Assembly (NCBI GenBank): GCA_964016885.1
Contig: OZ024753.1
Coordinates: 3,968,001 to 4,032,000, forward strand
Direction: 5' to 3'
Source of the DNA: Eledone cirrhosa
Lineage: Eukaryota
Length of the DNA: 64,000 nucleotides
Shown here: in pieces, positions 1 through 64,000 of the stretch
Layout: every line of letters begins with the position of its first letter
Numbering within the stretch: position 1 is the stretch's first letter
Notes under the pieces: model-generated
What the model saw: the letters and a program-made list of their open reading frames with translations, nothing else
The model's database searches: none
What the model was told of the DNA's origin: nothing
Translations under genes and position numbers: made by a program

Positions 1-1019
1 TAAAATGGATCTCCTCCTGCCAGATGGTGTACTTCAAAAGTTTATAAAACATGGGCGACATTTTTTCTTTAGTCAAATTCCAACAAATCGAGCAATATAT
101 TTTTTATATGAGTCAGGTAATAATAAATCTCTGAAAATGGAAAGATATGCAATTTCATCACCAACATCTCTAGTTTTTATTTATACCTGCAATATTAGTT
201 CGGCAAGTGCAAAACTTTAGACAGAATTCCTACTATAGCATCTTAAATAAGCTACAAATCTGACATTAACGCATTCCAACACCCATCTGTTATATCTTAG
301 CTATTAGCATTATTTCTTTTGTTGACAGGTTTCTTCGGCTTTGCTCGCCAGTGACTTCAGCTTGTCAGCAATAACGATGTTTATCCTGATGTCATAGGAA
401 TAAAGAGTAACTTTTAAACATCATTTCTTGTATTTACCTCAATATTTGTCAGCTACAAAGCATTACTTGGCACTTTGTTCATCTATTGATATATAAGTGC
501 CATCTCTTCTGGTTAAGTATTTTAGACTTATGTTAATGCCAAATACAAGAACATGAAATAGTAAAAGACTGGGATATATATATATATATAAATGAGAGAG
601 AGAGAGAGAGAGCGAGAGAGCGAGCGAGAGAGAGCGAGAGAGAGCGAGAGAGAGAGCGAGAGCGAAAATAGGGGTGAGAGAGCGCGCCGAGTAAATTCAA
701 ACAAAATATTACTTATTTAATATATGCCCACTGAGGTGAGCTGAGATTAGATCGTATTTGTACATTGTGTAATGTTTTATTCTAAATTATACACTCGAAA
801 TATGGTATAGACGATTCACTTATCACCCAGTTATCGGCGTTGCTGTTAAACACTGTGTGCGCATGCGTGCGTGCGAGAAGTCTGAGGTCAACACTTAGTA
901 ACCAAAAATGCATTGGATGTTCACATAATGGCTTTCATTAAAATGCATCACTTAATTACTAAAAGTGGCAGGCATGTGATAGTAAGAATAAGGATAGGAT
1001 AGGAATATGAGTTCGAATG

Positions 1020-1840
1020 TGGGAGGAGAGAGTGGCAGGGAGAGGGAGGGAGAGAGTGACAGGGAGAGGGAGGGAGAGAGTGGCAGGGAGAGGGAGGAGA
1101 GAGTGGCAGGGAGAGAGAGGGAGAGAGTGGCAGGGAGAGAGAGGAGAGAGTGGCAGGGAGAGAGAGGGAGAGTGGCAGGGAGAGAGAGGGAGAGTGGCAG
1201 GGAGAGTGAGGGAGTGAGAGAGGGAGAGAGAAACAGAGGAACGGAGAGAGGCAGAGGAACAGAAAGAAACAGAAAGAGAGACAGAAAGAGAGACAGGAAG
1301 AGAGACAGGAAGAGAGACAGGAAGAGAGACAGGAAGAGAGACAGGAAGAGAGACAGGAAGAGAGACAGGAAGAGAGACAGGAAGAGAGACAGGAAGAGAG
1401 ACAGGAAGAGAGACAGGAAGAGAAACTAGCAGGAGAGAGACAGAAAGAGAGACAGAAAGAGAGACAGAAAGAGAGACAGAAAGAGAGACAGGAAGAGAGA
1501 CAGAAAGAGAGACAGGAAGAGAGACAGAAAGAGAGACAGGAAGAGAGACAGGAAGAGAGACAGAAAGAGAGACAGGAAGAGAGACAGGAAGAGAGACAGG
1601 AAGAGAGACAGGAAGAGAGACAGAAAGAGAGACAGGAAGAGAGACAGGAAGAGAAACCGGCAGGGGAGAGACAGGAAGAGAAACTGGCAGGAGAGAGACA
1701 GGAAGAGAAACTGGCAGGGGAGAGACAGGAAGAGAAACTGGCAGGGGAGAGACAGGAAGAGAAACTGGCAGGAGAGAGACAGGAAGAGAAACCGGCAGGA
1801 GAGAGACAGGAAGAGAAACTGGCAGGAGAGAGAGGTAGGA
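1020..1840. repeat. Purine-rich compound minisatellite (GAGAGTGGCAGG-type units, then 12-bp GAGAGACAGGAA/GAGAGACAGAAA, then ~27-bp units)
   Basis: Tandem units are directly visible. They explain the SLPV-repeat and RKRD-repeat ORFs. Confidence 0.95.
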
Positions 1841-3399
1841 GAGGATCACGGAGGCCAGTGAGACAGAAGGACGGGCAGGAGAGAGAGGCCTATGCAGGAG
1901 GCAAAGGAAGACAATTAAATACCGTTATTGAAATACATAAGCCGAAGTAAATTCAATCATATCTTGTTTCTTTGACTAACACAACAAATACTGTTACAGT
2001 CCACGCATACACAATTGTCATTACTTTCACATTACAGCAGATTTAAAACATATGCATATATCACCAGAAATGAATTACGCACTTTTCTGAGAAATTTAAC
2101 TGGAAGCTGAGCTGAGAAAATGTTTAGATATTTCGTATTGGCAACCTAAAGGCGATAGACTGATCCAAAAATATATTGCATATTCTTGGAGAAACACAAG
2201 TGAAAATAGTTACAGTCGTCAATGCCAACATAAATACCAAGCAAAATACCAACTTATCGACAACTATGATAATAATAGCAACAACAATATTGATAAAATA
2301 AAATAATAAATAAATGAAACGATAAATAGCAATATGATAATGTAGATATACTAAAATATTTCAGAAGGCTGAAATACTTGTGTGCTAAATGTTAATGCGC
2401 TTTAAATTCCTGGTGTAGAGACTAGTAAGTCTTGTTTTAAATATTAAAGATGTCTTTCACACAAATATACTACAATTCTTGACATAACACCTATATTTGT
2501 TAGATTGAAAAACGAAAGATTATTAGAAAATAGATGTTCCCAGAGTTGAGACCTGGGTTGTTATATGAAAGATATAATGTTGTGCTATTTAGTTTTAGCA
2601 TATTTCACATTTTCCTGGACTACGAGGCTCGATGTATTCTACAGTGGCCTGTCACTTAGCTAAATGCGGCTCTACAAATACAGTTTTACAAATTAAGAGA
2701 AAAAGAGTAAACGTTACTCTGGTCTATCAAAACCTTACTAACTGAAATAGTAATATGGTTATAATTTAATTTATAGTTGCTGTTAAGATAGTAACATTTT
2801 CTTTATACATAATAAAATATGATTTAAAGATGCTTCACTTTACTGGTTCGAGTTTAAACTATACAAACATGAAACTTCTGTCCAACTGGTCTCTCTGAGA
2901 TGAATGGAGAAGGGTGACTGTTTCTCCATATACTCCATCAATACCTGTGTGTTGCTGACTTGGGGAATTACGTTCAAAAAGTGTCGTTTCGTATATATCG
3001 ATAGCACTACCTGTCCAAAAATGTTTCTCGTCTTATTTACAGATTATACCAAAGACTTTAACAAGGAATATTTTGCAAACAAGTAGAAATAAATAAATCT
3101 TACGGAGCAAAATTATGCATGACGACTACCCAAGAGAACAAAATAATAACAATTATTAATATTCTATTGGCCACCAGCAACAAAACATAAAAAAAGGGCC
3201 TTACAAAAACAGGCACAGTCGGAGTTTACATAAAACATTTTAAAAGATAAAATAAGTAAAAATTAACACCACCAATAACAAATTTTCTCAATAGGGGCAT
3301 GTACCACCCAGGGTTAACTTAGGAACAATACAGATCTTAAGTGCTCCAAATCTCCAAGAGCACCTCCCGAAATTATTTTTAGTTATTTGTGAATACGCC

Positions 3400-3650
3400 C
3401 CGATAAGGAAGGACGAGAGGTTTTCCTATGTATAGTTTATGTGGTGAGAGATGTTCTCGTAGTGACGATTGAAATCAAGAAGACCGACACATTCCTCTCC
3501 GGTCAAACGCTCAACAACGTTATCACTTTTCAATTGGAAAGAAAGGTGAAGGGAGAGGGAAATATTCTCTCCTCCAGTAAATGTACTAAAATGTGGGTTA
3601 AATTTGCGAAAATGGCAAGAGAGAATGAGTCTACTCTCAGTGGCTATATT
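3400..3650 (+). mobile_element. Decayed C-terminal end of an L1/Tx1-clade LINE ORF2
   Basis: Translates ...EGREVFLCIV...KTDTFLSGQTL...FQLERKVKGE..ILSSSK..KMWVKFAKMAR. This aligns by eye with the minus-strand remnant at 18040-18560 (EGRAVILLL...FHLERNVGVE..VL...FVKSWLNVARFA). The clade call rests on recalled similarity to Tx1-type ORF2 ends. Confidence 0.6.
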
Positions 3651-4329
3651 TCGAATAACAAAAGTTGGGTGAATGCATTTGCTCTTGGTCGTCACGCTGA
3701 TAGTGAATCTGTAAGGAGCTTTAGAGTTAAAGTTTTCAGGTATCTTTACAAAGAGGATTGGATAACATATATAATTCTATACTCTGTATATCATGTACAA
3801 CTGTCAATCATTCTCTCATTTCTATGAAAAATCCCATATGGATGTTGTAACTCGTCTTACAAATACCTTCTGCATCCCATGAAGTTGTAGTAAATATAAT
3901 AAATTATTATTATTCTATTTTTTATTTATGATTATTTTCCATTATCTAATGCTTGATATCCTACTATCCATTTTACTTGCTTATTGTGCTCCCCTTCGTG
4001 TTCATTGTATGTATCTGTGTTTGTTATTTATACCTTAATCCTTTATGGCTTATTAGAGATTATGTGTTACTAAATTATTAAGATAATAGATTATTCTATT
4101 CTAAAACTTCCTGCCTTATCTCTCTCTCTCTCTCTCCATCTATTCATTACAGTCTCTTTCATCCCAGACCTACTCTTTGTTATTGTGAATCTTGTATGGA
4201 TAAACATGAATAGAGAAATCTGAACGCCATACAAGAGTAACTGATTCACCAGTCAATTATAGCTAAGATAAGAAAATGAATTTAATTTCATTTCCCACCA
4301 TAATATATAAACAGACCTTGCATTGCATG

Positions 4330-4520
4330 TGTGCACACCAGTGAAGCTCTGTTTGTTTCAGTGAGAAGTGTTCCATTTGGTCGATCAAATCAAGTATAGA
4401 TTAACGAAATCAATCTGTAAGGAGCAGAGTATTCCAGAGACACGTGGTCCCTTAATTATATCCTCAGGAATGTACGCAGTGACAAATTGTGGCAAAGCTG
4501 TTGCTTTGAATTACAAATGA
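4330..4520 (+). mobile_element. Degenerate fragment of a second SINE-like interspersed repeat
   Basis: The motifs ttccagagacacgtggtcccttaa...cagtgacaaattgtggcaaagctg...tttgaattaca resemble a common octopod SINE body. Recalled similarity only; single copy in this window. Confidence 0.4.
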
Positions 4521-6100
4521 GGAGTGAGCTTTAAGGTAACGTCAGAGATAACTACTCTAAATCGGTGTACCCATATCTATTGGGGAACTTATTACTCCAC
4601 ACTTGTTATCGTTTTCTATTGTAACTATGGCCTGTTTATTGTTGCTATTAATACATGTGATGTTTACCCTTTGGTGATATGTCCTTACCCTTTGCGAGTT
4701 ATGAATGCCATACTGTGTTGATTTTGCCCTTGAACATCGCGTCCGCTCCTGATTAACACCTGACCGTTATGCCTAAACCCCGTCCGCGCCTCACCAATAT
4801 GGATCTCCTTCATTTCAATTTCTTCATGGACTGGTAAGGCGGTCCATCTACTGCCAGCATCCTCTACGTAGAGTGTTAGGCATGCCGGGGCTGATAATAC
4901 GCAAGCATGTGCTGATATCTTCAGATATTCCTAAACGGTAAACGGGTGTGCCAACCGTTGCGAGACATGTCTTTCCGTAGATCAATTCTTTCAGCAATAG
5001 TCGTGAATGAAATGACTACCGAGACTGGGCGCCTGGTGTTTGGAATGCTCTCACGGAAAATTCAACCCTAGCGTTCTATTGAGGAATAGCGGTGCGTGAT
5101 ACAGCAGACATTCACTTATTGGAGAATTTTATTTTTACGAAGTTACTTTCAATTGCCACCAGTTATATTTTCTACACTTTTTTCTAAAAATCTATTGTCC
5201 CTGTATATTTTAATATCCTTTATATTACGGCCCTAGTGGCCAATAAAAAAATGAAAATCATATTTAGTAACAATACGAACGATGCTGCAGAATCCGAATA
5301 TTTCTCCATGAAGTGCCAAGTTCAACTCAATATTAAAAATCTAAAGAGCAATTTATCGAGTACTTTATAAACGTATCCTTCTTGCTTTTTACCAACACAC
5401 ATGCATACTGACACGCAACAAAACATATACGCACAGGCACGTACACAAACAATTTTATTTGATACATGCTTGTATACATGGAACCGCCATGCCTGTCGGA
5501 AATGCAGCGGAGCGGTATAGACAAGTTTTGTGCATTTGAATCCCGGTGAAGACCATCCCACACCGACCCCGATTCATTCAAGTGAATGAAAATGAATGAG
5601 ATGAAGAAGAGGTATAGACAAAAACACCAACTCAAGTACTAGACTGGCACAGATTTAACGACCTTGGAGGGATAAAAAGCAATGTTGCCCTGAGCAGGAT
5701 GTGGAATCAGAGGAGGACAATAGACGGAACAAATATCACAATATCTCTCGTTTGCTGCCATAAATTTTGATACAGATGATAAAAATTGTAAATCTGAAGA
5801 CGCGTTGAAATACATTTTAGAAAAAAATACTATTATAGGCATGACCAGAGAAATAGATTTGTGACAGGGGTGAAATTCCCACAATGGACAATTTTCTGTT
5901 ATTAAGTGAATAAATTGAAGAGAAACAATTCACTGGAGAATGAATTCATATCAGGTTTAAGACAGTGGGAATCGATATATATATATACATTATACTGAAA
6001 TATACACCAAAACCGTCACCGCTGCATACGACATTGACAGCCTTGGAGTCAGTATCAATATATACATACATACATACATACATACATACATACATACATA

Positions 6101-6505
6101 CATGGTGGCCGCCAACTCGTTTTCGAGTACGGCCACTACTTAATATCCATGTAGGAGAACCCCAACCGATGGGCTGAACGAGTATGACTTTTTAGTCCAG
6201 CCAGCCACTTGAAAACTCTGGTACAAACACTACACTTGTGACAATTATTGACACACAGTGCTGGGCCCATGGTACCATATGACGACAAGTGCAGAGAGAA
6301 CTCCAGATATAAAGCAATGCCTGTGTCGTGAAGCTTTTATAGTGAGCAAAGGCACTGCATAAAGCCAGTCCCACTCTCTTAACCAAGATGATATTTAGCA
6401 AAAAGAACAAGTCAACATCATTGGATACCATCAGGGTTGCAGGTGTTATATCAGAGTTTTCCTTCTCCTAGAATTATGCATTGACAAATGCTAAGGGGTC
6501 ATCTC
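6101..6505. mobile_element. Interspersed repeat embedded in (CATA)n, copy 1
   Basis: Flanked by CATA tracts. Shares colinear blocks with 55198-55540: caatgcc.gtg..gtgaag, agtgag, aaaaagaa..tcaacat.at.gg.tac, ttctcctaga...atgc...acaa.tgcta. Confidence 0.6.
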
Positions 6506-7664
6506 ATACATACATATGTGTATATACAATTGAAACGTTCCTAGGCTTATTAACATTTACCAAATGAGATGTATTATTCAACATAGTACCTGGAAATGCA
6601 TGCAAGCTTTCAGAGCTGTAGCATCAATGCTTCATAATCTACCTATGATCATTTCGGTCAATCCTCGTCTAATTACCTATATTTCATTACCTATATTTTT
6701 CTATCCCACAGGAAGCTCAAAAGTACAGCCTTTACAAATTTTGTTTTTTTTTGTCAGAGCTCCAACTTTTAGCTTCTTGTCTCTTGGTTTTCCACAACAC
6801 CAATCTCAATAATTACAAAAAAATAGTAAACTGGATAGAATTACAGAAGTATGATCACAATAACATCTCTTTATAGTTCTATTTAGGTGTCTCCCAATAT
6901 ATCAATCTATTTATCCTTTTCATTATAACTAATTATATATATCTTTATAGCTATCATTTTGTTGTTGTATGCGTGTCAAGCTAGCTGTATAATACGTTTG
7001 CAAATATAATTGATTTAAATGAGTGTAAATTGAAATAAGGGTATAGCCAAATAAGAAGAGGATCTGGGAAAATTCCGTAATTGAAGGTTCATCACGGAGT
7101 TGGGCTATCAATGAATCTTTAAAGAGATATGTTACTCTACAACGTACGCTACCAATTTCTATATATATGACATTGCACACATACATACACACGCGCGTGT
7201 GTGCGTGCGTGCGTGTATATATATATATATATATATATATACATACATACATACACGCACTGTATATATATATATATATATATATATACAGTATGTCTGT
7301 TGAGAAAGAGTGGAAGAAGGAAGAGTCCAATCGGAATGGGAGAGAGGCATGTAATGATCATCATTTTTTATAGTGTAATTATTTCAGTAAATGTGAGGTT
7401 GAATATAAACTGTTTTGTATAAACTAATTCATATAACAAGAATTCATTGACTGCTAAGTTACTGAAGAAAAACAAGGACGAAAGAAGAAAGCTGATTCCG
7501 AATACGAAAGGGAAATGTTGGCAATATTTGTCAGAAGTAGTTATGTTAAACCTGTTCAGAGAACCTAGGGAGACATCAGTGGACATGAACCGAATAAATA
7601 TATAAGTAGGCTAGAGAAACGGAATGAAGAAACACTATACCAACGCATGTAAGTTGCATATAAT

Positions 7665-8650
7665 AATAGTAGCAGCAGCAGTTGTACTGATTAGCAGCAG
7701 CAGCATTAGTGGTAATAACAGCCGAATTAGTAGCACTAATAGCAGCAAGAATAGTAGTGCTAACAGCAGCACCAATAGTAGTGCTAACAGCAGCACCATT
7801 AGTAGTGCTAACAGCAGCACCAATAGTAGTGCTAACAGCAGCACCAATAGTAGTGCTAACAGCAGCACCATTAGTAGTGCTAATAGCAGCACTAATAGTA
7901 GTAATAATAGCAGCACCAACAGTAGTAGTAATAGCAGCATCAATACTAGTAGTAATAGCAGCACCATCAGTAGTGTTAATAGCAGCACAACAGTAGTAGT
8001 AATAGCAGCATCAATACTAGTAGTAATAGCAGCACCAAAAGTAGTAATAATAGCAGCACCAACAGTAGTAGTAATAGCAGCACCAAAAGTAGTAATAATA
8101 GCAGCACCAACAGTAGTAGTAATAGCAGCATCAATACTAGTAGTAATAGCAGCACCATCAGTAGTGTTAATAGCAGCACCAACAGTAGTAGTAATAGCAG
8201 CATCAATACTAGTAGTAATAGCAGCACCAAAAGTAGTAATAATAGCAGCACCAACAGTAGTAGTAATAGCAGCACCAAAAGTAGTAATAATAGCAGCACC
8301 AACAGTAGTAGTAATAGCAGCATCAATACTAGTAGTAATAGCAGCACCATCAGTAGTGTTAATAGCAGCATCAATACTAGTAGTAATAGCAGCACCATCA
8401 GTAGTGTTAATAGCAGCACCAACAGTAGTAGTAATAGCAGCACCAAAAGTAGTAATAATAGCAGCACCAACAGTAGTAGTTATAGCAGCACCAACAGTAG
8501 TAGTAGTAATAGCAGCACCAAAAGTAGTAGTAATAGCAGCACCAAAAGTAGTAGTAATAGCAGTACCAAAAGTAGTAGTTATAGCAGCACCAAAAGTAGT
8601 AGTTATAGCAGCACCAATAGTAGTAATAATAGCAGCACCAATAGTAATAG
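7665..8650. repeat. Trinucleotide-derived ~24-bp minisatellite (AGTAGTAATAGCAGCACCAACAGT and variants)
   Basis: About 40 visible units. Generates open frames on both strands. Confidence 0.95.
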
Positions 8651-10129
8651 TATGTTTAACAGATCCATGTATTTTAATACATTCCTGCACAATATATTCA
8701 AATATATATGAAAAGGAAGATATAGATCCTCGGATCTGACTAGTGTAAAATAAGTTTCGGTTAAATTCCGCAAAAAATCTGATACAAAAGGAACAATAAT
8801 CTGGAGCCAAAATAGTTACAATAAAGCGAAGGTAAGAAAATATATATATGTGCCAAAGGAACATTGGATATTTTTACTGCTCATGGCATAATAAAATACG
8901 TCCATGCTTTCACTTTTATGAAATAATTTACAATCTCACTAAATTCCTGTTGGTGTACTTTCTGCAATTGTTTCCTTTATTTTTTTTTTATTAGATATAT
9001 ATATATATATTTTTCTTGGTTTATATGTTGCGTGTGTGAATGAGCGACAGTATTACTTCCGTACTCAAATACATGTGTGTGGGAGGATTTACTACTACTC
9101 TTACAACTACTGTTATTTCTACTACTACTAATCTTACTACCACCACTATCAGTACTAGGGAGACTGCACAGCAATAGTTTGTTTTACTTATCAGGAAAAT
9201 ATATATGAAAAAAAGCACAAAAAGCACAAGTAAATCATAAAAAAACACAGTTTATCTTTGAATGGTTATACTTTGACGTATGCAACTAAATTTATTATGT
9301 TTTTATATCCAGCGTTTCCGATATAAACTGTTTTTAGTAACACTTTTAACACACAGCAGTCATGGAGAGAATAAATTATAGATAAAACAAAATACAATTT
9401 CGTAATTTTAACTAGTGTGTCAGAATATATATATAATGTATATATTCTGTGTGTTTATGAATATATGTGAATGTGAATGTCATAAAAATACGCGTGTGTT
9501 GCATATGCTTCCCGCCACTTGTAAATATATTCTGGAAAGCGCGCAAACTGGAAAATCTCAAGGTAACACTAGTGTGAATCATTCAGAAATAGAAGAGAAA
9601 ATTGTAAGTTAAAAAAATGAAAAAAGGAAGGAGCGGCAAAAATATGAGGGAAAATGGAGGGGGGGGGGGAATCACACGTGTGTTAGGTCAGCCATTTTGT
9701 ATATATATATTTTTTTTTCTGTCATATCCGATGACTTCGTTTCAGTATTATATATATACTGGGATAATTGCTGGCCTTGTGCCAAAAAGTAGAAACAATT
9801 ATATATATATATATATATATATATAACCGATGTAAACGGTTATATATATAAGTATTGTATTCAATTTCTATGTTATATATGAGTACTTAATATACAGGTC
9901 GCCTAGCAAATATTCACTTTACTGAAGTGTTGTACCAGTTTTTGCATATAATAAAGAAACTAATATATTTACATTGTTATAAATATTGTTCTATCAATTT
10001 ATGGATATACACAATCATCATGTATATATGTATGTATAAGCATTGTGTTATTAGTTTTCGGGCATAGAATAATAAATATTTCTATAAGAAAGATTGAACA
10101 AAATTAAGAAACAATTCGATCTTTCAAAG

Positions 10130-10515
10130 ACTGATATGGGCGCGTGCTGCTCTGTTCAAGGTAGATTTATACGGCTTTCCAAAGGTGTATGCACAATATT
10201 TGAAGGTAACTGGCGGAAAGGAAATGGTGGCGCACTTTCGTGTCTAACTCGATAAAACTACTGCGAAAAGCCGGACTACTGACAGCACTGAGCGGCTGTA
10301 CGAGGCTTCGGTCACCGGTTTGTATTGTATACCCTATCAGATTTACGTAGCTATGCCAGACCTGTTCGCCGATATTCTCACAGCTATGTACTATATCTCG
10401 CAAACCAACGGGTGAATTTCCATTTGTTTAAGCCAGAGTGTAATAGCACGTGAAAAAGGGAGACGTAATTGAAAATTTTCGGCCCATAACTCTTCTAAAT
10501 ACATTATGCAATATG
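10130..10515 (+). mobile_element. L1/Tx1-clade LINE ORF2 fragment (start of reverse transcriptase), pseudogenised
   Basis: Encodes RSP/GL.CIPYQIYVAMPDLFADILTAMY..QTNG (a decayed KSPGLDGLPYE motif) and GDVIENFRPITLLNT (the RT motif NxRPIxLLN), with stops and frameshifts. Confidence 0.8.
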
Positions 10516-10740
10516 CAATCTCTCGCTGTTCGATGAATCTCTCGGTCGATTAGATGGCAATTGCTGTTCTGAAATGAACAAAAAATACTTATTTCATTCT
10601 TCATTATTGAACAGCGATTGACGTGTATGGAATCGAGAGAAAAGTAACACTACATAACAGTACACATTGCAGCTGTATAAATATGATTATACGCTAAAGC
10701 CGATATTGAGTACTTGTTTTTTGTCTGTTTTATAAGCAAC

Positions 10741-10775
<35 letters not shown>

Positions 10776-12737
10776 ATATATATATATATATACAGAGTGT
10801 CTAAGAATATATGAATATATGTACCAATGCTTCTTTGTATGAGTGTATATGTATTTTATTCATGTATTATATAGAAAATATTGCTAAATGGAATACTATC
10901 CGATGCTTAATTTGAAATGAATGGAAATATAAAATAACTTGTTATTTCATGTTTTTCTACTTGTGAATACATTTCGTTCCTCTCTGCGTCAGTATCAATT
11001 GTGATCTACGATATTCAAAAGATCCGGTCGTTTTATGAAGTACGTAATCCCTTTGATCACTGCTTATACAAAGTATTATTGAAAATCACATTTATAATCC
11101 GAAAGCTGGATTATCAAAATAATATAAATATTTTTAAATAACGACAAACATAATTTGTCAGTGTGTGTGTGGTGCATATATATATATATATATATATAGC
11201 TAAGCTATATATATATATAGCTAAGCTATATATATATATATAGCTTAGCGTTGTTTGGAAAATTATATATATAATTGTATGAATTATTAGCATTATCAAA
11301 TCAAGTACGTTTTCGCCAACACATGCAAGTTGGCTATATATATATTCACTCACTTGGTTTCCCTCACTCATCAATAGAGATTTGTGAATTTATTGATTGA
11401 AAGATTATGCAAGTAACAAATACCAAGGCATGCACGAACCATTAAACATCTGGCAAAAATCTATGTCCAAGTACACAGGAACAAGCACTCCCACACACAT
11501 ATTCTCATGCCATAACTTCACTGAGCGTTGCACTATCAAGTGCAAGCAGGTGACTTCTCACACCAACTTTTGTTTTGCAGGTACGTTCATAGATTTAATA
11601 CTTCAACTGTCTGTCAACTGACAAAGATAAAAATTAATAGAGGAAATTAGAAAGATATATAGAGAAAGAATCGACCCCAGTATTAGACTGAAAGGCAAAG
11701 TTGATCTCAGCGGGATTTTAACTCAGAGAGCATATATATATATACATATATGTATGTATGTATGTATGTAGAGTCCCTTATCTTATGACTCTTGAGTTAT
11801 AGGGGCGCCGTTTTGACACCGTTTATACCTGGTGGAGCCCATATATATACATACGTGTGTGTATGTTCTGATTATATATCACCTTTATGTCACCACATAT
11901 ATTCTTCCTCAATTTTTATCTTTTTGACTTGGAGAGGTTATGAGCGTGATCTGTGAAACTTCGTAATAATGACTTAATTTCCTTAAGTCATCTATAATTT
12001 TAGTACAGGAAATGGTTTATAAATTATGTTTGAATCTTTAGTGTGCATCATAAATTAATGTTTCAATTCATCGATCATTGAATATACGTCACAATTATCG
12101 GAGATTATTTCAAAGTCCAAAATCACGGTTACTACGAAATAGAAATACTATACTACTTACTATACACATTTAAAGTATACGTAACTTACAGATGTGATAC
12201 TTAATTTGTTTAAGCTACTAAAATAACAAGCAATTGCGACATGCATTTAAAACATAATTGGATAGTTATAGTTACAGACTAAACACAATGTAATACGATT
12301 TGCATTTTAGTTGACAATTTCCATAGATTAAACACTAGAGGATAGACGTCAAATTTAAGAACATACGGAATATAGTTTACAACAATCGATTCATTATTAA
12401 TAGGTATGGGCATAAATATTGGACTTTATTCTAGCTTAGGCAGCTAGCATTTATACTTGCCACATACAAATTAACATCATCCATCATATTTAATTTAAAG
12501 AAAGCTAAATGATCAGCCAAATTCTTGAGAGCTATCTATGACACTCAACGATATTAATAACGTCGCCACATCAAAGTTGCCGCATGTAATTAAAGTAAAT
12601 AATTTAGTTAATGATAATGATTTACGGTAATTGAGTACAACATATTCTTTCTTAGCAGCTGTTTAACACACAAGAAAATAAAATGAAGTAACAAAAGATA
12701 TGGTTTAATATTATACATACGTGCACAAAAACGCACA

Positions 12738-12780
<43 letters not shown>

Positions 12781-12944
12781 AGGTATGTGTAGGTGTCTGT
12801 AAGTATATATATGTGTGTGTGTGTGAGCGTGCGTGTCCCGGGTCCAATCGTGGGTAACTACAGTAATTAAGGTACTCAATACATGGCAGAGTATAAATAT
12901 TTAGTGTAGAAATAGCTTCTACAGGTCTAGAATTGTTTCATTTG

Positions 12945-12983
12945 AAGGAAATCATCAGGAAAGGCTTTCCTGATGATTTCCTT
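12945..12983. repeat. Perfect 19-bp inverted repeat with a 1-nt spacer
   Basis: aaggaaatcatcaggaaag-g-ctttcctgatgatttcctt. Confidence 0.9.
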
Positions 12984-13013
12984 TATGGACATACTTACAC
13001 ACACATATATATA

Positions 13014-13045
<32 letters not shown>

Positions 13046-15728
13046 TGTGTAGCGAACTAGAAAGACAAATCAAACAAACAGGTATCAAGCACACACACAC
13101 ATGCTCAGACACATACACACACAAGTATATGTATGACGAGAACAACAAACCAAGTATTTGTGTGGGAAAATCGTTAAAATAATAAACAAACTAGGGATTT
13201 ACTCAGTGACCAAAGCCCTAAAATGTTGTTGGGTTTTACATTCAAAAGCGATGTGAGTCGAATACTTTTAAACGTACCGGCACAATTATTGCACAGAATT
13301 ATTTTTAAAATATACCTCAGAAGATAAACCGGCTATTCCTCTATTTATCGCGTCTAATACAGTGTAGTGTGTTAGATGGTCTTGTGTTTCATATCTATCT
13401 ATCTATCTATCCATATCAAGTGAATTCAGCAAAAGTCTGCTTACACTATTACTCATCAGAATACTCGATACTTAAGGTAGAAGATTACGGTTATAAGAAA
13501 GAGTGGGGACCCCGATAGCTGGACTCTTGCCATTTCAACAGCGGGAATGCACATTTTGCCAATTCTGTCAAAACCACACGCACTACTAGTTATTCGTTAT
13601 TGGGTATATTGTCCAAGCTATTTTGTCACACATTCTTTGACATCCTCAATGACTTTTTTTGTTTTTCTGTGTGTCAATTTTTTTCAGGTCTTATTCTATT
13701 GAGTTTCTACAATGGCAAACTTTACCTGTTGCCAGGTCAAGAGATATTTACGGAAATTACATTTTCTTAGAGTAAACGTGATGCAAGATTCCATGTTAAT
13801 CTAATTACATATGCGCAAGAGATCTTTTGTGAAGGTTGCACACGATGTGTCCTTTCATGTTGTTGAAGGCGAATACACATTTATCTCTATACAATTCGGA
13901 TATGTAGGGGTCTTTACGCTTGTTAATTTTATCTTGAATGGAGAAACGCTCTATACCTGCCTTTCGGTCAATTATAAATTCCCAACCGAGAGGTGAATGG
14001 CAGTTATTGAGAAACAGGTGCAACAATAGTGGTTTTCATAATGATGCTGATATCAATGTTCTGATTATGGTGCGTTCTTTCTCGAAATGCATGCTTCAGT
14101 AAACGATGATTTCTATGGAGATTATAGGTAGCATGAACATTTCGTTAAATATATATATATGGCATCCTTTATCTTCTATATTAATAAGCCACAGAACAAT
14201 TGCAACTCAACTGAAAGTAATGTCGAATATTGAATTTAAAGAAGTAAAATGTTATTACGTCATCTACTCACAGTTTCAAATATTTATATTATAATTACCT
14301 TCTTGTAGTTCCAAAATATCAACAAAGTTTTCTGAATATCACCGCCGGATCTATATCACCCATTGAAAGTCAGAAAATAATAATGGGTTTATCCTCTCGA
14401 TGTTTGCCAGCATTCACGACAAATATGTCCGAACGAGCATATCAAGTAAATCTCTCGCTGTTATAGGTAGTCAATCATCGCATTCATAGCTATATACACA
14501 CACACACATATTCATACATATACACATATATATGCATGCATGCATATGTACATTGTGCGAGAAAGAAAGATAAATATGAAGTGCAATCCACCATTGATTC
14601 CATGAAAATGTTGAATAGCTAAAGGAGCCAACCACAGAAACCTGAAGGTACAAGCGGAGTCAATCCTCACCTAATGATCCCATTCAATTTCCAAACAAGA
14701 ACGACCGACGTGCTGGATGCAATCCAACCATCATCCTATTGGCCTACATTTTGTTCTCTAGTCGGGTAGCTTTGCCCGACAAATCTACGTGGCGCTTTTG
14801 TCCTAAGATATTCCAACCGCATGTTCGTAGCACTTGCGGCTTAATCTTGCAATGCGGAGTTGTAGCGACTTTATCATGAACGAACCATTTATGTATTTCA
14901 GTATACATAAGAAATATAGGCTTAATATGGCCGATATTACGAGGAACGAAGTTGTAACTATACTAACGGAGAGCATGAAAAGCATGACAATGAAGAACAC
15001 TGGCAGAAATAGGTATATCAACATATGTACTCATGTACTTGTATTTGTATGCAGTTACACTTGTGAAGTAGTTATGAAAATGTATCATAGTTTCTTCCGA
15101 GTTTTTGCATATTTCAAATGCCTTTGATCTGATGTTTAAATGGCCATGCTTGTGTATGGAATTGGATACACATGAATTAGTTGAAGAATAGTTAGCGATG
15201 AATTAAAAAAAAATAGTAAATAAGGAAAGCATTTGAACGATGAAGCAGCATAAGAGTTAATATACAGAAATCAATAGTAAAGTATTGGTAATAATTTACT
15301 TTACAATATGTGGAACAATATATGTAAGCAGACATGCGTATGTGTGAGTGTGTGTTTATATGTATATATACACATGTCACACACACATATATATATAAAT
15401 ATATATCAAATAAAATTTTATATTTGAAATAATCGTTATTGTATTTCATACGTATAAGAAATGAAAGATAATAGAAGCTACAAATATCTATATTTCTGGT
15501 TACCTAATAAAGCGATAACAGAAATCAAATTTATTATATACTTCCAGACATGCGGATATTTATATCATATGAAAAGGAAATCTATGACCTCATTGCAATT
15601 AAGATTTTTATTTCCAAAACGTAGAAGAAAATTGATTATTTATATTCTCTTTGACGCAATATCTTTCGTCTTAGACTAGTAATGAAACAATTATCAGTAT
15701 TACCGCTATTATTATTATTATTGCTAAC

Positions 15729-17565
15729 GGCGGTGGATTGGCAATATCGGTGGAGCATGTGCCAACAGGCTTTCGCGGCATAGAGTTACGGGCCTTTACG
15801 TTCTGTGTTCAAATCCCGCCGAGGTTAACTTTGTCTTTCATCCTCACGGGGGTCGATAAAATAAAGTAACAGTAATGCACTGGGTATTTGCTAAGGGTAG
15901 TGGATTGGCAGTATCGGTAGAGCATCGGACAACATAATACGTGGCATAGAGTTACGGGCCTTTACGTTCTGTGTTCAAATCCCGCCGAGGTTAGCTTTGA
16001 CTTTCATCCTTACGGGATCGATAAAATAAAGCACCAGTAATACACTGGGTCGACTTTCCCCTCCCCTTCAAATTGCTGGCCTTGTGCCTAAAGTAGGAAA
16101 TTTGTATTGCTATTGGTGTTGATTTTAACATTAAAATTAATATTATCATTATTGGCACTCATGCCAATGTTATTGGGCGGTCGACTAGCAGAATCTTTAT
16201 AGTGTTGGACGAAATAAAATAGATAGCGGGATTTGAACGTAAAGAAATACTGCAAATTTTCACTTAAATACCAATAGCATAGGCCGCGAATTGGCAGAGT
16301 CGTAAGTGCGTCGCATAGAATGCTTTATGGCATTCGATCAGGCTCTCTGTTCCCTTTGTTCAATTCCCGCCGAGGTCAACCCTGTCTTTCATTGTTTCGA
16401 GGTTGATAAATAAGTATCAGTCTACTACTTGGGATCGATTCCTTCTCTTTCTCTATATCTCTTTTCTAATTTCCTCTCTATTACTTTCTATCTCTCTCTG
16501 GAAGAAATCTACTGTAGTCAGACCTGCAGAGCGATGGGCTTCGCCAGGTTTAAAATACCCAAGAACTCCGTAAGTTAATACGGCATCCCTGTTACTCTAT
16601 CAGGTGTTACGGGACGATACCATACCAGTGGAATACTGTGCTAGCTTTAATCGACTACACCTACACTAAAATGTGTTGATTTTGTGCTGATATTAGAGAT
16701 AAAGGCGTGGGGTTAGCCGAATCATTAGACTGCCAGACTAAATGTTTTGCAATATTGATCTGCAGTTTTACATTCTCAATTTTAGTCATGCCTAGATTAA
16801 CTTTGGCCTTACTCTTTCCGAGTTTGATAAAATAAAATACTACTCAAGTACTAGAACAATTTAATCGGTATTTACAAGAATTGAATCGATAATTACATTC
16901 TGAGTTTAAACCCTGTCGAGGTTAGCTTCGCCTATCATCCTAAAGGGGTCGATAAAATAAAGTACCAGTAATGCACTGGTTTCGATTATATCGACTTGCC
17001 CCTCTCCCAAAATTGTCCGCCTTTTTCCTAAATCAGAAGCCCACTATTATCATCAATGGGAGCGGTGGATTGGCATATTGTTAGAGCGTCGGACGCAATT
17101 TTCGTGGCATAGAGTTACGTCCATTTACATTCTGTGTTAAAACCCCACTGTGGTTAGCTTGGCTTTTTATTCTCAAGTGTCTATGAAATAAAATACCTGT
17201 AAAGCACTGGGGTCGACTTAATCTATTTTCCTCTCTCCCTAAAACTCATAGCCCTGGGCCTAAATCAAAAACCAGTATTATCAGTATTACTGCGAGCAGT
17301 GGATTAACAATAACTAGAGCGTCGGATGCCATGCCTCACTGTTTGAATTACGTCCCTTTATATTCTGAGTTCAAATCCCGTCTAGATTATACATTCGCCT
17401 TTCATCATTACGGCGTCGAGGAGATAAAGTACTCGTAAAGCAATGGGGGGAATTTAATCGACTTTCACGGCCACAAAAATACTGCTGGACTTGTCCCTAA
17501 ATTAGAAATCATTAGTAATACACTGGGTAATTGCTGGCCTTGTGCCAAAAGTAGAAACAATTGTT
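15729..17565 (+). mobile_element. Head-to-tail cluster of ~8-9 tRNA-derived SINE copies, all on the + strand
   Basis: Repeated ggcggtggattggcagtatcgg (A-box-like)...gttcaaatcccgccgaggttaactttg (B-box)...gtcgataaaataaagtaccagt...ggccttgtgcctaaagtagaaac. Copies start near 15729, 15895, 16175, 16282, 16703, 16894, 17060 and 17295, plus a tail at 17517. Confidence 0.92.
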
Positions 17566-18039
17566 ATACTAGTTTTATTTTTGTCGTCAAAAAATATTGT
17601 TTTGTCGTTGTGCATTTAAGTATTATTGTTTTCGTTATTGTTTTCTTATTTGTTTTAATAATATACGTTGTAATACAATACGTGTTTCATTCCTTGACAT
17701 AATTGCTTCTACTTGGATCGGCAAGAACCGCATGCTATGTGGTATTTGAATGTATAATGTCACATAATATTCGGCAATATTTAACTTTCTGAAAAGTTGT
17801 CCATGATATGACAAATATCACAGTGATCATATTAAAGCCAGATTTCTTAAATTGTTTCTCACAAATATTATAATTACTGCTATAATGATCGACGTAATCA
17901 AAGCGGTATTAAACAGATGCTACAAGAACAGCTACTACTACTACTGATGGTGCTACTTCTGCTGCTACTACTACCACTAGTATTAATAGCAATAGTTTTA
18001 ATAAAAATAATAGTAATAATAATTCTTTTTTCCTTTAGT

Positions 18040-18560
18040 TACAAAGGCCGAAAGAAGGAACAATCCTGCACCAGAACAAACAAAGACATTGAGAATAATG
18101 AAAAGAAATTTCCCAATAATTGCTCGGATATCACGATATAAAGTTTACGACACCCACATATACGAAACCAGCTTAATCATTAACAACCTTCTAGGAAGGT
18201 GCCCCTCTCCTCCCTCAAATAACTTACATACAGGCGTATGCTCAAAGAAGGCATATACATTGAGGCAAACCTCGCTACATTCAACCAGCTTTTAACAAAT
18301 GTACTTGGGGTAGCACTTCATTCTCCACGCCCACATTCCTTTCTAAGTGGAAAAGATTGTTAAGGCTTGGATTAAGAGCACAGTTTCTGACTTCAGTCAT
18401 TTTAGGTATGTCTACTACATAATATCTTTCGCTGCAGCCATCAGCAAGAGAATAACTGCTCGTCCTTCCTGATGAAAGAAATATGGTGAGGTGATCTTTA
18501 GGATGGAGTCAACTTATAGACAGATTCTGCACGCGACTTACGATGTGCAAAAAATGTGCA
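18040..18560 (-). mobile_element. 3' end (ORF2 C-terminus plus 3' UTR) of an L1/Tx1-clade LINE, decayed
   Basis: Minus-strand translation VDSILKITSPYFFHQEGRAVILLLMAAAKDIM**TYLK*LKSET...FHLERNVGVENEVL..FVKSWLNVARFA, homologous to 3400-3650. Confidence 0.65.
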
Positions 18561-18599
18561 CAAGTTTAAACTGGACAGTATATAATATTTATATTTTTC

Positions 18600-19600
18600 T
18601 CTATACGATGTGGATGAACCGATGAGTTCGGCCAGGTCGACATTCTCACAATCGAGTATTTCCTTCACTTACTATTAAGCATTTTGAAGTGTTTGAGAAG
18701 ATTTGTGATTATTTAAAACCTTCCTTCCTTATCAGTTAACGCCACAAACTCCCAGCTTGATTCAAGCGGTATTACTTCTTTAAACCAGTGAAAATGTATT
18801 GTGTTGTCCTTATTTCTTATGCACACTGGTAAGGGGGTTGTTGATGTAATGAAATACTTTTGTATTATTAGTGTGTTGATGTACATAATTCATTACGTTG
18901 GTTTAGCTTCCGTTAATTGCCGTGTCGGTACTGTAAAGTTTCGTTTGATTACTGCGATCAAAACACTCGGTGTAATAGTAGCAACATTAGCAGTGGAGTC
19001 CCTCACTTCTTGTCCTTAATTTCGATTCATTTCTCATATGTATAGTGCCTTTTATTTGAATGAATATAATATATGATTTTTAATACATCTGCGCACCCAA
19101 CGTGGCGGCCCGGCCTTCTCACACAACTTCAGGAATACTCGTTTAGTGTTCATATACGATATCAGAAAGTGAACATCCATACTGTCGCCATCCAACACCT
19201 AAGTTTTCCTGTTCATCTTCAACAGAACATTTATTCGACCGATCTTTCTCTGTTGATGTAATTGTTACCTGTTTTCTTGTTTGTTTACTACACTGTTGTG
19301 GTGCTCTTGGTGTTGATTGTGGTTGGCTTGGTGTTGATTGTGGTGCTCTTGGTGTTGATTGTGCTGTTCGTTTCGTTAGCATTTCTTGTCAACTATTCTC
19401 TTAGGTGCTGCTAATAGTTGTAGTGCTGGATATGGTGTGCTTGCTCGTAGTGATGTGCTATTCTATTTCACTCTAACATTAGCTACGTTAGCGTTCTTCT
19501 CTCACAGATCTGTTACAATATTTAGCGGAAAACTCATGAAATTATTAGTAGTTCTGGAGTCATTGTCACCGCCTTCATGAACAAGCGTGTTTGAGACAGT
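18600..19600 (-). mobile_element. Decayed ORF1/gag-like retroelement remnant, copy 1
   Basis: Low-complexity T/S/Q/P-rich minus-strand reading (QSTPRAP, 21-bp repeat at 19300-19365). Its 5'-end motif (+ strand ggagtc.attgtca.ccg...tgagac, 19556-19597) recurs at 29349-29392. The left boundary is approximate and the ORF1 assignment is inference. Confidence 0.45.
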
Positions 19601-20699
19601 TTGAGTTGAATTAGCTGCAACTATTGGCGCCTCCCTTCCCATACACTACCACTCAGAATTCAATTGCCACTTCGATACGTGTCGAATTATTTTTTTTATT
19701 GTAAATTTCCAAACGAAAAGTTATTTTCTGAAGTAAATTAATTCAAACGTTTGCTAGCGAAAGAAACATTTTACTCACTCCCAGTGACCAGGATCAGTAT
19801 GCTATCATCATAGTATATTTACAACACTCAAAGCGAAAACAAGTGTAATTTTAGATATATTATAAAGCAATAAAAGCGAATGTGATTCAGAAAGATGCTA
19901 AAAGATGTGGGTGTATATGTAAATATGTATGTTTATGTGATGACTACATGTTCTTTTACAGACAGAAATAGTCAAACACATGCAAAGCAACAATCTGCGA
20001 TATCAATATTAATTTTACACATATTTTACTTGATTTTTTATATGCAAAGATGGTGTTCAAGTTGCGATTAGATATCAAAGTGCTTTAGCGTACGTATATA
20101 TATTTATGTAAAAGTTATTAGATTAAAGCCCCTGATTAAAATCAGAAGTAGAACTCATATGTCGTATGTTTCAATATAATTAGTTCATAATACAGTATCT
20201 AGTTGCTTTTGCCTTCAGTAGATAGTACTTTGTGGTGATATATCAGAGAATATAAGGAAAAAGAAAACAATAAAATCGATGCGTGCCTCAAGAAAATAAT
20301 GTATGAATTACAAGACGCATACAAGAATATGTAGAAAATTGAAAACTTGCAGAGCATGCACATGCAATAATTAGTAAGGAAAAGAGACTGACCTTAATGA
20401 CGTCTAGTTAAATTCCACGTATTCTTTCATGTATTCATCATCACAAAATGTAATCCACTGCTGTAAAATATAGATGTTTGAGAGATTTATTTTGTATATT
20501 AGACATACATGTGTTTAGAATATACTTTGCATTCATTCGATATATACTCGAAACACTACCAACACCAAAGTTGTATGGATACACAACTTCAACAATTATT
20601 ATTTTTATTAGAGAAAAGCAATGAAGAATGACATGATGCTGAATGAAAACAAAAGCAATATATACAAACACACACACACCGACCACAACTAAATATGGA

Positions 20700-21350
20700 A
20701 TGATACGCATTGGAAAAGCCATTCCAGCTTGCGGGGCACACACCTGCGGCTGGCCAGCTCAGCGCCTATGGTGGTGAGTAGGGAGGTAGCCTTAGGGCCA
20801 AGATAACCAAAAGTCTCCACTGCCATGGGTACAACCGCAAACCTGTCGGTGAGAGACCGGTATTTGAGGAGTTTAGCCTCCTCAGCCCGACGTGCAGCAG
20901 AACCCGGGTTTATCGCAGACTGCACCAGCTTGCGGCTGCAGAAAGTGTCGGTGCAGGTGGCATCCCAGAGGAGGGGTTTTCCACCGCGGAACGTGAAGAT
21001 GGTCATGCAATCTGGCCTTTTGTCGTCCCCTCTGTCCATCCCCACCGGCTGGAGCTGGGAAGGGAAGCTTGCAGCATCCAAGTCATGCTTTATGACGTCG
21101 TTGAGGGCAGCATGGCGTGGAAGGCGGCTGGCACTGGGGCGACAGGAAAGCGGGTGGAGGCCGAAAGGGTCCATGGTAGATCCGCAGCGACATTGGTGGG
21201 GCTCGCAGATCCGGAGGCCGAGCCTCAAGGAAACACCAATGCGCAGGCTATTATTGTCTAGTTGCGTGCCAGTGGCGAAGTAGGGCAGGGCATGGAGCCA
21301 GGCACCAATTTGGGTTTGGAGGCCGCAAGAAAACAGGCAAGGGGTGCTCG
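20700..21350 (-). mobile_element. CRE-clade (RLE-type) non-LTR retrotransposon C-terminal fragment: zinc knuckle plus PD-(D/E)xK endonuclease
   Basis: ORF 20689-21390 contains GAWLHALP, LRLG, CRCG..DPFGLHPLSC (CCHC), RHAALND, KRPD...LLWDATC...AEEAKLLKY and PMAVETFG..GP. GC-rich relative to the flanks. Confidence 0.9.
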
Positions 21351-22258
21351 TCGAGCTGGCGTGTGAGCCTGTCTGAGGCACCTTCAACACATATTTCTAT
21401 GATTTTATGTAAAAGCATATATATATATATATATACATATATACAATTGACTAAAATAAAAACATTTGATGTCTTTCACGGCTAATTCGTAAAGCAATTT
21501 GAACTATCCATGCAGTTAGTAATAATTTATACTGCACATCAATAAGTTATATATGACAATATGCTTTACTTGAATGGTAACTCCTGACTTAGCTTGGAGA
21601 AACATTGTATACGTGCGGCAATTATAACACTATTTATGGAGAGGGTGTTCATCATAAACTTCATTTAAAAAGGTATCATTACAATAGACTTTTAAATTAA
21701 GAATTGAATCCCCTACATATATTCATTACCTGTTATATAGTTCAGTAATGCTCCCATACTCTGTTAAAATACTCATATGTTCAGAAAAATAAGATGGGGA
21801 TACACAGTCCTTTGGTTAATAAGATTGACTCAATCTGTTTCAGAAATCATGTAATAATGTGAAATGCGAATTTCAAATTGTCTTTATGTTCAACTTAAAT
21901 TATTAGATGCAATTTGGTTTAGCAATGTGTGTTATGACTACACACAGAAATTAAATGGAATTGAATACATAAGAGGTTGATATCAAAGAAACTTAAAATG
22001 ATTTTGGAACGTTAAACGCAGACCAAAATTAACATAAATTGTCAAAATCATGCTTCATAAATCTAATACACTGGAGATATGAAATTAGTACCCATGCTAG
22101 ATTTAAATAAAAACACGAAGACATAAATTCTATCGGAATAAATGTATAGCGTCGAAATTATACAGTGTATTATGAATGAACACCTACAATTACCCGTCAC
22201 TATTATAGGTGGAATATTCATTTCATGAAAAGAAAAGTAATTTATCGACCGGGTGTAC

Positions 22259-24800
22259 AAATAATTGTTTCTACTGTTTGGCATAAAGCCAGCAAATTAC
22301 CCAGTGTATTACTAGTACCTTATTTTATCGACTCCGTAAGGATGAAAGGCAAAGTTAACCCCGGTGGGATTCGAACTCAGAATGGCAAGGGCCGTAACTA
22401 TGCGTCAAAGCATAGCGTCCGACCCTCTACTGATACTGACAATCGACATGACACTGAAGCAGGTTGAATCCATTTACTAAATTGGCAAGAATTAGAAGGA
22501 AAATATACCCAATCGAACACATGCAAATGGAACGAACTTTTACGGTCTAATCAGGGAGGAGCAACAAAATTCAGATCTGATGCAAAATTGGAATGTATAC
22601 GTATCTTTATGTTCTGAGTTCAAATCCCGCCGCGGTTGACTTTGCCAATCATCCTTACGAAGTCAATAATATAAAGTTCCAGTCACGCCCGTGGTCGATT
22701 TTATCGACTTAGCCCCTTCCCCTAAAAATGTTGGCCTTGCGCCTAAATTAGAAACGCTTATTATCATGATTATTAGAAGGTGGTTGATTCGCAGAATCGG
22801 CAAAGCGTCACACAACATGTTTAGCGGAAGAGCGTTAAGGACATTTACGTTCTCAGTTCAAATCCCACCGAAGGTAACTGTCTTCTATCCAAAGGAGTCC
22901 AATAAAATAACGTAACAGCGTTACGCATTTGACAGCGTTTAGCTGTTTTAAGGGCTGTTCTAGCGATGAGTTTTATCATTTTTTAAAGTAATAATTGTTT
23001 CTAATTTAAGCTGAAGGCCAGTAATTTAAAAGGAAAGGCAAAGTTGATTAAATCGACACCAGTGCATTACTGGCGCTTTATTTTATTAACCCCTTAAGGA
23101 TGAAAGACAAAGTTAACATCGGCGTTTGGTGTCTTTGTTATTAGTTGTTTTTTTAGGAAGTTGGTAGCACATATTCAGCTCTTATTAGGCATGTACCTAT
23201 AATCTTCAATGCTATATTATCCCATGATCCACGTGATAGGTGCAATGTGTCCGAACACGGAAGAGCCGAACTCTCACACTCATCATCCCCATCTCTCTCG
23301 CCCTTCCTTGTATTGTGAGCAAATGGGGTACCACGTGCTGGCCGCCCCACAGCCCCGGCGGATAGAATGGAGAAGGTGTTTCCCCGGAGGATGGTAAGGG
23401 AGATGCCCTGGAAGAGCCATTCCATTGTTGTCGTTGTTCGGGCTTACTTGTTGCTGCTGCCGCTATTTGTGTTACTTCTGTTGTTGCCGCTGCTGATGCT
23501 CTCGAGACTAGTGATTATGTAGTTTTTATTGGTAGTTGGTGTGGTGGTGCCTGGATAATATATTTTAAGCGCTACGATTAAAATATTGAAAATAAGTACA
23601 CTTTTCTCCTGCAAATTTGTTCTGCTCTGGCTTATTGAAGGGGTGGTGTTTTTCTCCACATTTCATTTTGAAGAATTTGACGCGTTTTTCAAAGAAGAAA
23701 ATAAATTATTTGGGCCAGAAGCCCAAATATTATGGGTTCGCGTTCCTTGAGTGACAAGTCAGTCACTCTATAAACAGTTTGTGACAAAAAATCCTTTGTA
23801 AACTAGTGAAAAGTGGCAAACTCACAAAAGCCGATACGAACACGTGTTTATAAAAGAATCTAGATAATAATCATTTCTACTACAAGCACAAAGCTACCAA
23901 TATAGAGAGTGGGGAAAGTCGATCTACTCGATCCCAGTGCATTAGTGGTACTTTATTTTATTGAACCCGGTGAATTGGCAGTATCGGCAGGGGTTGGACG
24001 CCATGGTTTCTAGCATAGTTACGTCCCTTTACGGTTTGAGTTCAAATCCCGCCGAGGTTAACTTTGCCTTTCATCCTTACGGGGTCGATAAAATAAAGTA
24101 CCAGTAATGTACTGCAAAGCTTAGTGTCCGATGCTCTACCAGCACTGCCAATCCCCCACCCTGCCAATAACAATAATAATTGTTTCTACTTTTGGCACAA
24201 GGCCAGCAATTATATTCTAGTGAATTACTGGTACTTTATTTTATAGACCCCACAAGGATGAAGGCAAAGTCAACCTCGGCGTCATTTGAACTCAGACCAT
24301 AAAAGGCTGTAACTCTTTGCTGGAAAGCATGGCGTCCAACCCTCTACCGATACTGCCAATCCACCGACAATAACAATAATAATGGGTTCTGAGTTAGGCA
24401 CAAGGCCGACACTTTTTTTTTTACGGATGGGAGGTCTTCGATTTAAATCGACTCCAGTGTATTACTGGTACTTTATTTTACCGACCACACAAAGATGAGA
24501 GGTAAGCTAACCTCGACGCGATTTGACATCAAAGCGTAAAGAAATGTAAGAATATGCTGTAAAACGTTGCCCGACGTGCTACCGACTCTTCTAATCCACT
24601 TCTGATTTAGACACAAAGCCAACAATTTTTGGGGAGGTGAAAGTCGAATAAATTGATCACAGTGTGTTACTTGTACTTTATTTCATCGACCCCGTAAGGA
24701 TGAAAGGCAAACCTAAACTGGGCGTTATTTGAACTCATAACATAAAGAGTCGTTACTCTCTGTCACAGAAGAGTTTCCGACGCCCTACCGATACTGCCAG
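22259..24800. mobile_element. Second SINE cluster: ~10 copies or fragments, mostly on the minus strand
   Basis: Minus copies at about 22259-22445, 22990-23125, 23866-23968 plus 24115-24160, 24173-24367, 24380-24600 and 24600-24800. Plus copies at about 22605-22760, 22778-22915 and 23968-24114. Same consensus as 15729-17565. Confidence 0.9.
23250..23425 (-). mobile_element. 3'-terminal fragment of the CRE-clade element
   Basis: EWLFQGISLTILRGNTFSILSA matches EWLFQRVSIAVLRGNAFSILTA of the 35.7-kb copy. Confidence 0.8.
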
Positions 24801-24910
24801 ATGCAGAGATATACGTTAAAAATAATATTCTATTCAATACAATACTTGGTTAACCTGTGAAGGATAATTTTCAAAATATACGGTGGTAGGATTACAGACA
24901 CACACTACAT

Positions 24911-24941
<31 letters not shown>

Positions 24942-25141
24942 AAATTGGTGTTGGATGCTTAAAGCGTCCGTATGCGGTAGGCCGTATCAGCACTCGATGC
25001 CCTCATAGAACAGAGTATGATATCACAGAAAAAAGAGAATCAGTGTTGCGACGAAAGGAATTTATTGGACATATTACAATTGTTTCTCGGGCGACCAGGT
25101 CGAGGCACGATCGATTCTACGAAGCAGTTTGTCCTATTGTG

Positions 25142-25191
<50 letters not shown>

Positions 25192-25950
25192 ACAAATGAG
25201 TCATGTAATATAATACTATTAGCAGATTTCACAGGAGAGAAACAAGAGTGTTAAAACTGTCTGCTTGTGATTCTAGGCTATTATGCGGTTGTTGTTTTCT
25301 TGTATCATAGTGCGGTATAGCGTCACAAGCAACACCTGGAATTTGGAGAGATTGAAGTGCGACCTGCTGTCTGTCTATCATATCTCAAATAAACTGCATC
25401 CATAACTGTACTAAAAAGATAATTATATAGCTCACTAAATATATACATGCACATATACATACACATGTATTAAAACGCACCTCCCTTTCTCTATCTCCTG
25501 CATTGACCAGATTGCTCAATGTCTGAAAGAATAAAAAGATAATAATTTAATCAGAGCTATAATGTGAGAAGAAAATAGACAAAATTTACCTAATTTTTTC
25601 TCCGAAGTCCCGACTGTACTTTCACTGATTTGTTTGTTGCTGTAATACAGCAAAAGGTGCACTACGTCGGTTAGAATATCGGCTTCTCAATATTCCCCCT
25701 CAAGTGAAAAGACTACTTCTTCAACTGAACATTAATAGTGAAAAATTATCGGTTGGGAAAATTTATCACGTGGTATATTAGTCACAGAAACGAGGTAAAT
25801 GCTGGTCGTTTGGCGGGTATCACATTTACTGGGAAAATCAGGTAGCACCCACTTATTTTACCTAGCAGCCTCACAGATCTGGTGCACTTCGGCGAAACTA
25901 CAGTCAGATCTTTGGAGAGACAATTATGTATATTTTGTCTATTTACTCAC

Positions 25951-25993
<43 letters not shown>

Positions 25994-28424
25994 TACAATC
26001 CTATATCTGTCAACATGACATGTCTTTTGATGCCCTAGCTACGGACCGTCAGCAATAGAGAACTCACTTTATGACGACATAACGAACCTTCAAAAAAATA
26101 TTGTCTGGTTCATCTTCGTGATATAAGATCTAACACCAAGATTTTATCAAACATCTCATCCTGCTCCACTCAGAAACCTGTGATCTGCATTAAATTCGGC
26201 TTGATGTGTAAATTAGCAGCTGCCCTTTCAAGCATAACTATTACAAATGGAACCGAGAAGACTGCTGAAGCTTCATACGTCGATATATGTCGCAAATTCG
26301 CCTACACATACGTCCACTGGTGAAACCAAATATGTAGTAGTTGAGACTCCATCCCTTACAGGTCCCTAAATATGACTAAATCTAAAACTATATACGTGAG
26401 AAAATTACTCCTGAAAGATATACTATGCTTGAACATATATTGTTTAAAAGCAACTACATGCTCCGAAAGGCAACGTATTGAACAGACCTCTTGATAAGAT
26501 AAATACACGAAACGCTACTTTTTTTATTTATATAGTTATATCGTGGTTAGATTTAGCGGTAGCACAATTCAATATAAGAATATAGATCACATATTGCTTT
26601 CTGAAAAATAAATATATGTCCCCCCCGAATGAGTGTCGTGGGGAGGAATATAGTGAAATTATGTGACTTGCAAATATGTCTATTTATATGGAATTATGAA
26701 CATTGTTCAGGCTACAAATTAGCGTTATGACTCCTTTAAGCACATTGATTTTAACCAATTAATGAACTGAAAACTACGTAGCATAACTAGAAACAGACTG
26801 ATCAAAGAGGAAATATATCCGATAACAAGAGATAAATGATTTAGGCCTGATAAAACCAAACCTATATGAATGTAGCATGCAACTGCTTATAATATTTTAT
26901 AAAAACAAAAGACATTTGCCAAAATGTATGAACATTTTCCAGAATAGCAAGTCTGCACTAACATGAGGGGCTTCAAGGCATTAAATTGATAGCTGCATGA
27001 GATAACAAAATAAGAGAAAAAAAATAGAAAACGCAGGAAAAAATAAAATAAAAATCACTTTCCATAAACGCATGCCTAAATGAGATTTTCGAAAAAAATG
27101 AATCACTGATTATACGAAATAGATACCGAAGTCCTATGTTGCTAGGCATTAGTAATAAATGTCCAGGTTTATCTGAGTTTCTATCGTAGTAAAAGAACAA
27201 ATTTATTAAACAGCGGGAAATAAAAAATATGAACATTTAGCAGAGATAGGAAACCCCACATAGCTGAGAACATACAAAGAGATGAAAACTGGAAGCCAAA
27301 AAATAAATGAAATGAAGTAGAATAACATTCGTGGTGATACCAAATGCGAAGATTAACACGCTGTAGGAATTTAACACCTCTTCTCTCGTTGTCGTCAATT
27401 GGCAACCCAGAATCAATCTCCTGTCATGGAAACATGAATATTAAATAAAATAACAATGTAAACCGGTAATTAGAGAGATAAGTTATTACAGATCGTTTTC
27501 ACTTTTTCAATAGTATGTAGGATGAATATCATTACTCAAATGAGGATTGCGTCTCTGGTTCTAAACATATTCCAAGGAGCTAGTGCACCATAGTTCAATT
27601 AATCTTCTTCCTCAAGTATATACAACTTAATGAGTGAGCAGCTATCATATTTGGAAAATGCTTAAAGGAAGGAATATTCTTCGCGAGACAACAACAAAAA
27701 CTAGACACGCATGCAAAAAATTTTGTATTGGCAATTGTTTCTACTTCTGACACAAGTCCAGCTATTTTGTATCAATAATAACAGTTTTAGGGCATTTAGA
27801 TAATACGGATGCTAGACGTGAAGTTATAGTAAATATATTCCAACGTCAAGAACATGATCCCTAGGAGATTATTTTGATTTAAGGACATACATGCTAATTG
27901 AAAGTCCAAGCTTGAAAAGTATAGCAAAGAAATTTAGAAAATTGAAATTTGAATGCAAATCAACTGAGCAACTATATTCGTTCTAATGTCAAAAACAGAA
28001 AAAAATCCCTGTTTACGATGTGAAGATTCTACATAGCGGAAATAATGCAAAATTGGAAGTTGCATCCTCCAAAAAAAAAAAAAAGAAGAAATTTAACAAG
28101 TTGTGTGAGCTGGATAGCATCACACATATCACATAGGTATCAGATATAATTTCAGAAACAGAAACAACGAGAGCATTCACGTACAAACAATGCAACAAAT
28201 GCAGTATCCGAGTCAACATCAAATGCACACAAATAATACACTTCTCGCACGAATGATTATATGTTAAGAGATAATACATTAAAGTCCATAATCTCAACAT
28301 TATATACACAGTGGACTTTTCATAATCGAATTGCAGTAGTGCTGCGATCAAATCTTTTAGTAGCAGAGAAAATATAACCACGTAAACTTTCACAACCAAC
28401 CTGAACAACAGCAACAATACTAAC

Positions 28425-29395
28425 AAAACGAGGTGGGCTACTTACACTCCGGGTGATGTTAAAGGTCGGGTGGTTCGATCAACATATCTAGTTGGGTTCC
28501 CTTTGGAAACACCTTAAAATTCTACTTGTGGTATTTAAGTATGAGGGTTCAATCGTCATAGGGCAAATTCTCCTTAATATCAAGGAACTGTGAAGCATTA
28601 TTAGCCTTAGTGACATTTTAAGTGTGAGTTTTTAAATAATCTCCCCTCCTCTTTTTGTATATATGTTGGTCGTGTTATGATGAACATTAGTTCTTGGTTT
28701 GCCTTGCTCAGTAACATAAAGTCTGGTATTTCAGTGTTTGTTGTTTTGTGTCTGTATGTATTATGGTTGTCGTTGTTATTTGTGATAGTGGTGAAGGTGG
28801 TAGAGATACTAGTTACGTTGTTAGCTGGAGTTTGGGAGGTGGTGTATGGCAGCTTGTGTTTGAGTCTGTTTCTGAAGTTTCATGGTTCTTTTTGGTTTTG
28901 GCGGTTCCTTTTCTCATTGTAGGTGAGGATGTGTTTGTGTCTGACAAATACGGCGTTGAAAGAGTGTTTGTCTTTGTGTGTTTAGAGTTGTTAGACTGAG
29001 TCAGAAAGAGGATTAGTTTTGTGTGGATAACGCCTAGGTGTTTTTATGGTTCTCGTTGGTGTTCTTGGTGAGGATGGGGTTTTGTTGGAGTTGTTGTTAG
29101 TCTTACTAGCGCTGGCACGGCTGCTGCAGTTTTTCATGCCACTGTTCTTGTTGTAGCTACTAAAACCGGTGTGGATATGAAAATGTTTGTGTAGTTGACA
29201 TTAATGCTCTTATTCTTGTTGTTGCCGTAAAGTGCTGCCGGTTCCGCTAATTTTTCTTCACGTGATGTCGCTGGTGTTTTTGCTGCTGTTTTTTTTTTTT
29301 ACTTTGGCTGTTCCATTTGGTGGGCAGACCGCTGTTCAACTCAGTGGAGGAGTCTATTGTCAGCCGTCATCTCTATGTTTTAAAAATGAGACGTT
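28425..29395 (-). mobile_element. Decayed ORF1/gag-like retroelement remnant, copy 2
   Basis: Shares its 5' motif with 19556-19597. The minus strand is T/K/N/P-rich and ends ...KVFPKGTQLDMLIEPPDL* followed by catcacccggagtgtaagtagcccacctcg. Confidence 0.45.
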
Positions 29396-30506
29396 CAATA
29401 AGCACAAATATTTAGGGATACATATATAGGAAGTTCAACCAACTTCCTAAGACCATGCTTCGTTTAGTAACAAAATAATATATGATATTCAGACACAAAT
29501 GAGTTAAACACACATTAACTTACTACACCGATGCGTAACATGTGTCAATAGACTCGAAAAACAACAATGATAAATTGACAATAATAATACAGTTCTTGTT
29601 TTTTGTATTATTTATGTTAGAATCATTTTTTTTTATGTCGATTTAAATTCGATATTATTAATTGGACGATGCTGCAAACACGGCTGAAAAAAATATTGTT
29701 TACGCTAAAAACTTATTTTTGAATATCAATTTAATTTTGTAGTTAAATATGTCACCGAATGATCAATATAATCTATGTATGTCCACCCGAAAATTGCCTT
29801 AAGCTAAATATTGCAGACTGCAAGGTGCGTAGCTAAATGTAGCGTTTAATTGCATACCTGCATACTGATGTAAACTTTCGTAAAATAAATATTAAAGAAA
29901 AGTTTATTCCTGGATTCTTTTGCTTTTGTTTAAATTCTGTTCTTTTTGCTACAGTACTACTATGTCAAGTAAGAACATAGATTTTTAAGAACATACTGCG
30001 CATGCAAGCTAATCGTTCGGCTTCTTATTTTGGCTCTCAACAAAAAACATTTCACATGATTCCCGGAGTGATACGGATAAAAAAGATATATATAAATCTG
30101 AATAATCTCTTCATGAGAATAGCTTATGTTATGCCTACATGTACGATATTTCTCTCTGTGGCATCGATGGTGATGCCAATATCAACCACCTATTCCTCGG
30201 GTGACATTCAATACCGTCCTTCCCACCACTACACGAGGGGTGGGAGGACTCATCACAATTCTTTCCGGCATATATACTCCTTTTACATATAATGGAATAT
30301 GAGGTTAAATCTATTATATATTTTCCTCCTCACATCTCCCAACATTAATTTTAGCATTGTATTTTCTCTTCACTTTCTGCTGGGATTCGAAACGCTACAC
30401 CCATACATGTTTATTTATTTGTCCATATATACCTCTCTCCTCTGATTTTCTCCTTGTCTCTCTCAATCTATCTATATTATATATATATATATATCCCTCT
30501 ATCTAT

Positions 30507-30627
<121 letters not shown>

Positions 30628-33443
30628 AGTGTTCCCTTTAACATAGCTTCGAGCACTCACACTTAAGTAAATTCAAGTGATATCCTGTATTCATCATATC
30701 TTCGGATGTCTGTCAGATGATCCAGCGTTCATACGATGACACAATCCGTGAAATGCTCTACTATATCGGCTACAAATCAATCACGAACATCCAATTCCAC
30801 TTTGTTGACAGCGACGAATATCTATTTTCTTCGTATAGAGTACACGTATATTGTAAACAATGTCATATAAATATCACCACACCATGTAAAATAAATTACC
30901 ATCTGATATAATTTGCATTCATAATGAAGTTATCAATTACTATAAACATTTTAATCCGATATTCTCTACACTTTTCCATTCTTTATGTACAATAAAAATA
31001 TTTATTTTTAATATTTAATAAAATACCGACGATTTTAATAGAGCGGAAAATAACGTTTTCACTAAATGCATTTTGTAAAGGCTTTGGCAGCATTGTAATG
31101 TAAATTAACCACAAATAACTTCTAAGATTGCGTCATAGTAATGGCTAACTCTCAAAATTCTAATGTTCATTGCATTTTATTCAAGGCGAAAATTCAGTTA
31201 TCTACAGACATTGTCTACTTTCCAAAGCACAAGATAAGTGGCGCCACCCCATCAAAGAGATTGATGTAGGAGATAATATTGTTTTCAATTTAGTTAACAT
31301 TTAGAAAATTGGAATTTATAGTAATGCAAGTGAATTGGAAGCCGCTTCAAGAAGAACAATGCTGGAAATAAATCACTGCATGTGATATTTTATGCAGAAT
31401 TGCTTGATAAAAATCAGATAGTCAGAAAATGGTTCAACTAGTATTTATAATACAGTTTGATAGCAACTGTTAATAGCACGGTCATTCAAATGAGCATCAG
31501 AGAACATGGACGGAAAGTGCATAAAGCGTGGGTGTACATTCATTATACGCAGACAAACAAATATGTAATAAAATAAGATTCACCGCACCACCACGGCTAT
31601 AGGAAGTAAATTCATCTTTCAGTTAATGTCTTGTCAGAAATATAGCACTTTTGTGAGGTGTAAAGATATATGTTTTATAGTTTTATATTCACACTCAGCG
31701 ATAGTATATACTATTTACTCGCAAATGGGAATTGCTTTCATTTGAATAATACTTATTGGATTAACCATATTCAACGAAAGTGTAAATCAATTCTCTTCAA
31801 ATATGAAAATACCCTACAAAATATATTAAACATATTTACACTTAATGGAAAGGTACACATTTTACGTTCAGCTATTTATTCAAAATAAAATTATTCATCT
31901 ATATTATTTACACAATTGAAATCTAGTGCCGTTCTCATACGCCTATACAGATAAACTCTCAATCGATGTAAAATATCATTTTTAAAGGGGAAGAAAAACA
32001 AATTTACTTTTATTTAAACAATTATCACGGTGCAAGGGTGGATTCTAAACTGCTTATATTCATTGTATTCATTGTATTCCTCCAACTAACGAAATGGGTA
32101 TTAAATATCTTACGTTATACACTTTGTAAGGTTTAGGTCAATGAAAAAAGAGAGCACCTATTACCAATTTGTTTCACACGTGTTTTAGTGGGGTTATATA
32201 ATAAAATACAACTATTTAATGGATCATACCAGAGGATATGCAACACAATTGACTCAGGTATAAATGGACCTATTAATAGCTACACATATCCCTGATATTT
32301 TTTAACTGAGATCAAAATTTCGCTTTAAATCTAGCATCATTTATTAAAGAGAAATACTGTATATTTTAAAACATACAACAATACAATTCTGCCATGCAAT
32401 AACACCTTTGAAATATTCCCATTTACATGTATTGGTGACTGCTTTGAAGAGACTTGTATATATGCAATAGTAATCATATCTAAAATGAATGAAAACGACA
32501 GTGAGTATATAGAACATTTTGCCAACGTAGACTTCTATTTTCATTAAAGAAACAACACAATACAAAGAAGATATCACCCAACAATAAAACGCCTATTTGT
32601 TGTTTTGTTTTTTTTAATAGCAACGTGCTCAATATAATTATATGGCGGCACTCAGATAAAGATCACCTTATAAAAAAACCAAAAGATGTTTGTAAGCTCT
32701 GTATCCCAGAAGCAAAAAAAACAAAACATTGAATAAACATATATTAATATTTTTTATCAACGCATTTATATGAGCAAATACTTCCCGAAATACCGTATAA
32801 AATGCGAAAAGAAGGACTGTGAACACCGAACATATCGCGAATTCCTTTCCTGTACTTTTTAAATAACATTTCGTGAGTTAAGTAGTAACGAAGTCTGAAT
32901 AGCTTACCTAGTATCATAACATGAGTCAGTTTCTGCCACATAAATGAATGCGCAGAAATTTCATGAATGAGATCAGTTCTTCCTCATGAAATAGATACCC
33001 TTCAAAAACACACAAAGGAAATATCCTTTATCTTCTTTATTCATGCACATATCAGCCATCATTGGGACTTTTCGTCAAAAGAAGTAAACACATAAACGAA
33101 TATCTTCTGACATACACGCAAACATGCACACATTTATGAAACCCTTTCAATGCACACTCAAACATCGAAATACCACTAATACACCTGTCAGTGGAAGAAA
33201 ATAAGTTTAAAGACCAGCTTTTATGAATCTATATATGAATATGGAATAACAAATCATACCCCTCTGTACTTGAAGAGCATTGTTACGGAAAAGCTGAAAG
33301 CAATATTTCTAACATGAAAATAAAATATCTAGGTATTAAAATAAATATATAGCACGCTGGTTATGAACATTTTCTCCTCTTTTCACAAATACTTTGAAGT
33401 TGTATGCACGCATACACACACACACGCGCACACGCACAAACAC

Positions 33444-33506
<63 letters not shown>

Positions 33507-34884
33507 CGATTTACATGCTGAAAGTAATATAGTGTATTAAAACATATATATCTTGGGAAGAGGAATGGAATTAGCGGTGAATACTCATATATTCCATGTA
33601 TTTCCTCTTTTTTCGGAGCGGGATTTATCCGGAAGAATCGGTTATGAGGAAAATTGTGTCTATTCTTTAATATTTCTGACGAAATAGAGTAAATCCTGAT
33701 AGTACTTAAACCGGAGTAAGAAACAAGTACTTTCTGTATATATAATTTAACGTGTTTCCATTTTCGATTTTCTAGAGTAAAAATAGGATATTTATAACAG
33801 TTTCGACAATGGGTTCTTCTGTGATTTGTTCAATAGAAATATTTTGACATAAGCGTATAATCTCGTCACAATTCAATGTACACGGCAACGGTAAAAGTAA
33901 ACATTATGCACTAGATATTAGAAATAACGTGTGCTATGCGGAAAATGGTGAGGGAGTTAAACATTTGCCATCACGACAACCTGGCTGTCTGCAAGGGACA
34001 TCACCCTAATGCAAACAAAGTATTCCGAATTTCCAGGTTATTCTTCCAATATTGTCGACGTTAAAATAAAGGATTAATGTCTGATATCTTCTCATTGGCG
34101 AGAAAAACTGTAAAATCAATTGAAGGTATGAATACAAAGTAAATAACCTATTATTAGATATAGAGTAACGTACATATTTTTGACAGGAATATTATCATTA
34201 GATGTATCAAGCCAAGTAAATATAACCTATGTCACCTACAGTTCTATAAGTGTCCATGTTATATAAATTTACCAGAAATAGCAGAATTTTCAAATTAATT
34301 TGACGTAACATGCGTTGCGCTACTCTTCCATTTAAATATCTTATGTGACTTGTGTTGCGAAATGTTCCGTCTAAATACTGCATTAATACGGATCATTATA
34401 TACATAAAATGTCTCGTCAATCTCTTAACAGTTGTATTAACATTGAATATATTGTCAGAATATATATTCTCTCTGTGAATGAGACATTTATATAAATAGA
34501 AAATGTCGCGACAATGCGGTGGGCCATATGTATATTGAAAATGTCATATGGAAAACTATCTAAGAAAATTTAGCAACATGGGAAGAGTGATTTCACTTAA
34601 TTTACATAATTAATTTTGGGGATAGGATTTCCTTGTTGATATATATATTACATACTGAAATATAATGACGCGCATGTATAAATAATCTATTTCTTCTTTG
34701 GTTTCTCAGTTGGATTTGATGATGTGTATAAAATTACTGATGCATCAGGTCTTTAATTATATTATTATTTGCAAAGTGGAATATCCAGAAATGCGACTAG
34801 ACTTAACGACGTTAACGTCATAAACATTGCTGCATGTTTGACACACATACAATTCACACACACACACACACCCGCGCAAGCACG

Positions 34885-34927
<43 letters not shown>

Positions 34928-35248
34928 AGATGTCAACATCAATTGACCAGTTTTATTTATCTAAAGACATTTTTTCCAATTACAACACGCCCGCCCCCTC
35001 AATCTCTCTTATTTCTCAGTCTTTCGTCTGATGAAGGACTAGCGTCCTGCTGTTAACCTGGTATGTTCCTTCCATATACTATACCGATTGTGTTGTTATT
35101 TCAGTTTACCTTTTACATTATATATAATTAGAATTTAGATATGAAATAGCTGTATACAAACATGTATATGGATTTCGAATATCTAAACATATAAGATATA
35201 TTTATAAATAAATATTTTGAAAGACACAGCTATGAATAGAACACTGAA

Positions 35249-35273
35249 TTTCGAACTTAATGGTTCTCATCAG
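35249..35273 (-). ncRNA. Partial hammerhead ribozyme core (stems I and III not recoverable)
   Basis: Minus strand CTGATGA-GAAC-cattaa-GTTC-GAAA: both conserved core boxes and a perfect 4-bp stem II. Confidence 0.5.
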
Positions 35274-35727
35274 GACGATGCTTCACTCTCGCTACTGCTA
35301 GACTTTGAAACAGTCAATAATACTTTCCTGGCATTTAATGCATCCAAGAAACGTTTCAATGAATAAGAATTATAATAAATCTTTAGCAAAATGAAAAAAA
35401 TTGACACAGATTTATATCGGTACCAGCGATTCAATATTGATAGAGACATTAAACAGTTCTTAGATTAATCCATATATGTATTTTTTAGCAGTTATCATTT
35501 GTCCGAAGAGCTTCATTTCATTTTCCTTTATATAATAGTAGATGTGTAACGAGGTAAAAATAGAGACATCACACGTATGAGTCGATCGAATGTTAAGTAT
35601 GTTTCAAGAGGATATTTACTAGAGATAAATGTGACTGTGCTTCTGTGTGTGTGTCTATATATCAATACACAGTGACACTTATCTTATAATCTACAGTTGT
35701 TGTCCTCCTGTTTCTTCTACAACAGCT

Positions 35728-36042
35728 ACAACGGCGGTCAGAATGGAGAAGGCGTTTCCCCGGAGGACGGCGATGGAGACGCGCTGGAAGAGCCACTCCA
35801 ACTCGCGGGCTTCACACCTGCGGCTGGCCACCTCAGCGCCTATGGTGGTGAGTAAGGAGGTAGCCCTGGGGCCGAGGACACCAGAAGTCACCACTGCCAT
35901 GGGTACGACTGCAAACCTGTCGGAGAGCGACCGTGCAGCAGAACCTGGGTCAGTCGCAGACTGCACCAGGTTGCGGCTGCAGAAAGTGTAGGTGCAAGTG
36001 GCATCCCAGACGAGGAGTTTGCCACCGCGGAACGGGAAGATT
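35728..36042 (-). mobile_element. CRE-clade element fragment (RLE domain, internal deletion)
   Basis: TIFPFRGGKLLVWDATC.YTFCSRNLVQSATDPGSAAR/SLSDRFAVVPMAV.TSGVLGPRAT...EWLFQRVSIAVLRGNA. Clearly homologous to 20700-21350. Confidence 0.9.
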
Positions 36043-37007
36043 GTTACAAGAATAACCAAGCTTAAATAGTTCAATTGGTGTTGGCCATAAAATGCATAAT
36101 AAAACAATTATAAATATATATGTACGGCATGAAATAATCTACTAAATCGGACCCTCTTCTTCATACATGGATTATCATTCATGTACAAATGTCTGAATAA
36201 TAATGAAAAGAAACCGTAAATAAAAAAAAAAAATAAAGTACTTTAGCTTTGTTTCATCGCTGCAGATATCCTCGCTTAAGATCTGCAAAGAAAACCAAGG
36301 ATCTTAGATACTGCTCTTTTCTCATAAATACAGTACTTAAATTTTTCAAATGTCTGCTGTTATATGAAGCAGGGAAGTAACCTGCATGCACAAAAGTTCA
36401 TTGATATGCGCTCAATATTTATGTTACTGTTTAGTTTTTATCTGAAGATCAATATTGGTGATAAATATAAAACTTTCAAGCCATAAATGGATCCATAAAT
36501 GTTTTTGTTTGGCTGTTTTTTCAATATCCATTAAAGAGAAATACAAAAGAAAGCCAATTTTGCAGCCCATTTATGCATTAAGCCTGAAAAAATGGCCGAC
36601 ATTGAAATGATATAAAAAAATACACTATGACATTTTGAAAAGGAGATTTTAAAGTAATTTTTTTTTTTGTTAAAAGTAAAACTATTGAATGTGAAATCCC
36701 GAATTTTCAATTTGACTTTCTTTGCTGTTATGCTCTTATTGCCGTTTTGAAACACACACATACACACACACGCACACACACACACATAATTACATGTATC
36801 TGTGTGTATGTTCGTGCGTGTGTGTTTGTTTGTATCGGCGTGTGTGTATTTATGTATTTGTATACAGACACGCACACACGTTCACAATCACACACGCACA
36901 CCCACAAACAGAGTGAGAGAGACAGACACGCGTCATATTTGTCATGAGCATATATGATATTTCAATCATGATTTGGTTTACTTAATAAATTTATTGTTGG
37001 GATTGTA

Positions 37008-37370
37008 TTTCTAGATAGAGTATTTTGTAGGAAAATAGATAGGTCTTGCTTTGGCTGTCCACAATTCAAGATAGTCAGCTTCACGGACCACAAATTCCTG
37101 ATCTGTGTGGTTGACTTAGATAAGCTTCATAGTCAAGGACCCGGCTACTGGAAGCTAAACGCGTCATTACCAGCGCGCAAGGCCTATAGAGTCCGGATTA
37201 GCGAACTAGTTAAGCGGGCGTTGACGGGGGCCATCGTCAACATACAAGTGGTGGTTTGCTCTGAAAAGAGCGATTAGAACAGAGTCCATTAGGTTTAGTA
37301 AGGCTTTAGCAATAGAGAAAAATAGAGCAGAGGGAGAACTAGTTAGAAAATTAGACGAGGCGCTTAGCTT
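37008..37370 (+). mobile_element. L1/Tx1-clade LINE ORF2 fragment (end of APE endonuclease plus linker)
   Basis: LDRVFCRKIDRSCFGCPQFKIVSFTDHKFLIC...GPGYWKLNASL..., then a frameshift to KWWFALKRAIR. The xDR, (S/T)DH and GxGYWKLN motifs are typical of L1/Tx1 ORF2. Confidence 0.85.
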
Positions 37371-38580
37371 GCGGCGAATTTGGTCCTTGACCAATTCTTC
37401 AATGCAATGCACGAAAGCTGGTATTTTGTACTTTCCTACTTGTGTCGGCTCTTTTGGACTATAAAGTACGTATTATTAGCATTATCAAGATTGATGTTGT
37501 TGCTGCTTGTTGTTGAGGAGTTTGCATCAAGATATTTCCGATATGTTACTCCCAAATAGCCAGAGGTATTTTGTCGGTAAAACAAGCAGTAATAATTATT
37601 TCTTTCAAGTATTCTTGAAAACAAAAGTAGCAATATTTGTTCCGGAGTAGCGGAGAAATTTAATTGTTTGAGAGTTTGTATCAATAGGCCTAATAGCATA
37701 TAGCACCTATTCAAATGCCCACTGCCGATGAATGTTAAAGAAGAGGTCCTTTTTTGAGAGAATTCAGCTCTAGAAATATTCATTAGCCGTGTTATCGGGG
37801 ACCATTTAAACTTCAGCATGAATACAACTGTATTATAACTGTTGTCGGCTTGGCCAGTCAGAGCTAAGATATTGATAACAGAAAATGTTTGCTTCGAGTA
37901 TTGCTGACTGGTGGATTTAAGCAGAAAGGCTATTGTGAGGTATAGAAAACACCTACTGTGAACAACCACCACCTTGGTAAATTTTGAACAGTTTTACCCG
38001 GCGTACATTTGATTAAACTGTCGATTTTATTCAAACACGTACACCGTAATTGCTATTGAATTTGTGTAGCAAATACAAGCATGAAAACCTCGACCATATC
38101 ATAGTTTCACTTGTGACATAGCTAAAAATGTTTTTGAATGTTACATGCAAAAAGTAAATAAATCTTCTTGGCTAGAAATCCTTATTTCACGCTACAAAAT
38201 AATCGTAATTTAGCAATGTACATAAAACCTCAAGAGGGAAAAATTCAGTTGGGAAAGCAAAAGAAAAAATGACGAAATGGTTACTGGGAAACTCTCTTTA
38301 TTCGCATATAAAATGGAGAGGAGAATACAATGAGCTGCTTAGTCAGAGCAGTGATCGGTTGTACACGCGACTGCTTCATAACAATGCATTCTCGACGAGT
38401 TCGATGGCAGAATTTCTATTGAAAACAGAGGATTGCCGTTATATCATTATACATAGAAATGCAATCAAACATGCACTTATACACATACACAACCATATGT
38501 ATGAATGCATGTATGAATGTATATATGCATATATATATGTGTGTGTACTTGTATATATATATATATAGCCACGCACACAT

Positions 38581-38617
<37 letters not shown>

Positions 38618-39384
38618 CAAATATGTATAGTATCATCGTCATCAATACCTGAGTATGTTTTCATGAGATAGAGAAAGAGAGTTAAAGGGAGAATAATGTG
38701 TGTGTATACAGGCTTCGACATGCACACGTAAACATGTACACACACATCTATGTGTATGTGTGTCTGTGAGTGCATGCGTATATGTGTGCGTGTGTGTATG
38801 TGTGCGTTTGTGCGTGTGTATGTGCGTGCATGTAAATGTTTATGTTTATGGATACAAACACGGAGAGATACATATACGTGTAAGCATGTTCGTGTGATCA
38901 TTTATTTCTAGGTGTGTGTTTCTATAGGAGCTTACATACGTCATGCGATTCAGGGCGTAGCAGGATTGGATGTACAAAGCTATAGCAAGTTCATTATGAA
39001 TACTGTTTCGTAGAACAAATCTCTCAGATTACTGATGCACGTTGATGGCACAAAAGAGAACTACTAGGTTATCCATTAACGAAATACAATGAAAGCAATA
39101 CAATGATACGGACGTTGAAAAGATATGGCTTATTAATACAGATAGGGATGCATTTTTGTAATATAATAGACGTTCATAACCACCATTATTTATGGCTTAG
39201 TTGTGGATGGTCGAAATGTTGCAGCTATCGTTGTTGTTGTCATTAGATTGTTGCATGTAGATATTCCCAAGTGTATACATATTTTTTTTAAACTATAAAC
39301 TACTGCATATTACGTTCGTAATATATGTGCATATATGCGGTAATTTTCTCTTGCAACACCATATACACACATGCATACCCACAG

Positions 39385-39501
<117 letters not shown>

Positions 39502-39544
39502 TGTATATACATATATGTGTGTTTTTCTGCAAGTATATTGTAGA

Positions 39545-40183
39545 GAATATTAAAAAGCCAGAAAAGATTATGAATGTAGGCGGGAAGCCGTTAGAATTGG
39601 ATGAGGACTTCCTGTATCTGGGAGCAAAGATTAGGAACACAAATGATGATGTGGGTGAGAGGAAGATCAAAGCCTGGGCGGCGTGCCACAGTTTCAGATC
39701 AGTATGAAAGTCGGACCTTCGTTAAGGCCTGAAGATCCGTCTCTTCGTTGCTACAGTGGAGTCTGTGCTACCCTACGGGTCAGAGATTTGGACACTGACC
39801 AAGACACTGACCAGGGAAACTCACTTAGATGGTGGGTGGGTGTCACACAAGAATGCTGAGGATGGCCCTGAACATTAATCAGTATACACTGAGGATGTAG
39901 ATCTCAGAGCTGTAGGGGAGCCTCCCAAATGTCAGCTCCAAAGTAACACAGAGGAGACTGAGGTTATCTGGACATGCTCACCGACATTCAGAGTTGACAC
40001 TACATTTAGTGCTCCTGTTGAAGCCCCTTCATGGGAACACTAGAAGAGGGAGACCGAGATTGACATGTTGATACCCTAAGGACGGACACAGGTCTCCTGG
40101 AGACGCAGGACATGGCAGCAATGATCAAGGACAGAGCTCGCTGGAGATAACTCGTCATGAATCTCGGGAATTTTACCCGCCCT
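39545..40183 (+). mobile_element. 5'-truncated RTE-clade LINE (RT thumb and C-terminus), pseudogenised
   Basis: LELDEDFLYLGAKI...RKIKAWAACH...LKIRLFVATVESVLPYGSEIWTLTK...RMLRMALNI...QRRLRLSGHAHRH...RRGRPRLT..DTL...DRARWR. Lies after a CA/TA tract and ends in a short TA run. Confidence 0.9.
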
Positions 40184-42082
40184 ATGTATATATATATCAT
40201 ATATTGAGTTATAAACTCGAAATAGCCTATTACAATTAAATAGCTCAAAGAAGTGAATATTTCCGAGCCGTGTAATACAAATGAATATATGAGAGAGATG
40301 AACACCGATACAAGTCTCGGCTCCATACCTAGAGCTAATTTTAGTCCCATAAAATCGGCTGCTATTTTTAGCGGCACCAGTATGAGAAGAGCTAGGCGCT
40401 GTGACATGTGCGTTCAACAACACATATTTCTCAGTCTTCTTAATTATTTTGAAGTGAAAGGTACGAATTTCCTGGATACCCGCAGAAGAGAACAGGGATA
40501 GTGACTTTCACTTAATAATTGTTGCGAAACAGATTTAGAATCTGTCCGGGTATCACGGCCATTGCCAATATAGGTTTGTTATTTTTATTGATTTATTACT
40601 TTAAATCGAGACAGGCAAACCATATTATTTTAAATTAGTATTTTTTCAACCTAGCTAACTTGGTCATTTGCAATCGAACACATGTAAACTTGTATCGGTG
40701 TTCATCCCTCTCATATATTCATTTGTATATATATATATATATATATAATATGCAAAGAGAAATCTCGCCTACCAAAGAAAAATAAGATGTTGAGGAGAGT
40801 GTCACCTTTTGACAGTTTCAATGTACACCAAGTTAAATTAATAGTGTGTGTAATAATTTCTGAGACGTTCTTTTGCTCTTTGAGACAGAATACACCAAGG
40901 GCAGTCATACACCCTTTCAATCTTGGAAATCCAAGCACAACAGATCGTGTCGGTCATTGTAAGCATCCATTGTCTGATGTATCAAGAAGGATTTGAGGTT
41001 GCATCCTGTAAGCTTTTGATATGGACAACGTTTTACGAAAGGTTATACTTTTCCTCTCTTCATTTTATTCAGGCCCATTAAATGAAGCACGTTCCCCGCC
41101 AGTATATAACACTAGGCCCTTCAGTGGGTCCACTAAGGACATTTAAATTCACTATACATTTCAATTTTAGTGTTCAGCCATTATACATACTACCCAGTAC
41201 AAGTATCATTTGAAAATAACCTACACTAATTATGTTCCTCACATGTATGCATATCGTTTCATTCAGTATATATTTCATATGACTTATGAAACTAAATGTC
41301 TATGTAACATAGAGAGAAAGATTTTCTTTTAAAATGACATTTTTCGTTTCCGAGAAAAAAACAACATTTTTTCCATGTAGAATATACATATATACGAATT
41401 ACGAAAAGAATGTCACATACATGATATATACTGTGAATGTTAAATAAATGTTCGAGCTATAAAACTAACTAGCTTCGTCTATCTCTTGAGGTTCGTTTTT
41501 ATATATTCTTGTTTCGAGTAAATCCAATAATACCACGCATTAGAGACATGTTGCATCGTCAATCGAATTAAGGCTTAGTATGTATATAACAGTTTATGAA
41601 CAGACCTGGAGAATATAGATATTTATGGGCCTTTGTTACACACACACATTAAACAATAAATAAAATAGCAGGAATACAATTTGAAGGCAATAAGACTGCT
41701 TAATTGTTTTAGAGCTTTCGATGCCGTCGGGGTAAAAATAAGTAATACGCTAACTAAATACCTAACCTAATCAAATGACTGAACTCATGTAATAGAATGA
41801 AGTCCACAGAATCACAGTGTCAGATAATTGAGTTAAGGCGATCGGGGCATTATGCCTGCAAAGTCTGAATAGAAACCGGTCAAACCACATACAAGAAGTC
41901 ACCATAACGGATCAAAACCAAATAACAGAAGTCACCATATCGGACGATCTAGCAATCCTGCCAATCCATCATTTTGAGCCAGCACTATATCAGAGCTGTC
42001 GATTTTCCGCATCCGACGGGGTGGGGGATTGACAGTTTGGGGTTGGTGAGAGATGTCTTGTGAAAATGTATATAGCTTTCAT

Positions 42083-42270
42083 GCGGTGGATTGGCAGTAT
42101 CGGTAGAGGGTTGGACGCCATGCTTTCTAGCATAGTTACGTCCCTTTACATTCTGAGTTCAAATCCCGCCGAGGTTAACTTTGCCTTTCATCCTTACGGG
42201 GTCGATAAAATAAAGTACCAGTAATGTACTGGTTAATTGCTGGCCTTGTGCCTAAAGTAGAAACAATTAT
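42083..42270 (+). mobile_element. Near-consensus SINE copy with Pol III A/B boxes
   Basis: gcggtggattggcagtatcgg...gagttcaaatcccgccgagg...gtagaaacaattat. Nearly identical to 23968-24114. Confidence 0.92.
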
Positions 42271-42739
42271 GTAAAATCTCCCCATTTTGGCTCATTTCTC
42301 CGCGTTTGGGGGCACTTTTGTTCATGGTGTTCCAAGTTTGAGTTATTGGATGGTTGCAGCTTTGGTATATTTAATATGCCCCGCAAAGTTGAACATCTAT
42401 TAAAAACAGTACGATTTGAACTAAGCAAAAAAGTATCACATTATTATATTTTGTCCTATGATATAAGATGCTGCAAATCCACTATCTAAAAGAACATCTG
42501 CCATCTATAAAATACTGAGAAACCAAATAGTTTTGAACATTATAAATATTATATTTACAGCTTTGATAAGAAATTGTTACAGTTGATTATATTATCATCA
42601 TTTATGTTCAGCGATGATAGATGATGGCTTTGGGCTCAAGGTTTATCAGTCTCTCCATAAAACTTTATCTAGCCTCTTAAACACGTGACTTAAAATATAT
42701 TTATCAAAACTTATTTTCATGATCTTACACGTACATCAC

Positions 42740-44261
<1,522 letters not shown>

Positions 44262-44263
<2 letters not shown>

Positions 44264-44455
44264 AAGGCGGGTAAAATTCCCGAGATCCATGGACGAGTTC
44301 TCTCCAGCGGTCTCTGTCCCACATTATCGCTGCCATGTCCTGCGTCTCCAACAGACCAGTGTCTGACCCTAGGGTATCAACATACGTTAACCTTGGTCTT
44401 CTTCTTCTAGTGTGTCCATGTAGAGGCTCCCAAAGGAGTACTGAGTGCAATATAA
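44262..44455 (-). mobile_element. 3'-end fragment of the same RTE family
   Basis: [54 protein letters not shown]. Matches about 39998-40183 and sits inside TA tracts. Confidence 0.9.
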
Positions 44456-44456
44456 G

Positions 44457-44528
<72 letters not shown>

Positions 44529-44612
44529 AAGTTTTATTTAAGTTGTTGGGTTAACAACGAGTAAATATTTATAACTGATATAAAAGCACTCAACAAGTAT
44601 TTGGAGTATATT

Positions 44613-44744
44613 TACGATATTAAATAAATGGAAACTATATTTATAAAACCATATTTATTTCATTATATATATTTCAGGGATATCAAAATATATATAATGA
44701 AATAAATATGGTTTTATAAATATAGTTTCCATTTATTTAATATC

Positions 44745-44747
<3 letters not shown>
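44613..44747. repeat. Perfect 62-bp inverted repeat with an 11-nt loop
   Basis: tacgatattaaataaatggaaac...tatatattt-cagggatatca-aaatatata...gtttccatttatttaatatcgta. Abuts (TA)n. Confidence 0.92.
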
Positions 44748-44782
<35 letters not shown>

Positions 44783-45137
44783 ACTTTATGTCTGTTTTTC
44801 TTTGATTTTGTTCCATGTGAGGGAAATTAGGACTGTGTACCAGATTCACTAATGCCTGGAGACCTGTAGTTATAATGTACGGCACTGTCGTTCAATATGT
44901 GGATAGAGTAACTGTGACACTAGAATCCCTCTCAGAACATATTACTTAAACATCTCTCTCCATATTATTTACTCACTTCAGTCTATATTTTTACTCACAA
45001 TCCGAATTATCACTTGAAAAAAAAAATGTTAATCCTTTTTTTAAATTCTTTAATTTCTAATTGTTAATTTCTTAATTGTTTAATTTATAATTTCTGATAT
45101 TTGATTTAGGATTTTAATTTTTATTTCCAACTCTCAC

Positions 45138-45337
45138 NNNNNNNNNNNNNNNNNNNNNNNNNNNNNNNNNNNNNNNNNNNNNNNNNNNNNNNNNNNNNNN
45201 NNNNNNNNNNNNNNNNNNNNNNNNNNNNNNNNNNNNNNNNNNNNNNNNNNNNNNNNNNNNNNNNNNNNNNNNNNNNNNNNNNNNNNNNNNNNNNNNNNNN
45301 NNNNNNNNNNNNNNNNNNNNNNNNNNNNNNNNNNNNN
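45138..45337. other. Assembly gap (200 N) followed by (GT)n
   Basis: N run. Confidence 1.
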
Positions 45338-45423
<86 letters not shown>

Positions 45424-46938
45424 ACAAGACATCTAAGCTCCTAGCGTGTTAGCCTGAAGAGACAGTACAAAAGTGTTTCGATATATTTTGTCATAGGCAT
45501 TCCGTAGATTACCTTACAAGTATTCGAACTCACCATTGCAAACTACTGAATTATTTGTCTATTTTATTGTGATACCACATTGAGCAATGTCCAGTTGTTC
45601 AGAACCCATTTTCATTCTGACTTGGTTTGCTAGACACTCTGGGTTTGATGTTGTGTGGTCTCATATCTGTGAATAGGCTTGTGTGAATGTATGTTCTTGT
45701 GTTTTAAGCGCGACTGTACGAATGACTTTCGTGTGTTTTAAGATAAATTAATAGCATATGTATTTTTATGGTTCACATGAATAAAACTTAAATGTTTTAT
45801 TGCGTGAGGAAATGAAATGTTTACTTTCATAATATTTACACGAATATGCATTGGAAATCATTAAGTGAAAGGATAGGCAATTTAATATATTATTCTAAAC
45901 TTCATAGGCCATTAATGTTGGATTTATGTTTATACTTACAAGGAAATTAAATATAATTTAATTAGATTACTTCAGTTTAATAGAAAAAATAATAATTGAG
46001 ACCCTGTTCGAGATTTATTTTGAAATATAAACATATAAAAATAGTATGTAAATTTGTCATTACTTTTATTTTATCTGCTGTTATTCCCATTTAGTTGAGA
46101 TTTACAATCGCACTTTTACTTTGACGGAAAAGAAAATGAATTAAGTTATATGGAATTATATTTCGAAGGTCTAATGAATATGTTTTTTAATATTTTAATC
46201 CATTGTTTTAAAATGGAAAACTTGATTTGAAATTCATAACAATAACAAGAATGAAAAGAACGAAAATGAATTTTTATTTACGTCAAAATTAATCTGATGT
46301 CGCGGTTAATACCTTTGTATAAAAAATGCTTCTTAATAAAAATCGTTAAAATAATTCTCGTGATTCATGTGAATTAAAAAGAAAATAAATAATTTCATAT
46401 TAAATGCTGTATTAGCTCATATCTATCGAATTATTTGTAATCTGAAAAGGAAAAGGAAATATTTAAAAGTTTAGAAATATGAATACAAAAATAAATGAGA
46501 AAACATTATATTTACATATTTTATCTGAAGTGGCAAAATTCATTTTAGAATTCTTATGAAAATATTTGATAATTAATATTTAAAACAAAACTACTTCAAT
46601 TTGGTGAATAAATTGAAAAGCAATAATTGTTTTTACTGTCATATATTGCCATGTTTATTAGCAAAGAACATTTAAAATAACATGGTTCAAGAGGAATTTA
46701 AACCCTTCATTGCATCTCTGGGAAGGACATTCATTTCAGCTTCTAAAGAACTGTGTAAAAGAGATTTCTTGAAGAAATGCATTTGTAAAATTCAGATCAG
46801 ATAAATACCTTAAACTCAGAAAAAGATTGTGTTGATTCAATGTAAACAAGTTAGTATGATATGCGAATGCATGACACTCCGAAACAATTGACAATTGTAA
46901 ATTGTCGTTTGTTTTCTCTCAGCTATCTTTGGAACAAA

Positions 46939-46998
46939 ATGATGACGTCATCATCTCCACCAGGGGGTGTTTATGAGACTGTTTAGTTGTAAACAAAC
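46939..46998. promoter_or_regulatory. Candidate regulatory motif cluster (palindromic CRE/ATF site, CTCF-like site, FOX-like site)
   Basis: atgatgacgtcatcat (16-bp palindrome containing TGACGTCA), followed directly by ctccaccagggggtg and then tgtaaaca. Motif match only. Confidence 0.3.
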
Positions 46999-47357
46999 CA
47001 AATATTAATAATGTTATGATGTTATTAGAATATTATCATTATTCATTCACGAATACACTTAGGTATCCACCACGTGAAGAGAGAAAAGATATATATATAT
47101 ATATATATAGATAGATAGATAGATAGATAAATATACACGGATGTGTATGATTGTGTATAGAAGATTATATTAATAAAAGGAATTCGAACTTTGTCTGATT
47201 TACTCGTTTTATTTACAATCCTTTAACATTTATAATGGTATTAGAATGAAATAGTATGGTAGAATATTAAATGTTAAGTGTTAATTGAACAAGTACTTTC
47301 ATGCTTTCGCAATCTTTAGGTTCATAATGTGAGGTGACAGTCAAGTTTGCAATTTTC

Positions 47358-47454
<97 letters not shown>

Positions 47455-47462
47455 TGTGTGTG

Positions 47463-47507
<45 letters not shown>

Positions 47508-47508
<1 letters not shown>

Positions 47509-47745
47509 TGAATTGTCGGAGTTGTTAGAACGTCAAGGTCGGATAGAATGATAGAATGCTTTATGGTATAAATTCCGACTCTCTGCTCCCTGCGTTCACA
47601 TCCCGCCGACGTCAACCATTGTCTTTCAGCCTTTCCAGGTCGATATAAAAAGTACCAGACTAGTACTGGAGTGGATTCTTCCTCTACATCTTGTTCTCAC
47701 TCCTCTCTCTCATTTTCTGTCTTTCTCTGGAAGAAATCTGCTTTA
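47508..47745 (+). mobile_element. SINE variant with CT-rich 3' extension
   Basis: SINE head plus a tail ending ctctggaagaaatct. The same tail follows the copy at 16282-16520. Confidence 0.75.
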
Positions 47746-47820
47746 CAGAAGTCTTAAAACGCACACGAAACGCCGTATGTCAATTCGCTGCCCTTACGAC
47801 TGTATCAGGAGTTATTGAAC

Positions 47821-47858
<38 letters not shown>

Positions 47859-48550
47859 CACCCATACACACCCACACATCCACACACACACACATCCACA
47901 CACACACATACATATATATATATTTATATAGGCGTTTGCCCCGGTGTTTGCATAGCTACGGCTTCCTAAATGTTTCCTGTAAACATACCGTATTTCTTTA
48001 GAAATACGAAATTACTATACACATCTGTATAAAGCTATGTTTGAAGCGAAATCCTATTTCTATATATATGTGCGCCATTCTATCTCTGCCTTAAAGACTT
48101 GGTATAATTATTTTAAAAACATCCAGAAATATGAATTTCAGGATCTTTATTGTGATGTTATCCTTACCATCATCTGTGTTGCAATTGGTCATTTTTAAAC
48201 ATAATTGTTTTCTTTGATATTCAGATGTGTAGCTATTTTTAGCTATATTACTTACATGATATCATCTGTTTTGTCTACAAGTTTTCTAACATTTGTATGT
48301 TTAGATTCAAACGATATTAAATCCGGAGAAATAATCACAATAATTCAATTGCGATGTCGTTCTGTTTCTATTGGTTAATCTCAATTTCACTGTGAAGTTT
48401 CAGATTCATTTGGGAGAAACAAACAGCAGTCGTAACATCAAGAATAACAATCACATCACTTGAAGCGCGGTTAATTATATAATTGATAAAAAATGTCTAT
48501 ATAATATATATATTATCATAATCATCATAATCAACCACTGGAGCAACAGA

Positions 48551-48662
48551 AGTAGTAGTAGCAGTAGTAAACTTACTATCAGTAGTAATGTAAATAGTAG
48601 TAGTAGTAATGTAGTTGTAGTAGTAGTAGTAGTAATAGTAGTATTAGTAGTAGTAGTAGTAT

Positions 48663-48718
<56 letters not shown>
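48551..48718. repeat. (AGT)n microsatellite
   Basis: Direct observation. Confidence 0.95.
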
Positions 48719-49354
48719 AGAGTGCTATAAATGAAATATATTACTGTTACTCAATGTCTAATCAGTTGCTTGCGTGCTAAATTATTATCAACCATTGTTA
48801 TAAAATATCTAAATCTATTTTAAATGAAATCATTTCCCAAAAGACAGTTAAAAGCAATTAAATACTATTTTATAGTATCAAATAGATTGAGAAATTTTTC
48901 TATGAATTTCACATCGCAATTAAAAAGCGATTGAAAATTCTAAACGCTTCCGATAAATCAGTTTATTCGATTAGAAAAAAGAAAGTTTTATCCAAAATTA
49001 TCCTGACATTTCAACGTTCCATCGTTTCTTCTCCTTTCATATTTGCCTTTTGTGTGAGAACACACACTCACATACACACACACACACACATACACACACA
49101 CACACATGCATATATATATATATCTTTTGTCGCATTACCAGTCTAAGGAACAGATCGATACTGGAGTCGGGTTCATAACTCCTTCGGGTTACCTTGAGCC
49201 AATCCTTTGCATAATGCACGTAACAGGTCGATACGCAATAAATATGTCTCGTATGTAACCGAAACTTCCTCGTTTTGTCCATTATATGCACTCTGCCTGT
49301 GCATAAAGTGCTTGATTTGGTACCGACACCAGTACTTCACTGTACTACCGACAC

Positions 49355-49386
<32 letters not shown>

Positions 49387-49388
49387 TA

Positions 49389-49583
49389 TGTGAAAAAACC
49401 CACAAACCCTCCATCTCAATTCTACTTTTGAAAAGCACAAGAACTACGAAACCGGTAAAGGAACCAAATATATATACTTAAAAAAAAGACTCCAGTTTTA
49501 TTTCCGATTTCAACTTTTTTCCTTATACATTCACTCGTGTAGGACACCTCGGATCTTTTTTCATTTTGTAAAAAAAACCTCAC

Positions 49584-49651
<68 letters not shown>

Positions 49652-49663
49652 GTGAGGTTTATA

Positions 49664-49716
<53 letters not shown>

Positions 49717-49726
49717 GTGAGGTTTA
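49389..49726 (+). mobile_element. Small TA-embedded element with degenerate hammerhead, short terminal direct repeat and fold-back ends
   Basis: tgtgaaaaaacc...tgtaaaaaaaacc direct repeat. Contains ctt-TTGAAAA-gcacaagaactac-GAAA-CCGG-TA-aag (49425-49460). Ends in aaacctcactttctaa-(TA)n-ttagaaagtgaggttt, with the inverted copy present twice. Confidence 0.45.
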
Positions 49727-49794
49727 TATATATATATATATAGATAGATATATGTACATACACACACATATATATATAAGTAAATATATATTAT

Positions 49795-49985
49795 ATATGA
49801 AAAGATTCAGGACCCCGACGGCCGAGCTCCGGCCGTTTCGACAGCTAGATCCGAACATTTTGTTGAGACGGCCGGAGATCACCCGTCGGGATCCTGAATC
49901 CTTTCATATTACCCACTCTACTATCCCAAGTATCGAATAATCTAGTGCGTTATGGACCACCTGGTATCTTACCAAACCCTTTTTG

Positions 49986-49987
<2 letters not shown>
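49795..49987. mobile_element. GC-rich hairpin element in (TA)n, family copy 1
   Basis: Imperfect fold-back 49795-49909. Shares ggaccccgacgg..gagctc..gccgtttcgac.gcta and gtgcgttatgg.ccacctggt...ttacca with 53447-53581. Confidence 0.8.
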
Positions 49988-50029
<42 letters not shown>

Positions 50030-51115
50030 TGACGATTGTCTTCGTATTATCTGGTACAACGACAACTTTTCAGGGCGAAACATATTAATATCTAATCTGC
50101 CCGGGAGATAATAATTATGGAAACTGTCAGTACATTTTAATATCTTGTATTTTCCTTTTGATTCAGAGTTTATATTCGTCAAACCAACCTGGTTTTACTT
50201 CACTCGTAATTCTAAACACACAATTTACTGTGTTTATTCCTTTATATATATAGAGAAATATGGTACCAGGAAGAACTAGGCAGGAAGAAGTTGTCAGAAG
50301 GAGAATGTTAGCTTATCTTCCCTTTAGAAAATATACGTTAATCATGGAGTAGGATTTAGAAAGTTGCTGTTTGGAGGCAGTTTCGTTATTCTCTTCAAAT
50401 GTTTGAATTCTGTTGATATTATCAATGTGGTCTGGGGTATAGTGAATCACTAATACTTACTTAAATTTTGATATTATTTCATTTTTGGACAACAATATAA
50501 ACGTGCAATTGCCTCTCACGCTTTCGTAGGAGGTTTTCCAGGCGTAGGTCAATGCATTTGTATTTACCTCATTTGTCATGTTGTTCCAGAATGATAAATG
50601 AGCATTAATATCAGCAAAACGTTCCTGCATCAATATTAGCTTATGGAGATGTAATCACCATGCTCACGAAACTAGGAGCATCTTGGTTCATCTCTGGGGA
50701 TAAATATTTGAAAGGTTTTCATCTTCCAGAAAAGTTCCATTTCATCTCCCTTAATGTTATTTTGGCAGTTAGAAAACTTCGCCCTATGGTGTATATAAGC
50801 TCAGTAATGTATAGAAGCTCAGTAAATTTCAGTAAATATATACCAGGAATGCATGTATACAATTCCGACAATTTCAGACAAACCAAAAGACCACTGACTC
50901 CAATATAAGAGACACCAAATGATAATGAAATTACAAATTCTGTCAGCCATAATGGAATCAAAATGAGGACCCTGGATACATATAATACAGCAACTGGTTG
51001 TTGGATAGTTTAAGACGCCATCAAATCGTTTAAATACAGCCGCACGAATACTAAATTGTTATCACAAACATAAGAATACCACAACATGATCTTAACTAAC
51101 CAATAACATTCGTTG

Positions 51116-51153
<38 letters not shown>

Positions 51154-51233
51154 TCCAGTCCCACAAACTGTAGAGTGCTTCTTATCCGATATCTGCATTG
51201 CTTTATTGTACTACAATAAAACTCACCTCCTAC

Positions 51234-51279
<46 letters not shown>

Positions 51280-51376
51280 CGTGTGTGTGTGTGTGTGCGT
51301 GTGTGTATGTGTGTGTTTATGTGTGTATTGTTGAGTGAATAATAATCATTAGATTAATAATTATTAATAATTATTA

Positions 51377-51540
51377 TTTTTCACAGATAATATTTATGGA
51401 TTATAATTGTCGGTAATCCCTTATATAGTTTGGTGTCGACATTTCACTTTTTAAATTATAATTTAAAAAGTGAAATGTAGAACACCAAACTATATAAGGG
51501 ATTAGCGATACTTATAATCCATAAATACTACCTGTAAAAA
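51377..51540. repeat. Loopless imperfect palindrome with 82-bp arms
   Basis: Centre TTA|TAA at 51458/51459. Arms tttttcacagataatatttatggattataa...cactttttaaa and tttaaaaagtg...ttataatccataaatactacctgtaaaaa. Confidence 0.9.
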
Positions 51541-52073
51541 ACGCTTTGGTGCAAGAACAACATGATTGTGGGTTATAAATCATTTGCTTTAGATATAGTG
51601 TATGAACTGTAGGTTAGTTTTGCCCTGAATAGACTAATGTACTATAGAACTCACGATGGTCTTGTATCTCCTCACATAACACGGTATAAACGTGTTATAT
51701 AAATTGGTGACAGTGTTTCTATGGGGTGGCATTCCAATAGATATCAAACTATAAGAAATAGAATCCCAGTTTAACGACGGTCACTCACATTTCCGTGTTC
51801 AATCAAATATCGTGAACATCTGGCGTCGAGATATTTTACTCTACCCTCGCCGACTCGTAGTTATCGTGTGTCAAATATAGAAACGAGCGGTAGGATAGAC
51901 ACGTTTATGATCGTTGGAATGGGAATTGAATTTGAACTGAACCATATATAATAATCAGCAGCTCGCTAAATACTAGTTCTTAGATTTCATTGCCACAGAT
52001 ATACGATATTTTAATTAATTAATAAATAAATAAAAGTTAGACTCACGTTAATGAATTTACTATCGTGTCATTC

Positions 52074-52151
<78 letters not shown>

Positions 52152-53196
52152 GGATGTGTGTTTTGTGTGTGTATGTGTGTGATAAACAGTAACTTTATTA
52201 GACTGAATTCATTAGTCATTTTTACAATGTGATTTTTATATATTTTCTGATTGATACATAATCAACTACAGATGCCATTTTGAAAGTCTTCTAATGAAAT
52301 ATGGTGCGACAATTATTCTAGACTAATTCACAGAACAGACATTTTAAGATCCAGTATTCATTACTTCATTTGATGAAGAAACGTTGATGTAATTGTCGTA
52401 AAATGATACATGTTACGTTAATTAGAATGGTTGTCGTAAAACCAGAATTTCTACATTGAATTGCTTTTAACATACCTATCACATTGTGGATGTAAATATC
52501 AGGTTACATAATAAAAGTCAAGTGGGTTGTTTATGTTCCAAGCAAAGAATATACAAAATCAAATATATATAATGGATAGAGCAAAATAGAAAGATAGGAC
52601 TCGTTAAAATATTTTATTTCTCTTCGCTATCTCAAAATGGCGACGCAACGTCGAAACTGATTGAATGGAATCACGTATTGGCTATAAAGAGGTGGATTTT
52701 TAAAAAACGCACCTCCCATAACGATTTTGCAATAAAAGTGGAAGGAATTATATACTTATTTGGATATACATATATATTATAGACCCATAATTTCTGATGG
52801 AATTGTAAGGTCAGCGTGTTGACTTGCAGCATATCTAAATACACTTCTTTCCAAATATAAACCATGGTGACTTAATACAGAAGTGGGGAGAAAGATATAT
52901 ACAGAGAGGGAGAGAGAGAGAGAGACAGAGAGGAGAGAGAGAGATAGAGAGAGAGAGAAATTGGGAGTGAGAGTGAGAGAGAGAAAATGATTGAAGGGAT
53001 AAATCGAACCCAGTAGAGAAATGATAATGTTTTATCGACCCACAGGATGAATGGAAAAATTGGCCTAGTTCAGAAAAAAAAATTCTATAATTTCACTTAG
53101 ACAAATGATTGCTAAATACTGATAGAATGGCACAAGCAAATGGCACGGATCATATATGTACGTATATATATATATACATATATACATATATACATA

Positions 53197-53294
53197 TATG
53201 AAGAGTCGGGACCTGACGGGTGAGTACTTGTCGTTTTGAAAGCTAGTTCCAATCTCTTGAGTAATGGACTAACTAGTTTCAAACTGGTTCTATC

Positions 53295-53297
<3 letters not shown>
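53197..53297. mobile_element. Degenerate third copy of the hairpin element family
   Basis: atatgaagagtcgggacctgacgggtgagtacttgtcgttttgaaagctag aligns with the starts of 49795 and 53447. Flanked by TA tracts. Confidence 0.6.
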
Positions 53298-53387
<90 letters not shown>

Positions 53388-53407
53388 ATATATATATATA
53401 TATCAAT

Positions 53408-53446
<39 letters not shown>

Positions 53447-53450
<4 letters not shown>

Positions 53451-53579
53451 CGAGTAGGACCCCGACGGCTGAGCTCAAGCCGTTTCGACGGCTAATTCTG
53501 GACTCAGAATTAGCCGTCGTAACGGCTTGAGTACTTTGGTGCGTTATGGTCCACCTGGTTCCTTACCACATTTCCTTCG

Positions 53580-53581
<2 letters not shown>
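53447..53581. mobile_element. GC-rich hairpin element in (TA)n, family copy 2
   Basis: 27-bp stem 53474-53500 / 53505-53531 (one mismatch, GACT loop). Flanked by long TA tracts on both sides. Confidence 0.82.
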
Positions 53582-53639
<58 letters not shown>

Positions 53640-53640
53640 C

Positions 53641-53711
<71 letters not shown>

Positions 53712-54382
53712 TGAGAGAGTGAGAGAGAGAGAGAAAGGGAGACAGACAGACAGAAACAGATGGAGAGATATATAAAATTAGCGTGTACACTTACTCAACG
53801 GAGATATTGATAGAACCTTATGTTGGTAGTCAGGTAAGTAGGTATTGAGTCAGTAAGCTGACATTTGATAACAATGTTTTCGGATTCTATATATGTTTTA
53901 TTCATACAATTCTAAGTATATATTGAAATATCTTTCTGAATGGAAACCTTCTTTGACACTTTAAAAGTAATGTCATACGAATATGCGTGACGTGTTTTTT
54001 TATTCGTATTTCTAGATTAAAAATATTTTCAAAATATGAATTTAAATCCGTTTCCTTCTCTCACACACATCAACATACACCAACATACATTCACACACAG
54101 ACATATTATATATATTCTGGTTTCCGAGACGTAGTGACGGAGGTTTTATTACAAATTATATATATATATATTTACATATGAAATTGTGTATACAATTTCA
54201 AATATTTGTAACCTACAATTCATTCTCTAGTAGAATGAAAACTTCAGCGTTTTTTCTTATTTTATACGTGAGCTTATATGATTACATCATTCGGTTAATG
54301 CAATGTATTACATAATATTTCGCAGAATTGTCATACCATCTGATCTAACATTCTATATATTTATATCGTAGATACTGTTGCT

Positions 54383-54464
<82 letters not shown>

Positions 54465-54650
54465 TGTGTGTGAGTGTGTGTGTATGTGTGAGTGTGTGCG
54501 TGTATAAAGTGCCATTTGATTAGTAATACTAATTACTGAAACCTTTGGTAATGGAATAGTTACATATTGTGTTGTTCACTTCCTAATTAAATATCTTTGT
54601 TCTATACATAAAGCTCTCTTTTCTCCTTTGCTTTTCTTCGGATTTACCTA

Positions 54651-54686
<36 letters not shown>

Positions 54687-54691
54687 ACACA

Positions 54692-54778
<87 letters not shown>

Positions 54779-55197
54779 ACACGCACACACATATATATAT
54801 ATAATCTAGAATTAAGCTCCCAAATTATAATCCTACATTGTATATGTCAGTTCGGTTACGGTTAAAACGTGTGAGACACTGAATTATATTAAACAATACT
54901 AACTACATCGGGGTGAAACGGTCTATTTCCCAGCCTAACATAGACGTTTAAATTGATTTGTAGAAAACAAAATATGTTTAATGATCCGATGTTTTACAAT
55001 GGGCAACTTCACATTTTAAACCATCTGATAATTAAAGAATAACAACTATAAAATCATTGCCATCATTTTCAAACATACAAACACACATACACATACATAC
55101 ATTCATTCATACATACATACATACATACATACATACATACATACATACATACATACATACATACATACATACATACATACATACATACATACATACA

Positions 55198-55540
55198 TGA
55201 TGGCTCCCCACCTCGTTATCGGGTATGCTCATTGCACGATATACCATTATTAATAATTATTAATTAATTCTATCGCCAATGCCCGTGCGTGAAGATATTT
55301 TTAAAGTGAGGAACCACTATGCACTGAGCCAATCTCAATCTCTGAAGGACAGTAGCTATAATCCAAAAAGAAGAAAAGATCAACATGATCGGTTACTACT
55401 GAGCCGCGGGTTTTATGACGGAATTATCACAGTTTCCTCAGTTGCATTCTCCTAGAAGAATGCCCTTACAAGTGCTAGGTGTCCTTCATTCCAAGTGGTT
55501 TAACCGCGCGATCGGGTATCCAGCCCGACTATTTCTACAT
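55198..55540. mobile_element. Interspersed repeat embedded in (CATA)n, copy 2
   Basis: Colinear homology with 6101-6505. Preceded by a ~100-bp (ACAT)n tract. Confidence 0.6.
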
Positions 55541-56007
55541 GCATACATACATACATGCATACATACATACATACACACATAAATACATACATATATACAT
55601 GTATATATATACACTCACACACGCACAAAAATACGCACACATACAATCACGCTCCCCAAATATATATATATATATATTTATATAAAATATCTATAAAATA
55701 TATTAAAAAATAAATAAGTAAAATGATGTGATTCCTTCTAAACTCATTTATATATATTTGGTGTATATATTTATAAATATCTCTAAAGTAAGTCTACAAT
55801 AATTTTTCACCCTATAATAACAAACCCCAAAACAATATAAATAAGGATTTTTTAAAAATTTATCAAGCATCTAAATTTAACGGCTTTTTTCAGGTTTAAC
55901 ATATACGTTAACATATATCCCTTGAGTTTTGAATTTTTCAATCACTATCTTCATTGGGCTTATACCATTAAGTTCACATGAACATATCTCACTATCTTAA
56001 CACCAAA

Positions 56008-56059
56008 TATTATATTTTATCTGACGAAAGCGTACTTAAATATTAGTATAAATATAATA
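56008..56059 (+). ncRNA. Degenerate type I hammerhead ribozyme
   Basis: tattatattttat-CTGACGA-AAG-cgta-CTT-(g)AAA-tattagt-ataaatataata. Stems I and II are present, but the G of GAAA is missing. Confidence 0.45.
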
Positions 56060-56104
56060 AAATATATAGAGTTTTATAAAGATATTTTCCATTTATTAAT
56101 ATAC

Positions 56105-56183
<79 letters not shown>

Positions 56184-56186
<3 letters not shown>

Positions 56187-56653
56187 ATTCAGCCACCATG
56201 TAGAGCGAAAATGTTCTCTTTTATTTGAATTTGGCAAAGTCGCCCATTTATCGCTCGTATACAGGAAACTGACTGGCCAGACTGATGATATGCAAATTTG
56301 GCTGATCAGTAGATCTGCTAAGATGCAGATCTGACTGATCAGCCAGTCTGCTAATATGAAAATCAGGCTATCAGTGACTGTGTATGTTTGAAAATAGCAT
56401 ATATTTTCACTAGCTCTGACAGTTTGGCAGGGGAACAGTGAACTGTACTGATGAAGGGTGATACGCAGAAATATTAGTGTCTGCAGTTCTGTTCACATGC
56501 CAACGCAAGAGCAAGAATGAAGGGTTCATTCTACTAACATGGCTATAAAAGTGAGGCTTGTTTGCATAATTGCAAACGAATCGAATGTTATTATTAATAT
56601 TCGAAAAACTCAGATTACATTTATTGTATTCAGCCATCTAGAGCGAACATTTT

Positions 56654-56656
<3 letters not shown>
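56184..56656 (+). mobile_element. Non-coding, terminally redundant hammerhead-containing element (retrozyme or non-autonomous Penelope-like) in (TA)n
   Basis: Direct repeat tgtattcagcca(cca)t(g/c)tagagcgaa.at.ttct at 56184-56220 and 56625-56656. Internal ~32-bp tandem repeats at 56269-56380. Hammerhead at 56433-56494. TA tracts on both sides. Confidence 0.7.
56433..56494 (+). ncRNA. Type I hammerhead ribozyme (near-complete)
   Basis: gaaca-gt-gaactgta | CTGATGA (56448-56454) | agggt-gat-acgca | GAAA (56468-56471) | tattagt-GTC (predicted cut after C56481) | tgcagttc-tgttc. Stem I is 8+5 bp with a 2-nt bulge, stem III is short and quasi-palindromic, stem II is imperfect. Confidence 0.75.
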
Positions 56657-56694
<38 letters not shown>

Positions 56695-56813
56695 TAAAGA
56701 AACAGTTTAAAGTTTAAGCAAAGAATCGGTGCTTTCACCCTTAACGGGATCTTCTGAAACTAATATATCTATCTATCTATCTATCTATCTATATATATAT
56801 ATATATATATAGA

Positions 56814-57104
56814 GTTATACTTGGGGAGGGTCATATTTGTGTAATATTGCCAGAATTAATAACAGAACACACTCACTGTTTGGTTGGTTTTCGCTTTTCG
56901 CTTCTGTGTCTTTTATATCGGTAATCTAATTTACTCGGTCCTCAATGTTGCCATTGACTGACAATGGCAACATTGAGGACCGAGTAAATTAGATTACCGA
57001 TATAAAAGACACAGAAGCGAAAAGCGAAAACCAACCAAACAGTGAGTGTGTTCTGTTATTAATTCTGGCAATATTACACAAATATGACCCTCCCTAAGTA
57101 TAAC
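56814..57104. repeat. 143-bp-arm near-perfect inverted repeat with a 5-nt loop
   Basis: Arms 56814-56956 and 56962-57104, loop ACTGA. One mismatch seen near the outer end. Starts at the edge of a TA tract. Confidence 0.95.
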
Positions 57105-57612
57105 AATATTTGTTTCGACACACGATTTCATATAAAAAAACCTCGCAAAACTATATATATATATATATATGCTTATTCGCGGAGGAAACACTACAAATTA
57201 AGTAATTCTGTTGGCAGGTATTATCAAGCATATATTAGTATTACAATTTGTATATTTAATGTTACCCACGTAAGAATCTATTCATGTATGTTTATCCTTG
57301 AAGGCAGTGTGGGTATTTCTTTTTTTACACACCGCCACGCCACTTGGTTAATAACATGATTTGAAATGGTTGTCCTTTAATTCATTTTTGAGAGTTAAGT
57401 CTTTCTGGAAGTTTGCTATATTCTGCATCGAATTAGTTTTCAACTTTCGACAAACAACAATATTTTTTAGTACAATTATTAATTCAAGTAGATCTATTAA
57501 AGATATAATTTGCTATGCGTTAAAATATACGAATTCATTTATTTGCAGTGTAAAGACGTCATACATATCTCAATATCGATCCATCTTTCTAAATTTGATA
57601 GATATTGAGAAA

Positions 57613-57832
57613 TATTGGTTTCTGATTTAGGCACAAGGCCAACACTTTTCAGGGAGGGGAAAGTCGATTAAATCGACATCAGTGCATTACTGTTACTTTA
57701 TTTTATCGACCCTATGAGGATGGAAAGCAAATCTAACCTCGGCTGGATTTGAAATCAGTTCGTAAAAGGCTGTAACTCGATGTCATAATGCATGTTGCCC
57801 GACGTTCCACTGATACTGCCAATTCACCACCC
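57613..57832 (-). mobile_element. Full-length SINE copy
   Basis: Reverse complement of the consensus: ttctgatttaggcacaaggcc...ttttatcgaccc...ggatttgaa...gatactgccaattcaccacc. Confidence 0.9.
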
Positions 57833-58376
57833 TAATGTTGAGAAATATTGCAATGGATAATTATTGAATGATTTATATATACTCATTAATCTATCTAAAT
57901 ACCATACTAAAAATGGATTATAGATTTTGACATGGCTTATTGGTTACTGATATCATAATTACAGGGGGTACGTTTGGTCTCCAGAGACGGTGATGTATTT
58001 TGCCGTGTTGCAACCATCTTTTATGTCACCTATTTTCAGTTCTTTTATATAAGTAGTAGAAATATCAAAATGTTAAGTTTGAAATGAACTGGCATGTCGT
58101 GTATTAGTATTTCTGTCACTCAATTACTGACAGGCACAGGAGAGAGACCAACGTATGAATCGGCCGAATCTGACTCTATTCACAGGAAAATATTTAATGT
58201 TTTCTTGTAACTTAAACATTCATCCTCTGCTGTAAATTTCCGAAAAAGGTTAATTCTGAAGAGCTTCCTATAGGTTTCGATTGACTAATCCCTTAAAAAC
58301 TAGATTTGAGTACTTTAGAATAAATACTAGCGACGCAGAAAGTATTGATGTCTGAAATAAAAAGATCTTAAGACCC

Positions 58377-58607
58377 TGAAGTACTTGTCAAATATAATTA
58401 TGATTTTGCGTCAGATTCTGAATTCTAAAGTTTAAAAATCAACATATATTTGTACAAAACGTATTTCATATTTTGTTTCACTTTCGTCAGACTAACAGTG
58501 AACAGAAGTGGATTGGTGTTTATGTACATATGGCGTTCTCTGTCCTTCGCGGGTTCATATCCAACATCATATTGGAGTCTTAAGTAAGTCAGTCTGATTC
58601 TAGTATA
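58377..58607 (+). repeat. 231-bp direct duplication, copy 1 (contains candidate exon 58491-58583)
   Basis: Matches 61487-61717 except at one base (58403 A vs 61513 G). Confidence 0.95.
58491..58583 (+). CDS. Candidate 93-bp internal exon, product unknown
   Basis: Acceptor ttttgtttcactttcgtcAG and donor GTAAGT. Length is a multiple of 3. One frame is open throughout: (R)LTVNRSGLVFMYIWRSLSFAGSYPTSYWSL(N/K). Confidence 0.35.
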   Translation, partial: TNSEQKWIGVYVHMAFSVLRGFISNIILES

Positions 58608-58901
58608 CATTTACATATTAACCAAGCTCCATCAGGTTTTATGGCAAGAAACATTTGTATGATGAACTATCGAGATACATTATTAGCAATATTAATATAT
58701 TCTATTATTAAAGCATTCATATATTCGGTAAATTTCACGATGGCTTGCATTATCTTTATCAAATTAACATTAATCTCATGATTATATATAATATGTCATA
58801 CTTTCAGACTAATCTTTTAAACGTAGGAATTCTTAATATATATTTTTCAATATTCTGTCTATGCCTATTCTATAGCTTCAGGTGTATCAGTTATCAGTGG
58901 C

Positions 58902-59020
<119 letters not shown>

Positions 59021-61486
59021 TATTGTTTATATTGTCGGCTCTGATGATTTTCCTCAGTTTATCATTAATAATTTGTAGCTAACCTATTATCTCTGATCGC
59101 CCTTAAATTAAATAGTTTATATTTTTTAACGGGGCATCTTAATTTCTTCTTGCTTTTTTCCGCTTTATTTTCTTCTTTTCTTTTCCATTTCCGAGTCTTT
59201 CATGCATCATCATTTTTCCTGACGTCATATACATTCTATGTGTACTTGTTATAGCTTAATTTGTTATAAATCAATGTCTTGTCTTTCCTCTATTATTGGA
59301 CAGCATTTGAATTGTGTCGGACGCTGTGAACTCGGGTGTATCGTTGGTAGTGGTCGAAGCTGCCAAAGTCGACTTCAACGACCGATGACACTGGAGCTCT
59401 GTGTTGTCCTTTTGTATTTATATTTAGAAAACAAAATAAAACAATTTTTTCTGGTTCCCCTTAGACAATTGTTTTCCGTTTTGCCTTGTTTTCGTCCTCT
59501 ATGACAATTGAAACCAAGCACACCTGGCATGATTTTACTGTTGTTGATACAGCCGTTTTGAAAGGTTTAATGGTATAAACGTTATCAGATAGATCGAAAT
59601 TATTTCATTATCCAAGCTGATTTTCACTATCTCTCTGATCTACTCACATTTCTCCTTTGTCAAATACATTCAGATAATCAAATGTCTTTCATATCCCACA
59701 TCAAATACAGACATCCATGCAATTTGTATTTATTATTTTCTCTAGAGAAATCTAAATTTTCTATTCAAACACTATACTGATTTACGTTTAAGACATTTAA
59801 TATATTTTTGGATTCTTGATATCTCATGCGAGTAGGTTTGAAGTATCTGGCTGAAACTCTAGCACTTGGTATTCATCGTATATACTAAATTCATCTGGCC
59901 ATGTCCCAAATGCTAGGAGTTTAAGCAGCAGAACTATGATGTTGTGCCAAACTACACAACTGATTTTGGCAAAATATTAATACGTTCTCTATGAACATTC
60001 ATTAAGTATATGATTTAAAGAGTTATCTGCTACGAAGCATCATATTTCATGTCACATTCCGAAACTAAATAATTGCTTACATCTTTCTCAAATGCAAATC
60101 TGTTTCTTTTGCTCTGATCTGTTTAACCAATAGTCCACTCGTTACGGTGCTATTATCTTAAAACTACTTAACCGTTTCATTACGTTTCTCATAGTGCATG
60201 TCATCAACACTATTCCCTAGATTAAAAGTAATGAAGCATGGTATATGTAATCTTTTATATTTTGCCACTCTAGACAAGGGGTTATGTGAGTTGTTTAATT
60301 GTAGCAAGAAAATTGTTTACTATACAGATTTGCTCACGCTGCTCTCCGCCACGCATTTACTGGGAAAGTTGTAGTCAAGTATATCAAATGCATTACATGA
60401 CTGGTACATATCTTAACGAACCACACCTGGGTTGGATTTCAGAACGTAAATATTAGGTTTTAAATATTATAAAGTAGTTTGCCTTCACACTGCTCCGATA
60501 CAAATTTTATACTGCATTCATATATTTAGCGTGACATTTTCTATTTGAATAAAACTCTAGAGTGTATATAAATATAGACAATCATAATACCAAAACCATC
60601 TGGATATACGCCGCGGGTAATATGGATGAATGAAATGGTTATCAGAAAAATATTTAGCCTAGTTATAAAATATTTCGTGGTTTCATGTTGTTAGGAAATT
60701 TGATTCCAAAAAAATTGGAGCCAACTACAAGAAGCATACTCAAGTTTTGTCAGTAATACATGGCCGTTATCCGAATCTTCGAGAGAGTAATTGAGCAGAC
60801 GGAAACTGTAGGAAAGCTCATTGGATACACAAGGCTCACTTGAGTGCGAGAATGAAGCTGTTGCTACATTTATTACACAGGTCCATCCTATAGCAAGCAT
60901 TTTGAGCAGCACTAAATCCTTTCAGCACTACCGAAACGCCAAAAATAAAATAATTGTTTTATTTAAACGCCTATCCTCTGCAAAGACATAATTGCACATA
61001 GAAATTAATACTTAGTTAATAGAATGCACATTTGAAAACTTTAATGATTGCCTGATACGATAAATATCATTTATTTTAATGTGTAAAGCGTAAGTGACTC
61101 CATAAAGCTTAGAAGCATACTCATTTCCGACAAAGTGTTCTGCTTAAAACGTCAATATTTCACAATGCCATATGGTATGCTTTATAAATATTCGTAAATG
61201 TTATTACCACCAATATCTTAGTTGCTCTAAACTACACCATGTTCATAATCGGAGTTAATTTATTCTATATGGGAATTTATATTTCATTTTTTTGTAAACT
61301 AATTCGTATTTGAGAGAACTTTTTAGTAATTCCTTTCGTGCTAGCATGACCTCAAGGGATGAATGAAAACTGTGTCTTATTTACGTATTTCTTGAATCCC
61401 TGCATAAATAAATTGAAATATGTAAACTAGAAGTGGAATTTGTTTACCGGCTATATCTCACCTCTTCTAAATATTTTTCTTTTCAA

Positions 61487-61717
61487 TGAAGTACTTGTCA
61501 AATATAATTATGGTTTTGCGTCAGATTCTGAATTCTAAAGTTTAAAAATCAACATATATTTGTACAAAACGTATTTCATATTTTGTTTCACTTTCGTCAG
61601 ACTAACAGTGAACAGAAGTGGATTGGTGTTTATGTACATATGGCGTTCTCTGTCCTTCGCGGGTTCATATCCAACATCATATTGGAGTCTTAAGTAAGTC
61701 AGTCTGATTCTAGTATA
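61487..61717 (+). repeat. 231-bp direct duplication, copy 2 (candidate exon 61601-61693)
   Basis: 3110 bp downstream of copy 1, with identical splice signals. Confidence 0.95.
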
Positions 61718-62344
61718 TATAATTCCAGTAGTATTTGCTCCTCGTGTTAAGAACGTACCTGGTTATTACATAGTAATATTTAAGCTAATAACGACAATAT
61801 TTTCCACGAAATGTCAAGTAGTTATTGTCAAAGCATACACGGATTGCCATACTTAAGTGATAAGGCTAATGACATATCACAGGAAATAAAAAAAAAAACA
61901 CATATTAATTTAGTATATTACGGCCTATCTTATAGAAATTAGGGAAAAGCAATCAATCCCCGATTGTATATAGAAACTTTTGCATAATGCGATAAACATT
62001 TCCAACAAATATTAAACAGTCAGAGCTAAGTACTTAATCTACATATGCATAAGTATATGTGCAGAATACGAATATTTTAAAGTTGTATCAACATTAATAC
62101 GTAGAAAATGACATCTGTTTATGTTTATTAGGGTATTTCAATGTTAGATCGCAGGAATAAAACCTCTTTCATGTAATTATAAATGCAATGAAGCTAACTC
62201 TAATTCTTTAGCACCTGCCTAATTTGATTGCAATTGTGCATTAAAGGGTGCTATTAGTAGTATTTGGAAACATTGTATTTGTATTGTAATTGTAATTGTA
62301 TTTGATTTATTATTTTGTATCATAACTGTGATTTGAAGATAATA

Positions 62345-62571
62345 CTGATGAAGATGACTACGGTGATGATGGTGATGATGATGATAATGATGATGATGAT
62401 GATGATGAGAAGGAGGAGGGTGATGATGATGATTATGATGATGATGATAATGATGAAGATAACGTTTATCATTGTGATAATTAATATGATAATGGTGGTG
62501 GTGGTGGCGATGATTGTGTCAGTGGTGGCTACAATGATAACGACGAAAATGATGACGACGATGGTGATGAC

Positions 62572-62645
<74 letters not shown>

Positions 62646-62725
62646 CGACGATGATGATGGTGGAAATGATGATAGCGACGATGATGATTATGATAATGAT
62701 GGTGTTGATGGTTATGATGAGACGA
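62345..62725. repeat. Degenerate (GAT)n trinucleotide repeat
   Basis: Direct observation. Explains the poly-Met and poly-Ile ORFs. Confidence 0.95.
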
Positions 62726-64000
62726 AGACGAATATTTTCATTATTCGACTGTTTCTGATAAAAGATTGTGATGTTCAAAATGATATAATTACGTTCGCCC
62801 ACGTGAAAAAACTAGACGATCAGTCCCTAAATTCAGCTAAATTAATCCATAGACAAAATCCATCCTTAGTAGGCACTTTTAGAAATTCCAGTTGAATAGA
62901 ATATATATATATGATTGAGCAGGTTTAATACGATCAATAAATGTCCACGGATGTCAAGATTTGAATTTATGTACAAGATCTATTCCCATCGGCAACATCT
63001 ACGTTTTCAATATCATTTGAAATATCATATCGGAACTCAAACGCCTGCTTGCAATCTCTAAATTTTAACATCCACGAAGGAAATATTTTTGCAGGAATGA
63101 TGCCAATCGAAAATTGTATTTTCTAATTCAATATTTATCATTTATGAAACATTAATTTTAATATGCGTCAAAAATGTTTTTGATCTTCGTCATTTGTTTC
63201 TCTGTATGTTGATAACATTTATTGATGCAAACTGTTTATTTACTGAATGGATCGAAAAATACATAGAAATAACCCTTGATACCACCAATTGTTCTGATAG
63301 AAATGACCCACTTGTACATATTTCATTTCCTGTAGCTTTCAGAAACCCATAGCTGTATAATTTTCTAAATTAATCGACAATCTCAAGTAATTTACTATTT
63401 CAGCTCACGGTATTACATGTGAAACTCTCACTCATTTATATTTATTATTCAGAATGATGTATCAAGGTATTATCCCTTACTTATATACTTTATCGTATAG
63501 TCATATAAATCATAAAGGAAAACAAACTAAGAGCAATGTTGGTGTAAAGCCAACATCTTTGACTGAATGTGGGATGTTGCTTTTCAACCATAGCTCTAGA
63601 AACTCACATGAAAGATATAAAGCATTTATTGAGTTTTCAGTTTAACATCAAGTCTATACCACAACAATATCTGAGTGAATGTACATAGTATAAATTACTG
63701 ACACATTTTTTCTTCCTTGCTTTGTTGCAAGATGGTGATGATCACTTAGCTCTCAAGTACATTTACTTTGCTGATAAAGATTCGATCTCAGCACATATCT
63801 ACGTTTCCCTGATATTGTCCTTTATTTTTAAGGGGTTTCACTTCACTAGAGCCTTTTATGAAGGGCGAAGTATATTCCTGCGGACATATCTAATCCGTAA
63901 CTATTTAAACGATCATTGAATACATTGAAGTATACGATTTCACACAGATGAAGAGTCGAACTCAGGCATATTATGTCGGTTTGCTGATGGGTTTATTGGC

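Follow-up and report, generated by a model that had tools for sequence, protein, structure and literature searches.

A non-coding, hammerhead-bearing repeat family of Eledone cirrhosa with Penelope-type ends, probably mobilised in trans

A 64,000-nucleotide stretch of Eledone cirrhosa DNA (hereafter the window) contains a short unit with a hammerhead ribozyme motif lying between TA tracts, which raises the question of what kind of element this is, by which machinery it was inserted, and whether its ends reflect the form of the RNA from which it was copied. The original prediction described it as a terminally redundant monomer whose short overlap would be the mark of reverse transcription around a circular or tandem RNA. 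The reading reached here, to which a probability of about 0.85 can be given, is that the window copy is a decayed member of a 438-bp repeat family that has no coding capacity, carries a hammerhead and possesses Penelope-type ends, and that this family likely represents a non-autonomous Penelope-like element (PLE) of the non-LTR retrozyme kind, which would be copied into (TA)n by the reverse transcriptase (RT) and GIY-YIG endonuclease of a PLE acting in trans.

On the forward strand, the full unit of the window copy runs from 56184 to 56623 and corresponds to q1-q438 of the natural copy L002, whose numbering is used as reference (q1 = 56184, q296 = C56481, q438 = 56623). It diverges by 5.1% from the commonest letter per column, the median for family arms being 5%. 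All the sequence features previously claimed for this locus are found where they had been placed, including the ~33-bp imperfect direct repeat at its ends: the unit's first ~38 nt (56184-56224, forward strand) recur in a 3' tail of the PLE type (56624-56656, same strand), which repeats the first ~33 nt. From start to start, the two repeats (56184-56224 and 56625-56656) lie about 438-441 bp apart, and the left one carries a private 3-bp insertion that is missing from all 29 other copies compared. TA tracts are likewise present on both sides, the left target tract (56108-56183) being composed of (TA)n up to 56172 and then of (TG)n, with which microhomology merges the 5' end of the copy, and the right (TA)n target tract covering 56656-56694. 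A further (TA)-rich tract of 1.5 kb, with about 760 repeats, is located at 42741-44261 of the window.

The unit belongs to a large family. In the 3.0-Gb assembly, exact matches number 1,104 for the 34-nt hammerhead core, 3,189 for the 3'-end 31-mer and 3,112 for the 20-mer located just past the predicted cut, with none for any of the reversed controls. Since a sample of loci contains 36 exact matches to this 20-mer for at least 70 arms covering it, the family can be roughly estimated at ~6,000 arms or more. In addition, a DNA search with the unit returned 3,704 candidates, and the 40 that were scored show, leaving aside the self-hit, 90-93% identity. The genome-wide check suggested at the outset thus reveals thousands of dispersed copies. 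The unit also folds far better than its shuffled versions (z = -8.7 against 100 shuffles), and natural cut-to-cut monomers folded as circles reach predicted energies of -134 to -168 kcal/mol, compared to -101 +/- 3.5 kcal/mol for 30 shuffles of one such monomer. The fold, with its z of -8.7, and the multicopy nature of the family together rule out a chance origin. Besides, a SINE-like element with a B-box, of variable 5' length and with a target duplication, is inserted at q404/405 (56590) in 35 of 182 family loci, sometimes in both arms, in which case it was co-mobilised, and sometimes in one unit only. The corresponding site is empty in the window copy (56590-56607, forward strand), and the same SINE-like element is found elsewhere in the window as two tandem copies (15721-16050).

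The type I hammerhead of the window copy occupies 56431-56496 of the forward strand, with a predicted cut after C56481. Its core motifs lie in the type I topology originally claimed, namely CUGAUGA at 56448-56454, GAAA at 56468-56471 and GUC at 56479-56481. Stem I (56431-56447/56482-56496), with a GU bulge at 56438-56439, is the bulged 13-bp helix already described, and reaches 15 bp in most copies. Stem II (56456-56459/56463-56466) is broken at 56465 and has an A.A pair at its base (56455/56467), while stem III (56471-56480) is self-complementary, the short quasi-palindrome reported for it extending to ten self-complementary bases in typical copies. These typical copies combine a 15-bp stem I with a 2-nt bulge, CUGAUGA, the A.A pair, a 4-bp stem II, GAAA and stem III. 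The stem II mismatch of the window copy had been correctly recognised, position 56465 being G where 24 of 29 other copies have C, whereas a second change had been missed: 56472 is T in the window copy and C in 26 of 29 others, which weakens stem III by shifting the predicted self-dimer from -8.8 to -5.0 kcal/mol. With both C56465G and C56472T, the hammerhead of the window copy is predicted to be likely inactive, in agreement with the suspicion first raised.

At the level of the family, the core shows 2.4% substitution in 146 arms, a value that is biased low because many loci were chosen by an exact core match. Pairing was assessed in 100 of 133 distinct copies, the 33 with gaps in the region being left out, and 95% of the stem cells are paired. 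At q257, q309 and q310, where stem variants are commonest, pairing is maintained by one-sided wobble, and a variant at q255, present in about 8% of arms, breaks a stem pair. As for covariation in these 100 copies of a young family, it does not rise above that of shuffles, 87 of 500 reaching its score. The Rfam hammerhead check that had been proposed gave no match up to an E value of 10, either with the window or with the intact copy L006, and the miRNA matches returned by Rfam were set aside as generic hairpins below threshold. The bare CTGATGA..GAAA..TC pattern occurs at three distinct sites in the window and is weak evidence on its own, since about one match is expected there by chance. The base of stem II, with its A.A pair, departs from the canonical form. 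Unrelated repeats with the same hammerhead topology and a U.U pair at that place (L072 and L216) are also detected by a family-derived model, and a minimal hammerhead form lies downstream of PLE open reading frames (ORFs) in L086 and L092. L072, L216 and L086 display the same topology in different sequences. In the predicted fold of the monomer, which lies 6 kcal/mol below the active fold, the core is paired with stem III, and this fits an activation of the ribozyme by dimers.

Where the copies end was studied in 86 loci, obtained from the first 100 exact matches to the 3' motif on one contig. These comprise 52 head-to-head inverted pairs with their 3' ends outward, 32 single-arm loci and two complex ones, and the tail-in (tail-to-tail) arrangement was found in none of the 86. 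The 3' ends are fixed at two places, either at the end of the unit (q439, i.e., 56624) or 30-38 nt beyond. Of the 40 scorable pairs, 38 have a single tailed end (P = 1.5e-9 against an expectation of 0.5), one has a tail at both ends and one at neither (L144), the scoring being based on BLAST classification checked by eye, with 12 of the 52 pairs unscorable. In line with the (TA)n targets originally claimed, (TA)4 or longer lies near 105 of 126 counted 3' ends, compared to a background of 9%, target-site duplications being unreadable inside (TA)n. Loose ends at 56624 followed by (AT)n are seen in DNA contigs as well, although these come from two runs of one sample that may be the source of the assembly and are hence not independent, their depth moreover not being a copy number. 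By contrast with the fixed 3' ends, the 5' ends are variable and spread over the unit, and no arm of the 86 loci starts at q1. Longer forms also exist: direct unit pairs stand 437-444 nt apart, two or three hammerheads follow each other in arms such as those of L220, L223, L224 and L232, and the longest arms seen measure about 2.5 units, with no long tandem array among the 40 best of 3,685 dimer candidates, 20 of which were inspected.

PLEs are described as having 5' truncations, partial tandems, an inverted 5' copy and microsatellite targets (PMC8557442, PMC3846280), together with a tail of 30-40 bp that is often found at one end (PMC8557442, PMC3846280). Truncation, partial tandems, inverted arms, one-sided tails and microsatellite targets are all found in the family, whose ends match this description, and the terminal redundancy is therefore the PLE tail. 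The notion of a terminally redundant monomer thus holds for the window copy and fails as the layout of the family. In the same way, the short overlap provides no evidence for a circle, because it corresponds to the PLE tail and because no sampled arm starts at q1. For this latter reason, the start of the window copy at q1 probably reflects a fortuitous truncation of its 5' end into (TG)n.

One could alternatively consider that the unit resembles a SINE or is a satellite, that it owes its spread to a LINE or to recombination, and that its hammerhead-like motif is incidental. The lack of any Rfam match and of significant covariation goes in this direction, as do the fixed 3' ends beside simple repeats, which SINEs may also show. 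However, simple patterns of Pol III A and B boxes are absent from both strands of the unit, the copies are dispersed rather than arrayed, inverted arms bearing a tail on one side characterise PLEs, and the full core with its three stems is kept in most copies, which makes such an origin very improbable. No tRNA is present in the 64-kb window.

Other small repeats of the window lie close to the unit. A second TA-flanked element at 56809-57155 has inverted arms of 148 nt that are 98% complementary, the right arm showing an extension of ~45 nt before (TA)n, i.e., a one-sided-tail layout, and related sequence is found in 26 of 235 loci. At 56690-56760 lies the 3' part of a third small repeat, which terminates in (TA)/(TATC)n and occurs in 33 of 235 loci, a repeat of this type being fused to the 5' end of the unit in L122. 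Further away, two related open frames of 235 and 138 aa (20689-21396 and 35691-36107, reverse strand) resemble, by eye, the C-terminal part of a non-LTR retrotransposon protein.

The family also shows sequence properties by which non-LTR retrozymes are recognised: a length of 438 bp, a GC content of 38%, no ATG-started ORF longer than 50 aa in a 2.5-unit arm taken from the genome, consistent with the non-coding character first proposed, at least two consecutive hammerhead units and a self-paired structure. Judged on its sequence, it is thus a family that combines the testable features of non-LTR retrozymes with the ends of PLEs, without an ORF. The metazoan non-LTR retrozymes presented by Cervera and de la Pena (2020, PMC7229834) measure 350-390 bp in mussel, 330-350 bp in axolotl and 220-240 bp in coral, and resemble the unit in having a type I hammerhead within a non-coding, low-GC, self-paired sequence of 150-450 bp, in their short stem III and in their co-occurrence with PLEs. 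Even the mismatch at the base of stem II has a counterpart there, in the axolotl Amex2 motif (PMC7229834). Two differences can be pointed out with respect to the same source: the family consists mostly of dispersed partial tandems and inverted pairs, of no more than ~2.5 units in the loci seen, instead of long arrays, and a blocked hammerhead is predicted for its monomer, which is not the case for most retrozymes described there (PMC7229834).

A long hairpin made of three ~33-bp sub-repeats (56271-56380, forward strand) precedes the hammerhead. The octamer ATGCAAAT is found at 56290, with a variant at 56323 and a third one, mutated in the window copy, at 56356, and at least one exact octamer is present in 106 of the 109 copies spanning the hairpin. 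snRNA-type promoters use an octamer, and the hairpin is perhaps an internal promoter. A 23-nt octamer-bearing stretch is 91% alike in the unrelated hammerhead repeat L216, at a similar distance from the core (88 nt in the unit and 93 nt in L216). A promoter of the snRNA type lies within newt satellite 2, another hammerhead repeat (cited in PMC2220036), in comparison with which the octamers of the unit mark a candidate promoter only.

Several other hammerhead repeats were encountered in the genome. L216 itself (L216:300-3230, G000:C3:308736000-308740000) is an array of at least six units of ~480-510 bp with TA tracts between them, each containing an intact type I hammerhead and an octamer, and represents a different retrozyme-like family. 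A type I hammerhead with a bulged stem is also carried by another family of inverted arms, present at L072:2416-2871 and L211:1135-1288, the piece in L211 abutting the 5' end of the unit. In the window, an inverted-arm repeat at 12860-12990 has a degenerate hammerhead-like core on the reverse strand, with related copies in 20 of 235 loci and clearer cores in L088 and L101.

As the unit has no ORF, its mobilisation would depend on proteins encoded elsewhere. The genome contains 10,596 GIY-YIG candidates, 150 of which were scored, and open ORFs combining RT with a C-terminal GIY-YIG domain reach 1,096 aa. These intact PLE ORFs, along with the end architecture, support the PLE-type mobilisation suggested in the original prediction. 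L083, L084, L085, L086 and L088 represent several young PLE families with open RT and GIY-YIG frames, one family showing 96-97% amino-acid identity within it, and their 3' regions carry hammerhead-like motifs; they are candidate active helpers. PLE ORFs located 1-2 kb from a unit (L091, L095, L033, L069 and L214) were treated as chance neighbours.

The existence of autonomous PLEs also leads one to ask whether the unit could be only the terminal repeat (pLTR) of one of them, the copies being its 5'-truncated insertions. Every end feature of the family is a PLE feature, and PLE terminal repeats are known to carry hammerheads (PMC4209133). Nevertheless, arms that pass q1 always enter the 3' end of the unit itself, up to about 2.5 units, no PLE ORF in the same orientation was found upstream of an arm in 180 loci, and no foreign upstream sequence recurs among 51 non-repeat free 5' ends. 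Such an origin is therefore unlikely, and a non-autonomous element served in trans is preferred. What speaks against the latter is that no terminal repeat with homology to the unit was detected at the 32 PLE loci retained from the 150 scored candidates, and that BLAST, a covariance model and flank comparison did not reveal a parent PLE.

A link between the unit and PLEs comes from three arms that are fused head to head, by their 5' end, to a 5'-truncated PLE coding fragment (L213/L010, L040 and L054), each time from a different PLE lineage. In L213/L010, the PLE arm reaches its own 3' end and a TA tract, and no PLE sequence is seen on the tail side of the three fusions within the flank examined. 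These fusions, small in number, agree with the co-insertion of two RNAs by one PLE complex, although they could also have arisen by deletion after insertion into an old PLE.

Whether the ribozyme acts on the RNAs that are copied can be approached through the 5' ends, as arms copied from cleaved RNA would stop at the cut. Junctions were counted genome-wide with patterns requiring four foreign bases before a 20-nt anchor. They were found for 107 of 3,112 anchors at q295-298 and for 19 of 2,747 at q287-290 (Fisher P = 3e-14), i.e., at composition-corrected rates of about 10.9% and 2.9%, so that junctions at the predicted cut are about 4-5 times commoner than just upstream. Raw counts, which have no genome-wide denominators, amount to 19 at q291-294, 13 at q256-259 and 87 at q303-306. 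In the locus sample, 49 of 136 arm ends fall in q297-356 and 18 in q237-296, with nine in q294-299 where about 3.5 are expected. Inspection of 30 cut-site matches identified seven internal indels, the others being true arm ends, both tailed and untailed. The rate falls exactly where a cleaved RNA would begin, which suggests that cleaved RNAs served as templates, and ribozyme cleavage of the template is the somewhat favoured cause of this step.

The excess nevertheless spans the whole 3' strand of stem I (q295-313), and the cut falls on a CTGCAG palindrome. The step could then result from stalling of the RT in stem I and joining at this palindrome, with a hammerhead that may be weak or dead, an explanation that is less probable but deserves serious consideration. 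It accounts for the frequent junctions at q303-306 and for a second cluster of arm ends at q307-313 in the locus sample, about 15-20 of 100 listed q295-298 matches are symmetric palindrome joins, the monomer is predicted to misfold, and palindromes are reported at PLE inversion junctions (PMC3846280). On the other hand, the rate is highest at the stem exit and decreases ~4-fold within 4 nt, and the T at q297 is kept, by eye, in 96 of the 100 listed matches, compared to 76 of 87 for the matching position of a downstream control. Moreover, the longer hairpin at q85-195, with its four 6-bp palindromes, has no arm end in q139-174, and no more than 13 matches come from an upstream interval that contains a 4-bp palindrome.

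Cleavage, if it occurs, would concern only part of the templates, given that about 71 of 136 arms run past the cut, 57 ending upstream of q294 and 14 reaching a second unit. These read-through arms would need a circle, an uncut multimer or template jumps, which the data do not separate. Together with the arms of ~2.5 units, they would constitute better evidence than the overlap for circular or uncleaved multimeric templates.

A possible cycle can be drawn from these observations. Transcription of copies with two or three units would come first, perhaps starting from the hairpin with its octamers. Some of the transcripts would be cut after C56481 by the hammerhead, which is predicted to be inactive in the monomer and activated through stem III dimers, and this would yield RNAs with 56482 as their first nucleotide as well as RNAs of unit length, for which circularisation is possible. 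The endonuclease of a PLE would then nick (TA)n, and both target ends would prime cDNA synthesis on sense RNA, one at the end of the unit and the other at the end of the tail. Finally, the two cDNAs would join head to head, and the arms would stop at the cut when the template is cleaved or run past it when it is circular or uncut. In its full form, this proposal holds that the insertions record the Penelope cycle, with in vivo cleavage of the template by the hammerhead imposing a strict 5' limit, and with two sense RNA templates per insertion, one of them tailed and the two possibly different, including the retrozyme and any of several autonomous PLEs. It is put forward tentatively, its chances being somewhat below even.

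How the family compares with known systems depends on the group considered. With the endonuclease-bearing PLEs (Penelope/Poseidon, Neptune and Naiad), it shares 5' truncation, partial tandems, an inverted 5' arm, a tail of 30-40 bp at one end, microsatellite targets and a type I hammerhead with a palindromic stem III (PMC8557442, PMC3846280, PMC4209133), whereas it lacks an ORF and has a long bulged stem I instead of the minimal hammerhead form. PMC3846280 favours self-priming on an antisense template; by contrast, the family arms that end at the cut point to sense templates for tailed and untailed arms alike. The non-autonomous elements of Chlamys, such as MRC1, are likewise non-coding PLE dependants with pLTR-like partial tandems, but their 3' end is similar to that of their autonomous partner, and their clade is described there as devoid of canonical hammerheads (PMC8557442).

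That retrozymes are non-autonomous PLE derivatives has already been proposed by Li, Clavereau and Pollet (2026, bioRxiv 10.64898/2026.07.22.740005), who also find dispersed monomers with some dimers and reach the same conclusion on origin, only one of nine predicted retrozymes cleaving in vitro, which speaks for caution about the hammerhead of the family. As far as the accessible text of that work goes, its argument is based on co-occurrence and pLTR homology, mainly in vertebrates, and insertion ends are not analysed. The evidence obtained here differs in that it consists of the end architecture, the PLE-arm fusions and the 5'-end step, with no homologous pLTR found. The main text of PMC7229834 mentions neither cephalopods nor octopus, and the words 'ribozyme' and 'hammerhead' do not appear in the main text of a 2026 Octopus repeat annotation (PMC13282606). 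A literature search returned no cephalopod retrozyme and no analysis of 5' ends relative to the cut site, although subscription papers or supplements may hold one.

As this type of element is known and widespread, the family as such is a modest addition. Its interest lies in being short, young and high in copy number, and thereby in offering a clean test system with countable footprints, namely tails restricted to one side, a step in the 5' ends at the cut, and arms that read through it or are chimeric. If the proposed cycle is true, these insertions would provide genome-scale evidence for an in vivo function of PLE-type hammerheads, as well as evidence against the antisense self-priming model, and the same counts can be applied to any genome containing such families.
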